Shown: one piece after another, positions 1-64,000 of the stretch
How positions within the stretch are numbered: the stretch's first letter is position 1
How the letters are laid out: each line of letters opens with the position of its first letter
NCBI GenBank assembly: GCA_017552705.1
Contig: JAFZOY010000045.1
Span: 11,405 to 75,404, forward strand
Direction of reading: 5' to 3'
DNA length: 64,000 nucleotides
Source of the DNA: Bacteroidales bacterium
Lineage (GTDB): Bacteria > Bacteroidota > Bacteroidia > Bacteroidales > UBA1715
Program-made: the position numbers and the translations under genes
The notes under the pieces: model-generated
What the model was told of the DNA's origin: nothing
What the model saw: only the letters and a program-made list of their open reading frames with translations
Databases searched by the model: none

Positions 1-142
1 CAAGAGCCACAATCCACAATACTACGGAACCAATACGAAGTCCTACGGTTGATTGAGCGATTTGTTGTGCTGCTACACCCTTGGTACTGGCTGTTTTTGC
101 AGCTTCACTTTGAATGATTTTGTGTTCTTTTTTTTCTGCCAT
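1..142 (-). CDS. Hypothetical membrane protein, N-terminal part (runs off the window start)
   Basis: Read manually from ATG at 142: MAEKKEHKIIQSEAAKTASTKGVAAQQIAQSTVGLRIGSVVLWIVAL. The frame is open to the window edge and ends in a hydrophobic stretch. Divergent from the gene at 386. Confidence 0.6.
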   Translation of the reverse strand, partial: MAEKKEHKIIQSEAAKTASTKGVAAQQIAQSTVGLRIGSVVLWIVAL

Positions 143-358
143 AATACTTTTTGTTTATGCGTGAACCAAAGCCCGCGCGGATTAATAATTTTGTAACATT
201 TGATGTAAAAGTAGCAATTGTTTTCTTTTTCTGCAAATATCGGTTGCGAAATTTTTGGGAAAAGATTGCGCTTTCAACTAACGACTAACGTAAAACAATA
301 TAAAAAGCAATTCTGCAAGATAGTATTTCATGTTTTTGCTATTTCTGCTAAAAATTGG

Positions 359-366
359 TATCTTTG
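359..366 (+). promoter_or_regulatory. Bacteroidota sigma-A -7 box (TATCTTTG)
   Basis: Matches TAnnTTTG, about 20 bp upstream of ATG 386. Confidence 0.55.
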
Positions 367-385
367 GCAAATTAAATTCTTGAAA

Positions 386-1378
386 ATGAAACTAAATTAT
401 ATACGTGTAACCGTGTTGTTTCTTGTCTGCGCCGTTTGTTTCGGTTGCCAAAAAAAGGAACAATTGTATTATACCACAGTCGGTACAACTCCTGAAAAAA
501 TCGACATTACAGATATTGCGAGTATCAATGACTCCACATTTTATGTGATTGGTATCGATAAGGAAAATCATACGTATTCGTATTTATGCCATGCCAAAAA
601 TCAAAATACGTGGTCGTTCTCGAAACGATGGAAATCGCTTGACAGATATAGATGTATTGTGTTCGACGAAAATGGTGTTACCTGGTGGTGCGGCGACAAA
701 ATGTTTTTGAGCAAAAGTTTCGACACGTTGAATACAAGTCAACGCCACTCGAAATTCACATATTGGAATGATTGGCCATCGGAAAAGACAAACCTGCGGG
801 AGTTATATGTGAAAGATGGCAGACCGTTCTATATGATTGGCACTGACGATCTGCTTTCGGGTAGTTTTTACACATACGCCCATAGCGATTCGGTTTACAC
901 TAGTTCGAAGAAGCATTTTGGCTTGAATGATATGGTTGTGTGTGGCGATACGGTGTATGTTGCTGGCTACGGCTCAATCCTCCGTGTAACCGACAATGGT
1001 AATTCTCAGGTTCTCGAAGATATTGGTGGTGAGAACTTTACGCATATTTGCCGTGGCGGAAATTATTTGTTTGTCTGCACGTATTCGGGAAAAATCTTCC
1101 GTTCAGAGATTGGAAGCGGTTCATGGGAGAAATTGACGTCGTTGGGCAAAAATTTGTTGTTCATCGAGGCAAATTCGTTGGGCGATGTGATTGCTGTTGG
1201 TGGTTCGCGTGAGATACTTGTTTCTACAAACTATGGAACTGAATGGTTTGAGGAAAAATATTCTGATGGAAATAAAATTTCGTGTCTAAAACAATATGGA
1301 GACAATTTCTATATTGGACACGAAAAAGGTACTGTCTTGAAAATCACGCATAATCAACTCCAAATTAATGCAAAATAA
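386..1378 (+). CDS. Putative lipoprotein with beta-propeller (YCF48/BNR-like) repeats
   Basis: Start placed at ATG 386 (MKLNYIRV), downstream of the -7 box. Lipobox-like CFG-C and a BNR-like VSTNYGTEW motif. The stop overlaps the next ATG (TAATG). Confidence 0.6.
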   Translation: MKLNYIRVTVLFLVCAVCFGCQKKEQLYYTTVGTTPEKIDITDIASINDSTFYVIGIDKENHTYSYLCHAKNQNTWSFSKRWKSLDRYRCIVFDENGVTWWCGDKMFLSKSFDTLNTSQRHSKFTYWNDWPSEKTNLRELYVKDGRPFYMIGTDDLLSGSFYTYAHSDSVYTSSKKHFGLNDMVVCGDTVYVAGYGSILRVTDNGNSQVLEDIGGENFTHICRGGNYLFVCTYSGKIFRSEIGSGSWEKLTSLGKNLLFIEANSLGDVIAVGGSREILVSTNYGTEWFEEKYSDGNKISCLKQYGDNFYIGHEKGTVLKITHNQLQINAK

Positions 1379-4300
1379 TGAATCAAATTAAATCATACGT
1401 GTTGTCAGGATTATTCCTGATGGTGGGGATTGTCTGCCATTCGCAGTCGCTTATCCTTAATGAGATTGTTGCCAAAAATGCGACATCCTACGAAAATGTA
1501 GCGGGTAATACTCCCGATTGGATTGAATTGAAAAATGTTTCGTCATCGGCAATCGATTTGTCGGAATACAGCATTGCCACGGCGAGTACGTTCGATACTC
1601 CTATTAAATTGCCAGCTAAACAGTTACAAAAGAATGGCTACTATATTTATGAAGCCGTTTCCGTCAACAACGATGTGGAAGGTTGGGTAACGGTGGTGGA
1701 TTATGGGGAAGAGTTCTCATACAAGGTTCCACAAGCCGAAATCAATGGTTGGACCTCGCTTCAATTCAATGATTCTGAATGGTCGAAAGGCAAAACACCC
1801 ATTGGTTACGGTGAAATCGACGTGGCGACAACAACTACTGATGCGAGGTCGGTTTTCCTGCGGAAAACATTTACGGTTTTGCATGTTGAAGATGTTGCGA
1901 AAATGATGCTTCACATGGATTGCGACGACGGTTTCATTGCATATATAAATGGTACGGAAGTCGCCCGTTCAAATATGAATTCATCAAGTTTCGATGCTTT
2001 TGCAACAACGTACACCGAAGGTGTGATGAGAGACGGCAAGGAACCTCCATCGTATGACATTTCCAAAGAAATTACGAATTTGAAGGAAGGTGAAAATGTG
2101 TTGTGCATACAATTGCATAATTGTAACGCCACATCATCCGATTTGATTGGTACTCCGATATTGAGCTTGGGATATTCCGTTCTGCGCGACTACTATTTTC
2201 CGCCTTCAAAGTACATAAGTTTGCCCAGTGGAAGATCGTTTTCGCTTCGGGCTTCGGGCGACACGGTGTATCTGCTGAAAGGTGCGAAAATCATTGACAG
2301 TATTTCGTGGAAAAATCTGCCCGTTGATGTGTCAATCGGACGTTCGCAAACCGACAACGTTGCATCTTATTATTTTGAGAAAACCACGCCGGGAGCGGCT
2401 AACGGCACCGAAATGTTCACTGCCAAAACATTGGACAAACCAAAGTTTGAATATCCCGCTGGTGTATATCGAAAGAAATTTATGCTGAACGTATATTCGT
2501 CCGATACAAAGGCTGAACTTCACTATACAATCGATGGCTCTGTCCCTACAAAGGATTCTCCTCGGTTGACTGAAGCGCTTGAAATCAGAAAAAACACCAA
2601 CATACGTGTCCGTGCGTTCCGAATAGGATATTTGCCCAGTGAAGTTGCAACGGCTTCGTATATTTTTTCAATAGATCGGGGTTTGCCAATCGCTTCGCTT
2701 ACAGTTGTTTATGATGACTTTTTTGACTACAACACTGGCATTTACGCAACAGGTCCAAATGCAAGTAAGGAAGAACCATATTATGGCGCAAATTATTGGC
2801 AAGATTGGGAACGGCCAGTCCATCTCGATTATTTCGACGAAAGTGGCTCGTGTGTGGTTTCACAGGATTTGGGTTGTAAAATCGGTGGCAACTGGAGCCG
2901 CGCCCACCCTCAAAAAACACTGAAATTGTATGCCCGTGATCAATATGGAAAAGATGAAATAGAATATCGTTTTTTCAAAGACAAGCCTGTGTCTTCGTTT
3001 CACATGATTTTGCTCCGAAATAGCGGTAACGACTTCAATAACACGCAAATGCGCGATGGAACGATCTCGGAGCTTGCCAAAGAAATGGACATTGACCGTC
3101 AGGCATATCAGCCGGCGATTGTCTTTATCAATGGGGAATATTATGGCATCCAGAACGTTCGGGAAAAACAAAATGAGCATTATGTTGCCGAAAACTATGG
3201 CTACGACAAAGATGATATTGACGTGGTGAAAAATGGTTGGGAACTGAAAAATGGCTCGGATGACTATTATTGGGAAATGCGTGATTTCATTGAGGATAAT
3301 GATATGTCGTCGTCGTCAAATTATGAGAAAGCTAAGCAGATGCTCGATATGCCAAGTTATATTGATTACTATGTTCTTGAAACATATATAGTTAACGAAG
3401 ATTGGCCGAGCAATAATTTTGGTTGTTGGCATTCCAACTCTCCGAATACGCCGTGGCGATATTTCTTGTTTGACTGCGATTTCGGGCTTGGTATTTGGAA
3501 ACTCGAAGAAAAGGTGAACAAAAATATGCTTGAATTTTGCACCGCCACTAATTCCGATAATTATGCCAATACGCCCGAGGCAACGGCTTTGTTGCGGAGT
3601 TTGATGAAAAGTTCCGAGTTTCGCCGTGATTATATGAATGCAACCGCCGATAGGCTGAACACAACGCTTTCATCGATGAACGTGACGCATGTGATTGACT
3701 CCGTATATGGCCTGATTTCCGCAGAAATGCCTAAGCATATTGAACGATGGGGATTTAATTGGCAGGAAAGCAATCTTTCGAAAATGCGTGAGTTTGGCGA
3801 GCGCCGCGAGGCAATTATGCGGAAGCAAACCGAAGAATTTTTCTCGACAAACGGTAGTTACAAGTTGACTTTGAATATTTCGGAAAATGGAGCGGGAAAA
3901 ATCCATTTGAACACAATAGATGTTGCAGGTTTTCCGTGGTCGGGAAAATATTTCAAAAACAACACAATTTTTCTGACTGCGATTCCAAATCCGGGCTATG
4001 AATTTGTCCGTTGGGAAGGCGCTGTGGAATCCGAAAATATCTCAATATCTGTTATTACTGATGCTGCTACCGAGTTGACGGCAGTGTTCAACTACGTGGG
4101 CAATGAACCGAATGTACAATTTACCGAGGTGTATTATCACGCGTTCCGCGATGGTGAAACCAAATGGATAGAACTTTTTAACGGTGGCACCTCAGAGGTT
4201 GATTTGTCGGGTTATACAATCAAACTCGACCGATATAATCAGCAATTTGTGGTTCCCGAAGGTGTAACGATTGAATCAGGCGAGTATCTTGTATTCGCAA

Positions 4301-5268
4301 ATTCAGCAGAATCAATGCAATTGCAATATCCTGATATTCATGTTGTTGGTAATTTGCATTTTGATTTCCCTAAGGATTTTGCAACAATTGTTCTTTCCGA
4401 TGTGCATGGTTGCAATGTCGCTGAATTTTCGTATAGTGAATCGTTCCCACATGCCCGAAAAGCTGATGGCTATGGATTTTCTTGTGAATTGATTGGCGAT
4501 GAGTGGTTTGCACCATCGTTTGGCGGTACTCCTGGTGCAAAAAATGACGAAGCCTATGTGTTTCCAACGTGCCAATGCAATTTGGTGATAAATGAAGTTA
4601 ATTATGCTTCAGCGGATTTTGCCGATGCTGGCGATTGGATTGAACTTTACAATCCACGGGAATCTTCAACCATAAATTTGCAGAATTTTATGATTCTCGA
4701 CAAACGGGGAAATATTTCGGTAATCTACGACAAGATTTTGGTTGAACCTGGCGAATATGTCGTTTTGGTTGATAACATGCAGAAATTCAAGACAATATAT
4801 CCCAATGTGAAATGCTACCAAGTGGATTTGTCGTTAAATAAATTTATTGATGAGATTCATTTGTATAATTCGTACGAATATTTAGAAGACGAGATGTCGT
4901 ATTCAATGTTCGACCCCAATATGACTACAATGGCGTTTGAAACGGGAAAAACACTAGCTTTGACGGATCCTAATAGCGATAATTCCAAACCAGAAAATTG
5001 GAGGGCAGAACAACGATATGGTTCGCCAGGGGCTGCAAACCAAACTGGCGTACACGATATGCAATCAAGTTTGGTTGAAATCTATTCTCTGGGACATACA
5101 ATTTATGTGAAAAATGCCGCCCAATCCGACGTGAAGGTTTACGATAGCCTTGGTCAGTTGGTGGCTTACATGAATTCCTGTCAACAGGAAGAACAGTTCA
5201 CGGTTGACCAAATTGGGGTATATCTTGTGAAAGTGGGAACGATTGCACGTATGGTGGTTGTGAAATGA
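1378..5268 (+). CDS. CotH kinase-family protein with lamin-tail domains, Fn3-associated/CHB_HEX_C-like domain and T9SS C-terminal sorting domain
   Basis: Signal peptide. Lamin-tail motifs (LNEIVAKN..DWIELKN; INEVNY..DWIELYN). LHYTIDGSVPT. CotH-type motifs INGEYYG, NEDWPSNN and FDCDFG. C-terminal VYDSLGQLV..GVYLVKV. Confidence 0.85.
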   Translation: MNQIKSYVLSGLFLMVGIVCHSQSLILNEIVAKNATSYENVAGNTPDWIELKNVSSSAIDLSEYSIATASTFDTPIKLPAKQLQKNGYYIYEAVSVNNDVEGWVTVVDYGEEFSYKVPQAEINGWTSLQFNDSEWSKGKTPIGYGEIDVATTTTDARSVFLRKTFTVLHVEDVAKMMLHMDCDDGFIAYINGTEVARSNMNSSSFDAFATTYTEGVMRDGKEPPSYDISKEITNLKEGENVLCIQLHNCNATSSDLIGTPILSLGYSVLRDYYFPPSKYISLPSGRSFSLRASGDTVYLLKGAKIIDSISWKNLPVDVSIGRSQTDNVASYYFEKTTPGAANGTEMFTAKTLDKPKFEYPAGVYRKKFMLNVYSSDTKAELHYTIDGSVPTKDSPRLTEALEIRKNTNIRVRAFRIGYLPSEVATASYIFSIDRGLPIASLTVVYDDFFDYNTGIYATGPNASKEEPYYGANYWQDWERPVHLDYFDESGSCVVSQDLGCKIGGNWSRAHPQKTLKLYARDQYGKDEIEYRFFKDKPVSSFHMILLRNSGNDFNNTQMRDGTISELAKEMDIDRQAYQPAIVFINGEYYGIQNVREKQNEHYVAENYGYDKDDIDVVKNGWELKNGSDDYYWEMRDFIEDNDMSSSSNYEKAKQMLDMPSYIDYYVLETYIVNEDWPSNNFGCWHSNSPNTPWRYFLFDCDFGLGIWKLEEKVNKNMLEFCTATNSDNYANTPEATALLRSLMKSSEFRRDYMNATADRLNTTLSSMNVTHVIDSVYGLISAEMPKHIERWGFNWQESNLSKMREFGERREAIMRKQTEEFFSTNGSYKLTLNISENGAGKIHLNTIDVAGFPWSGKYFKNNTIFLTAIPNPGYEFVRWEGAVESENISISVITDAATELTAVFNYVGNEPNVQFTEVYYHAFRDGETKWIELFNGGTSEVDLSGYTIKLDRYNQQFVVPEGVTIESGEYLVFANSAESMQLQYPDIHVVGNLHFDFPKDFATIVLSDVHGCNVAEFSYSESFPHARKADGYGFSCELIGDEWFAPSFGGTPGAKNDEAYVFPTCQCNLVINEVNYASADFADAGDWIELYNPRESSTINLQNFMILDKRGNISVIYDKILVEPGEYVVLVDNMQKFKTIYPNVKCYQVDLSLNKFIDEIHLYNSYEYLEDEMSYSMFDPNMTTMAFETGKTLALTDPNSDNSKPENWRAEQRYGSPGAANQTGVHDMQSSLVEIYSLGHTIYVKNAAQSDVKVYDSLGQLVAYMNSCQQEEQFTVDQIGVYLVKVGTIARMVVVK

Positions 5269-5325
5269 TGTCGTTATAAATCAAACTATGTCTTGAAGTT
5301 TTAGTGTTGACAGCGGATAACGCAC

Positions 5326-5354
5326 GGAAAAAAACGATTTTTCCTTTTTTTTTT
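5326..5354 (+). terminator. Possible intrinsic terminator
   Basis: GGAAAAA/TTTTTCC stem followed by a T-run downstream of the CotH gene. The stem is weak and AT-rich. Confidence 0.35.
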
Positions 5355-5397
5355 ACCGAATTTGTATAAGTTTGCCGACGAACTAACAGAGTTAAAC

Positions 5398-7182
5398 ATG
5401 GAAGTTACACGAATTTTTGACCTTCTTGGTCAAGACAAAGAGCAACAATCCGTTAGCGAATACTGCGACAAAGGTGTTGCTTTGGCTCATAAAGTAAATG
5501 GAGAATGGATAAAATACTCTATAGATGAATATATAGAAAAAGTAAACTACGTAAGCTATGCATTGCTTTCTTTGGGTATAGCACCAGGCGATAAAGTCGG
5601 CATAGTAAGCGGAAACCGCCCAGAATGGAATTTTCTTGATATGGGCGTAATGCAAATCGGAGCAATTCCTGTTCCTATTTATCCTACAATCAGCCAAGAA
5701 GATTATCGATATATTTTGAATCATGCCGAAGTGAAATTGCTTTTCATAGAAGGAAAGGAACTTCGGAAAAAAATTGAACCAATTTTGCCGGAATGTGCTT
5801 CGATACAAGAAATTTTCACGTTTGTGAATCAAAACAGCGGATACCGTTATTTCCAGCAATTGGTTGACCTTGGAAAGGAAAATCCTCAGCCTGAGAAAGT
5901 AGAAGAATTGAAGGCTACCATTAAGCCAAATGACTTGGCTACAATTATTTATACTTCGGGAACGACGGGAAATCCTAAAGGCGTAATGCTGTCGCACAAT
6001 AATATCTTAATGAACGTGAAAAACGTGTTTGAACTGCTCAACAAGGAAAATAGGGTTGTGATGAGCTGTCTTCCGTTGTGCCATGCTTACGAACGTATGT
6101 TGATGTACGCATATCATTACGTCGGTGCGTCAATCTACTATTCCGATTTAGCCCTTATTGCAGATAATCTCAAGGAGGTTCACCCAACAATTATGTGTGC
6201 CGTACCTCGTTTGTTGGAAAAAATCTACGACAAATTATATATGGCTGGCAAAAAACAGCCTTTTATCACCAAGAAAATCTACTATTGGGCAGTTGACTTG
6301 GCTACGAAATATAACTTAGACCCAGCAAAACGTTCATGGTGGTATAATCTTCGTTACAAATTTGCCGATAAAATGGTTTATTCCAAATGGAGAGAGGCTC
6401 TTGGCGCGGTACGTTTGAAACAGGTAGTGTCTGGTGGCTCTGCTTTACAGCCACGGTTGGCTTCATTTTTCCAGGCAATCGGCATGGTTATTTTCGAAGG
6501 ATATGGTTTGTCGGAAACTTCGCCGGTAATTGCGGTTGCACGCGAAGAGGCTTATACACACGAACCGGGCACAGTTGGTCTGCCATTGCCGGGCGTTGAG
6601 GTTAAGGTTGCCGAAAATGATGAGTTGATTTGCCGTGGCCATAATGTGATGCTCGGCTATTACAAAGATGAACAAAAAACGAAAGAGGTCATCGATGCCG
6701 AAGGCTGGTTCCACACTGGCGATACGGCAATTATAACCGACAAGGGTTTGGTGAAAATCACGGGAAGAATCAAGAGTTTGTTCAAAACATCTTTCGGAAA
6801 ATATGTCAACCCAGAATTGATAGAAGAAAAATTCATGACGTCTCCGTTTATCAACGCGATTGTGGTGTGTGGTGAAAACCGCCAATATCCAGTGGCTTTG
6901 ATAGTTCCGGAATTTTCTTGCTTGCGTACGTGGTGCGAGTCGCACAATGTACCATATACGTCCGACAAAGAGGTTGTGAAAAATCCACAGGTGATTGCAC
7001 GTATCCAAAAGGAAGTCAAGAAACTCAATTCAAACTTTGCCGACTATGAGCAAGTAAAACGTTTTGCATTGGTTCCCGAAGAATGGACTCCGCAAAATGG
7101 CCTGCTTTCGCCTACACTCATGGTGAAACGAAAAGTGGTTCAGGCTACATACGCTGAAGAATTGGAGAAATTGTTCAATTAA
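5398..7182 (+). CDS. Long-chain-fatty-acid--CoA ligase (AMP-dependent synthetase)
   Basis: YTSGTTGNPKG P-loop, EGYGLSET, GWFHTGD. ATG 5398 chosen because it lies downstream of TAAGTTTG (5367-5374). Confidence 0.92.
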   Translation: MEVTRIFDLLGQDKEQQSVSEYCDKGVALAHKVNGEWIKYSIDEYIEKVNYVSYALLSLGIAPGDKVGIVSGNRPEWNFLDMGVMQIGAIPVPIYPTISQEDYRYILNHAEVKLLFIEGKELRKKIEPILPECASIQEIFTFVNQNSGYRYFQQLVDLGKENPQPEKVEELKATIKPNDLATIIYTSGTTGNPKGVMLSHNNILMNVKNVFELLNKENRVVMSCLPLCHAYERMLMYAYHYVGASIYYSDLALIADNLKEVHPTIMCAVPRLLEKIYDKLYMAGKKQPFITKKIYYWAVDLATKYNLDPAKRSWWYNLRYKFADKMVYSKWREALGAVRLKQVVSGGSALQPRLASFFQAIGMVIFEGYGLSETSPVIAVAREEAYTHEPGTVGLPLPGVEVKVAENDELICRGHNVMLGYYKDEQKTKEVIDAEGWFHTGDTAIITDKGLVKITGRIKSLFKTSFGKYVNPELIEEKFMTSPFINAIVVCGENRQYPVALIVPEFSCLRTWCESHNVPYTSDKEVVKNPQVIARIQKEVKKLNSNFADYEQVKRFALVPEEWTPQNGLLSPTLMVKRKVVQATYAEELEKLFN

Positions 7183-7208
7183 GGCAACTCACAGCAACAA
7201 TTTTAGAA

Positions 7209-8705
7209 CTAAAATTGTATTTCTTTACAATCAAACATCCCTGTCCCTTTAAAAACAAGGAATAGCGGATGTTTGCCGTTTTTAAACGATACTGTGGTTG
7301 TTATTGTTTCCCATTCATTTGATGGCGTTATGGAGAATCTTCCCAAGCAATCGGCGTTTTCTTCTTGATACACTTCTATTACTCCAGAAGCATTTCCTCT
7401 CTGCACTATCGACAATGATGTATTCTCATGAAAATCAAAATATTTGAATCCGATGAGGGTTTTGTCTCCGATTTCGTGGATAAAACGCTCGCTGCCGTCG
7501 TGGTTTACGTTGGGAAACGATTCCGAATAAATCTTATTCGAGCCGTGTGGCATGTTTCCATTGGTGATGTTGCAGGCAATTACCGCAGGATATTTCCCTT
7601 GGGCTTTGAGCGGAGAACCGTTCAGTCCACACGAGGTTATTTCAACTTGTGGAATTGAACCATCTGGCAGTATCACAATCTTTTCGGCGCAAGCCTGACG
7701 GCTGTAATCGGATTTGTGTGTCAAACGGTGGTAGAATACATACCATTCTCCATTGATTTGTTCCACGCTGCCATGCGTGGTTCCTGTCATGTTAAGGCGA
7801 TGCGCCTCGGTGCGTCCATTATATCCAACATCGCCGTTTGATACGATTGTTCCGCCAAATAGAAAGTCGTGGTCGGGATAATTACTTGTGGCATAGCACA
7901 ATTCGTGGTTTTGCAACGAAGAGTAGATAAAGTAATACCGGTTCCCAATTTTTCTGATGGAACTTGCCTCGAAAAATGGATGCTGTTCAAACGAGGTTCC
8001 TTTTGTTTTATAGGGAATAATATGTTTTGGTGGAACTTTCACGGTGAGCATATCGTCCTCAAGCTCAGCCATAACGGGGCCCATAACACTGTCTTTCTTT
8101 GCCATCGAAATAATTTCGTCACGTGTTTTGCCGAACATGTCCATTTCGCATTTGATGTTGGCCTCGTTATTGAAAAAATCTGCTTCTTCCTCGAAAGGAT
8201 ATTGGGTGCCAAAGTATAACAGTATTCTTCCATCGTCATTCATCACAGCGGGATCGAACGGTACATAGTCGTGCAAAGGGCGTCCGTCGGGGTACGAAAC
8301 GAATCCTAAAAACTCATATTCTCCGGCAGGCTGGTTGCACACCGCTACGCTAATTGGGCCAAAATAGCCGCCAACGCCACGGAATCCCGACATTGAGTAG
8401 TATAGATAATATCGTCCGTCGTTGCCACGAACCACGTCGGGGGCGTACATATATTTTCGGTTTGCATAGTCGGGATCTTGTGCGGCACGGTAGATAACAC
8501 CTTCGTAACGCCAATGTTTCAGGTCGTAGATTGAAGCCGAATATGCTACGTAGTCGAGCATGCAAAATGTATCGCCACCTTCTTTGTCGTGCGAGCCAAA
8601 CAAATATACTCTGTCGCCAAACACGTGTGGTTCACCGTCGGGGACGTACTCGTTTAACGGCAAAAACGGATTGAAAATCTGCGATTTAGATGTTGAATGT
8701 TCCAT
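7209..8705 (-). CDS. GH43 family glycoside hydrolase (xylosidase/arabinofuranosidase-like) with C-terminal CBM6-like module
   Basis: PDGEPHVF, YAPDV, FDPAV and FFEASS five-bladed propeller motifs. C-terminal GFKYFDF..GKHPLFLVFKG. No signal peptide. Confidence 0.85.
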   Translation of the reverse strand: MEHSTSKSQIFNPFLPLNEYVPDGEPHVFGDRVYLFGSHDKEGGDTFCMLDYVAYSASIYDLKHWRYEGVIYRAAQDPDYANRKYMYAPDVVRGNDGRYYLYYSMSGFRGVGGYFGPISVAVCNQPAGEYEFLGFVSYPDGRPLHDYVPFDPAVMNDDGRILLYFGTQYPFEEEADFFNNEANIKCEMDMFGKTRDEIISMAKKDSVMGPVMAELEDDMLTVKVPPKHIIPYKTKGTSFEQHPFFEASSIRKIGNRYYFIYSSLQNHELCYATSNYPDHDFLFGGTIVSNGDVGYNGRTEAHRLNMTGTTHGSVEQINGEWYVFYHRLTHKSDYSRQACAEKIVILPDGSIPQVEITSCGLNGSPLKAQGKYPAVIACNITNGNMPHGSNKIYSESFPNVNHDGSERFIHEIGDKTLIGFKYFDFHENTSLSIVQRGNASGVIEVYQEENADCLGRFSITPSNEWETITTTVSFKNGKHPLFLVFKGTGMFDCKEIQF

Positions 8706-8709
8706 AAAT

Positions 8710-9585
8710 CTATTTTAACGACAATTCTTTTGTATAAATATTCTCTTTCGTCACCCATTTGTCAATTGCAAACAACGAACAATTGATGACGAGCAAAATG
8801 ATGAATCCCACTAAACCAGCGGAACCGCCAAGCAAATCGTTAAAATTGTCGAGATACATAAGCGACAATCCCGCGCCGGCGTTCAGTGTGCCGTGGAATA
8901 TTGCGGCAGTAATCACCGACTTTGATTTTATGCGAATGTACTGAATGATGGGCGTAAGCATTGCGCACCAAATTATCATCATTACCAGGCCGATAAACGG
9001 ATGTTGAGCGTAATTGTGTCCCATTGCAATAAGCGGAGCGTGCCAAATGCCCCAGAAAGCTCCGATAATCAACGATGTTTTCAAGAATTTCACACCTTCG
9101 AACTGTTTCAGCAACCAACCACGCCATGCGATTTCCTCGCCGAAGGCAAACAAAGCATTTATCGTAATTCCAGCCGACAAACCAGAAACGATTGTTATGG
9201 CAAGTAATTTATATGCGTCAATGTCGGGGATGGATTGCGACATTTGTGCCAATGCGTTCTGCAAAATCGGTGTTTCTGTTGAAAACCTCATCGGCGGAAA
9301 CAATGCCGACGCGAACATTGCAGCCACGTTGAACACCACTGGCAACAACCACGCCACCACGAACCATCGGTTCAATTTGAACGAAACGCCCAATCCTTTC
9401 AAAATCGGTTCTTTGTGGATTGCCTGAACAATCACCACCGAAATTAGCGGGAAAAACATATAGCTTGTCATAAACACGAATCCCGCCGTTGTTTGCAAGT
9501 CACCGTTTAACAGATAAAACAACCCCGCTGCCGTCCACGAAAGCAGGATTACTAATAATGCGAATAGAATTGTTTGTTTCTTCAT
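8710..9585 (-). CDS. CPBP (CAAX protease/Abi) family intramembrane glutamic endopeptidase
   Basis: GEEIAWRG, FWGIWH and AIFHGTLN motifs; multiple transmembrane segments. Confidence 0.9.
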   Translation of the reverse strand: MKKQTILFALLVILLSWTAAGLFYLLNGDLQTTAGFVFMTSYMFFPLISVVIVQAIHKEPILKGLGVSFKLNRWFVVAWLLPVVFNVAAMFASALFPPMRFSTETPILQNALAQMSQSIPDIDAYKLLAITIVSGLSAGITINALFAFGEEIAWRGWLLKQFEGVKFLKTSLIIGAFWGIWHAPLIAMGHNYAQHPFIGLVMMIIWCAMLTPIIQYIRIKSKSVITAAIFHGTLNAGAGLSLMYLDNFNDLLGGSAGLVGFIILLVINCSLFAIDKWVTKENIYTKELSLK

Positions 9586-9600
9586 TGAGTAGAGTATTTA

Positions 9601-10353
9601 TTATTTTGTTTTTCCTTTTTTCTTGTCTGATTGTTTTGTCAACACGGCAAATTCCTTTTTCGCTTTTTCCATTTGCTCCAAGAATTCGGGACTTGTGTGC
9701 ATTTTCGCAACTGCCGCCGAGGCAGCAAGCCTTCCTGCGTCCACGTCGCTTTGCCAATGGGCGCCCACAATCACACGGCTTTCGCTAAACATAAATCCAC
9801 GTGCAAGCAAAGTGTCGGCATTGGCAGGATTGATTTCCATCAAAATTAAAGCTGCAGTCCAACCTCTGAGCGTATGTCCCGATGGATAGGAACCATTGTG
9901 CGACAATGCTTCATCGTCCCATGTAGCGAGTGATGGCTCGTGGAATCGGGCATACGGACGCATACGCATATAATGTTTTTTGGGATATGTGCCAATGAAA
10001 TCGGCTGTTCTAAGTGATTTGGCAAGGAGTTTATAGATTTCGGGTGTCGTTTCTTTTGAAATTGTTATTCCAAATGGAACGCTGAATTCCTTGCACATAT
10101 TGTCGGTTGTGCAGTCGGCGTCACGGATGGCGATTGCCGCACGTTCGGAGTTTTTTCGCATTTCCTTGCCCCAAAAATAACGCATTATGTCATGCGAAAA
10201 TGCTTCGCTGAGCGTATCGGGAGGTGGCGGAAGGAATTTGAGCATATCGGGCATTTCTTCCCGAGTGAAATAGGCTTCCGATTCTTGTGCCGTAGCATAA
10301 GAACCCAATATCGTGCAAAAACCGATGATAAAAATAAGTCGTAATTGTTTCAT
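9601..10353 (-). CDS. Class A non-specific acid phosphatase (PAP2 family)
   Basis: KxxxxxxRP (KKHYMRMRP), SYPSGH and SRVIVGAHWQSD; signal peptide. -7 box on the minus strand at 10403-10410. Confidence 0.92.
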   Translation of the reverse strand: MKQLRLIFIIGFCTILGSYATAQESEAYFTREEMPDMLKFLPPPPDTLSEAFSHDIMRYFWGKEMRKNSERAAIAIRDADCTTDNMCKEFSVPFGITISKETTPEIYKLLAKSLRTADFIGTYPKKHYMRMRPYARFHEPSLATWDDEALSHNGSYPSGHTLRGWTAALILMEINPANADTLLARGFMFSESRVIVGAHWQSDVDAGRLAASAAVAKMHTSPEFLEQMEKAKKEFAVLTKQSDKKKGKTK

Positions 10354-10422
10354 TGTTAATTTAATAAGTGATACATTACTATGATTTTCTACGTAACCAC
10401 CACAAAGATAGGAAGAAAAACT

Positions 10423-13400
10423 CTATTCTTGCGAAAGCTCTTCTGCGATTATTTCTGCTTGTTTTAAAACTGTTTCCGTGGCAAGTTGTTGCATATCAGG
10501 TGGGTAACCGTATTTGCGTAACAGTCTTTTAACAGAGACTTTCATCTTAGCACGAACATTTTCCTTAATTGTCCAATCAATAGATGAATTTTTACGGATT
10601 GTTTCAGTCAACACAACTGCCAATTCCCGCAATTTGTCCTTGCCCATCAGTTCTATAGCACTCTCATTATCGGCCACGGCAGAATAGAATGCATATTCGT
10701 AGGTTGTAAGTCCCATATTTTCAGCATCCTTGTCTTTTGCCACAATGGTTTTGCTGAGTTGGATAAGTTCGTCGATAACTTCGGCGGCAGTCAGAACCTT
10801 GTTATGATAACGTGTAATGGAACTGTCGAGCATCTCCATCAGCGTGCGGCCTTCCACCACATTGAATTTGGAGCGAGCCTTGATTTCGCCTTCCAGCAAC
10901 TTGCGCAACACTTCCAACGCTATATTCTTGTGTTCCATCCCTTTAAGTTCCATCAAAAATTCTTCTGACAGAATGGAAATATCAGGTTTCTTTATACCTG
11001 CCGCATCGAACAAGTCGATTACTTTCTCCGAGACAAGGGCTTGGTCTATCACCTGACGGATGGTGGTTTCTATATCTTCGTTAGTATGGTCTATTCCTGT
11101 TTGGTCGAACTTGCACAGACGGGCTTTCACTGCTTGGAAAAACGCCACCTCATCCTTCACGTCCATTGCAGCATCGTTGGGAACAGCAATGGCGAAAGCC
11201 TTACCCAAGGCGGTTACTTCGTTTACAAAACGCTTCTTACCATCGTCCAAGCCCAAGATGAAATTCTCAGCTTTCAGAATCCACGAGAGTTTGCCCGAAG
11301 TGTCGGCGGTGAAATATTGCTTATATTCGAAGCCATAGAACATCTGTGCCACCACTTCCAGTTTTTCCTGCATCATGGCTACGGCTTGCTCCTGTTGCTG
11401 TGTCGGATCGCCTTTGCCACCCGAGTCGGAATAGAATGACAGGGCTTTCTTCAGATCCGAGGCAATACCAAGATAATCAACCACCAAACCACCTGGTTTG
11501 TCCTTATATACGCGATTCACGCGGGCGATGGCCTGCATGAGGTTATGTCCCTGCATAGGCTTGTCGATATAGAGTGTATGCAGGCATGGCACATCGAAGC
11601 CTGTCAGCCACATGTCGCGTACAATGACGAGTTTCAATTCATCGTCGGGATCTTTCATGCGTTCCGCCAACGCCCTGCGCTGCTCTTTGGTGGTGTGATG
11701 TTTAGAAATATTTGCGCCATCCGAGGCAGACGATGTCATCACAACTTTTATCGCACCTTTTGCCAAATCGTCGGAATGCCAATCTGGACGAAGTTTGATT
11801 ATTTCATCATATAGTTCTGCGGCGATTCGACGGCTCATTGCGACAACCATCGCCTTGCCTTCAAACACCTTCTGACGTTCCTCAAAGTGTGTGACAATAT
11901 CTTTCGCAATGTTTTTCAAACGATTCGGACTGCCTATCAGCGCCTCCAATTGTGTCCATTTTGCTTTTGCCTTTTGGACATCGTTCATGTTGTCGGTTTC
12001 CAATTCCTTGTCGAGTTCTTCAACCAATTGGCGGCCTTCGTCGCTCAACTCCACCTTTGCCAGACGGCTTTCATAGTAGATGCGCACGGTGGCGCCGTCT
12101 TCCACAGCTTGGGCAATGTCGTAAACGTCAATGTAGTTGCCGAAAACGGCAGGCGTGTTCTTATCTTCTTTCTCGATGGGTGTTCCAGTGAAACCGAGAT
12201 AGGTGGCATTCGGCAACGCATCGCGTAGGTATTTGGCGAAACCGTATTTGATTTCCGAACCAATAACCTCATCGGCTTCGTTCTTCACATCCACATTCTT
12301 TGCCTTGAAACCGTATTGTGTGCGGTGTGCCTCGTCGGCCATCACGATGACATTGCTGCGGTCGGTGAGCGTGTCGTAAACATTGCCCTTCTCGGGTTGA
12401 AATTTTTGGATTGTGGTAAAAATCACACCGCCCGACTGCACCGACAAGAGTTTCTTCAAGTGCTCACGGTTTTCGGCTTGCACTGGTGTCTGCCTAAGCA
12501 GTTGCTTTGCGCCCGTGAAGGTGTCGAAAAGCTGGTCATCCAAATCGTTACGGTCGGTGATAATGACAACTGTCGGATTGTTAAGGCGTTGCACGATTTT
12601 GCCCGTATAGAACACCATGGTCAGTGATTTACCACTACCTTGCGTGTGCCACACCACACCAGCGCGGTGGTCGCCTTCCGTCTGTTCCGCCACCGTTTTG
12701 AGTCCATAGTGCGCGGGCGATTCTGCGACCATGTTATTCGTGTTGATACCCGTGGCCCGAATAGTTGATTCCACCGCCTTGTTGACGGCATAGTATTGAT
12801 GGTAGGCGGCGATTTTCTTCACCGTCTTGATGGTGGTGAGGCCCGTTTTTAGGTCCTCCTGTTTCTGTTTCTCGAATACTGTGAACGACTGCACTAAATC
12901 GAGTAAAACATCCTTCCGCATCATACCGTTGACTAACACTTCCAACTCACTCACTAAATGCGAAGCGATGTTCTCGCCGTCCTCGCTCTTCCAAACCGTA
13001 AATCGGCTGAAGCCCGCCGAAAGCGAGCCTGCACGCGCCTCCAGTCCGTCGGAAATGACCACCAAAGCGTTATAGGTGAACAGTGATGGAATCTGTTGTT
13101 TATAGGTCTCTATCTGACGGAAAGCACTTTGGATGGTAGCGTTCTCGTCGGCGGCGTTTTTCAATTCGAAGATAACCAACGGCAGACCGTTCACAAACAA
13201 CAGCACATCGGGGCGGCGGTTGTGACCGTTTTCGATGATTGTAAATTGATTGACAATGGTAAACTCATTGTTGTGAAAGTCGTTGAAGTCGATGAGCCAC
13301 ACCCTTTCGCCTCGCTCCACGCCGTCTTTTGTAATTGAAACAGGAATTCCTTCTGTCAGCATTCGATGAAACGTCTCATTGTTGGCAAGCATATCTGGCG

Positions 13401-13635
13401 AGTCCAGATGCATCACCGTTTTTATCGCCGCTTCCTGCACCAACCAAGGCAATGAAGGATTAATTCGCTTCACGGCATTCTCCAACTTATGGTACAGCAA
13501 TACATCCTCAAAGCTCAATCGCATAGGATTCTCACAGTCAGGCGCAATGTCGGGGCCGTAGAGGTACTGATAGCCTTTGGCTTTAAGCTGCTCGATGAGC
13601 ATTTGTTCTATGTCGGATTCGTGGAGTGGGGGCAT
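10423..13635 (-). CDS. hsdR: Type I restriction enzyme, restriction subunit R
   Basis: RPD..FELKN nuclease motif, HTQGSGKS Walker A, DEAHR, MWLTGFD and QAIARVNR helicase motifs. Confidence 0.96.
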
Positions 13636-13641
13636 AACAAC

Positions 13642-14148
13642 TTACAATTTAACAGAAGGAATATATTTCGTAATATCTACATTAGGTAACTTACTCCCTT
13701 TGGAGATTACATCGGTAATGAATTTTGAACAATCGGCAGATGAGAGTTTTTTTCTCTCATAAGCATAATACAAGAAATCGAGGGTTGTCAAGTAAGTTAT
13801 ACTTTCCTTTGCACAGTATGCTTTGATGTCCTTCAGATTACTGCTGCCAATCACATTGTTGGTAAACTTACAATAAGCCATGCAGGCGCTTTCACCTTTT
13901 CCGAACGTGTTCTTTAACATTGCATATTCTTTCAAAACTTCTCCTGTGGGATTGAACGTCTCCAATACTATATTCTTCAAGAAGTGGATCTGGTTGTCGA
14001 GCTGACCTTGAATAGTTCCTATTTCCTCGTAAACAGTACTAAGCACAACATGGTCGTATTCCGTCAATATTTTGGGCAACAGACTCAACATATTGGCTTT
14101 AGAGAAATGAATCAGCACATCAGCATCCAGCACTATCTTGACTTTCAT
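13642..14148 (-). CDS. PIN-domain protein (DUF3368/COG2405-like putative ribonuclease toxin)
   Basis: IVLDADVLI (first Asp), VYEEI, GKGESAC, LTTLDFL. Overlaps the upstream peptidase gene. Confidence 0.75.
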   Translation of the reverse strand: MKVKIVLDADVLIHFSKANMLSLLPKILTEYDHVVLSTVYEEIGTIQGQLDNQIHFLKNIVLETFNPTGEVLKEYAMLKNTFGKGESACMAYCKFTNNVIGSSNLKDIKAYCAKESITYLTTLDFLYYAYERKKLSSADCSKFITDVISKGSKLPNVDITKYIPSVKL

Positions 14149-14854
14149 ACCCTATTAGATTTAACAGTTCAAGATAATGTCCTTCGGAAATTTTCTCTTT
14201 TTCGAACAATTGTCTTGCCTTTGAGCCAAAATCGCCAATAATAAGGCGTTCACCGTCACCTTTCTTGTATAATCGGTCATCGTAGCCACGCAACGCCGCT
14301 TCTTTTATAATGCTAAGTTTCAAGAGCGATTCTGCACATTTGGGAGTTATTATTCGTAGCTCCTTTAGCCGCACCACCATGGTTTGATGTGAAATGCCAT
14401 AAAGTTGTTCCAATCGGATAACGGTATCAATTCTGATTTGTTTATCTTTCAATTCTTCCGCAGGAATATTCATAAGCAGACCTTCTTTGGGCATCAGGAA
14501 GGCGGAAGCAAACATATTTGCAGAGCGTTCCGCAGGATCTGTAATTTGAAGTTGCCCGCAAAAATGAGGCTGCGGATTTTCGTCGAAATAAAGATGATAC
14601 AGCTCGTGGGCGATGGTAAAATGCTGCCTTCCCTTGGTAATACTACTATTGACAAGCATAAAGCGGTTTTTCCCGTCAGTGGAGCTCAAGGAGAGGCCAA
14701 AGAGATTGTCCGATAATGGACGATAAACCGTCATAATATTAAGCTGACGGAGAGCGGTCTTCATATTGACGGGTTCGCTGCTTGAAATCCGTAAATATTC
14801 ACCACGCATTTTTGCGGCAAGGTTCTCGGCTGTTTCAAAATCAATCTTTTTCAT
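14120..14854 (-). CDS. ImmA/IrrE family zinc metallo-endopeptidase
   Basis: RQHFTIAHELYH (HExxH) and ERSANMFASAFLMP. C-terminal KISEGHYLELL helix pair. Confidence 0.92.
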   Translation of the reverse strand: MKKIDFETAENLAAKMRGEYLRISSSEPVNMKTALRQLNIMTVYRPLSDNLFGLSLSSTDGKNRFMLVNSSITKGRQHFTIAHELYHLYFDENPQPHFCGQLQITDPAERSANMFASAFLMPKEGLLMNIPAEELKDKQIRIDTVIRLEQLYGISHQTMVVRLKELRIITPKCAESLLKLSIIKEAALRGYDDRLYKKGDGERLIIGDFGSKARQLFEKEKISEGHYLELLNLIGYESQDSAGC

Positions 14855-15186
14855 TCCGCAAGAAGTTTCCCCATTTTCAAATAATTCAAGACAAGATTTT
14901 TGAACTCTGCTATTTCCTTCATATCATTGGTATTGATGTCGTCGGCACGGAAGGCACAAGTCAATATGTCATCGACGACATTTTTGTCTTCCTCGAACAA
15001 AAGGCCAAGTTCGCAGCCGAATAATGCCACGGCTTTTTCAAGAACTTCAAGAGGCGCTTCGCGTTCTCCGCTCTCATAATTGGCGTATGCGGAACGGTTG
15101 ATTCCCAAGAACTCCGAAACCTTCTCCTGCGTATAGCCATTGGCCGTACGCAAGGATTTTAAGTTTCTTCCAATAACAGTTTTCAT
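14851..15186 (-). CDS. XRE-family helix-turn-helix transcriptional regulator
   Basis: LKSLRTANGYTQEKVSEFLGINRSAYANYESG. 4-bp ATGA overlap with the peptidase gene. Confidence 0.92.
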   Translation of the reverse strand: MKTVIGRNLKSLRTANGYTQEKVSEFLGINRSAYANYESGEREAPLEVLEKAVALFGCELGLLFEEDKNVVDDILTCAFRADDINTNDMKEIAEFKNLVLNYLKMGKLLAE

Positions 15187-15230
15187 AAAAGACTTTTGTT
15201 GTTTTATTATTACTTTAATGGAGATTGTTT

Positions 15231-15293
15231 ATCCGTGGCAAAAATACAAAAAATATTTTTAGACCGCATTGTTTTGCCACGGATTTTGTATTT
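15231..15293 (-). promoter_or_regulatory. Putative promoter and palindromic operator of the HTH-ImmA-PIN-hsdR unit
   Basis: Perfect 13-bp inverted repeat ATCCGTGGCAAAA (15231-15243) / TTTTGCCACGGAT (15272-15284). Second 10-bp inverted repeat at 15242-15251 / 15284-15293. Minus-strand TATTTTTG -7 box at 15239-15246. Confidence 0.6.
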
Positions 15294-15453
15294 CCGCAAT
15301 TATTTCCACTGCTGTCAACGACAGGGTGAAAGGAGGCATGTATCCTTGGTATTTTATTTATTTGTTTGTACGCCATATTCAATTCATTTTGCAAATGATA
15401 GTCAATTTGTCATAAATGGTTGCTCGATGTCGGATTCGTGAAATTGTGGCATA

Positions 15454-15675
15454 CTATTCTATTCTTTCGTATGGATAAACATTTTTATAATTCCTGTTTA
15501 GATAAGATCCTATTGATGGCGCATTATCTAATGCTTCATATTCCATAAATGGCACATTGTTGTACTTATAAAGTGAGCCATTTAAGAATCTCACATAAAC
15601 AATTTGGTTGTCTTCATCATATCCAAGTTCGGCCACATTGGATGAACTAACTTGATGCATCTCTGGGTATTCCAT
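15454..15675 (-). CDS. KTSC domain protein
   Basis: VSSSNVAELGYD..VRFLNGSLYKYNNVP...APSIGSYLNRNYK matches the KTSC signature. Lies 13 bp downstream of herA. Confidence 0.9.
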   Translation of the reverse strand: MEYPEMHQVSSSNVAELGYDEDNQIVYVRFLNGSLYKYNNVPFMEYEALDNAPSIGSYLNRNYKNVYPYERIE

Positions 15676-15688
15676 ATTATTACTAATT

Positions 15689-17488
15689 TTATTGTTTGTT
15701 ATTTATTTTTTGATTTCTCCAATTCTCAAGTAATTGTTTGTAAGTGTCTATTGTAATGTTTTTATCTTCACTCCATTTTTCGGAAACATTAGGATCAGAG
15801 CCTTTGGGTGCATCTGCCAATTTATAGAATTGAACTCGTGAGGGTATTTTAACTCCTTCACCAGATATAATCCCTTCGCCAGTTCTTAAACTTGGTAACA
15901 AATCCACCATTGTTTGCAATTCATCCTGAATGGCTCCTCGTATATAACTTCTATCTTTAGCATTATTCATACGTAAGGCTATTATTGTTCCACATTGACT
16001 CAGAACTGTTTCGTCTAATTCCGAAGGTCGTTGGGTAACTAATGCCAATCCAACCCCATATTTACGCCCCTCTTTTGCTATTGTTTGTACTGTTCTTGAA
16101 GAAATAGATTTCTCACCAGCCTTTAAATAATTATGCGCTTCCTCTAAAACAATCAACAAGGGTTGTTCTTTCCCTCCATTTGGTAAATCTTGCCCCCAAA
16201 ATAGAGCATCATAAATGATTTTCAACAAAGTGCCCGATACAGAAATCATTATTTCATTAGGGATTCCTGAAAGATCAAGTATTGTTATCGGCTTGTCACT
16301 TCCCAACCATTCAAACAACAAATCACCCAAATCCTTTTGCACTTTTCCATTTAAATCCGGTGCATAATCTCCTGGGGCAAACAAAAAACTATAGGTTGAA
16401 TCTTTCAGTTTTAACCTTATACTGTCCAAAAAACCAAGTATTCCTTTAGCTTGATTATTTAAGAACGGTGAGCCACCACCAGCAGCCGCAGGCTGATAAA
16501 TATTTGACAATAAGTTTTCAGCATTTCCATCTTGAACCTTATTGGTTTTTGTTTCTGGTTTACCTCTTTCTCTATATGTTTGTCTTTCGAAATCATCTAA
16601 TTCAAACCATAGTTGTTTAATGCTAAAAGGAATTGGAGTATCTTGAGTTATAAGTTCTTCTTCGATTTGTATATTATTTTCTTTGGCCGCTTTAATTTTT
16701 GCTTCAACCAGTTTGGTTCTAAAATATTCGCTATTCTGATCTGTTAAGTTTCCAGAGAAAATGCTCATTAATTCATTAAACGGCAATGCCCAAAACGGCA
16801 CATTAAGTTCTTTCTCCCCTTTATCAATATCAGCGCGTATTTTATAAACGGTACTTTGAGATTTCAAAACGCTATTATATTCTCCATGAGGATCAATCAC
16901 CAATACCCTTGACCTCTTGAAACCCTTATCCGCAATTGCTTTTAATAAAACACCAACAGCATTGGATTTGCCACTTCCTGTTGAACCCAAAATTGCACAA
17001 TGTCTTGAAACTAACTTGTTTAAATCAATCTTTGCGTTCAAACTCTCCGATATACTGATATTGCCAATATCTATAGAATTAGTTTCATTATATCCGCCAT
17101 AAATAATATTCAAATCATCAATGGTAACTAAATGGACCTTGTCTCCTGTGGTTGGAGACTGAAAAACACCCCTTTCAAATTTTCGTCCAATTTGCTCACC
17201 AATTAATGCAATAGTTAAGAATTGACGGTTATCCCATTTTGAAAAATCGAGATTCTCTTCTTCTATTTTTAGCCTTTCCGGAATTGCCGCCGCTCCAATC
17301 TGGGTGACAATTCCATACAGGTTTGCATATCCCAAAGGAACCTTCAAAAATGATCCAATTTGACCTATTCTATAAACAATTCCATTTATAACAGGCATAT
17401 TGGACTTAATTGTATTAAACAATTGAACAGAAATAGTATTACCACTAACGCTTATAATTTCCCCAACTTCAGTTTGTCTACTATCCAT
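15689..17488 (-). CDS. HerA/FtsK-family ATPase (HAS barrel + DUF87), anti-phage HerA type
   Basis: HCAILGSTGSGKS Walker A, IDPHGEY, IVLEEAH Walker B, KEGRKYG arginine finger, TQRPSELD. Confidence 0.93.
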   Translation of the reverse strand: MDSRQTEVGEIISVSGNTISVQLFNTIKSNMPVINGIVYRIGQIGSFLKVPLGYANLYGIVTQIGAAAIPERLKIEEENLDFSKWDNRQFLTIALIGEQIGRKFERGVFQSPTTGDKVHLVTIDDLNIIYGGYNETNSIDIGNISISESLNAKIDLNKLVSRHCAILGSTGSGKSNAVGVLLKAIADKGFKRSRVLVIDPHGEYNSVLKSQSTVYKIRADIDKGEKELNVPFWALPFNELMSIFSGNLTDQNSEYFRTKLVEAKIKAAKENNIQIEEELITQDTPIPFSIKQLWFELDDFERQTYRERGKPETKTNKVQDGNAENLLSNIYQPAAAGGGSPFLNNQAKGILGFLDSIRLKLKDSTYSFLFAPGDYAPDLNGKVQKDLGDLLFEWLGSDKPITILDLSGIPNEIMISVSGTLLKIIYDALFWGQDLPNGGKEQPLLIVLEEAHNYLKAGEKSISSRTVQTIAKEGRKYGVGLALVTQRPSELDETVLSQCGTIIALRMNNAKDRSYIRGAIQDELQTMVDLLPSLRTGEGIISGEGVKIPSRVQFYKLADAPKGSDPNVSEKWSEDKNITIDTYKQLLENWRNQKINNKQ

Positions 17489-17498
17489 GACTTAACAT

Positions 17499-18749
17499 TT
17501 AATTTGAAACAATCATACTTTTCAGAAAGGCAACAAATTTGGCAAAATCAGGAATAATTAATTCACCTTCACCAGTCCAAGTTTGAGTGAGTTCTTTTCC
17601 TTTTTCATCTGACGCATCTGAGCTGGCATCTTCGTCAAAATATTTATCAATGTTGATAGAATCATCTTTGTCTGGTTCTCTTTTCAGTTTCCATTTTCCA
17701 TAAACTCCACCAATTACCGCCGAACGCGAAGCAAACACGGATATTTTACTATTAGAGATTGCCATTTTTGCTAAAGTAGAATCTTCTGTAAATGAATATT
17801 CTTTTTTGCCCTTCTTCCATACAATATCATATAAAAGTACATAAACATGGCCTAATGGATTCATGGATAATGCCGTGTTAATTCTTTCATTGATATGCTC
17901 GTCTCCAAATGAATACCCACAAACAATAAGTACGGTGTCATCTTGTTTGATGAAATTAGTCAACCTATCGCCCAAAGCAGTATACGGCTGTTTCCTTGAT
18001 TGATCATATTTAAGAGTTGAAGGATAAATAAGAATATCTGTCTCATCAGGATTTGTTCTAATGACTTTTTTAATTTTTTCGTCATAGTGCCATCCTAATG
18101 AACCATGTATTTTCCACAGTTTTGTTTGTTTTGGCATAAAACAAATGTCATCAACTGATTGACCATCAAAAAAAGGTTTATAACTACCAGTAAACCCATC
18201 ATAATAAGACAAGTTATTGTATTCAAAAGCTATCTCAAATAGATAGTCATAATTGGTTGTAAACACTTCAACAGCAGTTTTTCTATCAGCCTTTTGAATC
18301 CATTCTGCAAAAGTTGCATGAATCAGTTTAGTACAGTCAATTTTATCTTGTACATAGACTTTGGCATGAATCTGTTTCTTTATTTCTTTGATTAACTTAT
18401 CAAAGCCATTTTTGTCCAAATCATTTATTTTCCCATTGCCAACAACCTGCTTTTTTAGTTCAAGTTTTGACAATATTGTTTCTATTGTGAATGTTTTATT
18501 TTCAGATTCTATCTCCGATTTTATCTCTTCAATTGCTTTTTTCCATGCCTCTTCAACAATGCCTCCTACAATGTCAGTAGTCATTTTTTGTATTGCAGGC
18601 ACATACGGTTCATTTGTATCAACATTTTTTACAAGTGAAGTACCTGCTCCAAAAAGGAAGCCAATGCGTTTTTTGTCAGACACCAGTAATTGCTGTAAGT
18701 TCCTAACATATTCTAAAGGGTCGTGGTAAATAGTTTTATTATCTTCCAT
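17499..18749 (-). CDS. SIR2-like (SIR2_2) NADase, partner of HerA
   Basis: FLFGAGTS, FTTNYD, KIHGS and GYSFGDEHIN motifs. Lies 10 bp upstream of herA. Confidence 0.92.
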   Translation of the reverse strand: MEDNKTIYHDPLEYVRNLQQLLVSDKKRIGFLFGAGTSLVKNVDTNEPYVPAIQKMTTDIVGGIVEEAWKKAIEEIKSEIESENKTFTIETILSKLELKKQVVGNGKINDLDKNGFDKLIKEIKKQIHAKVYVQDKIDCTKLIHATFAEWIQKADRKTAVEVFTTNYDYLFEIAFEYNNLSYYDGFTGSYKPFFDGQSVDDICFMPKQTKLWKIHGSLGWHYDEKIKKVIRTNPDETDILIYPSTLKYDQSRKQPYTALGDRLTNFIKQDDTVLIVCGYSFGDEHINERINTALSMNPLGHVYVLLYDIVWKKGKKEYSFTEDSTLAKMAISNSKISVFASRSAVIGGVYGKWKLKREPDKDDSINIDKYFDEDASSDASDEKGKELTQTWTGEGELIIPDFAKFVAFLKSMIVSN

Positions 18750-18750
18750 A

Positions 18751-19893
18751 TTATCTTATTGTTATTTCGTTAGACATTAATTTCGGCAGCAACCCATCTC
18801 TCGTTTCTATGAGCGTTATGATTTGTTTCTGATTATTTTCCATTTTCTCAAAATAGCCTCTGACCATTTCATCGTACTGCTTAATCCTATCAATGTCGCT
18901 ACAAACTATCTGTTGCTTTATTAAATCTTGACTGATATTTTGTTGAGCAGCACCACTTGCAAGATTGATAAAGTCTTCTTTCATCAATGCTGTCCATACA
19001 TACAAATAAGTATATGGGTAATTCTTATTTGGAATTAAAGCGCATACTGCTTGATTACAAGTCATTGGTTTTGATAAAATTCCGTATTCACCTACAGTTG
19101 CACCATACATAGCAATCAGTACGGATTTTTCAGGAATCATTTTTGCCGAAGAATTAGCGACAGCATCTTCTGTAATCAATTCTTCGGTTGTAGAAATAAA
19201 AGTTCCATCTAATTCCTTCGATTTCACCCAATTTATCGTTCCATTCTCATAATAATCAGAATGTTTGCGGGATGGTGTTCCTCCTGATATGGTTTTAACA
19301 ACATCTCCGAGAGCGACTTCCTCCCACTCCTCCTTGTCCTCCACCACAAACCACTGGCGGAAGAGCGTCTCCGCCATCTGCTCCAAGGTAGCGTTCTCGC
19401 GGTGCAGAAGGTCTATCTTGTCGTCCAAAGAAGTGAGGATTGAGGCGATGCGGCGCTGCTCATCAAGAGAAGGTAATGAAATGTCCCAATTCATGATATG
19501 AGCCTTATCACCACGAGGCATTTTACAACCTTTCGATCCTAGCATCACATAATCAAAAAATATATCTTGAGACAGCAGGAAGAACAAATACTTTGAATCA
19601 ACAATACCTTCCTTCGCTTCAAAACACAATACATCATTAGAACAACCGCCCTCTCTATTTGCGTACCATATCTTTTTAAAATAAGGACGGATATTAGATA
19701 CAAGAATCGTATTTGGATAGTATTTTGTAACAGTTCCTTCTTCTGGCTTCCCTGATGCCACTGTTATACCACCCTTGTCTGGAAACATATTTTCCGTAGA
19801 AATATACTTTTCAGTTGCAATACTATGTACCGCAACTTTTTCTTTTACAAAAGAAGCAATCTCTCCCAACTTATATTCTTTCCACTCGCTCAT
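18751..19893 (-). CDS. hsdS: Type I restriction-modification specificity subunit S (two TRDs)
   Basis: WKEYKLGEI, LPSLDEQRRIASILTSLDDKI, GGTPSR, RDGLLPKLM. Confidence 0.95.
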   Translation of the reverse strand: MSEWKEYKLGEIASFVKEKVAVHSIATEKYISTENMFPDKGGITVASGKPEEGTVTKYYPNTILVSNIRPYFKKIWYANREGGCSNDVLCFEAKEGIVDSKYLFFLLSQDIFFDYVMLGSKGCKMPRGDKAHIMNWDISLPSLDEQRRIASILTSLDDKIDLLHRENATLEQMAETLFRQWFVVEDKEEWEEVALGDVVKTISGGTPSRKHSDYYENGTINWVKSKELDGTFISTTEELITEDAVANSSAKMIPEKSVLIAMYGATVGEYGILSKPMTCNQAVCALIPNKNYPYTYLYVWTALMKEDFINLASGAAQQNISQDLIKQQIVCSDIDRIKQYDEMVRGYFEKMENNQKQIITLIETRDGLLPKLMSNEITIR

Positions 19894-21062
19894 AATCCCT
19901 CCTTTTTCATCATTTGGTTATACAGCATAATGCCCTTTGCCGTAAGCAGATACTTCTGCCGCGGATGGCGGGGCTTGTCGGGGTAGAGCCTGCGGACAAA
20001 ACCTTCAGCTATGGCAGGGTTAAGATAAAGATTCAAGAAATTATCCCTCCCTTTTAAATTCAAGACCTCCATTATTTCCTTAATTGCCATCTGTTGGTGT
20101 CCAATGGATTTCACAATTCTTAATATATCTTCATTTTCCGTATGGAACTTGTCCTGTACTTGTCCTGTACTTGTCCTGTGTTTGTAGGGTACTTGTCCTT
20201 CCTCAGGCATCTTCCACTCCTCAGGCGGGTTAATCATCATATAACGGTTCTTCAACGTATTATCCTCACCTAGAAGTAAATTGCGGAAAAAACGCACCAA
20301 AAATACAGGCTCATACTCAATACCCTTTGCCACATTACGATAGTTGGCACGTACAAGCGCATTGCGGAAATACCATGAATGTTGCTCAAACATGTCATTG
20401 TTCACATCAAAGCCAAGCGAACGCAAATATTTAATGGTGAAAATAGCTGTGGTACGCGTATTCCCCTCACCAAAAGGATGAATTTGCCACAAACCTGAGA
20501 CAAACTTAGCTATACGTTCCACCAACTGGTTTTTGTCCAATGACTTGTAGCTGACTTGCCGTTCTTGGTCCAAATCGTACTGAATGGTCATGCTTAAATC
20601 TTCCCAATGGGCATATAACACCGTGTCGCCACGCAACACCCATTCATTTTTGGCAATGTCATAATCCCTGAATCTGCCTGCATGTTTGAAAACGCCCTCG
20701 AAGATTGCCTTGTGAATTGCCGCCAAACCAGCAACACTATACGTAAACGAGTCGGTTTGCAACAATTTTGAAATATTTGTCGAAACCTTATCGGCTTCTT
20801 CCACGTTGGCATCGCCATCGTCGTGTGCTGTTTTCTTGATATAGTATTGATTAACAAGTGCTTTCGCCTCGTCAATCGTAATATCCCCCTCAATGTTCCG
20901 ACGGGCTGTTTCCTGCAAATATGCCGAAGTTTTCAAACCATCAACAGCTTGCAAACCGATTGCCACACGCCATGCCTCGGCACGTTCGCGTTTGGCAGGT
21001 TCGCCTTGGCGAATGTATTCGTCGAAGTTGAGATATTGCTCGTTTCCGATAGTCTCGCTCAT
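19890..21062 (-). CDS. Fic family protein with N-terminal VbhA-like antitoxin domain and C-terminal HTH-like domain
   Basis: AIGLQAVDGL..GDITIDE N-domain. Fic motif HPFGEGNTRTT. C-terminal YLNPAI..PDKPRHPRQKYLLT. Confidence 0.9.
   Translation of the reverse strand: MSETIGNEQYLNFDEYIRQGEPAKRERAEAWRVAIGLQAVDGLKTSAYLQETARRNIEGDITIDEAKALVNQYYIKKTAHDDGDANVEEADKVSTNISKLLQTDSFTYSVAGLAAIHKAIFEGVFKHAGRFRDYDIAKNEWVLRGDTVLYAHWEDLSMTIQYDLDQERQVSYKSLDKNQLVERIAKFVSGLWQIHPFGEGNTRTTAIFTIKYLRSLGFDVNNDMFEQHSWYFRNALVRANYRNVAKGIEYEPVFLVRFFRNLLLGEDNTLKNRYMMINPPEEWKMPEEGQVPYKHRTSTGQVQDKFHTENEDILRIVKSIGHQQMAIKEIMEVLNLKGRDNFLNLYLNPAIAEGFVRRLYPDKPRHPRQKYLLTAKGIMLYNQMMKKEGL
20147..20199. repeat. 11-bp tandem repeat (ACTTGTCCTGT)x3 plus two degenerate units inside fic
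   Basis: Exact units start at 20147, 20158 and 20169. Degenerate GTTTGTAGGGT at 20180 and partial ACTTGTCCT at 20191. Confidence 0.85.
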
Positions 21063-22675
21063 TATGCCTCCTTGTCTTCTAACTTTATCTTCCCCAGATT
21101 TTCCAAAATCAATTTGTTCAACCGTTCTTCCTCTTTCAGTTGCTCCTCAAACTCGGCTTTCAGGGAAGTAAAACGCTCGGCAAAGTTGAAATCGTCTTCC
21201 TCCTCAGGCAAACCCACATAACGGCCAGGCGTGAGCACATAATCCAACTCAGCCACACGGCTTATCGGCACAGAAGCACAGAATCCGGGAATATCCTGAT
21301 AGGCGGTGCCTTCGACAAGCTCAGGCACTGGAGTTCCTCTGAAGCTTGAACCCATACTATCGATGGATGAGCCTGTCGAAACCACAGATGATTCGTCACG
21401 CCACAGATGATAGGTTCTGGCTATTTTCTGAATATCGTCTTCCGAGAGTTCGCGGGTGCGTCGATTGATAAGATGTCCCTCGTTGCGGGCATCGATAAAG
21501 AGAATCTCACCAGCACGTTTAGTGCGGTTGCGCGTCACAAACCATAGGCAAGCAGGAATCTGGGTGTTCAGGAACAACTTGGCTGGAAGGTTCACAATAC
21601 AGGCTATCAAACCTTTATCAATCAGAGCCTTACGAATGTCGCCCTCTCCACCAATCTTCGATGTCAGCGAACCTTTGGCAAGCACGAATCCTGCTTGTCC
21701 GCTTGGTGCAAGATGATAGATAAAGTGCTGAATCCAAGCAAAGTTGGCGTTGCCTGTTGGTGGTACGCCGTATTGCCAGCGAGCGTCGGAACGCAATTGG
21801 TCGCCGCTCCAGTCGCTGTCGTTAAACGGCGGATTGGCCAACACATAGTCAGCTTTCACATCACGATGCGCATCGTTCAGGAACGAGCCCTCGGTGTTCC
21901 ACTTCACCTGCGAAGCGTCTATGCCACGAATGGCAAGGTTCATCCTGCACAAGCGCCAAGTGGTCTGGTTGCTTTCCTGTCCGTAAACCGAGATGTTCTC
22001 AATCCGTCCCTGATGCTCCTTCACAAACTTCTCGCTCTGCACAAACATACCTCCTGAACCACAACAGGGGTCAAGCACACGGCCATTGTACGGTTCCAAC
22101 ATATTCACGAGCAATTCAACAACACTGCGCGGCGTATAGAATTGTCCGCCCTTCTTACCTTCAGCCAAGGCAAACTCACCAAGGAAATACTCAAACACAT
22201 GCCCCAACAAATCGGCACTTTTGGTACTGGTGTTTTGCAAAGTTGAATTTCCTATTAGGTCAATCAGTTCACCCAAACTTGTCGGGTCGAGGTTTGGTCG
22301 GGCAAACACCTTGGGCAGCACGCCTTTTAGCGTTTTGTTCTCGTGCTCAATCTCGTCCATCGCATCATCGATGAGTTTTCCAATCATCGGATTTTTTGCA
22401 TTGTCGGTCAAATAACTCCAACGGGCATTTGCCGGAACGTAAAAGACGTTTTCAGCTGCATACTCCTCACGGTCTTCAGGGTCAGCGCCATCGGCCTGTT
22501 GCGCAACAAGTTGGTTATATAGTTGCTCAAACGATACCGAAATGTATCGAAGAAAAATCAAGCCTAATACTACATGCTTGTATTCCGCCGCATCAATATT
22601 TTTGCGCAGTTTATCAGCCGCCTTCCAAAGCTGTTTTTCAAGGGGTTCTTCTATTTGTTCTTTAATTTTTGCCAT
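21062..22675 (-). CDS. hsdM: Type I restriction-modification N6-adenine methyltransferase subunit M
   Basis: GQFYTP, LDPCCGSGG and ANPPF motifs. Minus-strand -7 box at 22692-22699. Confidence 0.96.
   Translation of the reverse strand: MAKIKEQIEEPLEKQLWKAADKLRKNIDAAEYKHVVLGLIFLRYISVSFEQLYNQLVAQQADGADPEDREEYAAENVFYVPANARWSYLTDNAKNPMIGKLIDDAMDEIEHENKTLKGVLPKVFARPNLDPTSLGELIDLIGNSTLQNTSTKSADLLGHVFEYFLGEFALAEGKKGGQFYTPRSVVELLVNMLEPYNGRVLDPCCGSGGMFVQSEKFVKEHQGRIENISVYGQESNQTTWRLCRMNLAIRGIDASQVKWNTEGSFLNDAHRDVKADYVLANPPFNDSDWSGDQLRSDARWQYGVPPTGNANFAWIQHFIYHLAPSGQAGFVLAKGSLTSKIGGEGDIRKALIDKGLIACIVNLPAKLFLNTQIPACLWFVTRNRTKRAGEILFIDARNEGHLINRRTRELSEDDIQKIARTYHLWRDESSVVSTGSSIDSMGSSFRGTPVPELVEGTAYQDIPGFCASVPISRVAELDYVLTPGRYVGLPEEEDDFNFAERFTSLKAEFEEQLKEEERLNKLILENLGKIKLEDKEA
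21306..21385. repeat. REP-like inverted repeat pair inserted in frame within hsdM
   Basis: GTGCCTTCGACAAGCTCA (21306-21323) versus TGAGCCTGTCGAAACCAC (21368-21385), 15/18 complementary, 44-bp spacer. Confidence 0.7.
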
Positions 22676-22756
22676 AAAACAGATTATACAACAAAAATAA
22701 GTATTTATTGCAAATTTGCCCTATTCAAAATACAATTTATCTCCTATCTTTGCTAT

Positions 22757-23149
22757 ATGAAACGGGTGTTTTTGTCGATAGTAGCCATTGCCTGTGGGTT
22801 TATGACAGGATACTGCATGGATTTCCAATTGCCGAAGGAGGACCATGTGAAGTGCCGAAATATGTCGCAACAGCAGATAATGGATTATCTTACGGCAATT
22901 GTCACTGATTCGTTGATGGCAGAAACCGCAAGTCGCGATAGTACTTTGTTGCTTGCGTATATCGAACGACGTCCGCAGAATTGCGTGGCGGTTATCTACA
23001 CGATAAAGTTTATGATTGAAAAAGAAGAGTTCAGCTATGTGGTGTACTATGGCGTAACCGCCCGCGACAACACCGATGAATGCCAGCAGGATGTGTACGC
23101 CGAAATGAAAGAGGTTGAACAACATTTAAGGCGTTTGTTGCGGATATAA
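22757..23149 (+). CDS. Hypothetical exported protein
   Basis: MKRVFLSIVAIACG signal-like N-terminus at ATG 22757, directly after TATCTTTG (22745-22752). Confidence 0.6.
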   Translation: MKRVFLSIVAIACGFMTGYCMDFQLPKEDHVKCRNMSQQQIMDYLTAIVTDSLMAETASRDSTLLLAYIERRPQNCVAVIYTIKFMIEKEEFSYVVYYGVTARDNTDECQQDVYAEMKEVEQHLRRLLRI

Positions 23150-23181
23150 AAAAAGCCCTCTCGCTTTCACGGGAAGGCTTT
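23148..23181 (-). terminator. Intrinsic terminator between convergent genes
   Basis: AAAGCC..GGCTTT stem with an A-run on the left, giving a U-tail on the minus strand. Confidence 0.6.
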
Positions 23182-23205
23182 CCATCAATGTATTAACTAA
23201 AAAAT

Positions 23206-23658
23206 TTAAAATACTCCGTTCAATATTTTGTAAATTTCTGCTGCTGCTTGGATTTGTTCCGCTTTGTTGCTTGCACCTTCAATTGAACCATCAGTCAATG
23301 CTGTCAGCAATTTATCTGTAAGGGCTGTTTTTGCAGCTTCTTTGTCGTTGATGTCAATGTCGGTTTTTGCTTCTACTGCAGTAGAAGCGGCACTTTTTGT
23401 AAACTCACTCATCCATTCTTTGTTATCCTTATTATCATCGTAAGCTTTGTATGCCATATATAAACTTACCCCTGCTTCTATCTTTTTAACATCGTTATTA
23501 GTTTCTTCTGCTTCTTTATACTTTGCGTAAGATTCATACAAACTTGCTCCAGATTCTGTAGGATCTGCTTGTTTTTCTTCTTTTTCTTTGTCACCACAAG
23601 CTGTGAAGCAGAGTGCCATTCCTAAAAATGCCATAAGGCTTAACATAAATTTTTTCAT
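23206..23658 (-). CDS. Hypothetical lipoprotein
   Basis: Signal peptide with lipobox FTA-C followed by a charged helical body. Confidence 0.75.
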   Translation of the reverse strand: MKKFMLSLMAFLGMALCFTACGDKEKEEKQADPTESGASLYESYAKYKEAEETNNDVKKIEAGVSLYMAYKAYDDNKDNKEWMSEFTKSAASTAVEAKTDIDINDKEAAKTALTDKLLTALTDGSIEGASNKAEQIQAAAEIYKILNGVF

Positions 23659-23739
23659 ATCGCTTAATTTTAAATTTACAAATACAAAAATGAAATAATT
23701 TTTTTAATTATCAAACACCCGATACGGTTTTTCAATAAT

Positions 23740-23773
23740 AAAAACAACGGAAGCCCAATCAAGACTTCCGTTG
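23740..23773 (-). terminator. Intrinsic terminator after siaC-like gene
   Basis: CAACGGAAG / CTTCCGTTG 9-bp stem with adjacent A-run. Confidence 0.65.
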
Positions 23774-23801
23774 CACGAATAAAATCAAATTATGAAAAAA
23801 A

Positions 23802-24182
23802 CTAATCGTCGATTTCTACTAATTCAAAAGGCACTTGGATGATGTCTTTGTAGTCGCCACCAGCCTCTTGCATATCTTCGTCATCGCTTTCATAATGCCA
23901 TCTTACAACAATGTCGGCACCGCTTTTAGCGATAAGTTCGAATTTTTTCAAAACGTCAAGAATACATTTTGACGAACTCGTATTGAAATATTCTAGTTTG
24001 ATATTTGCAATTGTTTTTGCTTGAGGAGCCTTTGCGTATGCGTCCAACCATTCAAGTACAGGTCTGTAGAATTCCACAGAGTTTTCAGGGATTGAACGAC
24101 CAGAAATTTCGAAAACGCCAGTTTCTGCGTTGAAATCTAATGTCGGCGTTTTTGCCGAACCTTCCATTTTAATATTGTCCAT
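23802..24182 (-). CDS. SiaC family (DUF1987) regulatory phosphoprotein
   Basis: KTPTLDF..ISGRSIPEN..FYRPVLEWL..LEYFNTSSSK..WHYESDDEDM. ATG 24182 preferred as start. Confidence 0.9.
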   Translation of the reverse strand: MDNIKMEGSAKTPTLDFNAETGVFEISGRSIPENSVEFYRPVLEWLDAYAKAPQAKTIANIKLEYFNTSSSKCILDVLKKFELIAKSGADIVVRWHYESDDEDMQEAGGDYKDIIQVPFELVEIDD

Positions 24183-24274
24183 AGCGTAGAATTTATTTTT
24201 GTACAAATGTACATTTTTTTTCAAAAAAAATATATTCTGTCTTATTTTTTTGCGGAAGATGAAAATTTAGTGAA

Positions 24275-25150
24275 CTATTTCTTGGAAATAAAGTTGAATT
24301 TCTTTCCCAGAATCTCGCTCATCTGTACACCTTCCTCGTGCGAAATTTCATCGTCGGCGTCGTAGTACCAGTTCACGGTGAAACCGTCTTTGTTGGCCGC
24401 CAATAGGTCTTTTATTGTTCGGGTGATATTCTTGAGCGAAATGGAGTTGAAATAGTCCAAATCGATTTTCAGCACTGGATTTTGCATGTCGGAAATGTAT
24501 TCTGAGTTGTCGAAAATCCATTTTTCAATCTCTGAATAATAATTTTCGGCATCTTCTGGATACGACACGCCTGAAATCTCGAATCTCTGGTTTTCAATTT
24601 CGAAATTGACTTGCGGTGTACGTTTTGTCTTGTCCTTTTTCAAGTCTTCCTGAGCATTTATGGCAACTTCCAATTCCAATTCAATGTACGAAATGGTATC
24701 GTTGAATGGCTCAAATTTGCAGATGATTGGCTTGCAAACGCGGCGGCGAATCATCATAAGTCCAATGCCTGCGCCGCCTGGCGTAGTGAGGTTCTTCTCC
24801 AACGTTTCTTGTTGAATCATACGAAGTTCCTGCGGACTTTTCAGGTTTATTTTGTTGAGCAGGATTGTGAATGCCGATAGTTGTTCGTTTTGTATGAAAT
24901 TTTTTGTGTGGATTTTGATTGTGTCTTCGTCGGTTTTCAGCAATTCCATTTGCACCGAACGTTGCCGCTCGTCAATGTTGGCGTGCGACACAATGTTACT
25001 CAAAATCTCCGTCACAATCGTCCGAATGGAATGGTGCACAACGTTTGGAAAATGTTCTTCCTGCGTCTCATTTAGTATATTTTGAAGTACATTCGGGAAG
25101 TCGCTCTCGCACAAAAAATTGTTCGTATATGTGAATAATGTTTTTTCCAT
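24275..25150 (-). CDS. SiaB-like kinase domain fused to a SiaC (DUF1987) domain
   Basis: N-half has EILSNIVSHA and GGAGIGLMMIRR (GHKL N-box and G-box). C-half has RTPQVNF..ISGVSYPED..LDYFNSIS..WYYDADD. Confidence 0.75.
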   Translation of the reverse strand: MEKTLFTYTNNFLCESDFPNVLQNILNETQEEHFPNVVHHSIRTIVTEILSNIVSHANIDERQRSVQMELLKTDEDTIKIHTKNFIQNEQLSAFTILLNKINLKSPQELRMIQQETLEKNLTTPGGAGIGLMMIRRRVCKPIICKFEPFNDTISYIELELEVAINAQEDLKKDKTKRTPQVNFEIENQRFEISGVSYPEDAENYYSEIEKWIFDNSEYISDMQNPVLKIDLDYFNSISLKNITRTIKDLLAANKDGFTVNWYYDADDEISHEEGVQMSEILGKKFNFISKK

Positions 25151-25184
25151 ATTTGAATATTTCTGCTAAAATAGGAATATTTTT

Positions 25185-26225
25185 TTATTTCGCAAAATAT
25201 TCTTGCAATGAATACCGCGCCCGTGGCGCTGCGTTTTGTCCTGAAAATTCTCCAACCAAGTATTTATAGTATGCCGCAAGTCCAATCATGGCCGCGTTGT
25301 CGGTTGTGTAGCGAAGTTCAGGCAGGAATGTCCGCCAACCAAGTTTTTTGCCTGTCGCCACAATTGCGTCGCGAAGTCCCGAGTTGGCAGCAACGCCGCC
25401 ACCAATCACCACATCTTTTATTCCCGTTTGCTTTGATGCGAGAATTAGTTTTTTCAGCAAAATCGAAATAATTGTTGATTGTGCCGAGGCACAGATGTCG
25501 TCGATGTTTTCGGTTATGAAGTTTGGATTTTCCTGCACTTTTTTCTGCAAAAAATACAAAATCGACGTTTTTAATCCGCTGAAACTGTAGTCAAGGTTCG
25601 GTATTTGCGGTTTGTTAAACTGAAATGCGTCAGGATTTCCGATTTTAGCGTGTCGGTCAATGTGCGGACCGCCAGGGTAGGGCAATCCAATGATTTTCGC
25701 GCATTTGTCGAATGCTTCGCCGGCTGCGTCGTCAATCGTGGTGCCAATTATTTCCATATTGGTGTAGTCGCGTACAATGATTATTTGCGAATGTCCGCCT
25801 GAAACAAGCAGACACAAAAATGGAAATTTCGCCTGTTCTTTTCCCACTGTTTCGGGCGTGACAATGAAATTTGCCAAAACGTGTCCGTGTAAGTGATTGA
25901 CTTCTATTAATTTGCATCCTTTTGCAAGTGCAAATGCTTTTGCAAACGAGGCTCCCACAAGCAGCGAACCCAACAATCCTGGTCCTCTGGTATAGCCCAC
26001 AGCATCAATTTCGTCAACGGAAACCTGTGCTTGTTTCAGGGCATCGTCAACCACGGGAATAATATTTTGCTGGTGCGAACGCGACGCCAATTCTGGAACA
26101 ACGCCCCCGTACCGTTCGTGGACTTTCTGGCTCGCAATTGTGTTGGAAAGTAGCACTCCGTCGCGGATTACGGCAGCTGAAGTGTCATCGCACGATGATT
26201 CTATGGCAAGAATTGTTGTACTCAT
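25185..26225 (-). CDS. tsaD: tRNA N6-adenosine threonylcarbamoyltransferase
   Basis: IESSCDDT, GGVVPELASR, HLHGH, GEAFDK, TDNAAMI. Confidence 0.97.
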   Translation of the reverse strand: MSTTILAIESSCDDTSAAVIRDGVLLSNTIASQKVHERYGGVVPELASRSHQQNIIPVVDDALKQAQVSVDEIDAVGYTRGPGLLGSLLVGASFAKAFALAKGCKLIEVNHLHGHVLANFIVTPETVGKEQAKFPFLCLLVSGGHSQIIIVRDYTNMEIIGTTIDDAAGEAFDKCAKIIGLPYPGGPHIDRHAKIGNPDAFQFNKPQIPNLDYSFSGLKTSILYFLQKKVQENPNFITENIDDICASAQSTIISILLKKLILASKQTGIKDVVIGGGVAANSGLRDAIVATGKKLGWRTFLPELRYTTDNAAMIGLAAYYKYLVGEFSGQNAAPRARYSLQEYFAK

Positions 26226-26294
26226 ATTCTATTTTTTCGATTGATAGCAACCGACTTATGTCTATATTTGTGGGCAAAAATAATCTTATTTTCG

Positions 26295-29200
26295 TTGACT
26301 GTACTAAAACGCATAGCAAAAATACTGAAATGGACGGCTCTTTCCGTGTGTGGGCTGCTTTTGTTGCTGTTTGCACTCATCAATCTTACTGTGGTGCAGG
26401 AGAAAATCAAGTCGTTTGTGGTGCAGAAAGTCAACGATAAGTTGGGAATGCAGGTTGCGGTAGGACGGATTTATCCGTTGTTTTGGGATGGCGTTGTGCT
26501 ACAGGATGTGAGTCTGCTTGATGCGCAAAACGATACGGTTCTGTTGGCGAAGGGCATAATGGCGAGGATTCGCTCGCTCAAACTTGATTCGTCGTTTGTT
26601 GCGGTTGAAAAAATTTCTTTGGAAAAACCCGACATCCGTTTGGTCGTTGATTCTTTTGGAACCATGAATATCCAGCCGTTGATTGATGTATTTCAGTCCG
26701 ACGACACCACATCGTCGTTTCATCTCGATGTTGACGAGATTTCTATCCGTGATGCTGATTTTTCGTATCGGAACTATACTGGAAATCAGAAGGTTGACTA
26801 TGGAATAAATTACGATAACATAGCTGTGTCAAAATTGTTTTTGCAGGCGCATTCGTTTTGTATGGACAATGGCACGTGTCAGTTGGCGATAGATAAATTT
26901 TCGTGTAACGAGCAGTCGGGTTTTCAACTCCAGTATTTGCATACCAATGCTGTGGTGTGCGACACTATGATACGTTGTACGAATGTTGCGATTTATACGC
27001 CGGAAACAAAATTGTCGGCGAATCGGGCTGAAATGCATTATTCATCGTTTTCCGATTTTTCTGATTTTTGTGAAAAGGTTCGTCTGAGCGCTGACTTTAA
27101 CCGCACAACAACTTCGTTGTCTGATATTTCATATTTTGCGGCAGCCTTGAAGGATCTGCCGTACGCGTTCTCGTTCAAGGGAAATCTCGACGGAACTATT
27201 TCAAATCTTTCCGCAGAAAATTTTCATATTGGCTACGGACGAAGTTCGCAGTTTGTGGGCTCTGTTGCGCTACAGGGGTTGCCCGATATGGATAAATTCC
27301 GTTTCGATGTTAATGCGAAAAAACTTGAAGTGAATTCCTACGACATAGAGCATACCCGCATCCCGCCGTTTTCTACGGAGCAATATGTGAAATTGCCCAA
27401 TTTCTTGGAGAATCTTACCAATTATAAATATATTGGCTCGGTGCGTGGCGGTTTCTCCGATATGGTTGCTGATGGTGCATTGCTGACAAATGCCGGAAAA
27501 ATTACAACAAATGTCCGTTTGAAGGAGAAAAATGGGTATCAGTGCACGGGTACCGTTTTGTTTGATGATTTTAATCTTGCGGTGTTCTCGTCGGAGTCGC
27601 TTGCAATGGGCAAAACCACGGGAAATATCAATGTGGATGCGCTGTTCAATAGCGAGTCCCTTGTAAGTGCCGATATTCAGGGCGATGTTGATAAACTTGA
27701 ACTTAACGGCTATGCGTATTCCAATGTTGATGTGGATGGAAAATTTTCGAAAAAGAGATTTTTTGGACAGATTTCTGTTGACGACCAAAATCTGCAATTG
27801 AAGTTTGGCGGCTTGTTCGATATGTCGAAGGATGTACCCGAATTTCGTTTTAAGTCGCGGGTGGCGTCGGCGAAACTCGATAAACTGAATCTGTTCGCCG
27901 ATAGTTTGTCGGATGTGGCATTTTCGTTAAGTGTTGATTTTCAAGGAACTGACTTGGATGAAATGTCCGGGGATGTGTCGATTCGTGATTTGCATTATTC
28001 CAATGCAAAAGGTGCGATTTCAACAAAAAATATCGCATTGAGCGTCCAGAACGACGATTCGAAACGCAAAGTCAACCTACATTCTGCGTTTGTGAACGCT
28101 ACGCTCGATGGCGATGGTCGTTACGAAGATTTGATTCAGAGTGTGGTGGCAATCTTTTCGAAACATTTTCCAAATATTGCGCCGCCAACCACAGCGTTTC
28201 GAAATCCGTCGAATTTCAACCTGAACGTGACTATGCAACAGGTTGACACGCTGTTTGCGCTCTTCCAGTCGGATTTCCGTATTGCCGAAGGTTCCACTAT
28301 GACAGCCAATTACTATGGTTCCGATACTTCGTGTAAGGTTTCAGTGTATTCACCAAAATTGTCGTTCAATGGCGTGCAGCTTTATGGCAACGATGTGGAA
28401 TTGATTTGCTCCAACTCCAATGTGTATGTTGACGTGAAAACGGCATTCGATTCGTTGACTCGCTCTGGAAATGAGGCGAATATACTTGGATTTGTGAAAA
28501 ATGGCACGTTGGATTTCGATGCCAATTGGAATATTAGCCAGCCGGCGCAAACATCGGGAAATGTGTCGTGCTTCGGAACGATGGTTTCCCGTGGCATGAA
28601 TAAGTTGCCGAAGTTTGAATTGGAACTTCGACCGACAAAATTTCGCGTGACCGATTCCTTGTGGAATGTGGCGAAATCAACTATAGTAATCGATTCTTCA
28701 AGCATTTCAGTTGCTGGTTTCAGCGTGTATAAAGATGAAAAAAATGTATCGCTCGACGGAATTATGTCACATAATCCCGACGATTATCTGGTGCTTTCTG
28801 TGCAAAATTACGATTTGAGGGAGCTGAATTCGTGGATAAACAACCCAAATGTGCGGCTTGGCGGTCTGCTTCAAGGACGTGTGCGGATGAAAAACTTATA
28901 TGCAACGCCGCTTGTGTTTGCCGATGTGAATTGTCCGGAGATTTCCTTTAATAATAATGAATTGGGAACGTTCCGCCTGCGGAGTTTTTGGGAAAATAAA
29001 ACAAAGGCGCTGTTGATGAAAATGACTATCCATAACAACGATGAGCCTGTTATTGCCCTTGATGGAAAATATCGCCCGTCAACCGATTCTGTTCATTTTG
29101 ATGTGAGTTTGTCGGAAGTTCGGCTTGATGCGTTTTCCGAAATTTTGCAGGGAACGATTAACGATATCGCTGGTGTGGCAAATGCCGACATCGACATTGA

Positions 29201-30656
29201 TGGAACGCTTTCGAACATGACTTATACGGGCGAAGTTGATATTGCCGATGGCCGAATGACCGTTGACTATACCCGTGTGCCATACACGTTTGCGGGGAAA
29301 CTTATTGCGCGCAAGACACGATTGTTTTTTAAGGATTTCACTATTGCCGATGCGCAAAGGAATACTGGCACAATCCACGGGTTCCTCGATTTAAAGGAAT
29401 TGTCGAATCCTCACTATATATTTGATATTCAAACACCTAAGTTGCTTGTGATGAAAACTACGGCAACCGACAACGAATATTTTTATGGTACTATATATTA
29501 TAAAGGTACGGCAAAAATCGAGGGTGATTTGAACGAAACAGACATTTCGTGCCAGGGTTCCACGCTCGAAAATACCGTGTGCAGTATTCCTGTAAGTTAT
29601 TCAGAGTTATCGGGGGCATACGATTTCTTGTTTTTTTCGTCGGATTCCTCGGCATTGCCTACGTTCGAAAAACAAACCACATCCTCGGGCCTGACGCTGA
29701 ATATGGTCATCGACGTCACTTCCGATGCCCTTGCGCAGATAATATTCGACCCGAAAGTCGGCGATGTCATAAAAGCCCGTGGCGATGGCAATCTGCTTGT
29801 GAAAATGGATAAAGGTGGCGATCTGAAAATCTACGGGAAATACCAAATCGAGGAAGGAGATTATTTATTTACGCTTAAAAATCTGATTAATAAAAAGTTA
29901 CTTATTCAAAATGGTGGTACAATCGTGTGGAATGGAGACCCATTGAATGCCCAGGTTGATTTAATCGCCAACTATGAAACCAAGGCCTCGCCGCAACCAT
30001 TGTTCGATAGTTCTATGAACGTGTCGAAGCGTATTCCCGTTACTTGTCAGGTGAATTTGAAAAACAATCTGCTTTCTCCCGATATTTCATACAATATTAT
30101 TGTGCCGCAGTCGGCGACGCAGGTGGCCGAAGTGTTGGCTACATTGAGCGAGGACGAAACCATGCTCCAATTCTTCTCGCTAATGCTTCAGGGGGCATTT
30201 ATGGCGGTAAATTCCGAATCGGGAGTGGGTAGTTCTGTGTCGTTCGAGGTGTTGAGCAACCAGTTCAACAACCTATTGTCGCAAATCGATCCCAATATGG
30301 ATGTGAGTGTGAACTATCGTATGGGAACCGACAATGTAACTAACAATGAGTTTGAATTCGGAATTTCCCGTCAATTCTGGAACGACCGTATTCTGGTGAA
30401 TGTGAATGGCTACACCGACTTTGGCGAAGCAAATTCTACCGAGTCTCCCACCGAACAGAACCAATCAAACGAATTTTCGGGAAATGTGAGTGTGGAAATG
30501 AAACTCAACAAGCGGGGCACATTCAAAGTGAAAGGATTTTCTCGTAGCAACGACGATGAACTTTCCGAACGCAACGAAAACACCAACGGTATAGGATTCT
30601 TTTTCACCAAAGATTTCAATACCCTTCGCGATTTGTTCCGAAAAGAACAACAATAG
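26295..30656 (+). CDS. tamB: Translocation/assembly module TamB domain protein
   Basis: N-terminal membrane anchor, long beta-rich body, C-terminal WNGDPLNA and GIGFFFTKDF. Start placed at TTG 26295, downstream of TATATTTG (26263-26270); the exact start is uncertain. Confidence 0.85.
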   Translation: MTVLKRIAKILKWTALSVCGLLLLLFALINLTVVQEKIKSFVVQKVNDKLGMQVAVGRIYPLFWDGVVLQDVSLLDAQNDTVLLAKGIMARIRSLKLDSSFVAVEKISLEKPDIRLVVDSFGTMNIQPLIDVFQSDDTTSSFHLDVDEISIRDADFSYRNYTGNQKVDYGINYDNIAVSKLFLQAHSFCMDNGTCQLAIDKFSCNEQSGFQLQYLHTNAVVCDTMIRCTNVAIYTPETKLSANRAEMHYSSFSDFSDFCEKVRLSADFNRTTTSLSDISYFAAALKDLPYAFSFKGNLDGTISNLSAENFHIGYGRSSQFVGSVALQGLPDMDKFRFDVNAKKLEVNSYDIEHTRIPPFSTEQYVKLPNFLENLTNYKYIGSVRGGFSDMVADGALLTNAGKITTNVRLKEKNGYQCTGTVLFDDFNLAVFSSESLAMGKTTGNINVDALFNSESLVSADIQGDVDKLELNGYAYSNVDVDGKFSKKRFFGQISVDDQNLQLKFGGLFDMSKDVPEFRFKSRVASAKLDKLNLFADSLSDVAFSLSVDFQGTDLDEMSGDVSIRDLHYSNAKGAISTKNIALSVQNDDSKRKVNLHSAFVNATLDGDGRYEDLIQSVVAIFSKHFPNIAPPTTAFRNPSNFNLNVTMQQVDTLFALFQSDFRIAEGSTMTANYYGSDTSCKVSVYSPKLSFNGVQLYGNDVELICSNSNVYVDVKTAFDSLTRSGNEANILGFVKNGTLDFDANWNISQPAQTSGNVSCFGTMVSRGMNKLPKFELELRPTKFRVTDSLWNVAKSTIVIDSSSISVAGFSVYKDEKNVSLDGIMSHNPDDYLVLSVQNYDLRELNSWINNPNVRLGGLLQGRVRMKNLYATPLVFADVNCPEISFNNNELGTFRLRSFWENKTKALLMKMTIHNNDEPVIALDGKYRPSTDSVHFDVSLSEVRLDAFSEILQGTINDIAGVANADIDIDGTLSNMTYTGEVDIADGRMTVDYTRVPYTFAGKLIARKTRLFFKDFTIADAQRNTGTIHGFLDLKELSNPHYIFDIQTPKLLVMKTTATDNEYFYGTIYYKGTAKIEGDLNETDISCQGSTLENTVCSIPVSYSELSGAYDFLFFSSDSSALPTFEKQTTSSGLTLNMVIDVTSDALAQIIFDPKVGDVIKARGDGNLLVKMDKGGDLKIYGKYQIEEGDYLFTLKNLINKKLLIQNGGTIVWNGDPLNAQVDLIANYETKASPQPLFDSSMNVSKRIPVTCQVNLKNNLLSPDISYNIIVPQSATQVAEVLATLSEDETMLQFFSLMLQGAFMAVNSESGVGSSVSFEVLSNQFNNLLSQIDPNMDVSVNYRMGTDNVTNNEFEFGISRQFWNDRILVNVNGYTDFGEANSTESPTEQNQSNEFSGNVSVEMKLNKRGTFKVKGFSRSNDDELSERNENTNGIGFFFTKDFNTLRDLFRKEQQ

Positions 30657-30668
30657 ATGTTTTTTATT

Positions 30669-30862
30669 GTTCATTTCTTTTGGTGGCAAAAGAAATGAAC
30701 CAAAGAAAAGCCACCGACGGACCGTCTCGGCTAAAAATCAACTCGTTCCGCTAAAGGAGTTGAAGTGCCGCATTTTTGTTTAATATAATTTCACGTATTA
30801 AGGCACCAACTCCTTTCACGCTTCACTCCGTTGATTTTTTATACGCCTCGCCGCTCAGTCGG
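30669..30862. repeat. Structured intergenic element with nested inverted repeats (REP/MITE-like)
   Basis: 14-bp perfect hairpin at 30669-30700. Nested pairs: 30733-30742/30830-30839, 30753-30762/30807-30816 and 30765-30769/30802-30806. Confidence 0.65.
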
Positions 30863-30956
30863 AAAACCGCCCACGTACAATCTTCAAAAAGAACTAAAGT
30901 AATTATTTGTAGAATAATGCACAACAGGTATACATTATTATAATTGTGCATTAAAT

Positions 30957-31026
30957 CCATAACCCATAACCCATAACTCATAACCCATAATCATTCCGCA
31001 TTCCGCATTACTCATTCCGCATTGTG
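30957..31026. repeat. Heptamer tandem array: (CCATAAC)-type x5 then (CATTCCG)-type x5
   Basis: Ten consecutive in-phase 7-mers read directly from the sequence. Confidence 0.85.
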
Positions 31027-31170
31027 AATTTTTTTCATTCCCTGTTAGGGTATTTAAGTTTTCGTTTGTCTTTATTGTATCAAAGATTTTTCGGCAGTTG
31101 TAGCAATCGTTTGAAAAATTCTTTTTACTTTTGTAAACTTATTAAACTGTAAATATTAAATAGTATAATT

Positions 31171-34100
31171 ATGAAACAGACAGAGATTTCAAAGGCAAGG
31201 GGATGGTGGAAACACCTGCTGTTACTGTGTGTAACCCTCTTGGGAGTGGTTGGGTTCTCCACAGCGCAGAACTATCCGTTCCCGCAAAATTATCAGTATC
31301 CGTATGGAGAAATTTATACGGGTGGCAATGTTCAAAGTACGCTTCAGTCGTTGTACACTTCGTGGAAAAGTAATTACTATACCACAAGTGGTGACCTTGG
31401 ACGTGTGAAATTCATACAAGAAGGTGAAAGTGGTACAAACTCCGTTTCCGAAGGTATTGCGTATGGTATGCTTATCTTTGTGTATATGGATAACGCTACC
31501 AATAATACACAAGCTGATTTCGATCGTTTGTGGCGGTACTATAAAAAGTGGGAAAATAACAATGGCTTGATGCACTGGAAAGTTAAGGAATTCGGCACTA
31601 CGGTGGTTGACCCCAATGGTGCTACTGATGCCGACCTCGATGCTGCACAGGCATTGTTGATGGCTCACAAACAGTGGGGTAGCAATGGCTCTATCAATTA
31701 TTTGCAGGAGGCAAAAACATTGATAAATGCTATTTGGAACCACGAAGTCAACAGTGCACGCCACTTGAAACCTGGTGATATGTTCGATGACTACAAAAAC
31801 CCATGCTACTTTATTACCAATGCTATGCAATTGTTTGCATACGTTGAAGGTAAAGAAGGTTGGCAAACACACTCATGGTCAACAGTAATCAATAACTGTT
31901 ATAAGTTGATTCAAAAAACAAGAGGCTCGTCTGGTTTGGTTCCCGACTGGTGTTACGAAAATGGTGGACACCTTACGGGTTTGACAAATGGCAAGTTTGA
32001 ATCTATCTTTGGTTACGATGCTGTACGTGTGCCATGGCGTATGGCACATGCGTATGCATGGTATGGACATCAGGATGCCTACGAAATTGCCGCAAAAATT
32101 GTGGATTGGGCACAAACCAAATATTCTAACCCTGATGATATTGTAGATGGTTATCGTTTGGATGGTACTCCGGGTACAGGTCTTGGCGGTTCGCTTTCTA
32201 CTTGGGGAACTGGTAAGAATGCCTGCTTCAAGGGTGGCGTTTCTATGGCGTCAATGATTGACTCGAAATATAGCAACTATATGCAAAAGAGTTGGTCTGT
32301 TGGTTCTGCTGTCGATCAATATGGTAAATATTATACTCATACAACCCAGTTGTTGTTTATGTTGTGTATGACAGGTAACATGCCTAACTTCTGGGATATG
32401 TTGCCGGTTGTTGATGCTGCCGAAACCAATGCGGATGGTAATACAGTGTATGTTGATTTTTCTAAAGCTATTGCTTCAGGCGTTAAGGCTGCTGATTTTA
32501 CCGTGAAAACATACGCTGATGCAGATGACCAATCTGCTACTACAATCTCTGTTTCTTCAGTAACTGTTAACGGAAAACGCGTGTCGTTGAAATTGCCTTC
32601 CGAAATCTCTGAACCTATCATAACAGTTACATATAATGGTACTTCGGTGAAATCATCCGATGATGGCTCGCAAGCCGATAAGTTTGAAGATTTTCCTGTT
32701 ACCGATAAAATCACCAATATGGAACCGTATGTGATGGCTCGTTACACAAACACAATTGCTACGGTAGTCTATGTACAATGGTCGAAGGATATAAAAATTT
32801 CTGGCGCTTCGGCATCCGATTTTACTGTGTATGTTGACAATGTAAGTAAAGGTAGCCCTGAATCTATTGCAATTAGTGATAATGGCGATGACATTATTGA
32901 ATTGCAGTTTTCAACGGCTCTTGTTAATGCAGCTTCTGCCGACATCACTGTGTCGTATGCGGGTGGAACTATCACCTCGAAAACTGGTACCAAGGCGGCT
33001 AAGGCATTTACCAAATCAGCTGTACAGAACTACTATTTGACGGTAACTTGTTTTAACTTATTAAATGCAGCTACTGAAACAAATATAGGTTTCGCAGGTG
33101 GTTGGGAAGGTGCTGGCTCGTTTGTGAGAGAAACATTCCAAGGTACACCTGTTTATACTTGGTCAAATAAAAGCACTAAATATGCTAATTTACAGACATA
33201 TTCGTCAGAAGGAGATCAGCGTATGTCTTCGTCTGATTTGGCTGATTTCCAAGAATATACTTCAAAATCAGGTCTTCGGTTAAAAGGAAGAATATATTTG
33301 AAAGAGAATGCAGGTGGTGACATTATGGTTCAGTTAAACGATATGTCAGATTACAATGCTTCTTTTGCATCTATTCCTCTTGGTTTGACTGTTGGCGAAT
33401 GGACGGAATTTGATATTAACATGGCTGATGTCGTTGAAAATTACCAAACATATAATCCAAGTTTTACATATACTGGGGCTAAAATACGACCTGTAAGTGA
33501 TGGCGATAATGGCTCAACAAAAAATTACACGATGTATATAGATTATCTGCAATTGTGTCCTCCGAATCCATCGGTTGATATGCTTGGCGGTAAGGTGTCG
33601 TACGATGGCAAGCAGGTGGAATTGCGTTTCTCTATTGGTATGAGGGTTCCTGATAAATCATCATACTCTGCCATAACAATTACAGATGGTAGTATGGATT
33701 ATACCATAGAATCTATTGAAACCAAAGTAGGTGATGCTTCCACATTGATATTGAATATGACAGATCCTATATATGCCCAAACAGTAACGGCATCATATTC
33801 TCAAGGTTACGGAGCATTAATTTCGGTTGATGGTCGTGAAGCAGAGTCATTCTATAAAGAATTGGCTAACTTGGTTGGTATGACAAGTACAACTGGTTGG
33901 TACGACGATTTCGATGATGCTGATGATTATATCACGTTGGAAGTTGGTGGTGATGGTAAGATTGTTACAGGTGTTTCTGAAAAAGCTAATCAAAGCATTT
34001 TAGCTGTTACCCAAAAAGCAACAACGTCATGGGCTGGTGCGTTAACTATTTCTCCATCAAGTTATGTGATTGATATGACCAACGGTCGTGGTAAGGTGTC

Positions 34101-37100
34101 GTTCAAGGTTGCTACCGCAAGCGGTACCATGAATGGATATTATCGCGTTGGCTTGAAGGATTATTTCGGAAATGAAACTCATAATGGTGGTTGGCTGCCA
34201 ATTACCATTACCACTTCTGGTGTAGAAAAGGAAGTTACTGGTTTTAACTTTGAACAAATTGATGGTTCTGCCGTAAACACTGTATTGTTCTTGTTTGTAA
34301 CCGATGATAATGCAGATGGTGATTGGACACCTGAATTCTATGGTGGTACTTTGAATTTCGACTACATTTCGGTAGGTAAGGCGTTGACATTGAAAGTTCC
34401 TACTGCTATAACGAAGGAAGATCAGGGTATTGACGAAGATGGTAAATTCAATGCAACAAGTTCTGCTGATGGTTATATCTATGTGGTTCCTTGGGAGACT
34501 GCTCCTCAATTCTCTGAATTGGAGGCTACGGTTGCCAATAAGAAAGGTGTAAAAGTTGCTTGTACTGAAAATACTTCGGTTCAAGTTGACCTAAAAGGTA
34601 TTGGCTACGGCTTCTTCTATGCATACGCTTACGACCCAATCTCTGGTGCGTTGTCAACTAAGAAAGAAGTTCATATCAACGATGTGACTCCTCCAGAAAT
34701 TACTGAATGTACCGATGGCAATGTAACGGAAGACGGTTCTGTTTCGGTAACAGTGAGCGAAGATGCAACCGCATATATTGTAAAATATTCGGAATCTATA
34801 TCTTCATACGACGATATTCTTAATGTAACCTATTATACAATAGGTGGATGTAAAGGTGGAGAGGCTTCAACTGTCGATGTTGCTGATTTGAGTATGTTTA
34901 CGGTTGGCGACAAATTGGTGTTCTATGCAGTGGATGGAAGCTACAACATTTCATCGAAATCTACTTGCAGCTTCACAATTAAACCTGAAGTGCTTAAGAT
35001 TTCAAAAGTATATACTACCGATGATTCTGAAATTATTTCATCGGCAACTTCTCAGGATATTGTAAGTGTACAAGGTAGCCGTTTATTTACCAAAGCATAT
35101 TTGGTTCTTGGTAATAAAGCTGTTGATTTGGAATCTATAGATGGTGTAGCTGATCTTTCTGCAACAACTGAAACATTCGTTGCTGAATTGGATTTGTCGA
35201 AAGTAAACATTCCTGACGAGGTGGCAGGACACATCTATATTACTGATGGCGAGGCTTTGGTTGGCCCATTCGATATCACTATTACAAAAGGTACAGTATT
35301 CTTGGAAGGTTTGGAAACTGAAGTGGATGCTGCAACTGTAAATGTAGGCGATGTCGTTTCTGTGAAGGTTCTTGAAAATCCAACTAATGCAACAAACAAA
35401 ACGTTAACAGTTGCTGAATCGGATTATGCAACATTCGCATATCGCTACGATGCCGATAAGTCTGAAAACTATATTGACATTACTGGTGTGGCAAGCACTG
35501 GCGGTGAGTCTATTGATGTGGTAATCACTGGTGTTGGCGAAGACGATGCTGAAATTTCTAAAACTATCACATTGAAAGTTGTTCAATTGCCAACCGAAGT
35601 TACGGTAGCTCCTCAAGAAGGCAAAACAGCATCAATGGTTGTTGGTGAAAAACAAACATTGATCGCAACAGTTCTTCCTCCTTCTACTGATAATAAAGCG
35701 GTGACTTGGTCAGTTTCTGCAATGGCAAAAGAATACATCGACATAGATGAGGAAACAGGTGAAATAACTGCTAAGAAAGAAATCGAAGAGGATGGAACTG
35801 TTGAGGTTGTTGCTACTTGTGTGGCCGATCCAACTATTACTAATTCTATTCAAATCAGCATCGGTGCCGTACAAGTTACCGAGGTTAAACCTGCAACGGA
35901 TGAAGTATCAATTGCATTGGGCGAAAATAAATCAATACTTGTTTCTGTATTGCCAGCTGAAGCTACTGATAAATCGTTGACGGTTAATAGTTCAGACGAG
36001 GATGTGGCTACTGCAAGTTATACTGATGGTACACTTACAATTACGAGTGTTGGAATTGGAACAACTGAAATAACTCTTACTGCTAAAAATGGTAAGGATG
36101 CTACTATAGCAGTAACAGTAACGTGTCCTACTCAAGCTCCAACAGCTGAAGATGTTGATCAGTTACAGAGTTTCTGTCAAGGTACAGTGAATTCACTTGT
36201 TACCAAAACAGACTTTACTGCTAAATGGTATGAAGTTGCTGAAGGTGGCGAAGCTCTTGCTGCTGCTCCTGCAACTACTGCGGAAACACCTGTTGGTACT
36301 ACTAATTATTATGTAGCAAAAGTAGCCGATGGTTGTGAAAGTGCTGGTCGTTTGCAAGTTGCAATGCGTGTTACTGAAAGACCAACGGCAGAAATTACTA
36401 ACGAAGAATTGGAATTCTGCGAAACACAGGCAGAAGTTGACTTGAAGGCATACATTTCAAATGGTGCTACTTGGACCGCAACTCTTAATGATGAAGATGT
36501 TACTGCTGAAGTAATTGATGGTAACACATTCAAACCATCTGTTAAGGGTGCTGGTAATTACACTATTACATTGAGCCTTGGTACTGAAGATTGTGGTGAC
36601 ACTGATGCTAAAGTATTCCAAGTAACAGCAGCACCTGAGGTAGCAATTACAGTTCCTGAATCAATCTGTGGTAACGATGAGTTAATCACTCTTGAAGCTT
36701 CGGTTGATGGTGGTGTATGGTCAGGTGACGGTGTTTCTGAAGGTAAATTCGATCCATCAAATGGTTCTTCTGCAATCACATACACCTATGTTTCTGGCGC
36801 TTGTGAAGTGAAGAAAACAGAAACATTCACTGTAACTCCAAACCCACAACCTACTATTGAAGGTTTGAAGACAACATTCTGTAAAAACGATGAAGCTCAG
36901 TTGTTCTCAAAATTACAGGTTTCTCCTGCTGATGGAGCGTTCACAATCGATGGCAATGATGCTGAAGGTATTACTCCGAGTGAATTAACCGCTGCTGCTC
37001 ACACTGTAGCATACACCGTTACTAAGAATGGTTGTACAGGATCGAAAGAAGTTACAGTAACAATCAACGACATTCCTGAAGTAGCATTCGCTGACCACAC

Positions 37101-40100
37101 TGAGAAAATGTGTGATAACGAAGCTGCTCAAATATTGTCGGCAACTCCTGAAAATGGAACATGGTCGGCTAATGCACCTGCCGGTGTATTCAATCCGGCA
37201 GGATACAATGGTGATGTTACAATTACATACACTGTAACTGATGAAAATAACTGTAAGAATTCTAGCGAAGCTCCTATCACAGTTACCAAAACTGTTGCTC
37301 CTACATTGGAAAAATCGGTGTATGGTATCGTAGTTGGTGCAGAAGTTCCTACTTTGTCGGCTGAAGGTACTGCTATTAAATGGTATGCTACCGAAGACGG
37401 TGACGGAACTGCTGGTAATACATTTGTTCCATCTATGGAAACTTCAGCAGAAACATCAGTTGATGTATATGTAACTAACACTGTTGATGGTTGCGAAAGC
37501 GATAAGGAAAAAGTAACAATCAAAGTTTCTGACTGTAAGACTGAGGCTGTAACAATTGCTGAGGTTGATGCAATTTGCTTCGGTCAGAATGTTCCTGAAT
37601 TGAGTGCAACTGGTGATGGTACAAGCGAAATCCGTTGGTACAATGCGAAAGGTGAAAGCCTCGGCACAGGTGACAAGTTCACTCCAAGTGCAGAAATTAT
37701 CAGCACTCCAGGTACATACAAGTTCTTCGCTGCACAATATTCTGAAGAAAATGCTTGTGAAGGTGTTCAATCGGCAGTATCGTTGGTTGTAAAAGCAACT
37801 CCTGCAGCTCCAACATTAACAGAAAATGCAAGCTGCGAAGGTGCTACTATCAACAACTTGCTTTCTTCTGATGCAGCATTCTGGTATTCTGAAGAAAATG
37901 CAGAGGCTGTTCTTACTGAAACTGCATCTACTCGTTATGTTCCAGAAGCTTTGGACGCAACTACAATATTCTATGCTCGTACAGAGTTGAATGGTTGCTA
38001 CTCTGACTTTGTAAGCGTTGTTTACACTATCAATCCTGCTCCTGCAGCTCCTGAAGTTGAAGCAACAGCTGCTTGCTACGGAAAGAATGATGATTATGTT
38101 GTGAAAGCAACTGCTGCCGATGGTTGTACATTACAATGGTACGATAACCACGACAATGCTCTTGGTAACGAGGCTACTCAAAAGGTAACGGGTGTTACTC
38201 AGCCAGACGTTTACACATATACAGTAAAACAACGTTCTGCACAAAACTGTGCGAGTGCTGCTGTTGAGGCTACGTTGACTGTCAATGAATTGCCAACTCC
38301 AAAAATCACACTTACTGAAACTGAATTCTGCTCAAGCTTCGGCGAAACAATCGCTCTTACAGCTGAGCCAGATCCTTCAACAGGTACAGGTGTGTTCAAG
38401 GTTAACGATGCAGTGGCAACTTCATTCATTCCAAGTAGCTACGCTAAGAATACAGTACTTACTGTGGCTTATGAATTTACTGATGCAAACGGTTGTACTG
38501 GAACTGCATCTGCTAAATCAGTTACAATTGTTGACTGTGACGATTCTCCTGTAACAGCAATGCAAATCATTCCTGCTACTGTTCTTTTGAAAACAAAAGG
38601 TCTGACTCAGAAAGTTACAGTTGATATCACTACAGAAAAAGCTGGTAAATACAACCAAGCTGTGACTTGGGCAACTTCTGATGCAAATGTTGCAACTGTA
38701 GTTGATGGTACAATCACTGCTGTTGGTGTTGGTGAAGCTACTATCACTGCTGCATCAAGCTACACTCCAGGTCAATCTGCTAGCTGCGTTGTAACAGTGG
38801 TATTCCCTGTAACAAGCGTTGCATTTACTGAAGAATCCATTACAATTGGTAGTGGTCAAGAAAAAGATTTGAGTTCTCTTGTAACATTTGAACCAGAAGA
38901 CGCTGTTGTAACCTATGCTTGGGTTGCTTCTGCTGGCTTGACTATCACTGAGGATGGAAAATTGACCGCTGAAGAAACAATGAATGATGCTACGGGTACT
39001 GTTATGGTAACAGTTAAGACTGCTGATGGTACTGAGAAATCGGCAACTATCCCTGTATCAATTGTTGCTCAAACTCAATTGGTAACAAGCATCACATTGA
39101 AGGAAGGTACTACAATGACATTGCAAGAAGGTGCAACATACACAATGGGTAAACCAACAGTATCTGAAGCTACTGATAAATCATTTACTTGGTCAATCGA
39201 AGGCGAAGGTGCTGAAATTACTTCTGAAGGTGTCGTAACTGTAACTGGTAAATCAGGCGATACATTCAAAGTTGTTGCTACGGCAAACGACGGTTCTGGT
39301 GTGAAAGGTGAGTGTGAAGTAACAATCAGCGATAAGATTGTTGCTATCGAATCTGTATCGTTCAGTGAAGATGCCGTTTATGAAATCTTCGCTTCTGAAC
39401 CATTTGACTTGAGCGAATTGATTATTATTGAACCAGAAGATGCAACTGTTGCATCTATTTCTTGGTCAGTTTCTGGTTCGTATGCTACAATCGACGAAAA
39501 TGGTGTTCTTACACCAAATGCTGATGTAATCAATGGTGGTGGTTTGTCTCGTAACATATCTGTGATGGCTACTGTGGCATCTACTGATGGAAAGACAACT
39601 ATTAAGAAATCACAATCAGTTAAGGTTAATCCAGACCCATTGTTTGTGACATCAATCACTATCCCTGAAACTATTAGCATTGAACAAGGTGATACATACA
39701 CATTTGCTGAAGCAAAAGTAATGCCTCTGAACGCTGACGATAAGACTTACACATGGAGCATTAAGACAGAAGGTGCTCCTGCTACAATCGACGAAGATGG
39801 TGTAATTACATTGTCAGAAAGTGCAGCTCCTGGAAACACATTCGTAGTTGTTGCAACTGCTAATGACTTCAAGGCTGTAGAATCTAACGAATGTTTGGTA
39901 ACAGTTGTTCAAAAAACTATCAAGCTTACACGTATAAACTTGACAGAAACTGAACTTAACCTTGAAGTTGATGGTAAACACGGAATGTTCTATGTAACGT
40001 TGTTACCTGAAGAAACAACTCAAACTAATGTGGAAGTTACTTCTTCATCTGAATCAATCGTATTGGTTGACAACAACGATGGCTCTTACGATGTAATTGG

Positions 40101-41202
40101 TTTGAGCGGTGTTCAGAATGCAACTATCACAGTTAAATCTGTTGACAACCCAACTATTTCAAACACTATCACTGTGAATGTGAAAGAACTTGTTAAGAGC
40201 ATCAAGGTTTCTGGTACACAACAAATGTATGTTGGTAACACAATTAACTTGAGCGCTCAAGTTGGCGATGCAACTGCAACTGACAAGTCAGTAACATGGG
40301 CATCAAGCGATGAAAATGTTGCTACAGTATCGCAAAATGGTGTTGTATTAGGTAAAGGTCCTGGTATGGTTCAAATCACTGCGACCGCAAACGATGGTTC
40401 TGGTATATCTAACTTCATCGACATCTCGGTTGATAAGATTAGCGTTGAACAATTGGATGCTAAGGATATAACTATCGAAATGGGTCAAACTGCACAAATT
40501 AAGACAGTTATCACTCCATCGAATGCAACTTACACTGATTTGACATATTTTGTAAATGATTCTGATATTGCATCAGTTGACGCTGATGGTGTTGTAACAG
40601 GTCTTAAGAATGGTGAGACTACTATTACTATCACTGCTCAGGCTGACATGATTTCAACTTTGATTAAGGTTAAAGTAACTTTGAACCGTGCTGACAAAGA
40701 AACATTGATTCGATTGATTGAAGACGATGTTTGGGGTGCTTACTCGGTTTACAACAAGGTTGAAAGCGGCGATATCGTAATAGGTTGGGCTAAGGGACAA
40801 GTTTCTCCGCTCATCTACAATGAATTCCAAAATGCTTGGATGGATGCTCAAACAGTTCGTTACGAAGAATTTGCAACCCAAAAAGCTGTAGATGACGCTG
40901 CTGCACGTTTGGCTAAGGCTATTACAGCAATGGGTGAAAATATTGATATTGATGTTGCAATCGACGAGGTTGTTGCAATCAACGCAAAGGTTTACCCATC
41001 GGTTGTTACTAACGTGGTAACTGTTGAAGCAGACAACTTGAAGTCTATCAAGATTGTATCGATTACAGGTAAGGTTGTAGCTCAAGAAGAAGCTGCTGGC
41101 GATGAAATCGAAATCAATGCTTCGAAATTCGCTCAAGGTACTTACAAAGTAATCATTGAAACAGAAGATGGTGTAGCTTCAGGTTCTTTCATCAAGAAAT
41201 AA
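31171..41202 (+). CDS. 3343-aa secreted multimodular GH8 glycoside hydrolase with SwmB-like, Ig-like (Big_2 and CHU-type) and FIVAR-like modules and T9SS type A CTD
   Basis: Signal peptide. GH8 motifs VSEGIAYGM, ATDADLD and YDAVRVPWR. Repeated TxKxVTWxxSDxxVATV. C-terminal VYPSVV..SITGKVV..GTYKVII. TACTTTTG -7 box at 31126-31133. Confidence 0.88.
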   Translation: MKQTEISKARGWWKHLLLLCVTLLGVVGFSTAQNYPFPQNYQYPYGEIYTGGNVQSTLQSLYTSWKSNYYTTSGDLGRVKFIQEGESGTNSVSEGIAYGMLIFVYMDNATNNTQADFDRLWRYYKKWENNNGLMHWKVKEFGTTVVDPNGATDADLDAAQALLMAHKQWGSNGSINYLQEAKTLINAIWNHEVNSARHLKPGDMFDDYKNPCYFITNAMQLFAYVEGKEGWQTHSWSTVINNCYKLIQKTRGSSGLVPDWCYENGGHLTGLTNGKFESIFGYDAVRVPWRMAHAYAWYGHQDAYEIAAKIVDWAQTKYSNPDDIVDGYRLDGTPGTGLGGSLSTWGTGKNACFKGGVSMASMIDSKYSNYMQKSWSVGSAVDQYGKYYTHTTQLLFMLCMTGNMPNFWDMLPVVDAAETNADGNTVYVDFSKAIASGVKAADFTVKTYADADDQSATTISVSSVTVNGKRVSLKLPSEISEPIITVTYNGTSVKSSDDGSQADKFEDFPVTDKITNMEPYVMARYTNTIATVVYVQWSKDIKISGASASDFTVYVDNVSKGSPESIAISDNGDDIIELQFSTALVNAASADITVSYAGGTITSKTGTKAAKAFTKSAVQNYYLTVTCFNLLNAATETNIGFAGGWEGAGSFVRETFQGTPVYTWSNKSTKYANLQTYSSEGDQRMSSSDLADFQEYTSKSGLRLKGRIYLKENAGGDIMVQLNDMSDYNASFASIPLGLTVGEWTEFDINMADVVENYQTYNPSFTYTGAKIRPVSDGDNGSTKNYTMYIDYLQLCPPNPSVDMLGGKVSYDGKQVELRFSIGMRVPDKSSYSAITITDGSMDYTIESIETKVGDASTLILNMTDPIYAQTVTASYSQGYGALISVDGREAESFYKELANLVGMTSTTGWYDDFDDADDYITLEVGGDGKIVTGVSEKANQSILAVTQKATTSWAGALTISPSSYVIDMTNGRGKVSFKVATASGTMNGYYRVGLKDYFGNETHNGGWLPITITTSGVEKEVTGFNFEQIDGSAVNTVLFLFVTDDNADGDWTPEFYGGTLNFDYISVGKALTLKVPTAITKEDQGIDEDGKFNATSSADGYIYVVPWETAPQFSELEATVANKKGVKVACTENTSVQVDLKGIGYGFFYAYAYDPISGALSTKKEVHINDVTPPEITECTDGNVTEDGSVSVTVSEDATAYIVKYSESISSYDDILNVTYYTIGGCKGGEASTVDVADLSMFTVGDKLVFYAVDGSYNISSKSTCSFTIKPEVLKISKVYTTDDSEIISSATSQDIVSVQGSRLFTKAYLVLGNKAVDLESIDGVADLSATTETFVAELDLSKVNIPDEVAGHIYITDGEALVGPFDITITKGTVFLEGLETEVDAATVNVGDVVSVKVLENPTNATNKTLTVAESDYATFAYRYDADKSENYIDITGVASTGGESIDVVITGVGEDDAEISKTITLKVVQLPTEVTVAPQEGKTASMVVGEKQTLIATVLPPSTDNKAVTWSVSAMAKEYIDIDEETGEITAKKEIEEDGTVEVVATCVADPTITNSIQISIGAVQVTEVKPATDEVSIALGENKSILVSVLPAEATDKSLTVNSSDEDVATASYTDGTLTITSVGIGTTEITLTAKNGKDATIAVTVTCPTQAPTAEDVDQLQSFCQGTVNSLVTKTDFTAKWYEVAEGGEALAAAPATTAETPVGTTNYYVAKVADGCESAGRLQVAMRVTERPTAEITNEELEFCETQAEVDLKAYISNGATWTATLNDEDVTAEVIDGNTFKPSVKGAGNYTITLSLGTEDCGDTDAKVFQVTAAPEVAITVPESICGNDELITLEASVDGGVWSGDGVSEGKFDPSNGSSAITYTYVSGACEVKKTETFTVTPNPQPTIEGLKTTFCKNDEAQLFSKLQVSPADGAFTIDGNDAEGITPSELTAAAHTVAYTVTKNGCTGSKEVTVTINDIPEVAFADHTEKMCDNEAAQILSATPENGTWSANAPAGVFNPAGYNGDVTITYTVTDENNCKNSSEAPITVTKTVAPTLEKSVYGIVVGAEVPTLSAEGTAIKWYATEDGDGTAGNTFVPSMETSAETSVDVYVTNTVDGCESDKEKVTIKVSDCKTEAVTIAEVDAICFGQNVPELSATGDGTSEIRWYNAKGESLGTGDKFTPSAEIISTPGTYKFFAAQYSEENACEGVQSAVSLVVKATPAAPTLTENASCEGATINNLLSSDAAFWYSEENAEAVLTETASTRYVPEALDATTIFYARTELNGCYSDFVSVVYTINPAPAAPEVEATAACYGKNDDYVVKATAADGCTLQWYDNHDNALGNEATQKVTGVTQPDVYTYTVKQRSAQNCASAAVEATLTVNELPTPKITLTETEFCSSFGETIALTAEPDPSTGTGVFKVNDAVATSFIPSSYAKNTVLTVAYEFTDANGCTGTASAKSVTIVDCDDSPVTAMQIIPATVLLKTKGLTQKVTVDITTEKAGKYNQAVTWATSDANVATVVDGTITAVGVGEATITAASSYTPGQSASCVVTVVFPVTSVAFTEESITIGSGQEKDLSSLVTFEPEDAVVTYAWVASAGLTITEDGKLTAEETMNDATGTVMVTVKTADGTEKSATIPVSIVAQTQLVTSITLKEGTTMTLQEGATYTMGKPTVSEATDKSFTWSIEGEGAEITSEGVVTVTGKSGDTFKVVATANDGSGVKGECEVTISDKIVAIESVSFSEDAVYEIFASEPFDLSELIIIEPEDATVASISWSVSGSYATIDENGVLTPNADVINGGGLSRNISVMATVASTDGKTTIKKSQSVKVNPDPLFVTSITIPETISIEQGDTYTFAEAKVMPLNADDKTYTWSIKTEGAPATIDEDGVITLSESAAPGNTFVVVATANDFKAVESNECLVTVVQKTIKLTRINLTETELNLEVDGKHGMFYVTLLPEETTQTNVEVTSSSESIVLVDNNDGSYDVIGLSGVQNATITVKSVDNPTISNTITVNVKELVKSIKVSGTQQMYVGNTINLSAQVGDATATDKSVTWASSDENVATVSQNGVVLGKGPGMVQITATANDGSGISNFIDISVDKISVEQLDAKDITIEMGQTAQIKTVITPSNATYTDLTYFVNDSDIASVDADGVVTGLKNGETTITITAQADMISTLIKVKVTLNRADKETLIRLIEDDVWGAYSVYNKVESGDIVIGWAKGQVSPLIYNEFQNAWMDAQTVRYEEFATQKAVDDAAARLAKAITAMGENIDIDVAIDEVVAINAKVYPSVVTNVVTVEADNLKSIKIVSITGKVVAQEEAAGDEIEINASKFAQGTYKVIIETEDGVASGSFIKK

Positions 41203-41222
41203 TCTGTTACTCCAACTGAGAT

Positions 41223-41260
41223 AAAAAATAGCTGTCCAAACGGACAGCTATTTTTTTTTT
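41223..41260. terminator. Bidirectional intrinsic terminator
   Basis: AAAAAATAGCTGTCC-AAAC-GGACAGCTATTTTTT perfect hairpin between convergent genes. Confidence 0.9.
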
Positions 41261-41299
41261 ATTTGTGATTGTAAATGTTTGTGTTACTTATAAGTGGAG

Positions 41300-42190
41300 T
41301 TATGCTTCAGGCTTTGTGCTTTTTACATTGAGTTTGTGCTGCGCACCGAATATCATTGCTTGGTTTGCGTCTTCGTGCCCCGAAGGAAAATCGAACATCA
41401 CAGGATAATCGTAGTCTTTAACCGCATCGAGGATTATGCTTTCGATTGAGCCGGCGTATTCGTCAACACCGTTTTTCATGCCGCTCATTGTACCAACCAC
41501 AAGTCCGTTGATTTGTGAAAGAATGCCTGAGTGTTTCAGATTCTGAATCATTCTGTCAATATGATACAAATATTCATTGAGGTCTTCAACAAATAGAATT
41601 TTCCCTTTGTAGTCGTATTCAAATGGAACTCCGCGCATGCTATAGAGCATCGAAAGGTTTCCTCCTATGAGTTCTCCTTTACCAGAGCCAGGACGATTGA
41701 ATTTTGAATTGGTTGATTTGAGAGTCTGTGAGTATTTCCCAAATAGCGCGTTGTGCAGCGAGGTAAGCGATTTCTGTGTGACCGAAGGAAAACTTTTAGC
41801 CATAGCTCCGTGAATGGATTGAATTCCCAACGAATTGAGTTTTGCATGGAATACGGTAATGTCGCTGAAACCGACAATCCATTTAGGATTTTTTATGAAT
41901 TTTGAGAAATCCAATTTGTCAATAATCCTAATTGCACCGTAACCGCCTCTGGCACAGAGAATAGCTTTTACTTTTTTGTCGTTGAGCGCTTTTTGGAAAT
42001 CAGCAGCGCGGTCGTTGTCGGTGCCTGCAAAAACACCGCATTTATTGAACGCGTGCTTCCCGATTGTTGCCCGCAATCCCCACGAATTGAGTGTTTCAAT
42101 TGCAAAGTCAAGTGCGTCGCTTTTAATCGGTCCCGATGGGGAAACAATGGCAATTGTATCGCCTTCTTCCAAAAAATTGGGTCTTATCAT
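41300..42190 (-). CDS. LD-carboxypeptidase (peptidase S66)
   Basis: ARGGYG, GFSDIT (Ser), VEDLNE (Glu), SGH (His), GGNL. Confidence 0.93.
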
Positions 42191-42254
42191 CGTTGTTTGT
42201 ACTAAATTCTCACAAAAAATATATCTTTGCGAAGGTAAAAAAAATAATGGACAA

Positions 42255-44297
42255 ATGACAGAATATAAACGTTACCTTGTTACTGCGGCTCTTCCGTATG
42301 CGAATGGACCCGTTCATATCGGACACCTTGCGGGGGTGTATGTTCCCGCCGATATTTATGTTCGTTATTTACGAATGAATAAAAAAGATGTCGTTTTTGT
42401 GTGCGGTAGCGACGAACATGGTGTGCCGATTACTATAAAAGCAATGAAGGAGAATTGTTCTCCACAAGATATTGTTGACCGTTACGATGCAATTATTCGT
42501 AAGTCGTTCGAGGAATTTGGTATAAGTTTTTCAAATTATTCTCGTACTTCTCACGATTTGCATACTAAGGTTTCTTCGGATTTTTTCAAAACCTTGTACG
42601 ATAAAGGAGAATTTGTTGAACAAATGTCCGAACAATATTACGATGAGGAAGCACAGCAATTTCTTGCAGACCGATATATCGTGGGTACATGCCCCAAATG
42701 TGGTGCGGAAGGTGCCTACGGCGATCAATGTGAGAAATGTGGATGTACGCTTTCTCCTGAAGAATTGATAAATCCTGTGAGCAAACTTTCTGGCTCGCCG
42801 CTTGTGAAAAAGCAAACGAAACATTGGTATTTGCCACTTGACAAGCACGAGGATTTCTTAAGAAAATGGATTTTGGAAGACCATAAAGAATGGAAATCAA
42901 ATGTGTATGGACAATGTAAATCGTGGTTGGATGGCGGTTTACATCCTCGTGCCGTAAGCCGCGATTTGGATTGGGGTGTGCCGTTGCCATTGCCAAACAC
43001 TGAGGGCAAAGTCTTGTATGTGTGGTTCGATGCGCCAATCGGTTATATCACGTCAACACAGGAATGTACGCCAGATTGGGAAAAATATTGGAAATCGGAA
43101 GATACGAAACTTGTTCATTTCATTGGAAAAGATAATATCGTATTCCACTGCATCGTGTTCCCTGTGATGTTGAAGGTACACGGTGGATATATACTTCCTG
43201 ACAATGTTCCTGCAAATGAATTTTTGAATTTGGAGGGAAATAAAATTTCTACTTCGAAGAACTGGGCTGTTTGGTTGAATGAATATCTTGAAGACTTTAA
43301 GGATCAACAAGATACACTGCGCTATGTGCTTACGGCAAATGCGCCCGAAACCAAGGATAATGATTTCACGTGGAAAGATTTTCAAGCACGTAATAATAAT
43401 GAATTGGTGGCAATTCTTGGAAATTTCGTGAATCGTGTGGTTGTATTGACGCAAAAATACTTTGCAGGCAAAGTTCCAGCCAAAGGTGAGTTGACAGATG
43501 TTGACAAGCAAGTATTGGATGCAATTGCGGTTGCAAAGGAAAATGTTTCAAAGAATATAGAAAATTATCGGTTCCGTGATGCGTTGAAAGACGCTATGCA
43601 GTTGGCTCGTGTGGGCAATAAATATCTCACCGAAACAGAGCCGTGGAAATTGATTAAAACTGACGAGTCACGTGTTGCGACAATCTTGAACGTTTGCTTG
43701 CAAATCACTGCAAACTGCGGAATCATTTTTGAACCATTTTTGCCATTTTCTACAGCAAAAATCATGAAGATGATGAAACTTGAAAATGCACAATGGTCGG
43801 ATGCGGGTAGTTGTGAAATTATGCCTGTAGGCAAGGAAATCGGACAAGCCGAGCTGATGTTCCGTAAGATTGAAGATGCCGAAATCGATGTGCAAATAAA
43901 GCGTTTGGAGGAAATCAAAAAGGCTCTCGAAGCCGAAGAAAAGAAAAATGCACCTGTTGCTCCGCAAAAAGAAACGATTGTCTATGACGATTTTGCGAAG
44001 ATGGATATCCGTATTGGTACAATTTTGGCTGCGGAACGTGTTCCCAAAACCGACAAACTGATGAAGCTGACTGTGAATGTTGGAATAGATACTCGTACCA
44101 TCGTATCGGGAATTGCCGAACATTTCACGCCTGAAGAGTGCGTTGGACGGCAGGTGAGCGTGTTGGTCAATCTTCAGCCACGCACAATGAAAGGCATAGT
44201 TTCGCAGGGTATGATTTTGATGGCGGAAAATGCCGATGGAACACTTCATTTTATTGCGACAGACAAAAAAATTAAGGAAGGATGCTCTATTTCTTAA
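42255..44297 (+). CDS. metG: Methionine--tRNA ligase
   Basis: [21 protein letters not shown] zinc knuckle, KISTS, C-terminal tRNA-binding domain. ATG 42255 follows TATCTTTG (42222-42229). Confidence 0.98.
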
Positions 44298-44363
44298 AAA
44301 AAACATTTTTTCAAGAAATTTATTTTTATATTTGCTGAATATATTGAAGATATAGAAGAAATA

Positions 44364-45410
44364 ATGCTTTATTTGAAAAAAATAGTTTGGGCGTTTGTTC
44401 TTTTGCTAGGTGTAATGCCTGCTATAGCTCAAGATACACACTTTTCGCAGTTCGATGCGGCGCCGTTGTATTACAACCCTGCGCTCGCTGGTGTGAATGA
44501 GTGCCACAATCGTATTTATACGAATTACAAAGGGCAGTGGAGAACATACAACACCTTCTTGATGTCGTATGACCAACATTTGGAAAAAGTTCAGCTGTTT
44601 GGCGGCTCTATTGGTCTTGGGGCATTGGTTGTTGCCGATTATTCGGGAGAAAACTCTTACGGTACTACACAAGTCAAATTTATGCCTGCATATCACTACA
44701 ATATGGGGCGACTTCGTATTTCAGCGGGTTTGGACGCTGCGTTCAACTTGATGAGTATCAACGAAGATAAGTTGGTTGTTGGAAAAAACATCAATCCTTT
44801 GACTGGTGAATATACAACCGGCTCGGAGTTGGAAAATACAACCCGTTTCTATTTCGATATGGGCTTGGGTTTGAATGGCCAATATTTCATTACAAGAAAA
44901 CTTCCTGTTAATGTGGGTGTTACCTTGTTCAGATTCTTTGGCTCAGGTGGTGGCGGTTTAGCTGTTGCAAGTCAGGACAGCAAGGAGAATTACCGCCGTT
45001 TTTCAATGAACGCGAATGCGGTTTGCCCAGTCTCACCGAAAGTTACGTTGTTGCCAAGTTTGATATACATCAACCAAAAAATGTATAACGAAATGAACTT
45101 TGGCTCATATGTGAAATGTGCCGTTGGCGAATATACACCAGTGATCGATGCTATTTACATTGGTTCGTGGTATCGTGTGCAAGATGCGTTGATATTGGGT
45201 TTGGCGTTTGATAAGCCTATAAATAAGAATTGGACATTGCAATTCGGATTTAGCTACGATATAACTCTTTCAAGTTATAGAGAGGCTAACAAATGGGCAA
45301 CGAGCAAGAATGTGGGTGGAGATAGTTTTGAGTTTTCTCTGAAATTGTTGAATTGCCGCTTACCGATATTGGTAAATCCTGAAGGTATTGTAAATGATCC
45401 ATTTAGATAG
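44364..45410 (+). CDS. PorP/SprF family type IX secretion membrane protein
   Basis: AQDTHFSQF..YNPALAG, YKGQW, FSYDITLS, SFEFSL. Confidence 0.9.
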   Translation: MLYLKKIVWAFVLLLGVMPAIAQDTHFSQFDAAPLYYNPALAGVNECHNRIYTNYKGQWRTYNTFLMSYDQHLEKVQLFGGSIGLGALVVADYSGENSYGTTQVKFMPAYHYNMGRLRISAGLDAAFNLMSINEDKLVVGKNINPLTGEYTTGSELENTTRFYFDMGLGLNGQYFITRKLPVNVGVTLFRFFGSGGGGLAVASQDSKENYRRFSMNANAVCPVSPKVTLLPSLIYINQKMYNEMNFGSYVKCAVGEYTPVIDAIYIGSWYRVQDALILGLAFDKPINKNWTLQFGFSYDITLSSYREANKWATSKNVGGDSFEFSLKLLNCRLPILVNPEGIVNDPFR

Positions 45411-45413
45411 TAT

Positions 45414-47846
45414 ATGAATCGAATTAGTCGCACAGCTTCTGTTTTATTGATTTTATTGTCTGTTTCTGTATTGTCGTTCGCACAAGGAAAGAAACAGTAT
45501 TACGAGGCGTATATAGCATTAGGAGACACATGTTTTGCACATGCCAATTATTTCGGAGCTCATCAGGCTTACGAGAAAGCGTTGGCGTATGTAAATAATC
45601 CTAACATTGCATTCAAATGCGCTGAAGCGTGTCGTGGCTATCAAAATTATCCTGATGCCGAGAAATATTATCGGATTGCTATTTCCGAAGATTCGGTTAC
45701 GTTCCACTTGGCAAATTATTGGTTTGCGGAAATGCTGAAATTGCAGGGGAAATATGATTCTGCGAAGGTGCAGTATGAAATCCACTGCAAAATGAATAAA
45801 ACGAAAAATGACTATTACACCAAAAAAGCAAAAGATGAAATCACTGTCTTGGAAAAGAAAATTGCCAAGGTCGGTGAATCTGTCGGACTTGAGGTGAAAC
45901 GTATCCCTGACCTCGATGTAAACTCGATGTATGCGGAATATGCGCCATGTCAGTACAATGATTCGTTGTTTTTCTTTGCTGGTGTCCGTCCGTTGGATTC
46001 AAAATTGGCTGATACATCGTTCATCTTTGCTAACTATTTGACGAAAGTGATGCAGGCTACACGTCACAGTGATTCCACTTGGTCGGATGTGAAAGTTGTA
46101 AAGTCGTTGGATGATCCAGATGCACACGTAAACAACCTTTCGTTCACAAAGGATGGAAGAAAAGCATATTTCAGCAAATGCGTTGGGTATGATTGTGCAA
46201 TCTATTCCGCTGATTTCAATCCTGAAACAGTTGTGTTCTCGAATATCACAAAATTACCGGCTCCGATAAATATGTCGCAGTCAAGCAACACAACTCCGCA
46301 AATTGCATATACCCCGGAAGGAGATTATTTGTTTTTTGCATCGAACAGAAAAGGTTCCAAAGGTGGCTACGATATTTGGTATTCAAAAATGGAGTCGGAT
46401 GGAAGCTGGGGTTCGGTTGAGAACTGTAGTAAAAACGTAAACACTATTGGTGACGAAGTAACTCCGTTCTTCGATTCACGTGACTCATTGCTTTATTTCA
46501 GTAGTGAATGGCATACGAGCTTGGGTGGCTTTGATATTTTTACTTCGAAAGGTGATTTGAAAAGTGGAAGATGGTCGCCAGCGGTGAATATTGGAACACC
46601 GATAAACTCGTCATACAACGATTTGTACTATGCATATTCACGCGATACGTTGCGTGCATATTGGTGTTCGAACCGCGAGGAATCTGTTAAATTGATTGGA
46701 AAAGCATTTAGTAACGATATTTACTCACACTCGTTGGTGCGTCGTTCCATTGCGCGTATCACCGACTTGATTCCAATCACATTGTATTTCGATAACGATT
46801 ACCCTGATCCACGTTCAAAAGACTCTGTGACTGATAAGGTGTACGAGCATTTGTACTACGATTTTATGGCGAAAAAAGACGAGTATATCAAGGAATATAC
46901 GAAATATTCTCCGTCGGAACGCTATAAATACGATGTCCGCACTGTGGAAACATTCTTTAATGATTTGCAGGAAGAATATGAGAAATTGGCTCTCTTTGCT
47001 GAGTTGATGGATGTGATTCTGCACGATGGACAGGATATTGTGGTCGCATTTAAGGGATATGCGAGTCCGGTAGGAAATTTGGCATACAACGAAATCGTGG
47101 CAAAAAAACGTATTTCTTGTATTCAAAACTATTTTATGTCGTTCAAGGATGGTTCGTTGAATCAATTCCTGCATAATGAGCCTAAATCGGGTAAAGGTAG
47201 TTTGAAATACATCTATGAACCAATTGGTGTTGTAAAGGCGGAAAACACGTTCTATACGAGTTCGGGTGAACAAGTCAGTGCGATTTCCGACCGCCGTCAG
47301 AAATGGATGTCGGTATATAGTCCCGCAGCTGCATATCAACGTAAAATAGAAATTATCGCGGTTGATATAGAATACGAAGATGAATTGTTTGAGGAAATCA
47401 AACATGAAATTTCTACACAAAAGAAAATGGTTGATGAAGTTGAAGGAACTTCGTTATACAAGCCAGGAGAAGAACCTGCGGAAATGCATGCTGCGCCAAG
47501 TTCAAACACTGGAGGCTCTTCTGCCATAATCTTCATTGACGAAGATGATGATGAAGTTGAATCTCAGCCTGCTGCCAAACCATCGAGTATTCAACCGAAA
47601 CCACAGTCAAGCGTGCAACCGAAACCTGCGGCAAAACCGCAGAATACGCCTGCACCTAAGACTACGAAACCAGCTGCCAAACCATCACCAGTGATAGAAA
47701 TGGCTCCAATGGATTTCGATGAAGATGAAGACGAATATCCGCAAACAAAAACGCAAACTGCTCCTGTAGAGGAAGCTGCACCAGTATATTATCAAGAACA
47801 AGAAATGAAGAAATATGATGGGGAGGAAATATTCAAGGCAAAATAA
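45414..47846 (+). CDS. TPR + PD40 beta-propeller + OmpA-like domain protein (PorE-like) with a low-complexity C-terminal tail
   Basis: N-terminal TPRs. LFFASNRKGSKGGYDIW and LYFSSEWHTSLGGFDIF repeats. LYFDND..KGYASP..YN..KR..RKIEI. Pro/Gln/Glu-rich tail. Confidence 0.8.
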   Translation: MNRISRTASVLLILLSVSVLSFAQGKKQYYEAYIALGDTCFAHANYFGAHQAYEKALAYVNNPNIAFKCAEACRGYQNYPDAEKYYRIAISEDSVTFHLANYWFAEMLKLQGKYDSAKVQYEIHCKMNKTKNDYYTKKAKDEITVLEKKIAKVGESVGLEVKRIPDLDVNSMYAEYAPCQYNDSLFFFAGVRPLDSKLADTSFIFANYLTKVMQATRHSDSTWSDVKVVKSLDDPDAHVNNLSFTKDGRKAYFSKCVGYDCAIYSADFNPETVVFSNITKLPAPINMSQSSNTTPQIAYTPEGDYLFFASNRKGSKGGYDIWYSKMESDGSWGSVENCSKNVNTIGDEVTPFFDSRDSLLYFSSEWHTSLGGFDIFTSKGDLKSGRWSPAVNIGTPINSSYNDLYYAYSRDTLRAYWCSNREESVKLIGKAFSNDIYSHSLVRRSIARITDLIPITLYFDNDYPDPRSKDSVTDKVYEHLYYDFMAKKDEYIKEYTKYSPSERYKYDVRTVETFFNDLQEEYEKLALFAELMDVILHDGQDIVVAFKGYASPVGNLAYNEIVAKKRISCIQNYFMSFKDGSLNQFLHNEPKSGKGSLKYIYEPIGVVKAENTFYTSSGEQVSAISDRRQKWMSVYSPAAAYQRKIEIIAVDIEYEDELFEEIKHEISTQKKMVDEVEGTSLYKPGEEPAEMHAAPSSNTGGSSAIIFIDEDDDEVESQPAAKPSSIQPKPQSSVQPKPAAKPQNTPAPKTTKPAAKPSPVIEMAPMDFDEDEDEYPQTKTQTAPVEEAAPVYYQEQEMKKYDGEEIFKAK

Positions 47847-47854
47847 TCTTTCCT

Positions 47855-50800
47855 ATGAAGCGCTTCATTGTTATATTAGTGCTCTTATGCAGTAGTATTG
47901 TTTACGGACAGTACTCAAATTTATGGATTGATTATTCCCAAACCTATTATAAGATTCCTGTAACATCGGAAGGTGTGTATAGGGTTACGTATGCTGATTT
48001 GATTGCAAATGGCATTTCAGTCGGTGATTTCGATCATAGAAATCTTCAGATAATTCATAACGGCGAGGTGCTTCCGCTGTTCGTTTCCGCACAAAGCGAT
48101 GGAATATTCCGCGCTACGGATTATTTTGAGTTTTACGCGGAAAGCGGCAATACTGGCTGGCTCGATGCACAAGTATATTTCTCGGGAAAACCGTTCAATC
48201 CGCAATATAGTTTGTATAACGATACGGCGGCATATTTCCTAACATTTGCCAATACACTGACCAGTCCCCGTTATGATACGGTGAGGTCGGAGAATTTTTC
48301 AAAATATACGCCGCAACCGTACTGTTTGCGGACAGTACGTTCTAATTACACCTCGACTTTTAACACGACAAATTCTTCATCGTACATATTGCCGTCGGAA
48401 GGATGGACTGATGCGTATTTCGATATGGGGGAAAGCGTTTCGAAGGGACTTATAACAACAAATTATGCTGAAGTTGGTGTTGCCTCGGAAATTTCGTTCG
48501 GACTAGGTGGCTTTTCGCAAACGGAACATAATGTGATAGTTACCTTATCGTCGGATGATTCGTTTCGTTGGGACACGATTTATGATGATTATGAAGCAGT
48601 CCATAAAACAATACGGACAACAAAACCTTTGTCTGCTGTCACTACGTTGAAGTTCCAAAGTGTTGCCGATGATAAGTCTGCGGACAAAAACACAATTTCG
48701 TATGTGCAGATTACATATCCTGCCACGTTCAATTGCAATAATCAACCTCGAATGGCATTTGATTTGCCTGAGATTCCGCAAGGAGATACCATTTTGTTAA
48801 AGTTCGAAAATCTTAATGCGGGCAGTTCCGCACCAATTTTGTATTGCCCGGAAATCCAGAAACGAATTCTTACAACGGCTCAAGACGGCATGTTTATCGC
48901 TCTTGTTCCGAATTGTCATAAGCGACTACATTGTGTGCTGATTTCTCAGCAGGCGTTTTCGAGAGTTTCTGAGATTCAGTCTGTTGCATCTAACAATAGC
49001 TCCGAATCAAAATTCTTTGATTTTTCGCAGTTGGAGCATCAGGGCGATTATATTATTATCACCAATAAAAAGCTGTGGCAACAGGCTTTATTGTATAAAC
49101 AGTATCGCCAATCAACAGGACAGACTGTGGTGTTGGTCGATATAGATGAATTGTACAACCAATTTGCGTACGGCGTTCGTACGCATCCCTATGCAATTTC
49201 CTCGTTTATTGCCTACGCATTGAGAAATTGGTCGATTGTGCCAGAACATGTGTTCTTGATAGGCAAAGGATTCCATGTGTCTGATTTTCGGAACAATGCG
49301 TCGCTTTACGATCGTTTGCTGGTTCCCACAATGGGAAATCCTGCCAGCGATTTGTTGTTTACAATGAATACCCACGGAAGTTCAATACGCACGAATATTG
49401 CGATAGGTCGTCTGTCTGCGGAAACGCCTGCGGAAGTGGCAATTTACCGCCAAAAGGTGATGGATTTCGAAGCACAGGAACCAAGTCCGTGGATGAAGAA
49501 TGTGATTCACTTTGGAGGCGGAACCACAGCTGTTGAACAGACAACATTTCGCCGTTATTTGACGCAATATGCGCAGTCGCTGCGTGGTGAGTATTTTGGA
49601 GCGGATGTCCATTCGTTTTACAAACAAAGTTCCGATGTGTATGAAAGTACTGAGCCAGAGGCAATTCGAAAATATGTGAATGAAGGTACAGCCCTGATAA
49701 CCTTCTTTGGACATGCTTCGGGAAGCGGTTTTGACCAAAATATCGACCATCCGTCGATATTCGACAATCAAGGGCGTTATCCGCTTATATTGGCGAATTC
49801 GTGTTATTCGGGTGATATTTTTGCCGACAACGACTACAATGTGAGCAAGATTTGGACATTTGCCGAGAATCGAGGCGCAATAGGGTTCTTGGCGAATGTT
49901 GGAACTGGTGTCCCCAATTATTTGAATATTTTTTCATCTGCTTTCGTGCGTAATATTTCCTATTCAAATTATGGGAAATCGATTGGCTCGAGTGTTGCGA
50001 AAACAATGAATGACTTGTCGAACAAATCGTATGTGTATGCCGGATTGTATGAGGGAATAATTGGTTTTACTCTGCAAGGGGATCCCATTGTGAAATTGCA
50101 TTCTTTCGAAAAACCAGATTTGGCAGTTGATGAATCGTCGGTATTTTTCACTCCTACAATTCTTTCGACTGATATGGAAACTATGACTGTGAATTTTGTC
50201 GTGCGGAACAATGGACGCGCGTTTGCTTCTCAATATGTGTTGCGGGCAACATTTACATCGTCGGCGGGAGATGAATTTGTGCTCGAAAAAATGGTAAGCG
50301 GCGCATATTGCCGCGACACGCTCTCATACGAACTGTCAATGGATAATTTTACATCGGGAGATTATACGTTGAAATTGGAAGTCGATTCAGAGCAGGAAAT
50401 AGAAGAGTTAAACGAAAGTAATAACGAAACAGAGATTTCGTTTTTCATCAGTACGCGCGAAATGTTGCCGATTTATCCTACAGATTGCGCTATAATTCCT
50501 TCGAATACAGTGACTTTGTATATGTCGTCGGTTGATGCGCAGAATCCGCCAAAAGCTGTGATTGTGGAAATTGATACCGTTTGTACATACGATTCTCCAT
50601 TGAAATTATCAACGACAATACAAACTGATGGCTCGTCGATAGTTTCGTGGACACCAAGTCTTACTCTCATTGATAACACAACATATTTTTGGCGTGTAAC
50701 AACCTCTGATACATTGAAATGGAATGAATATTCGTTCACCTACGAGGATGGAAAATTAGGGTGGGGACAGATACATCGTCGTCAGTTTGTGGGAAATACG

Positions 50801-52735
50801 TTACGGCATTTGTCGTACAATGACACTATAAAGAAATATTCTTTTTTGTCGCAACCTCACGAGATTTCGGTGAAGACGCGTGGAAATGCGGCTAATAAAA
50901 AAGATTATTATGAATGTTTGTTTGCCATAGACGAGACAATGATGGAAAATACGGGCTTTCCTGAGAATTCGCCGGCATTGCATTTGATTGTGCTTGATTC
51001 CGCAACGCTTGACCCGTGGTTGTCGAGCCGTGCGAATTATGGTCAGCGGAACTACCCTTCGGCAAACGGACGGGTGCGCTATTATATGGCGTTTACGGCA
51101 AATAATGCAGCTGCTCAAAAAAATATGGCAACATTGTTATTGGATTCCATTCCCGATGGAAATTATATTTTGTGCTATAGTTATATAAATCCATATTGCC
51201 AGTCATGGGATGAATCCTTGAAAAACGCTATGGATTCGTTGGGTTTTTCTGCGTATAAGGATGTTCCCGACGATTATCCGTATATTTTCTATATGCAAAA
51301 AGGCGACACAACCACTTGCGAGGAAATCGTGGGAGATTCCGCTCGGGCGTTGATTAATTTTAGAAAGGTTTTATATGCGAATTACACAGATGGGAAAATC
51401 TATTCTCCGAAAATTGGACCAGCATCGAATTTCCACAGCGTGGTATGGAATGCAAAGCAAAAAAGGCAGGATAAAGCCTATGTATTAGTTTCGATGGTGA
51501 CGCAAACCGATCAGGAATATTCATTTATGTCGATTCAAGAACCAAGGGAAAGTGTGATTACATCAGTGATTCCAACCGACACATATCCGTATTTGCGCTT
51601 GACTTGCCACATGGAGGATGTGGAGCGTACGCCTATTGACATGCAGAGTTGGAAGGTGTATTACACACCGACGGCTGAATTGGCGGCATCGCCACGATAT
51701 GCTTTCTCGTTCTCGAACGATTCTGTACAGCAGGGCGAGGAGGCGAAAGTGGTCGTTTCTGCCCGAAATGTGGCTCCTGTTGATATGGATAGCATAGTGG
51801 TGTTGTATGAAATTAGAAATAGTTCCAATGAGTTGGTGTATGAACAATATAAAGTGATAGGTGATTGTAAATCAAACCAATACATTATTGATACCAATGA
51901 ATTCGACACGAAAACATTTGTAGGTGAATACACGTTGAAGGTTGAATTTAATCCAATAAATCCGGAAACGGGCGTATATTATCAAGAAGAATCTGTGCGT
52001 TTCAATAATGTGTTGTACCATACATTTTGTGTTGTGCAGGACAAAAGTGCGCCTATCGTTGATGTAACAATTGATGGACGGCATTTGCGGAATGGCGACA
52101 ATGTGTCTGCTGCGCCTGAAATTCGGATACTACTGTTCGATGAAAATGAATATTTCCCGATTAGTTCCGACACAAGTTTGTTTACCATAACGCTTGTGAA
52201 TGTGGAAACCAATGAGCAAATCCCGTGTTATTTCTCAGATAGTACGGTGTATCTACTTTTATCTGAATCGAGTGCGAATAAGTCGGTTGCAATATGTAAA
52301 CCTACATTCGCTGAAGAAGGAGGGTATGAGTTACGTGTTCAGGTTCATGATGTTACGGGAAATTTATCGTCGTCGCAAGAATATACCATTCAATTTACAG
52401 TTTCGTTCGACAATCGGGTGTCTGTTTTATACAATTATCCAAATCCGTGTTTGGATTACACAACATTCCGTTTTGTGTTGTCGGGAGCGGAAATTCCTTC
52501 GGAAGTGTATATAGAAATTGTAGATGATAAAGGACAAAAGAAGTTGCAGATACCAGTGAATTCGGTACATATTGGTACAAATGAAGTCCTTGTTTCGTGG
52601 AAAAAAGACTATGATTTGTCGGAGGGTGTGTATTTCTATCGGTTGATGTTTGATGGAAAGTCCTCGTGGGGACATTTACCTATTTCCAAAGGTTTGATTA
52701 AGAAGGAATGGGGCAGAATGATAATCCTTCGTTAA
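47855..52735 (+). CDS. C25 (gingipain) family cysteine peptidase, PorU-like, with CARDB-like and C-terminal CTD domains
   Basis: YKIPVTSEGVYRV, DELYNQF, IGRL, catalytic FFGHAS and ANSCYSG, LQGDP, ELNESNN, YNYPNP..GVYFYRL. Confidence 0.85.
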   Translation: MKRFIVILVLLCSSIVYGQYSNLWIDYSQTYYKIPVTSEGVYRVTYADLIANGISVGDFDHRNLQIIHNGEVLPLFVSAQSDGIFRATDYFEFYAESGNTGWLDAQVYFSGKPFNPQYSLYNDTAAYFLTFANTLTSPRYDTVRSENFSKYTPQPYCLRTVRSNYTSTFNTTNSSSYILPSEGWTDAYFDMGESVSKGLITTNYAEVGVASEISFGLGGFSQTEHNVIVTLSSDDSFRWDTIYDDYEAVHKTIRTTKPLSAVTTLKFQSVADDKSADKNTISYVQITYPATFNCNNQPRMAFDLPEIPQGDTILLKFENLNAGSSAPILYCPEIQKRILTTAQDGMFIALVPNCHKRLHCVLISQQAFSRVSEIQSVASNNSSESKFFDFSQLEHQGDYIIITNKKLWQQALLYKQYRQSTGQTVVLVDIDELYNQFAYGVRTHPYAISSFIAYALRNWSIVPEHVFLIGKGFHVSDFRNNASLYDRLLVPTMGNPASDLLFTMNTHGSSIRTNIAIGRLSAETPAEVAIYRQKVMDFEAQEPSPWMKNVIHFGGGTTAVEQTTFRRYLTQYAQSLRGEYFGADVHSFYKQSSDVYESTEPEAIRKYVNEGTALITFFGHASGSGFDQNIDHPSIFDNQGRYPLILANSCYSGDIFADNDYNVSKIWTFAENRGAIGFLANVGTGVPNYLNIFSSAFVRNISYSNYGKSIGSSVAKTMNDLSNKSYVYAGLYEGIIGFTLQGDPIVKLHSFEKPDLAVDESSVFFTPTILSTDMETMTVNFVVRNNGRAFASQYVLRATFTSSAGDEFVLEKMVSGAYCRDTLSYELSMDNFTSGDYTLKLEVDSEQEIEELNESNNETEISFFISTREMLPIYPTDCAIIPSNTVTLYMSSVDAQNPPKAVIVEIDTVCTYDSPLKLSTTIQTDGSSIVSWTPSLTLIDNTTYFWRVTTSDTLKWNEYSFTYEDGKLGWGQIHRRQFVGNTLRHLSYNDTIKKYSFLSQPHEISVKTRGNAANKKDYYECLFAIDETMMENTGFPENSPALHLIVLDSATLDPWLSSRANYGQRNYPSANGRVRYYMAFTANNAAAQKNMATLLLDSIPDGNYILCYSYINPYCQSWDESLKNAMDSLGFSAYKDVPDDYPYIFYMQKGDTTTCEEIVGDSARALINFRKVLYANYTDGKIYSPKIGPASNFHSVVWNAKQKRQDKAYVLVSMVTQTDQEYSFMSIQEPRESVITSVIPTDTYPYLRLTCHMEDVERTPIDMQSWKVYYTPTAELAASPRYAFSFSNDSVQQGEEAKVVVSARNVAPVDMDSIVVLYEIRNSSNELVYEQYKVIGDCKSNQYIIDTNEFDTKTFVGEYTLKVEFNPINPETGVYYQEESVRFNNVLYHTFCVVQDKSAPIVDVTIDGRHLRNGDNVSAAPEIRILLFDENEYFPISSDTSLFTITLVNVETNEQIPCYFSDSTVYLLLSESSANKSVAICKPTFAEEGGYELRVQVHDVTGNLSSSQEYTIQFTVSFDNRVSVLYNYPNPCLDYTTFRFVLSGAEIPSEVYIEIVDDKGQKKLQIPVNSVHIGTNEVLVSWKKDYDLSEGVYFYRLMFDGKSSWGHLPISKGLIKKEWGRMIILR

Positions 52736-53752
52736 TTACAAGCTGTGTGGGCAGCGAATTGCATTCATTCTTCGGCTCTTGTTTTGATATGCTGTAATGT
52801 ACGAAATAGTGATTTCAAATGCTCCGTGACCGTTGCTTGCGGTGCGTAGCGATGAAATGTTGAGGTCATAGTCAAGCATAATGTCGAAATCCATATATTG
52901 GCACCCAACGCCAAAAATAACAGCATCTTTGTTTTTTGAACGAAACCAAACCCCCGTTTGTACTTGCGAAATGCTTGCGTTATCGAAATAGAAAATTCCC
53001 ATTCCACCAAAGTGGAATTCATGCTGTTTCCCTTGGAACTGCATCTTGAATCCAGGGATTAAGTCAATATTTTGGGTTACGCTGAGTTTTGCCGTTCCGT
53101 GAAGTACGGAGCGTGTGCGGAGCCGTACATCGTTTTCATTGTAGAACGAAACATTGGGGCGGTTTATGTTGTATAATGCATAACCAGCTGTGTATGAGTG
53201 CGCTTTGTCTTGCTTGTATGTAAGTTGCACTCCTGCGTGTAAATTTACATACGTTTGGGAATTCATATCAAGAGCCTCGGAAATTTCAATATCGGAATCA
53301 AATTTGTTGCCGTTGAATTGTTCGCTGAAAGTGAGGTCGTTGTAATCGAATGAATTATAGTAAATAGCGGGCATGATTCCATACGAAAGTATGACTTTTG
53401 AGCCAGCCAAATTCAAATGCTGGGCAAAAGGAATTCCGCACTGTACCGTGTTGTAGTTGGCGTCGCCAGCCTTGTCGAAGTTTAGCACGAGACCATAGCC
53501 CAAAATATAATTCCAATAGCGTTTTTCGATTTTTCCGTCAAAATTGGCACTGATTGTTTGGTATGGTTGTGCAACTGTTCGGTATTGGTCGCGGTATGCA
53601 AGGCAAAAACGATATTTCCCAGTGAAAAATCCAGTCTCGGCGGGGTTGAGATTCAGCGTGTTGGTGTAAAAATTCGAAAAGTGAATATCTTGCGCATTCG
53701 CTTGAAGTACGAAATAAAAGAAAAGCAGATATGTCAACGCTTTTTTGAGCAT
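52736..53752 (-). CDS. PorP/SprF family type IX secretion membrane protein
   Basis: AQDIHFSNF..LNPAETG, YRDQY, YDLNISSL, GAFEI. Translationally coupled to the upstream adhesin gene. Confidence 0.92.
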   Translation of the reverse strand: MLKKALTYLLFFYFVLQANAQDIHFSNFYTNTLNLNPAETGFFTGKYRFCLAYRDQYRTVAQPYQTISANFDGKIEKRYWNYILGYGLVLNFDKAGDANYNTVQCGIPFAQHLNLAGSKVILSYGIMPAIYYNSFDYNDLTFSEQFNGNKFDSDIEISEALDMNSQTYVNLHAGVQLTYKQDKAHSYTAGYALYNINRPNVSFYNENDVRLRTRSVLHGTAKLSVTQNIDLIPGFKMQFQGKQHEFHFGGMGIFYFDNASISQVQTGVWFRSKNKDAVIFGVGCQYMDFDIMLDYDLNISSLRTASNGHGAFEITISYITAYQNKSRRMNAIRCPHSL

Positions 53753-56700
53753 TATCGAATCAAAGTAATGTTTCCTTTCGCCTCAAACTCTTCGCCATTG
53801 AAGCAGGTAGCTTTTAGATAATATACAAAGACTTGCGGAGCAAGTGGTTTCCCGTGATATGTGCCGTCCCAGAAATCTTTTGTGTTGTTTGTCTCAAAGA
53901 TTTTTTCGCCCCAGCGGTCAAAAATTGCAAATTCAAGCTCGGAAACTACACCGCTATGTACTTGAATTACATCGTTTTTCCCGTCGTTATTTGGCGTGAA
54001 TGCAGTAGGTACAAAAATAAATGGAATGTCGCAAATCCATTCCGAAGCCCGCACATTCACTGTATCGCTGTTGTGGCATCCATACGTGTCGGTTGCCAGA
54101 ACGGTGAATGTCATTTCAAGCGCAATGTCGGGAACCAGCTCGACAACAGGTTGAGTATTGTCGGTCATCCAAATGTTAGGCGTCCAAACGTAACTGATAG
54201 TGTCGGATGGGTTGTTCGTGGCGTGAAGTTTTGTGGTTTGGCCGAGATACATATTTGGATTATCGGCGTACGCGTTCACGTCGGGAAGTTTTTCTTCAAG
54301 TACGATTTTCACCGAATGGGCCAACGAATCCATGCAGTTGTTGGCATCGCTGAGGGAGACAGAGTAGGTACGTGGACACAACCCAGTGATTTTTTCAGCT
54401 GTTTTACCATTCGACCATTTAAACGTGTATGGTGGCGTTCCACCCGATGCTACAGCACGGATAGAACCATTGCAGGCACCTCGGCACGTTTCGTTGGTGT
54501 GCAAAAGTGTGTCGAGTTTGAGTATGTCGGGTTCCGTAACGTTCACAGTCAATGTGCTTTTACAACCTAAACTATCTGTAACGACAACTGTGTATGTGCC
54601 TTCCCCTAAGTCTTTCCTCAAATAATTTGTGGAATTGTCCTCCCATTGGTATTTGTAGGGCGGAATTCCCGTAGGTTCAACTTCAAACCGGGCATTTTGC
54701 AACCCATGGCATGTTATTGGCCTGAAATTCTTTACGTTAACGCCGAGGCTATCGACGCTAATATGAACACTATCGTAGTAAGTGCAGCCGATAACGTCGG
54801 TCGCTTTGACTACGAAATCCGTGGAGTGGGTGGGGTTTACGTGCGGATTTGCTTTGTTGTCGTCATATTTTATGAATTCTTTTGGTTCCCAATCGTACCA
54901 AAGTTCGTTTTCAGGAGTAAGGTTTTTAACCTCGATTTGCACTAAATCGCCTGCGCAAATCGTGTCGGAGCCCTCAACCGCAATCTCATTGTGATATACC
55001 TCAATTGTAATGGAATCAACAGCCTCGAAATCGCAATATGTGCTAAGTGTTTTTACATAATATGTGGTTGTTTCCATTGGTAGGAATGAAATGTAATTGA
55101 CGGAAAAATCAGGGTTGATGATTTTATTGAATTTTTTATCGGTTGACCATAAATACCGTTGCGATGGCGCATTTGTCTCTACTTCCAATCGCACCCGCTC
55201 GCCTTGACATACTTTGGGCGTTTGCGATTGTCCATTTTGAAAGACATTTATTTGTCTGATAAAATAGTTTTCGTTATAAGTATTCACTGTTTGTTTATAG
55301 ATAGTTTGGCACCAACCAGACGTAACCGTAAGTTGGTATGTTGTGGTGTCGTTTGGCTTTGCGTATGTGTGTGGTTGTGATGGGTCTTCAAGCCAATCGG
55401 AAGGAGTCCAGCTATATTCCAGATTTTCATCGTATTCATTTGGAATGCCAATGAGTACGCTTTCGCCCAAGCAGATATTTTTCACATCGAGCAATTCTTC
55501 TTTCACTTTGGTGGAAACGGTGAGTAACTTCGAAACGCTGTCGCTTTGGTTGCATGATGTGGAATCTTGCACGTGAAGCGTTACCAGATATTCTCCGATA
55601 GTAGGATACGTGTGCGTTGGAGATTCTTCATTCGAAGTTGTGCCGTCCCCGAAATCCCATGTGTAGATTACGTGTGGGTTGTTGTAGTGGATTTCTGTCG
55701 TGTTTTTGAACGTTACCTCCTTGGTTGCGCAACCAACCTCAGGAATGTCGAAATCGGCGGAAATCAGTCCGAAGTCAATCACAAAACGGAACACTGCCGC
55801 ATTGCAGTTCGATGAATTGTTTTGAGTTGACCACACGCCTGGATTCGGACTGATAGGAAAACCATTGCAACCGCCGCAACTTGCACATACACTTTGATAT
55901 ACGTAGCCGTTCGCATCGAAACGACTGGTTCCGCCATCAACGTGGTCGTGGCCACTATATTCGCAACCGTAATAAGTATATCCAGTTGTTGCAGAGTAAA
56001 TTACGTAGGCATCGGCGAGTTCGCCAAAATAACTTGCGTAGTCAAGATTTTTAGCCTCGTCGTCGAGCACCATAATGTAGAAATCTTTGCCATCGGTGTC
56101 TTTCTGATAGGCATCGGCGGTGATGTCCATTCCTTTTGTGCCCACCACGGAAAGCCAGCCGTAATCGTAAATCAACGTATATTCATTGCCGTAGTATCTC
56201 CATTGTGGGTTTTTAGTCCATTCTCGTCCAACGCCGGCAAGATATATTCTGTTGCAAATATCGACTTCGAAGGCAGTGGGTGAAATGTTTGGCTCGCCGG
56301 AACCATTCCCAAATACAGTTGACCATCGGAGTTTGCTCAAGTCGTTGGTGAACGAGGCAAGGAATTGTCCGCTGTTTGGGGTGTTGTAATCTGCATTGAA
56401 AATGAGCGTTTCGTCGGGAGCGGTTGTTTGCCCGAAAATAAACACATCGTTGTTGGAATTTACACGAATAAAATGTGCTTGGTCGTATTCCATGGAACCA
56501 AAGAATGTTCCCGACAAAATTGAGCCGTCCGTTTGACTGAGTTTCACTACAAACGCATCAACAGTGCCACCGATACGTGTAGGTTGGTAACCGTCGTTGG
56601 GGATAGGTAGCGATGGCGAACATGTTCCACCTGTAATGTAGGCTCCATCACCGTGGTCAACATCGATGGAGTAGGCGGCATCCTTACTTTCGCCTCCGAT

Positions 56701-58200
56701 GAACGTGCTCCAGAGCAGGGATGATAGGTCGGAAGAAAACTTGCAGGCAACACCATCTTGTACACCGCCGAATGTGTTTTGAAAGCCGTTCAATATTGGG
56801 AAATCGTCAGAAAAAGTTGTTGAGGCAATATATACATTGTCTCTTTCGTCAATCATAATTTCGCCGCGGGCTCCATCGCCGTAGTTGTGGTATAGAGAAT
56901 CGTGGCCATAGTATAGGTCGGTTTCCCAACTGAAATTTATGCCATCGTTTTTGCTTCCGCCCAAATATGTTGACGAAAGAATTTCGGAACCATCGGCTGC
57001 CAGTTTTGCAACAAAAATATCAACGCCATTTTCGAATGCAATAATGTTGTCGTATACAATTGGGTCGCCACCCGAAAAAGTGCTTTGATATCCGTTGTAG
57101 ATAGGAAAATCGTCAGAGCCTGTCGTCCCTAAAATCAGCAATTCGTTGTTGCTATTGACAATAAGGCTATGTGGCATTTCGCTGCTTTTCCCGCCAAGAT
57201 ACGTCGCGTACAATCGATTTTGTCCGGTACCGTCAAGTTTTATCAGTCCTATGTCCCAGCTTCCACCGGCAAATTCCTCTTGGATTGCGCCTAACGAAAT
57301 TGGAAATCCAAAGTCCTCGACAATACCACCAAGGTAGGCATTGTTTTCGCTGTCGTAGGTCGCCGTGAATCCCCAGTTGTCGGCGGTTGAACCCGTATAG
57401 GTCGAAAATATCAAGTCGGGATCTATGTAGAGAGTAAACGATGGATTGTATGCTCCGAGGTCGTATGTTACGGTAAAGTGTTCCAAGTGGTATGAGCAGG
57501 GAATCTCAATTGTGTCGTTTCCTATAATCTGATATGCAAATGGCTTTTTTTCAAAAACTTGGTTCACCGAAGTTTGAATAACCAATGTGCCGTCGGCTTG
57601 AACTTTCATTGACGGAATATGACTGTAGTCCAATCTGATTTTTTGCGGATTTCCACCGGGACGGACAATAAAATCGTATTTCAAATCGGTGGAATTTCCA
57701 TATAAATGCAAATCAATATTTTTGTATAAATCGTTGTATATTACGTCGTTGTAGCTTCGTACGTTTGTTGACCAATTTTTCGGATTCGAGCCTTTAAGAT
57801 AGTTCTCCACATACGGACTTTGGTTATATCCATTAATTTTCACACGAGAGTTCATGCCCGAAAAACGAACCTGATATGCGTGCGCTTTTGCGCTGTCGGG
57901 GTGGGTGTTCTCAATAGGCATCTGTTTCCCCGTTTTCATAAAATAGTTTCGACTGCTGTCCAAAAACTGTTCGTCGATATCGTCGGTGGCATGGCGGTGG
58001 TGCAAACTCTCCTCGTCCTTGAAATAGTATGTCAGTCCGTTTTTTTCTAAAAACACGTACCCACCGTACAACTGGCTACGAAATAATACGTTTTCTTGCC
58101 ACTGGTGCTTATTTTCGGTGAAAAAAATCGCCGATTTCTGTGCAACAGTCTCAATTGAGAAAACCGCAAGAACCAGTATTACAATCGTAAACTTTTTCAT
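53752..58200 (-). CDS. T9SS type B CTD (gliding motility-associated C-terminal domain) surface protein with SBBP-like propeller, PKD and SprB-like repeats
   Basis: FTENKHQW, STYLGG repeats, WDFGDG, GGTPPYTFKWSNG. C-terminal VPTAFTPNNDGKND..IFDRWG..WDG..KGNITLIR. Confidence 0.9.
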   Translation of the reverse strand: MKKFTIVILVLAVFSIETVAQKSAIFFTENKHQWQENVLFRSQLYGGYVFLEKNGLTYYFKDEESLHHRHATDDIDEQFLDSSRNYFMKTGKQMPIENTHPDSAKAHAYQVRFSGMNSRVKINGYNQSPYVENYLKGSNPKNWSTNVRSYNDVIYNDLYKNIDLHLYGNSTDLKYDFIVRPGGNPQKIRLDYSHIPSMKVQADGTLVIQTSVNQVFEKKPFAYQIIGNDTIEIPCSYHLEHFTVTYDLGAYNPSFTLYIDPDLIFSTYTGSTADNWGFTATYDSENNAYLGGIVEDFGFPISLGAIQEEFAGGSWDIGLIKLDGTGQNRLYATYLGGKSSEMPHSLIVNSNNELLILGTTGSDDFPIYNGYQSTFSGGDPIVYDNIIAFENGVDIFVAKLAADGSEILSSTYLGGSKNDGINFSWETDLYYGHDSLYHNYGDGARGEIMIDERDNVYIASTTFSDDFPILNGFQNTFGGVQDGVACKFSSDLSSLLWSTFIGGESKDAAYSIDVDHGDGAYITGGTCSPSLPIPNDGYQPTRIGGTVDAFVVKLSQTDGSILSGTFFGSMEYDQAHFIRVNSNNDVFIFGQTTAPDETLIFNADYNTPNSGQFLASFTNDLSKLRWSTVFGNGSGEPNISPTAFEVDICNRIYLAGVGREWTKNPQWRYYGNEYTLIYDYGWLSVVGTKGMDITADAYQKDTDGKDFYIMVLDDEAKNLDYASYFGELADAYVIYSATTGYTYYGCEYSGHDHVDGGTSRFDANGYVYQSVCASCGGCNGFPISPNPGVWSTQNNSSNCNAAVFRFVIDFGLISADFDIPEVGCATKEVTFKNTTEIHYNNPHVIYTWDFGDGTTSNEESPTHTYPTIGEYLVTLHVQDSTSCNQSDSVSKLLTVSTKVKEELLDVKNICLGESVLIGIPNEYDENLEYSWTPSDWLEDPSQPHTYAKPNDTTTYQLTVTSGWCQTIYKQTVNTYNENYFIRQINVFQNGQSQTPKVCQGERVRLEVETNAPSQRYLWSTDKKFNKIINPDFSVNYISFLPMETTTYYVKTLSTYCDFEAVDSITIEVYHNEIAVEGSDTICAGDLVQIEVKNLTPENELWYDWEPKEFIKYDDNKANPHVNPTHSTDFVVKATDVIGCTYYDSVHISVDSLGVNVKNFRPITCHGLQNARFEVEPTGIPPYKYQWEDNSTNYLRKDLGEGTYTVVVTDSLGCKSTLTVNVTEPDILKLDTLLHTNETCRGACNGSIRAVASGGTPPYTFKWSNGKTAEKITGLCPRTYSVSLSDANNCMDSLAHSVKIVLEEKLPDVNAYADNPNMYLGQTTKLHATNNPSDTISYVWTPNIWMTDNTQPVVELVPDIALEMTFTVLATDTYGCHNSDTVNVRASEWICDIPFIFVPTAFTPNNDGKNDVIQVHSGVVSELEFAIFDRWGEKIFETNNTKDFWDGTYHGKPLAPQVFVYYLKATCFNGEEFEAKGNITLIR

Positions 58201-58374
58201 ATACGAGTAAGACAGATAATTTGGGGTAAAGTTACAAAAAAATGTTGTTACGTACGAAATACACGTAATTTATTACGGATTCGAATATTTTTCTTAGTTT
58301 TTGCTTTCATTTTGAAATATAATCCATTTATTTGCAATGAAAAATTTAGTCAAAGAGTATAAAACGATTTCAAT

Positions 58375-59607
58375 ATGGCTTGTATCAATAACAATTTCCT
58401 AAAGATTCACGAAAGTTATTTGTTTACCGAAATAGCGCACAAAGTTGCGGAATATAAGGCTTCGCATGCTGATGCGTCTGTTATTAGTCTTGGCATTGGC
58501 GATGTGACGCGTCCGATTTGTCCTACTGTGATACAGGCTCTGCACAAGGCTGTTGACGAAATGGCAAGTCCAGAAACGTTCAGAGGCTATGGACCGGAAC
58601 ATGGTTATAAATTCTTGATACAAACCATAATAGAGCACGACTACAAAGCCCGTGGCATCGAACTCGACGAGGAAGAAGTGTTTATCAGCGACGGTGCGAA
58701 AAGCGACCTTGGAAACATAGGCGATTTGTTCGATTTCAGCAACTTGGTCGCTGTGACCGATCCGGTTTATCCTGTTTATGTGGATTCAAACGTGATGGCT
58801 GGACGAGCAGGAATTATGGGGAAAGATGGTCGTTGGAGCAATATAGTGTATCTTCCTTGCAGCAGCGAGAATAAATTTGTGCCTGCTCTGCCGAAATTAG
58901 TCCCTGACATTATTTATCTCTGTTATCCCAACAATCCCACAGGAACCACGCTCACCAAGTCGCAGCTGAAAGTGTGGGTTGACTATGCTCGGGAACACGG
59001 TGTGCTGATTTTGTTCGACTCTGCATACGAAGCATTCATTACCGAACCCGATGTGCCACATAGCATATATGAAATACCTGGAGCAAAAGATGTGGCGATA
59101 GAATTTCGCAGTTTTTCGAAAACCGCTGGGTTTACTGGCTTACGTTGCGGTTACACGGTTGTTCCTAAAACTGTGACTGCATCGGCATCCGACGGCTCTC
59201 GAATTGCACTGAACCATCTTTGGAACAGACGGCAATGTACGAAGTTCAACGGTACGGCATACATTGTGCAACGTGCCGCCGAGGCAATCTATTCCGAACA
59301 AGGACAAAAGGAAATCAAGGAAAATATTGCGTATTATTTGCTGAACGCAAAAATCATCAGAGACGGACTTTCATACGAAGGAATGAAAGTGTATGGTGGC
59401 GTGAACGCACCGTATATTTGGGCAAAAACACCCGATGGCGTGGATTCATGGAGTTTCTTCGACCAAGTGCTTACAAAATGTAACGTGGTTGTAACGCCAG
59501 GCGTGGGCTTCGGACCACAAGGCGAAGGATATGTTCGTTTAACGGCATTCGGCAGCCGCGAGAATTGCGTGGAAGCAGTAAAACGATTCTCAAAAATATT
59601 TAAATAA
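58375..59607 (+). CDS. dapL: LL-diaminopimelate aminotransferase
   Basis: [47 protein letters not shown]. Confidence 0.96.
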
Positions 59608-59894
59608 CCCCCGTTGGATAGTATTATTTAAAATCGTTCAATTTATTCCTGTAAAAAGCGGATTTATGCCATTTTTACCTCTCACGAATCTCCACCGTTC
59701 GCACGGGTATATATCGTTAGTTGAATTTAAATTCTAATTATCAAGGAGATTTCAATAGGATTATGGAATCTAAAAATAAGAGATTTCAGCAATCCTTTTC
59801 GGTTGTCAAGATATATTCTGTTAGTTTTTCTCTTGAAAGAAAAAGTAACCAAAAAGTTCGAGATTGTAAATAATCATTGAAACGTGTACACAAA

Positions 59895-59935
59895 TATATT
59901 TTTGGCAATAAGTCCTGTTTATTGCCAAAAATATA
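59895..59935. terminator. 17-bp perfect hairpin, likely terminator of the downstream minus-strand gene
   Basis: TATATTTTTGGCAATAA (59895-59911) / TTATTGCCAAAAATATA (59919-59935). Confidence 0.75.
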
Positions 59936-59963
59936 CTAAAATGATTTTACGGTAGGAGAACCG

Positions 59964-62900
59964 TTATTTTACAATTACTGTAAATGACTGCTCTTCAACT
60001 TTTACAAAATACACGCCTTGTAATCTAACGTCGAAACTTTGTATTGCTTCGTCTGCCGAAGATGTATGCGATATAACTCTACCTGTGTTATCGTATATGG
60101 TAATAGCTTTGTCTATTGCATTCTTCACATTGATTGTATGATCTACTGCATATACAACCACTGCATTTTCTACATCTTCCACAGCAGTTGTCTCTTCTGC
60201 ATTTTCAGCTTCGGCGACATTTGATATAGCCAACGAGAATGGTCCTGATTCAGCTTTGATTGTAGCACCATCAACTTTGTTGCCATGGATGTCATGGTAA
60301 CAAAGTTCGTTTACTTCGTTTTCAAGAACAAACAAAACTTTATAATACATCTTACCTTCGAATGATTCAAGTTCATCCCACGTTTCAGTCATGTTACTTG
60401 CTGGTACACGATCAATAGTATCCATTGCTGTTGGATCTGAACCACGCAAGACAAGATATTGGGAAACTAATTCCATTGGTTCGTATGCATTCCAGTTCAA
60501 ACTTGGTTTCTCGTCAATTTGTTTTCTGATTGACAAGTGCATTGAACGATGAGGTTTGCTGACAGCAGTGTTTCCACATTCGTCAATTGTTCTTAAACGA
60601 TATTTGTATGAGCGAGTTGCAGGTACATTGTAATCCACAACCAACGCCGGTTGACCGAAGAAAACAGTGTCGTCAACAGCAACCCAGTTGTTTGTATAGT
60701 CAGTTTCACGCTCTACTATATAACCTACAGTTCCAACATCAACTGTTTTTTCCCAAGCAATAATCATATCTGTCGCGTTCTCACTATAAGTTACAATACC
60801 AAGTTGTTCAGCATACGGCTTCTTAATAGTGATTGAAACAGTATCGTATGCTTTGCAACCGTAAGGAGATGTTACCATAACCGTTACCGTATCTGTTTCA
60901 CCAAAGACTATAGATGAATTTACGGAAATTGGATTTCTCTTGCTCTGACGGAACCATACGCAAGAGTTGTCCTCTTCAGTTTGAGCATCAAGATACGCAA
61001 GTTCACCACTACATAAAACTTGATCTTCGCCTAAGTTTACTGAAGGCTTGGCTGCTATAGTAATTGATGTTGCAAGTCCGTAAGCAGTTTCAGAACATTC
61101 AGCATCGCCAAGAGAAGTCAATCGATATGAGTAAACACCTTCTGACTGTGGCAAATCAAGAACAAATTCTTTTTCCTCAACAGTTTCTGTAAATGATTGT
61201 TCACCATTGTTATATGTGAATGTGAATGGTGCAACACCATCGAATAGGAACGATGCAGGTTGAACTATTTCTTCGTTGCCACAATACACTTTCGAACTTG
61301 AAACAGTTGCAGTAGGACGAGAACGGAATGTTACAGCTAACGTGTCAGAATTTGTACAACCATTTTCGTTGGCAATCGTAACTGTAATTTCTTTATTATT
61401 AACAATTGGCCAATAGTTAAATACCAAATTCTCATCAACGGTCAAAGAACTTGTAGTACCTATAATCGCTCCATTTGATTTCCATTCGTAAGAATCAGCA
61501 TTTCCTGCATTCAAAACAAGAGCTTCTCCATAACAAAGAGTCGTGTCTGTACCAATAGTTACTATAGGAATGTCTGAAACAACTATTCTCGCCTTCGCGG
61601 TTTGTCTGTTCGATGAACAGTATGCATCCTGCAACGATACGATAGAATAGTTATACAAACCGACTGATGATGGAGCTTCCGTTTGAAGCGTTGCTTCCTC
61701 CTGAGATTCAATGTATGTTGTGTCGATACCGTCAGTATAAGCGAATGTGAACGGTGCTGTTCCTTTCAGGCTTATTGTGGCACCTTCAACGCCTTCTGTG
61801 CCACAGTATGTGGCGCCGCCCGATATTGTTGCACTTGGACGATCCTTGAATGTCACCATCATCGTGTCACTTGCGGAACAACCCTCTGCATTCGTAACTA
61901 CCGCAACAATTTCCTGTTCATTCTTGTTTGGAGAATATCCATATATTAAGGCAGTATCCACTTCCATTGATGATGAACGGCTTACATAGTTGCCGTTTGC
62001 GTACCATTTTGCTTCAGCACCGGCATTTAATACAATACTTTCTCCATAGCATAGTGTTGTGTCATTTCCTAAAGAAACCGTTGGAATTTCGGCAACAACA
62101 ACCTTTGCCTTCGATGACTGGTAGTCCGCACTACAGTATGCATCCTTCAACGATACAATTGAATAGTTATACAAACCAACTGATGACGGGGCTTCCGTTT
62201 GAAGCATTGCTTCTTCCTGAGATTCAATGTATGTTGTGTCGATACCGTCAGTATAGGCGAATGTGAACGGTGCTGTTCCTTTCAGGCTTATTGTGGCACC
62301 TTCAACACCTTCTGTGCCGCAGTATGTGGCGCCACCCGATATTGTTGCACTTGGACGTTCAATGAATGTTACTATCATTGTGTCGCTTGCGAAACAACCA
62401 TTGGATGTTGTTTTTGTTGCAACAATTTCCTGCACTTTTGAAATTGGGATGTTATTATTTACAATTGCTGTATCAACAAGGAATGAAGTCGAAGTAGTAA
62501 TGTGAATACCATCACGACGAGGACTCCATACATACGAAGCACCTTCTTCAGCATTCAATTGTAATGTAAGTTCTTCGCCATAACACAATGTTGTATCGTT
62601 GCCAAGGACAACTTCAGGTATTTCGGCAACAACAACGCGTGCTTTGCTTACTTGAAGATCGGCGGTACAAGTTGCATCTTTCAATGAAAGAATAGAATAA
62701 TCATACACGCCTATTGCAGTTGGTTTTTGTGCTTGTAGCGATGCCGTTTCCAACGAATCCACATTTGTTGTTTCCTCGCCGTCAGTATAGGTAAATGTAA
62801 ATGGGGCAGTTCCTTTCAAGTTGAATGTTGCGCCTTGTGCGTTATCAAGACCGCAGTATGTTGTTGAACCTGTAATTGAAACAGTTGGACGTTCTTTAAA

Positions 62901-64000
62901 TGTCACCACAACCGTATCTTTTACAACACAACCTTCTGCACTCGTTACAGTGGCAACAATTTCCTGAACATTTGATATTGGGAAGTTATGGTTTACAACA
63001 GCTGTGTCGACGATATATGAATCTTTCAATTCTGCGTGAACACCGTCACGTAATGGCAACCACGAATATATTGCACCATCATTGTGAACATTTAACGCTA
63101 AACTTTCGCCATAGCATAGAGTAGTATCCGCACCAAGTTCCACAGTTGGTAACGGAATGACTTTTACTACAGTTGTCTGACTTGTAGTGTCGGCCGAGCA
63201 ATACGCATCTTCCAACGCATTCATTCTATATGTGTATTCACCAATACCTGGAGCTGCAGGAGTAAATGTTTTTCCTCGAAAATCTTCTGTGAATTGCTCT
63301 ACACCGTCAGTATATGTAAATCGGAATGGTGCAACACCCGAAACAGTGAATGTAGGTGCAACAGATTCTTTCTCACCGCAATACAAACCTCCTTCGCCGA
63401 AGGTGATTGTTGGACGGGAACGGAATGTGAGGACTACCGTATCGCTGTTAGAACAGCCAAATTTGTCTTGTACTTCAACGGAAAGTTTACGTTCGTTGCC
63501 TAAACCTTGAATTGTTTGCAACAAAATTGTATCGGCAATAAATGTTTGCTCTATCTCGGCAGTTTCAAAATCTCGGGTTGCCGACCAGTTATATTTCATG
63601 AAACCAGCACCGGCATCCAAAACGATGGTATCTCCATAGCAGATACTTCTATCTTCACCCAAATTAACTACTGGATTTGGTACGACATTCAACATAATAC
63701 TTCGTGAAGATTCACAACCAAGTGCATCTATTGCAGTCAAACGGTAGGTGTTTGGCTCGTTGACAACTATGCTTTTTTGAGTACTTATCACATCAGTTCC
63801 TTCACCATTGTCCCAACTATATGTTGCATAGTCGGCAACAGCTGAAATAGTGGTAGTAACTCCACTACAAATCGCACGCACATCGTTGAACGATACAGGT
63901 TCTCCAACAACAACCGTTACTGCATCAAGATATGGCACACCATTTTTATATGATGTTGCAGAAACTGATTGCGTTTCATACAAATAATTTATCGTAACAG
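59964..64000 (-). CDS. Large T9SS-secreted Ig/PKD-like repeat surface protein, 5'-truncated at the window end
   Basis: The frame stays open past 63983 to the edge (..VTINYLYET). Repeated PxVxLGxDTTLCYGE and GTAPFTFxYTDG modules. CTD IYDNTGRVI..GVYFVKV. Confidence 0.85.
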   Translation of the reverse strand, partial: VTINYLYETQSVSATSYKNGVPYLDAVTVVVGEPVSFNDVRAICSGVTTTISAVADYATYSWDNGEGTDVISTQKSIVVNEPNTYRLTAIDALGCESSRSIMLNVVPNPVVNLGEDRSICYGDTIVLDAGAGFMKYNWSATRDFETAEIEQTFIADTILLQTIQGLGNERKLSVEVQDKFGCSNSDTVVLTFRSRPTITFGEGGLYCGEKESVAPTFTVSGVAPFRFTYTDGVEQFTEDFRGKTFTPAAPGIGEYTYRMNALEDAYCSADTTSQTTVVKVIPLPTVELGADTTLCYGESLALNVHNDGAIYSWLPLRDGVHAELKDSYIVDTAVVNHNFPISNVQEIVATVTSAEGCVVKDTVVVTFKERPTVSITGSTTYCGLDNAQGATFNLKGTAPFTFTYTDGEETTNVDSLETASLQAQKPTAIGVYDYSILSLKDATCTADLQVSKARVVVAEIPEVVLGNDTTLCYGEELTLQLNAEEGASYVWSPRRDGIHITTSTSFLVDTAIVNNNIPISKVQEIVATKTTSNGCFASDTMIVTFIERPSATISGGATYCGTEGVEGATISLKGTAPFTFAYTDGIDTTYIESQEEAMLQTEAPSSVGLYNYSIVSLKDAYCSADYQSSKAKVVVAEIPTVSLGNDTTLCYGESIVLNAGAEAKWYANGNYVSRSSSMEVDTALIYGYSPNKNEQEIVAVVTNAEGCSASDTMMVTFKDRPSATISGGATYCGTEGVEGATISLKGTAPFTFAYTDGIDTTYIESQEEATLQTEAPSSVGLYNYSIVSLQDAYCSSNRQTAKARIVVSDIPIVTIGTDTTLCYGEALVLNAGNADSYEWKSNGAIIGTTSSLTVDENLVFNYWPIVNNKEITVTIANENGCTNSDTLAVTFRSRPTATVSSSKVYCGNEEIVQPASFLFDGVAPFTFTYNNGEQSFTETVEEKEFVLDLPQSEGVYSYRLTSLGDAECSETAYGLATSITIAAKPSVNLGEDQVLCSGELAYLDAQTEEDNSCVWFRQSKRNPISVNSSIVFGETDTVTVMVTSPYGCKAYDTVSITIKKPYAEQLGIVTYSENATDMIIAWEKTVDVGTVGYIVERETDYTNNWVAVDDTVFFGQPALVVDYNVPATRSYKYRLRTIDECGNTAVSKPHRSMHLSIRKQIDEKPSLNWNAYEPMELVSQYLVLRGSDPTAMDTIDRVPASNMTETWDELESFEGKMYYKVLFVLENEVNELCYHDIHGNKVDGATIKAESGPFSLAISNVAEAENAEETTAVEDVENAVVVYAVDHTINVKNAIDKAITIYDNTGRVISHTSSADEAIQSFDVRLQGVYFVKVEEQSFTVIVK
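61617..62357. repeat. Two near-identical copies of about 225 bp (61617-61841 and 62133-62357) within the repeat protein
   Basis: Offset 516 bp. Both encode RPSATISGGATYCGTEGVEGATISLKGTAPFTFAYTDGIDTTYIESQEEA. Confidence 0.9.

Follow-up and report, generated by a model that had tools for sequence, protein, structure and literature searches.

Gene content of the locus

The analysed window, a stretch of 64,000 nt from a Bacteroidales contig, carries a complete type I set at one locus: domain search and PADLOC identified hsdM, hsdS and a full-length hsdR, with further defence genes lying between them. All coordinates of the following features refer to the minus strand.

22692..22699, minus: -7-box-like motif TATTTTTG, intergenic upstream of hsdM (motif scan, minus strand 10400-23300)
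21062..22675, minus: hsdM, type I methylase subunit (N6_Mtase 2.4e-109, HsdM_N 1.4e-27)
19890..21062, minus: Fic-domain gene embedded between hsdM and hsdS (Fic, Fic-like_C; PADLOC PDC-S72 1.1e-118)
18751..19893, minus: hsdS, specificity subunit (Methylase_S 3.2e-35)
15689..18749, minus: embedded defence pair, SIR2 (18749-17499, PADLOC 8e-112) and HerA (17488-15689, PADLOC 8e-155)
15454..15675, minus: KTSC-domain gene (KTSC 5.9e-22), its stop codon 1 nt ahead of the fossil hsdR ATG
15453-15187, minus: gap of 267 nt between the KTSC and HTH genes
15420..15452, minus: truncated hsdR start (stub), ATG plus ~10 codons (MPQFHESDIEQ), matched to the true start at 13635; similar stubs occur in relatives
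15371..15408, minus: remnant of a leader common to other cassettes (alignment with L061, Fic, and with L065 and L003, YhcG)
15232..15283, minus: predicted promoter/operator of the triad, inverted repeat plus -7 box (motif scan, sequence, relatives)
14851..15186, minus: Xre/CapH-like HTH repressor, 111 aa (HTH_3 2.3e-13; PADLOC capH 1e-6; conserved C-terminal region)
14120..14854, minus: M78 (ImmA/IrrE/CapP-like) metallopeptidase, 244 aa (Peptidase_M78 1.1e-14; PADLOC capP 4.3e-19)
13642..14148, minus: PIN-like nuclease, 168 aa, COG2405/DUF3368 type, presumed toxin/effector (fold, conservation, PF11848 on homologues)
10423..13635, minus: hsdR, type I restriction subunit, 1070 aa (HSDR_N, SWI2_SNF2, T1R_D3-like, T1RH-like_C; PADLOC REase_I)

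The TATTTTTG motif upstream of hsdM is likely the main promoter of the hsd string. The original prediction described the HTH, M78 and PIN genes (here the triad) as running without interruption into hsdR after a single large gap, and the ORF coordinates bear this out: the HTH and M78 genes overlap by 4 nt, the M78 gene and the 168-aa ORF by 29 nt, hsdR follows after 6 nt, and all remaining junctions from hsdM to hsdR measure 13 nt or less. The motif scan agrees with the claim that hsdR has no promoter of its own within this tight gene string, as no -7-box-like motif was found in either the PIN gene or the 5′ end of hsdR. Because hsdR is devoid of such a motif, the predicted triad promoter must contribute to its transcription here. 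Between the hsdM promoter and hsdR, the minus strand of the gap contains no terminator-like site, so that read-through is expected and hsdR would not have to rely on the triad promoter.

Predicted products and operator of the triad

The view of the HTH and M78 proteins as a repressor-peptidase pair stands as far as their resemblance to CapH and CapP is concerned, but the peptidase differs from CapP in having no GAF domain. PADLOC assigns capH to the HTH protein and capP to M78, and its RmrA models match the two separately. As in CapH/CapP, ImmR/ImmA and DdrO/IrrE, the partner of the peptidase is an Xre repressor with a C-terminal region, in which F79-R80, invariant in 20 sequences, lies where CapH is cut, Phe82|Arg83 (Lau 2022). 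The peptidase shares with CapP the HExxH motif and the additional Glu (H83-E84-x-x-H87 and E109, invariant in 33 sequences), and CapP is its closest structural match. C99, located in a lower-confidence loop and present in most, not all, of the 33 sequences, sits 12 residues past H87, while the cysteine switch C113 of CapP is found 13 residues past H100 (Lau 2022). In the AF2 model of M78 (pLDDT 86.4), residues 170-235 form short helices and one 3-residue strand, a helical C-terminal extension in place of the absent GAF domain. Only ~170-180 columns of M78 align with CapP and IrrE in Foldseek, and the PADLOC capP match spans profile positions 17-153 of 242. In the published account of CapP the GAF domain is part of the ssDNA-binding groove; thus, this groove is not present as such in the triad peptidase. 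The top PADLOC match of the peptidase is the untested candidate PDC-M69B (1.6e-27), ahead of capP and RmrA.

The label “PIN” for the 168-aa protein finds no backing in a Pfam-A search, which gave no match even at E 10, but it is upheld by fold and conserved acidic residues. For its AF2 model (pLDDT 97.1) the Foldseek matches listed are PIN-domain proteins (VapC, FitB, RNase P and similar), the best being 1y82_A with E 6.2e-4 and TM 0.57, and across 77 sequences the residues D8, D10, E42, D107 and D124 show at least 90% conservation. Homologues carry a precomputed PF11848 annotation; the PADLOC match to PDC-S70 is weak (1.9e-7). In a complex model, PIN against HTH plus M78 reached an ipSAE of 0.85 versus 0.06 for the best of 3 controls, and the score dropped to 0.06 once M78 was replaced. 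The ipSAE mark is reached by 116 of 157 solved complexes and by 2 of 215 mismatched pairs, counts that apply only roughly to a three-chain job with its own alignments, unlike those of the tool's calibration. The runs share at least 97% of contacts, with a partner pLDDT of at least 90. Modelled contacts connect M78 217-232 with PIN 8-10, 42-43, 82-86 and 102-108, which are conserved catalytic residues; the model supports binding in which the conserved C-terminal helix of M78 would occupy the PIN active site. The PDB contains no sequence relative of PIN, and solved relatives of M78 match mainly its catalytic core. A single M78-PIN fusion protein was found.

The gap had been said to hold a -7 box and palindromes, and it does contain a Bacteroidetes-type -7 box within a perfect 12-nt inverted repeat. 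The arms lie at 15283-15272 and 15243-15232, and the box TATTTTTG at 15246-15239 overlaps the right arm. A genome scan found this 12-nt repeat site once in 2.95 Mb. Among 31 upstream regions of the triad, 23 have a perfect inverted repeat measuring 8 nt or more; its type is GTGGCA, GTTGCA or GTTACA, and its spacer measures 28-35 nt. Overlap of a -7 box with the right arm was seen in 20 of the 31, and the two half-sites covary between clades. Due to this recurrence upstream of the HTH gene in relatives and the covariation, the repeat is beyond chance. Judged by sequence, the promoter of the HTH and M78 genes looks autoregulated, and the putative operator belongs to the triad unit.

Conservation of the triad and truncated hsdR starts

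M78 accompanies PIN in each of the 33 genome loci that a search with the PIN protein recovered, and the HTH gene precedes them in the same order in 32; the remaining locus is cut by a contig end. The original prediction had called for a survey of the linkage between triad and hsdR. Downstream DNA of 1.5 kb or more is available for 26 loci. Four of these have hsdR directly next to the triad, another 4 have it beyond one or two intervening genes, and the remaining 18 lack it. Direct abutment was seen in L001, L002, L010 and L011 as well as in metagenome contigs, and other cassettes stand between triad and hsdR in L003-L006, L043 and L059. Within the clade nearest to the window (PIN identity of 68% or more), type I operons house 8 of the 11 loci, and a functional tie to restriction is therefore possible. 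Many triad neighbourhoods are rich in defence genes (type I R-M, GmrSD, AIPR, SIR2-HerA, AAA_21-RloB), and mobile-element genes lie beside the triad in some loci, VapE-like in L012 and L013 and a resolvase in L016. The L081 contig has lost most of PIN and kept HTH, M78 and hsdR. RNA-library contigs run continuously from the -7 box via the triad into hsdR, although contigs cannot prove a single transcript.

Seen from hsdR, the triad is one of several neighbours. The gene directly upstream in the hsdR lineage of the window varies (Fic, AAA_14, YhcG, RloB or transposase), and every one of them abuts hsdR tightly; the lack of promoter room is generic to the slot before hsdR and not specific to the triad. 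A scan for the hsdR 5′ core yielded 48 distinct contexts, namely 33 true starts, 2 cut ones and 13 stubs. The stubs nearly always break directly after ...ATGCTCAT, two of them ~10 nt further. A contig can hold up to three copies of the hsdR start, e.g. in the order hsdS, stub, triad, stub, Fic, hsdR, and the 3′ end of the triad brings its own “MPPLH” version of the start, before a true hsdR or a stub alike. Stubs also precede hsdR genes that share only 53-61% identity with that of the window, as seen in 4 of 28 loci drawn from the whole bacterial order, and the stub junction differs between hsdR families. This varying junction fits homology-driven exchange by a putative recombination mechanism. 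Cassette seams are marked by such truncated starts, one of which lies within the gap of the window. At the leader remnant (15371..15408), relatives have a -7 box TATCTTTG and a start codon at the same place, and alignment with L061, L065 and L003 shows that a 1-nt insertion disrupts the window's copy of the box. The gap reads as a scar, composed of a stub and the remnant of another cassette's leader. A full-text literature search returned no description of such truncated hsdR starts in the passages that it reached.

Possible role of the triad and its relation to restriction

The triad type has already been predicted as a three-component Xre/COG2856/PIN, RosmerTA-like system. The architecture appears in the predictions of Makarova 2009 (PMC2701414) and Matelska 2017 (PMC5499597), and also in Ernits 2023 (PMC10440598) and the Millman 2022 preprint, which describe RosmerTA with RmrA and RmrT. 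With these systems the triad shares an operon that joins an HTH protein and a zinc peptidase of the ImmA type to a toxin-like gene behind them. The unit is likewise mobile, conserved across unrelated contexts and often found in defence-rich DNA. The COG2405/DUF3368 type of its PIN-like partner matches Xre-COG2856-PIN systems, and the RmrA models of PADLOC recognise both the HTH protein and the peptidase. In contrast to RmrA, where the two are fused, they are separate genes in the triad, and the helical extension of the peptidase, predicted to plug the PIN active site, distinguishes it from RosmerTA and Xre-COG2856-PIN systems as the cited passages describe them. The triad is a split-gene relative of both, and a literature search found no tested member with this PIN family. 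In RosmerTA a peptidase-bearing antitoxin neutralises the toxin in phage defence; for the triad, the complex model suggests that M78 may neutralise PIN in a similar way. As in CapH/CapP, the predicted operator overlaps the promoter. Unlike the described CapH/CapP pairs, which lie upstream of the regulated operon on the opposite strand (Lau 2022), the triad is upstream of and codirectional with the genes it would control, and it contains PIN as a fixed third gene.

Unrelated defence genes between hsd genes are also known from PrrC in EcoprrI, DarTG2 with RptR, TgvAB in VPI-2 and the rlo genes; according to PMC12707154, PMC12255303 and PMC11411939, they probably share transcripts with the hsd genes. 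PIN-like genes coupled to type I subunits were noted by Matelska 2017 (PMC5499597). What sets the present operons apart is the visible seam: truncated hsdR starts recur along it, and as many as three cassettes follow one another.

We consider it fairly probable that HTH, M78 and PIN form an autonomous mobile module of the toxin-antitoxin or abortive-defence type that is docked at the hsdR seam, its link to hsdR being incidental. Gene content, PIN fold, conservation of unit and operator, stubs and variable neighbours are the observed part of this explanation; repression, cleavage, toxicity, trigger and transcripts we infer. An HTH dimer would bind the inverted repeat over the -7 box and repress the operon, while the peptidase C-terminal helix from I222 to L230 would keep PIN inactive by sitting in its active site. 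Upon an infection or damage signal, the peptidase would cleave the repressor, probably at F79|R80, leaving PIN in excess or released. The first ~35-70 nt of hsdR would serve type I operons of this order as a homology seam for swapping promoter-bearing accessory cassettes, each insertion leaving behind a shortened hsdR start on the upstream side and joining a new one to the 3′ end of the cassette. The triad would stand before hsdR because the hsdR 5′ end acts as this seam. If cassettes are swapped there, hsdR would be transcribed by read-through from the hsdM promoter, plus from the triad promoter, and any induction would be a by-product of insertion. Co-induction of hsdR with the triad is possible, but not required.

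The original prediction instead saw HTH and M78 as a CapH/CapP-like switch devoted to silencing hsdR and PIN while hsdM and hsdS are expressed from the upstream promoter, until DNA damage or infection leads to repressor cleavage and induces restriction. The CapH-like HTH protein with its invariant F79-R80, CapP as the top structural match of the peptidase, the operator over the -7 box, the position of hsdR 6 nt past PIN, the loci and metagenome contigs with direct abutment, the retention of HTH, M78 and hsdR in L081 and the unbroken RNA-library contigs all favour such a switch. We nevertheless regard it as unlikely, given that the triad keeps its own operator yet occurs without hsdR in 18 of the 26 informative loci, that other cassettes can intervene, that hsdR abuts whatever gene lies upstream, and that read-through from the hsdM promoter is expected; moreover, neither the opposite-strand arrangement nor the GAF domain of the described pairs (Lau 2022) is present. 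Transcriptional control, which had been thought unusual for type I R-M, is already published for RptR (PMC12255303).

A purely transcriptional switch, with PIN as a free effector like CBASS under CapH/CapP and no neutralisation at the protein level, was proposed for HTH/DUF955/PIN systems by Matelska 2017 (PMC5499597) and is consistent with the conserved, seemingly autoregulatory operator and the CapH-like cleavage motif. It is improbable in our judgement: in the model, the invariant C-terminal motif of M78 lies in the PIN active site with an M78-dependent score, the overlap of 29 nt suggests translational coupling, M78 and PIN occur as a single protein in one case, and with a single promoter for repressor, peptidase and PIN, de-repression would raise all three. 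Alternatively, the triad could act as an addiction module, stabilising the restriction island or the cassette itself and taking part neither in phage defence nor in hsdR regulation. The toxin-antitoxin-like architecture, patchy distribution, mobile-element neighbours and loss of PIN in one copy (L081) would suit this reading, but we hold it to be very unlikely in view of the many defence-rich neighbourhoods and of the protection against phage by RosmerTA relatives reported in the Millman 2022 preprint and in Ernits 2023 (PMC10440598).

Beyond the docked module that we favour, we can only tentatively envisage a two-tier restriction, a scenario with little probability, in which the hsdM promoter would supply methylation and basal HsdR, and the repressor-peptidase switch, tripped by infection or DNA damage, would free PIN and at the same time cause a surge in hsdR transcription. 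If this were true, the cassettes at the seam would be sensors wired into restriction, beyond mere neighbours.

Gene order and transcription of hsdR

The genes considered here form a string on the minus strand:

22675-21062, minus strand: hsdM
21062-19890, minus strand: Fic-domain gene, between hsdM and hsdS
19893-18751, minus strand: hsdS
18749-17499, minus strand: SIR2
17488-15689, minus strand: HerA
15675-15454, minus strand: KTSC-domain gene
15453-15187, minus strand: gap of 267 nt
15186-14851, minus strand: Xre-type HTH gene
14854-14120, minus strand: M78 peptidase gene
14148-13642, minus strand: open reading frame of 168 aa (PIN-like)
13635-10423, minus strand: hsdR

The layout described in the original prediction was recovered exactly, with overlaps of 4 nt between HTH and M78 and of 29 nt between M78 and PIN and a 6-nt spacer before hsdR. 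The gap aside, the remaining junctions from hsdM to hsdR are all ≤ 13 nt. The Fic gene (19890-21062), which shares 1 nt with hsdM and 4 nt with hsdS, matches the PADLOC candidate PDC-S72 (1e-118), and Fic is also the commonest direct upstream neighbour of hsdR among relatives. A SIR2-HerA defence pair (15689-18749) is embedded between hsdS and the KTSC gene. Because the G+C content of the 15-19 kb bins, which hold SIR2-HerA with hsdS and KTSC, is 0.32-0.36 versus 0.48-0.51 in hsdR and hsdM, the operon is a mosaic.

The triad of HTH repressor, M78 peptidase and PIN-like nuclease had been proposed to act as a protease-switched, inducible control of restriction by hsdR. A scan of the minus strand from 10400 to 23300 placed intergenic -7-box motifs at three sites alone: 22699 (upstream of hsdM), 15246 (the gap) and 10410 (after hsdR). 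PIN and the 5′ end of hsdR contain none. Since a terminator-like site is missing from the minus strand of the gap, transcription starting at the hsdM promoter would be expected to continue through the triad into hsdR. In RNA libraries of relatives, contigs run unbroken from the -7 box via HTH, M78 and PIN into hsdR (X2 record 9, 8045 nt; X3 record 10, 4918 nt); these runs provide contigs only, from relatives that are ~ 95% alike, and such contigs are no proof of one continuous transcript and give neither its start nor its level. They leave 15424-16000 uncovered (5′ end of the truncated hsdR copy in the gap, KTSC, 3′ end of HerA) and are uninformative there. A sigma-70 scan (40 promoter-like sites, 30.9 expected) was set aside, since promoters of the -33/-7 type seem to be the ones used by this organism. 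The combined pattern TTTG...TAnnTTTG gave 5 matches with 4.0 expected, none of them in the region, and the -7 box was scanned alone instead.

In this strain, hsdR may be co-induced to some extent by the promoter of the triad. An hsdR junction too tight for a promoter is the rule at this position, whichever gene lies upstream, and is therefore no sign of a special circuit. This removes a tempting but weak inference, namely that missing promoter room indicates dedicated control.

The triad as a cassette at the hsdR start

Scanning the PIN protein against one genome per species yielded 33 loci. M78 and PIN occur together in all 33, and HTH is present in the same order in 32, the exception (L032) being ended by a contig edge. 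Downstream context was informative, with at least 1.5 kb past the triad, in 26 loci.

Table. Downstream context of the triad (26 informative loci)
hsdR directly abuts PIN: 4/26 (L001, L002, L010, L011)
hsdR follows after YhcG, AAA_21+RloB or AAA_14-DUF4143 genes: 4/26 (L003-L006)
No hsdR downstream: 18/26 (remaining loci)

Where no hsdR follows (18 loci), the triad has as neighbours, among others, housekeeping genes, a GmrSD-like gene, AIPR and VapE-like genes. All eight hsdR-linked loci belong to the 11 nearest relatives, those with a PIN identity of 68% or more, and in L015 the triad is positioned after hsdR. The tie between triad and hsdR is thus real, but it is lineage-specific and in many cases indirect. 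In one metagenome contig with the same triad (L081, 4404-4486, compared with L042), PIN has lost 401 nt internally, so that HTH, M78, what remains of PIN, and hsdR are left.

In the window gap, the KTSC stop codon is followed immediately by a truncated copy of the hsdR start, here called a stub (15452-15420, MPQFHESDIEQ), that resembles the true start at 13635. A like stub precedes the triad in L001, L002 and L011, and in L003 one lies after the triad and before the YhcG gene. A metagenome scan with a 26-letter core of the hsdR 5′ end gave 56 stretches in 54 loci; dropping identical contexts left 48. Of these, 33 are true starts of hsdR, 13 are stubs (L064 being atypical) and the other 2 are cut off by the end of the contig. 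Nearly all stubs end right after ...ATGCTCAT, at codons 13-16, and two extend ~ 10 nt more. Single contigs carry two or three copies of the hsdR start, for example in the orders hsdS, stub, triad, stub, Fic, hsdR (L043/L044/L061) and triad, stub, AAA_21+RloB, hsdR (L059/L080). A version of the hsdR start particular to the triad, “MPPLH”, is always joined to the triad 3′ end, both where a true hsdR follows and where a stub does. One crossover inside the 5′ core that the hsdR copies share would account for this pattern.

Behind the window stub lies a ~ 40-nt leader (15371-15408) that also precedes Fic, YhcG and unknown-gene cassettes (L061, L065, L003; alignment A4). In relatives it stands right after the stub and carries a -7 box and a start codon; in the window copy the -7 box is broken by a 1-nt insertion and no gene lies behind it. 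From these sequence comparisons, the window gap is probably a scar and the hsdR start a seam at which accessory cassettes exchange. Different genes immediately precede the 33 true hsdR starts (98 open reading frames scanned from representative loci).

Table. Genes directly upstream of hsdR (33 true starts)
Fic: 8
AAA_14-DUF4143: 5
Triad (plus one PIN-deleted, one cut): 5
YhcG: 3
AAA_21+RloB: 2
IS200-type transposase: 2
Single cases (HEPN, DEAD helicase, AAA_13, unknowns): several

The IS200-type Y1 transposase (L048 4018-4473, L065 5600-6055, L011 10384-10839) immediately precedes hsdR in two contigs, and in another locus it comes just after hsdR.

The seam extends beyond close relatives. An hsdR relative was found in 57 of 401 genomes of an order-wide sample, and 4 of the 28 loci examined there carry upstream copies of their own hsdR start (L102/L126, L105, L106/L128, L130), which flank RhuM, DUF3800 and Schlafen-type genes. 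Stubs also stand before hsdR genes only 53-61% identical to that of the window. The observation of truncated starts at cassette seams, up to three per contig, draws on window 15420-15452, L001, L002, L003, L011, L035-L082, L102/L126, L105, L128 and L130. A fixed site-specific core was rejected because junctions in other hsdR families differ in distance (~ 40-70 nt). Our literature searches found no published description of a stub-marked seam, which does not prove its absence.

The triad is an independent, self-contained cassette, the seam at which it sits is a general site of insertion, and hsdR adjoins whichever gene is there; a switch for restriction is unsupported.

Repressor, peptidase and PIN-like nuclease

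The reading of the first two genes as a repressor-peptidase pair is well supported by homology. The HTH product matches HTH_3 (2.3e-13) and PADLOC capH (1e-6), and F79-R80 is invariant within its conserved C-terminal region in an alignment of 20 relatives. CapP is reported to cut CapH at the Phe82-Arg83 bond (Lau et al. 2022 preprint), and F79-R80 would be the putative CapH-like cleavage motif of the window HTH. The promoter box and palindrome noted earlier in the gap are present: a Bacteroidetes-type -7 box, TATTTTTG (15246-15239), sits inside a perfect 12-nt inverted repeat (arms 15283-15272 and 15243-15232) that occurs once in the 2.95-Mb genome. Perfect repeats of at least 8 nt with a spacer of 28-35 nt lie upstream of HTH in 23 of 31 regions, and in 20 of 31 the right arm is overlapped by a -7 box; in three cases (window, L005, L009) a different A/T-rich repeat was picked first by the script, and the GTGGCAAA arms are visible on inspection. 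The half-sites covary by clade, with GTGGCAAA/TTTGCCAC, GTTGCAAA/TTTGCAAC in L020 and GTTACA/TGTAACA in a distant clade. Such joint change should be the behaviour of a dimeric repressor site, and we propose the repeat as the putative operator of the triad itself.

The peptidase matches Peptidase_M78 in Pfam and PDC-M69B (1.6e-27), capP (4.3e-19) and several RmrA models in PADLOC, and all 33 sequences compared keep H83, E84, H87 and E109. Its best Foldseek match is CapP (7t5t, E 1.2e-6), with IrrE/PprI next, in alignments spanning only ~ 170-180 columns. In the AF2 model (pLDDT 86.4), residues 170-235 form short helices and one short strand, and a GAF domain is absent. While CapP is described as having a GAF half in its ssDNA groove (Calloji et al. 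2026 preprint), the window peptidase lacks this half. A mostly conserved cysteine, C99 (window 14556-14558), lies in a lower-confidence loop 12 residues past HExxH (alignment A2), apparently at the place of the CapP cysteine switch, and close relatives have a Cys-containing C-terminal tail.

The 168-aa protein gave zero Pfam matches even at E 10, and PseF, its sole NCBIfam match, was at chance level. As both databases were uninformative, it was identified via its fold. The AF2 model (pLDDT 97.1, 77-sequence alignment) has PIN proteins as its listed Foldseek matches (VapC, FitB, protein-only RNase P and similar), D8, D10, E42, D107 and D124 are conserved, and PF11848 (DUF3368) is precomputed on many homologues; the PIN assignment made earlier was therefore correct.

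In a three-chain complex model, PIN against HTH and M78 reached an ipSAE of 0.85, the best of three controls giving 0.06; 116 of 157 solved complexes attain this mark, as do 2 of 215 mismatched pairs, counts that apply only roughly to a three-chain job with custom alignments. Runs agreed in at least 97% of contacts with a partner pLDDT of at least 90, and an unrelated protein in place of M78 lowered the ipSAE to 0.06. No protein related in sequence to PIN is present in the PDB, and the M78 relatives there match mainly the catalytic core, so that a score owed to a memorised similar complex is, by sequence, unlikely. A pass of this kind speaks for binding but is no demonstration of it. Confident contacts join M78 217-232, which includes the invariant or near-invariant I222, S223, E224, G225, H226, Y227, E229 and L230, to PIN 8-10, 42-43, 82-86 and 102-108, and the PIN side of this predicted interface consists of conserved catalytic residues. 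The C-terminal helix of the GAF-less M78 may therefore, as modelled, plug the PIN active site, for which we found no published description. A single database protein, P0389 (402 aa), fuses M78 peptidase and PIN-like domain and could be a real fusion or a frameshift within the 29-nt overlap. Overlap and fusion fit a hold of PIN by the peptidase at the protein level. We hypothesize that HTH would autorepress transcription of the triad, while the peptidase would additionally hold PIN as a protein.

The triad within Type I defence operons

The architecture of the triad had already been predicted, and defence genes inside Type I operons are in print. COG2856-Xre with PIN or RelE is described as a three-component system (Makarova 2009, PMC2701414), and PIN-like COG2405/DUF3368 as co-transcribed with HTH and DUF955, with PIN-like genes also coupled to Type I subunits (Matelska 2017, PMC5499597); as described there, these Xre/COG2856/PIN systems have the same architecture as the window triad. 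The ImmA hub antitoxin is reported to have PIN-like partners (Ernits 2023, PMC10440598), and anti-phage defence was demonstrated for RosmerTA (Millman 2022 preprint). PrrC (PMC12707154), DarTG2 with its repressor RptR (PMC12255303) and TgvAB (PMC11411939) are reported as embedded in Type I operons.

In conclusion, the triad offers a concrete, testable model for its family, with a repressor carrying a CapH-like cleavage motif, a GAF-less M78 peptidase and a possible plug of PIN. The window genome and the order-wide sample lend independent support to the view that, in rumen and gut Bacteroidales, truncated hsdR starts mark sites of cassette exchange in Type I operons, and exchange at this seam explains how these operons turn into defence islands.
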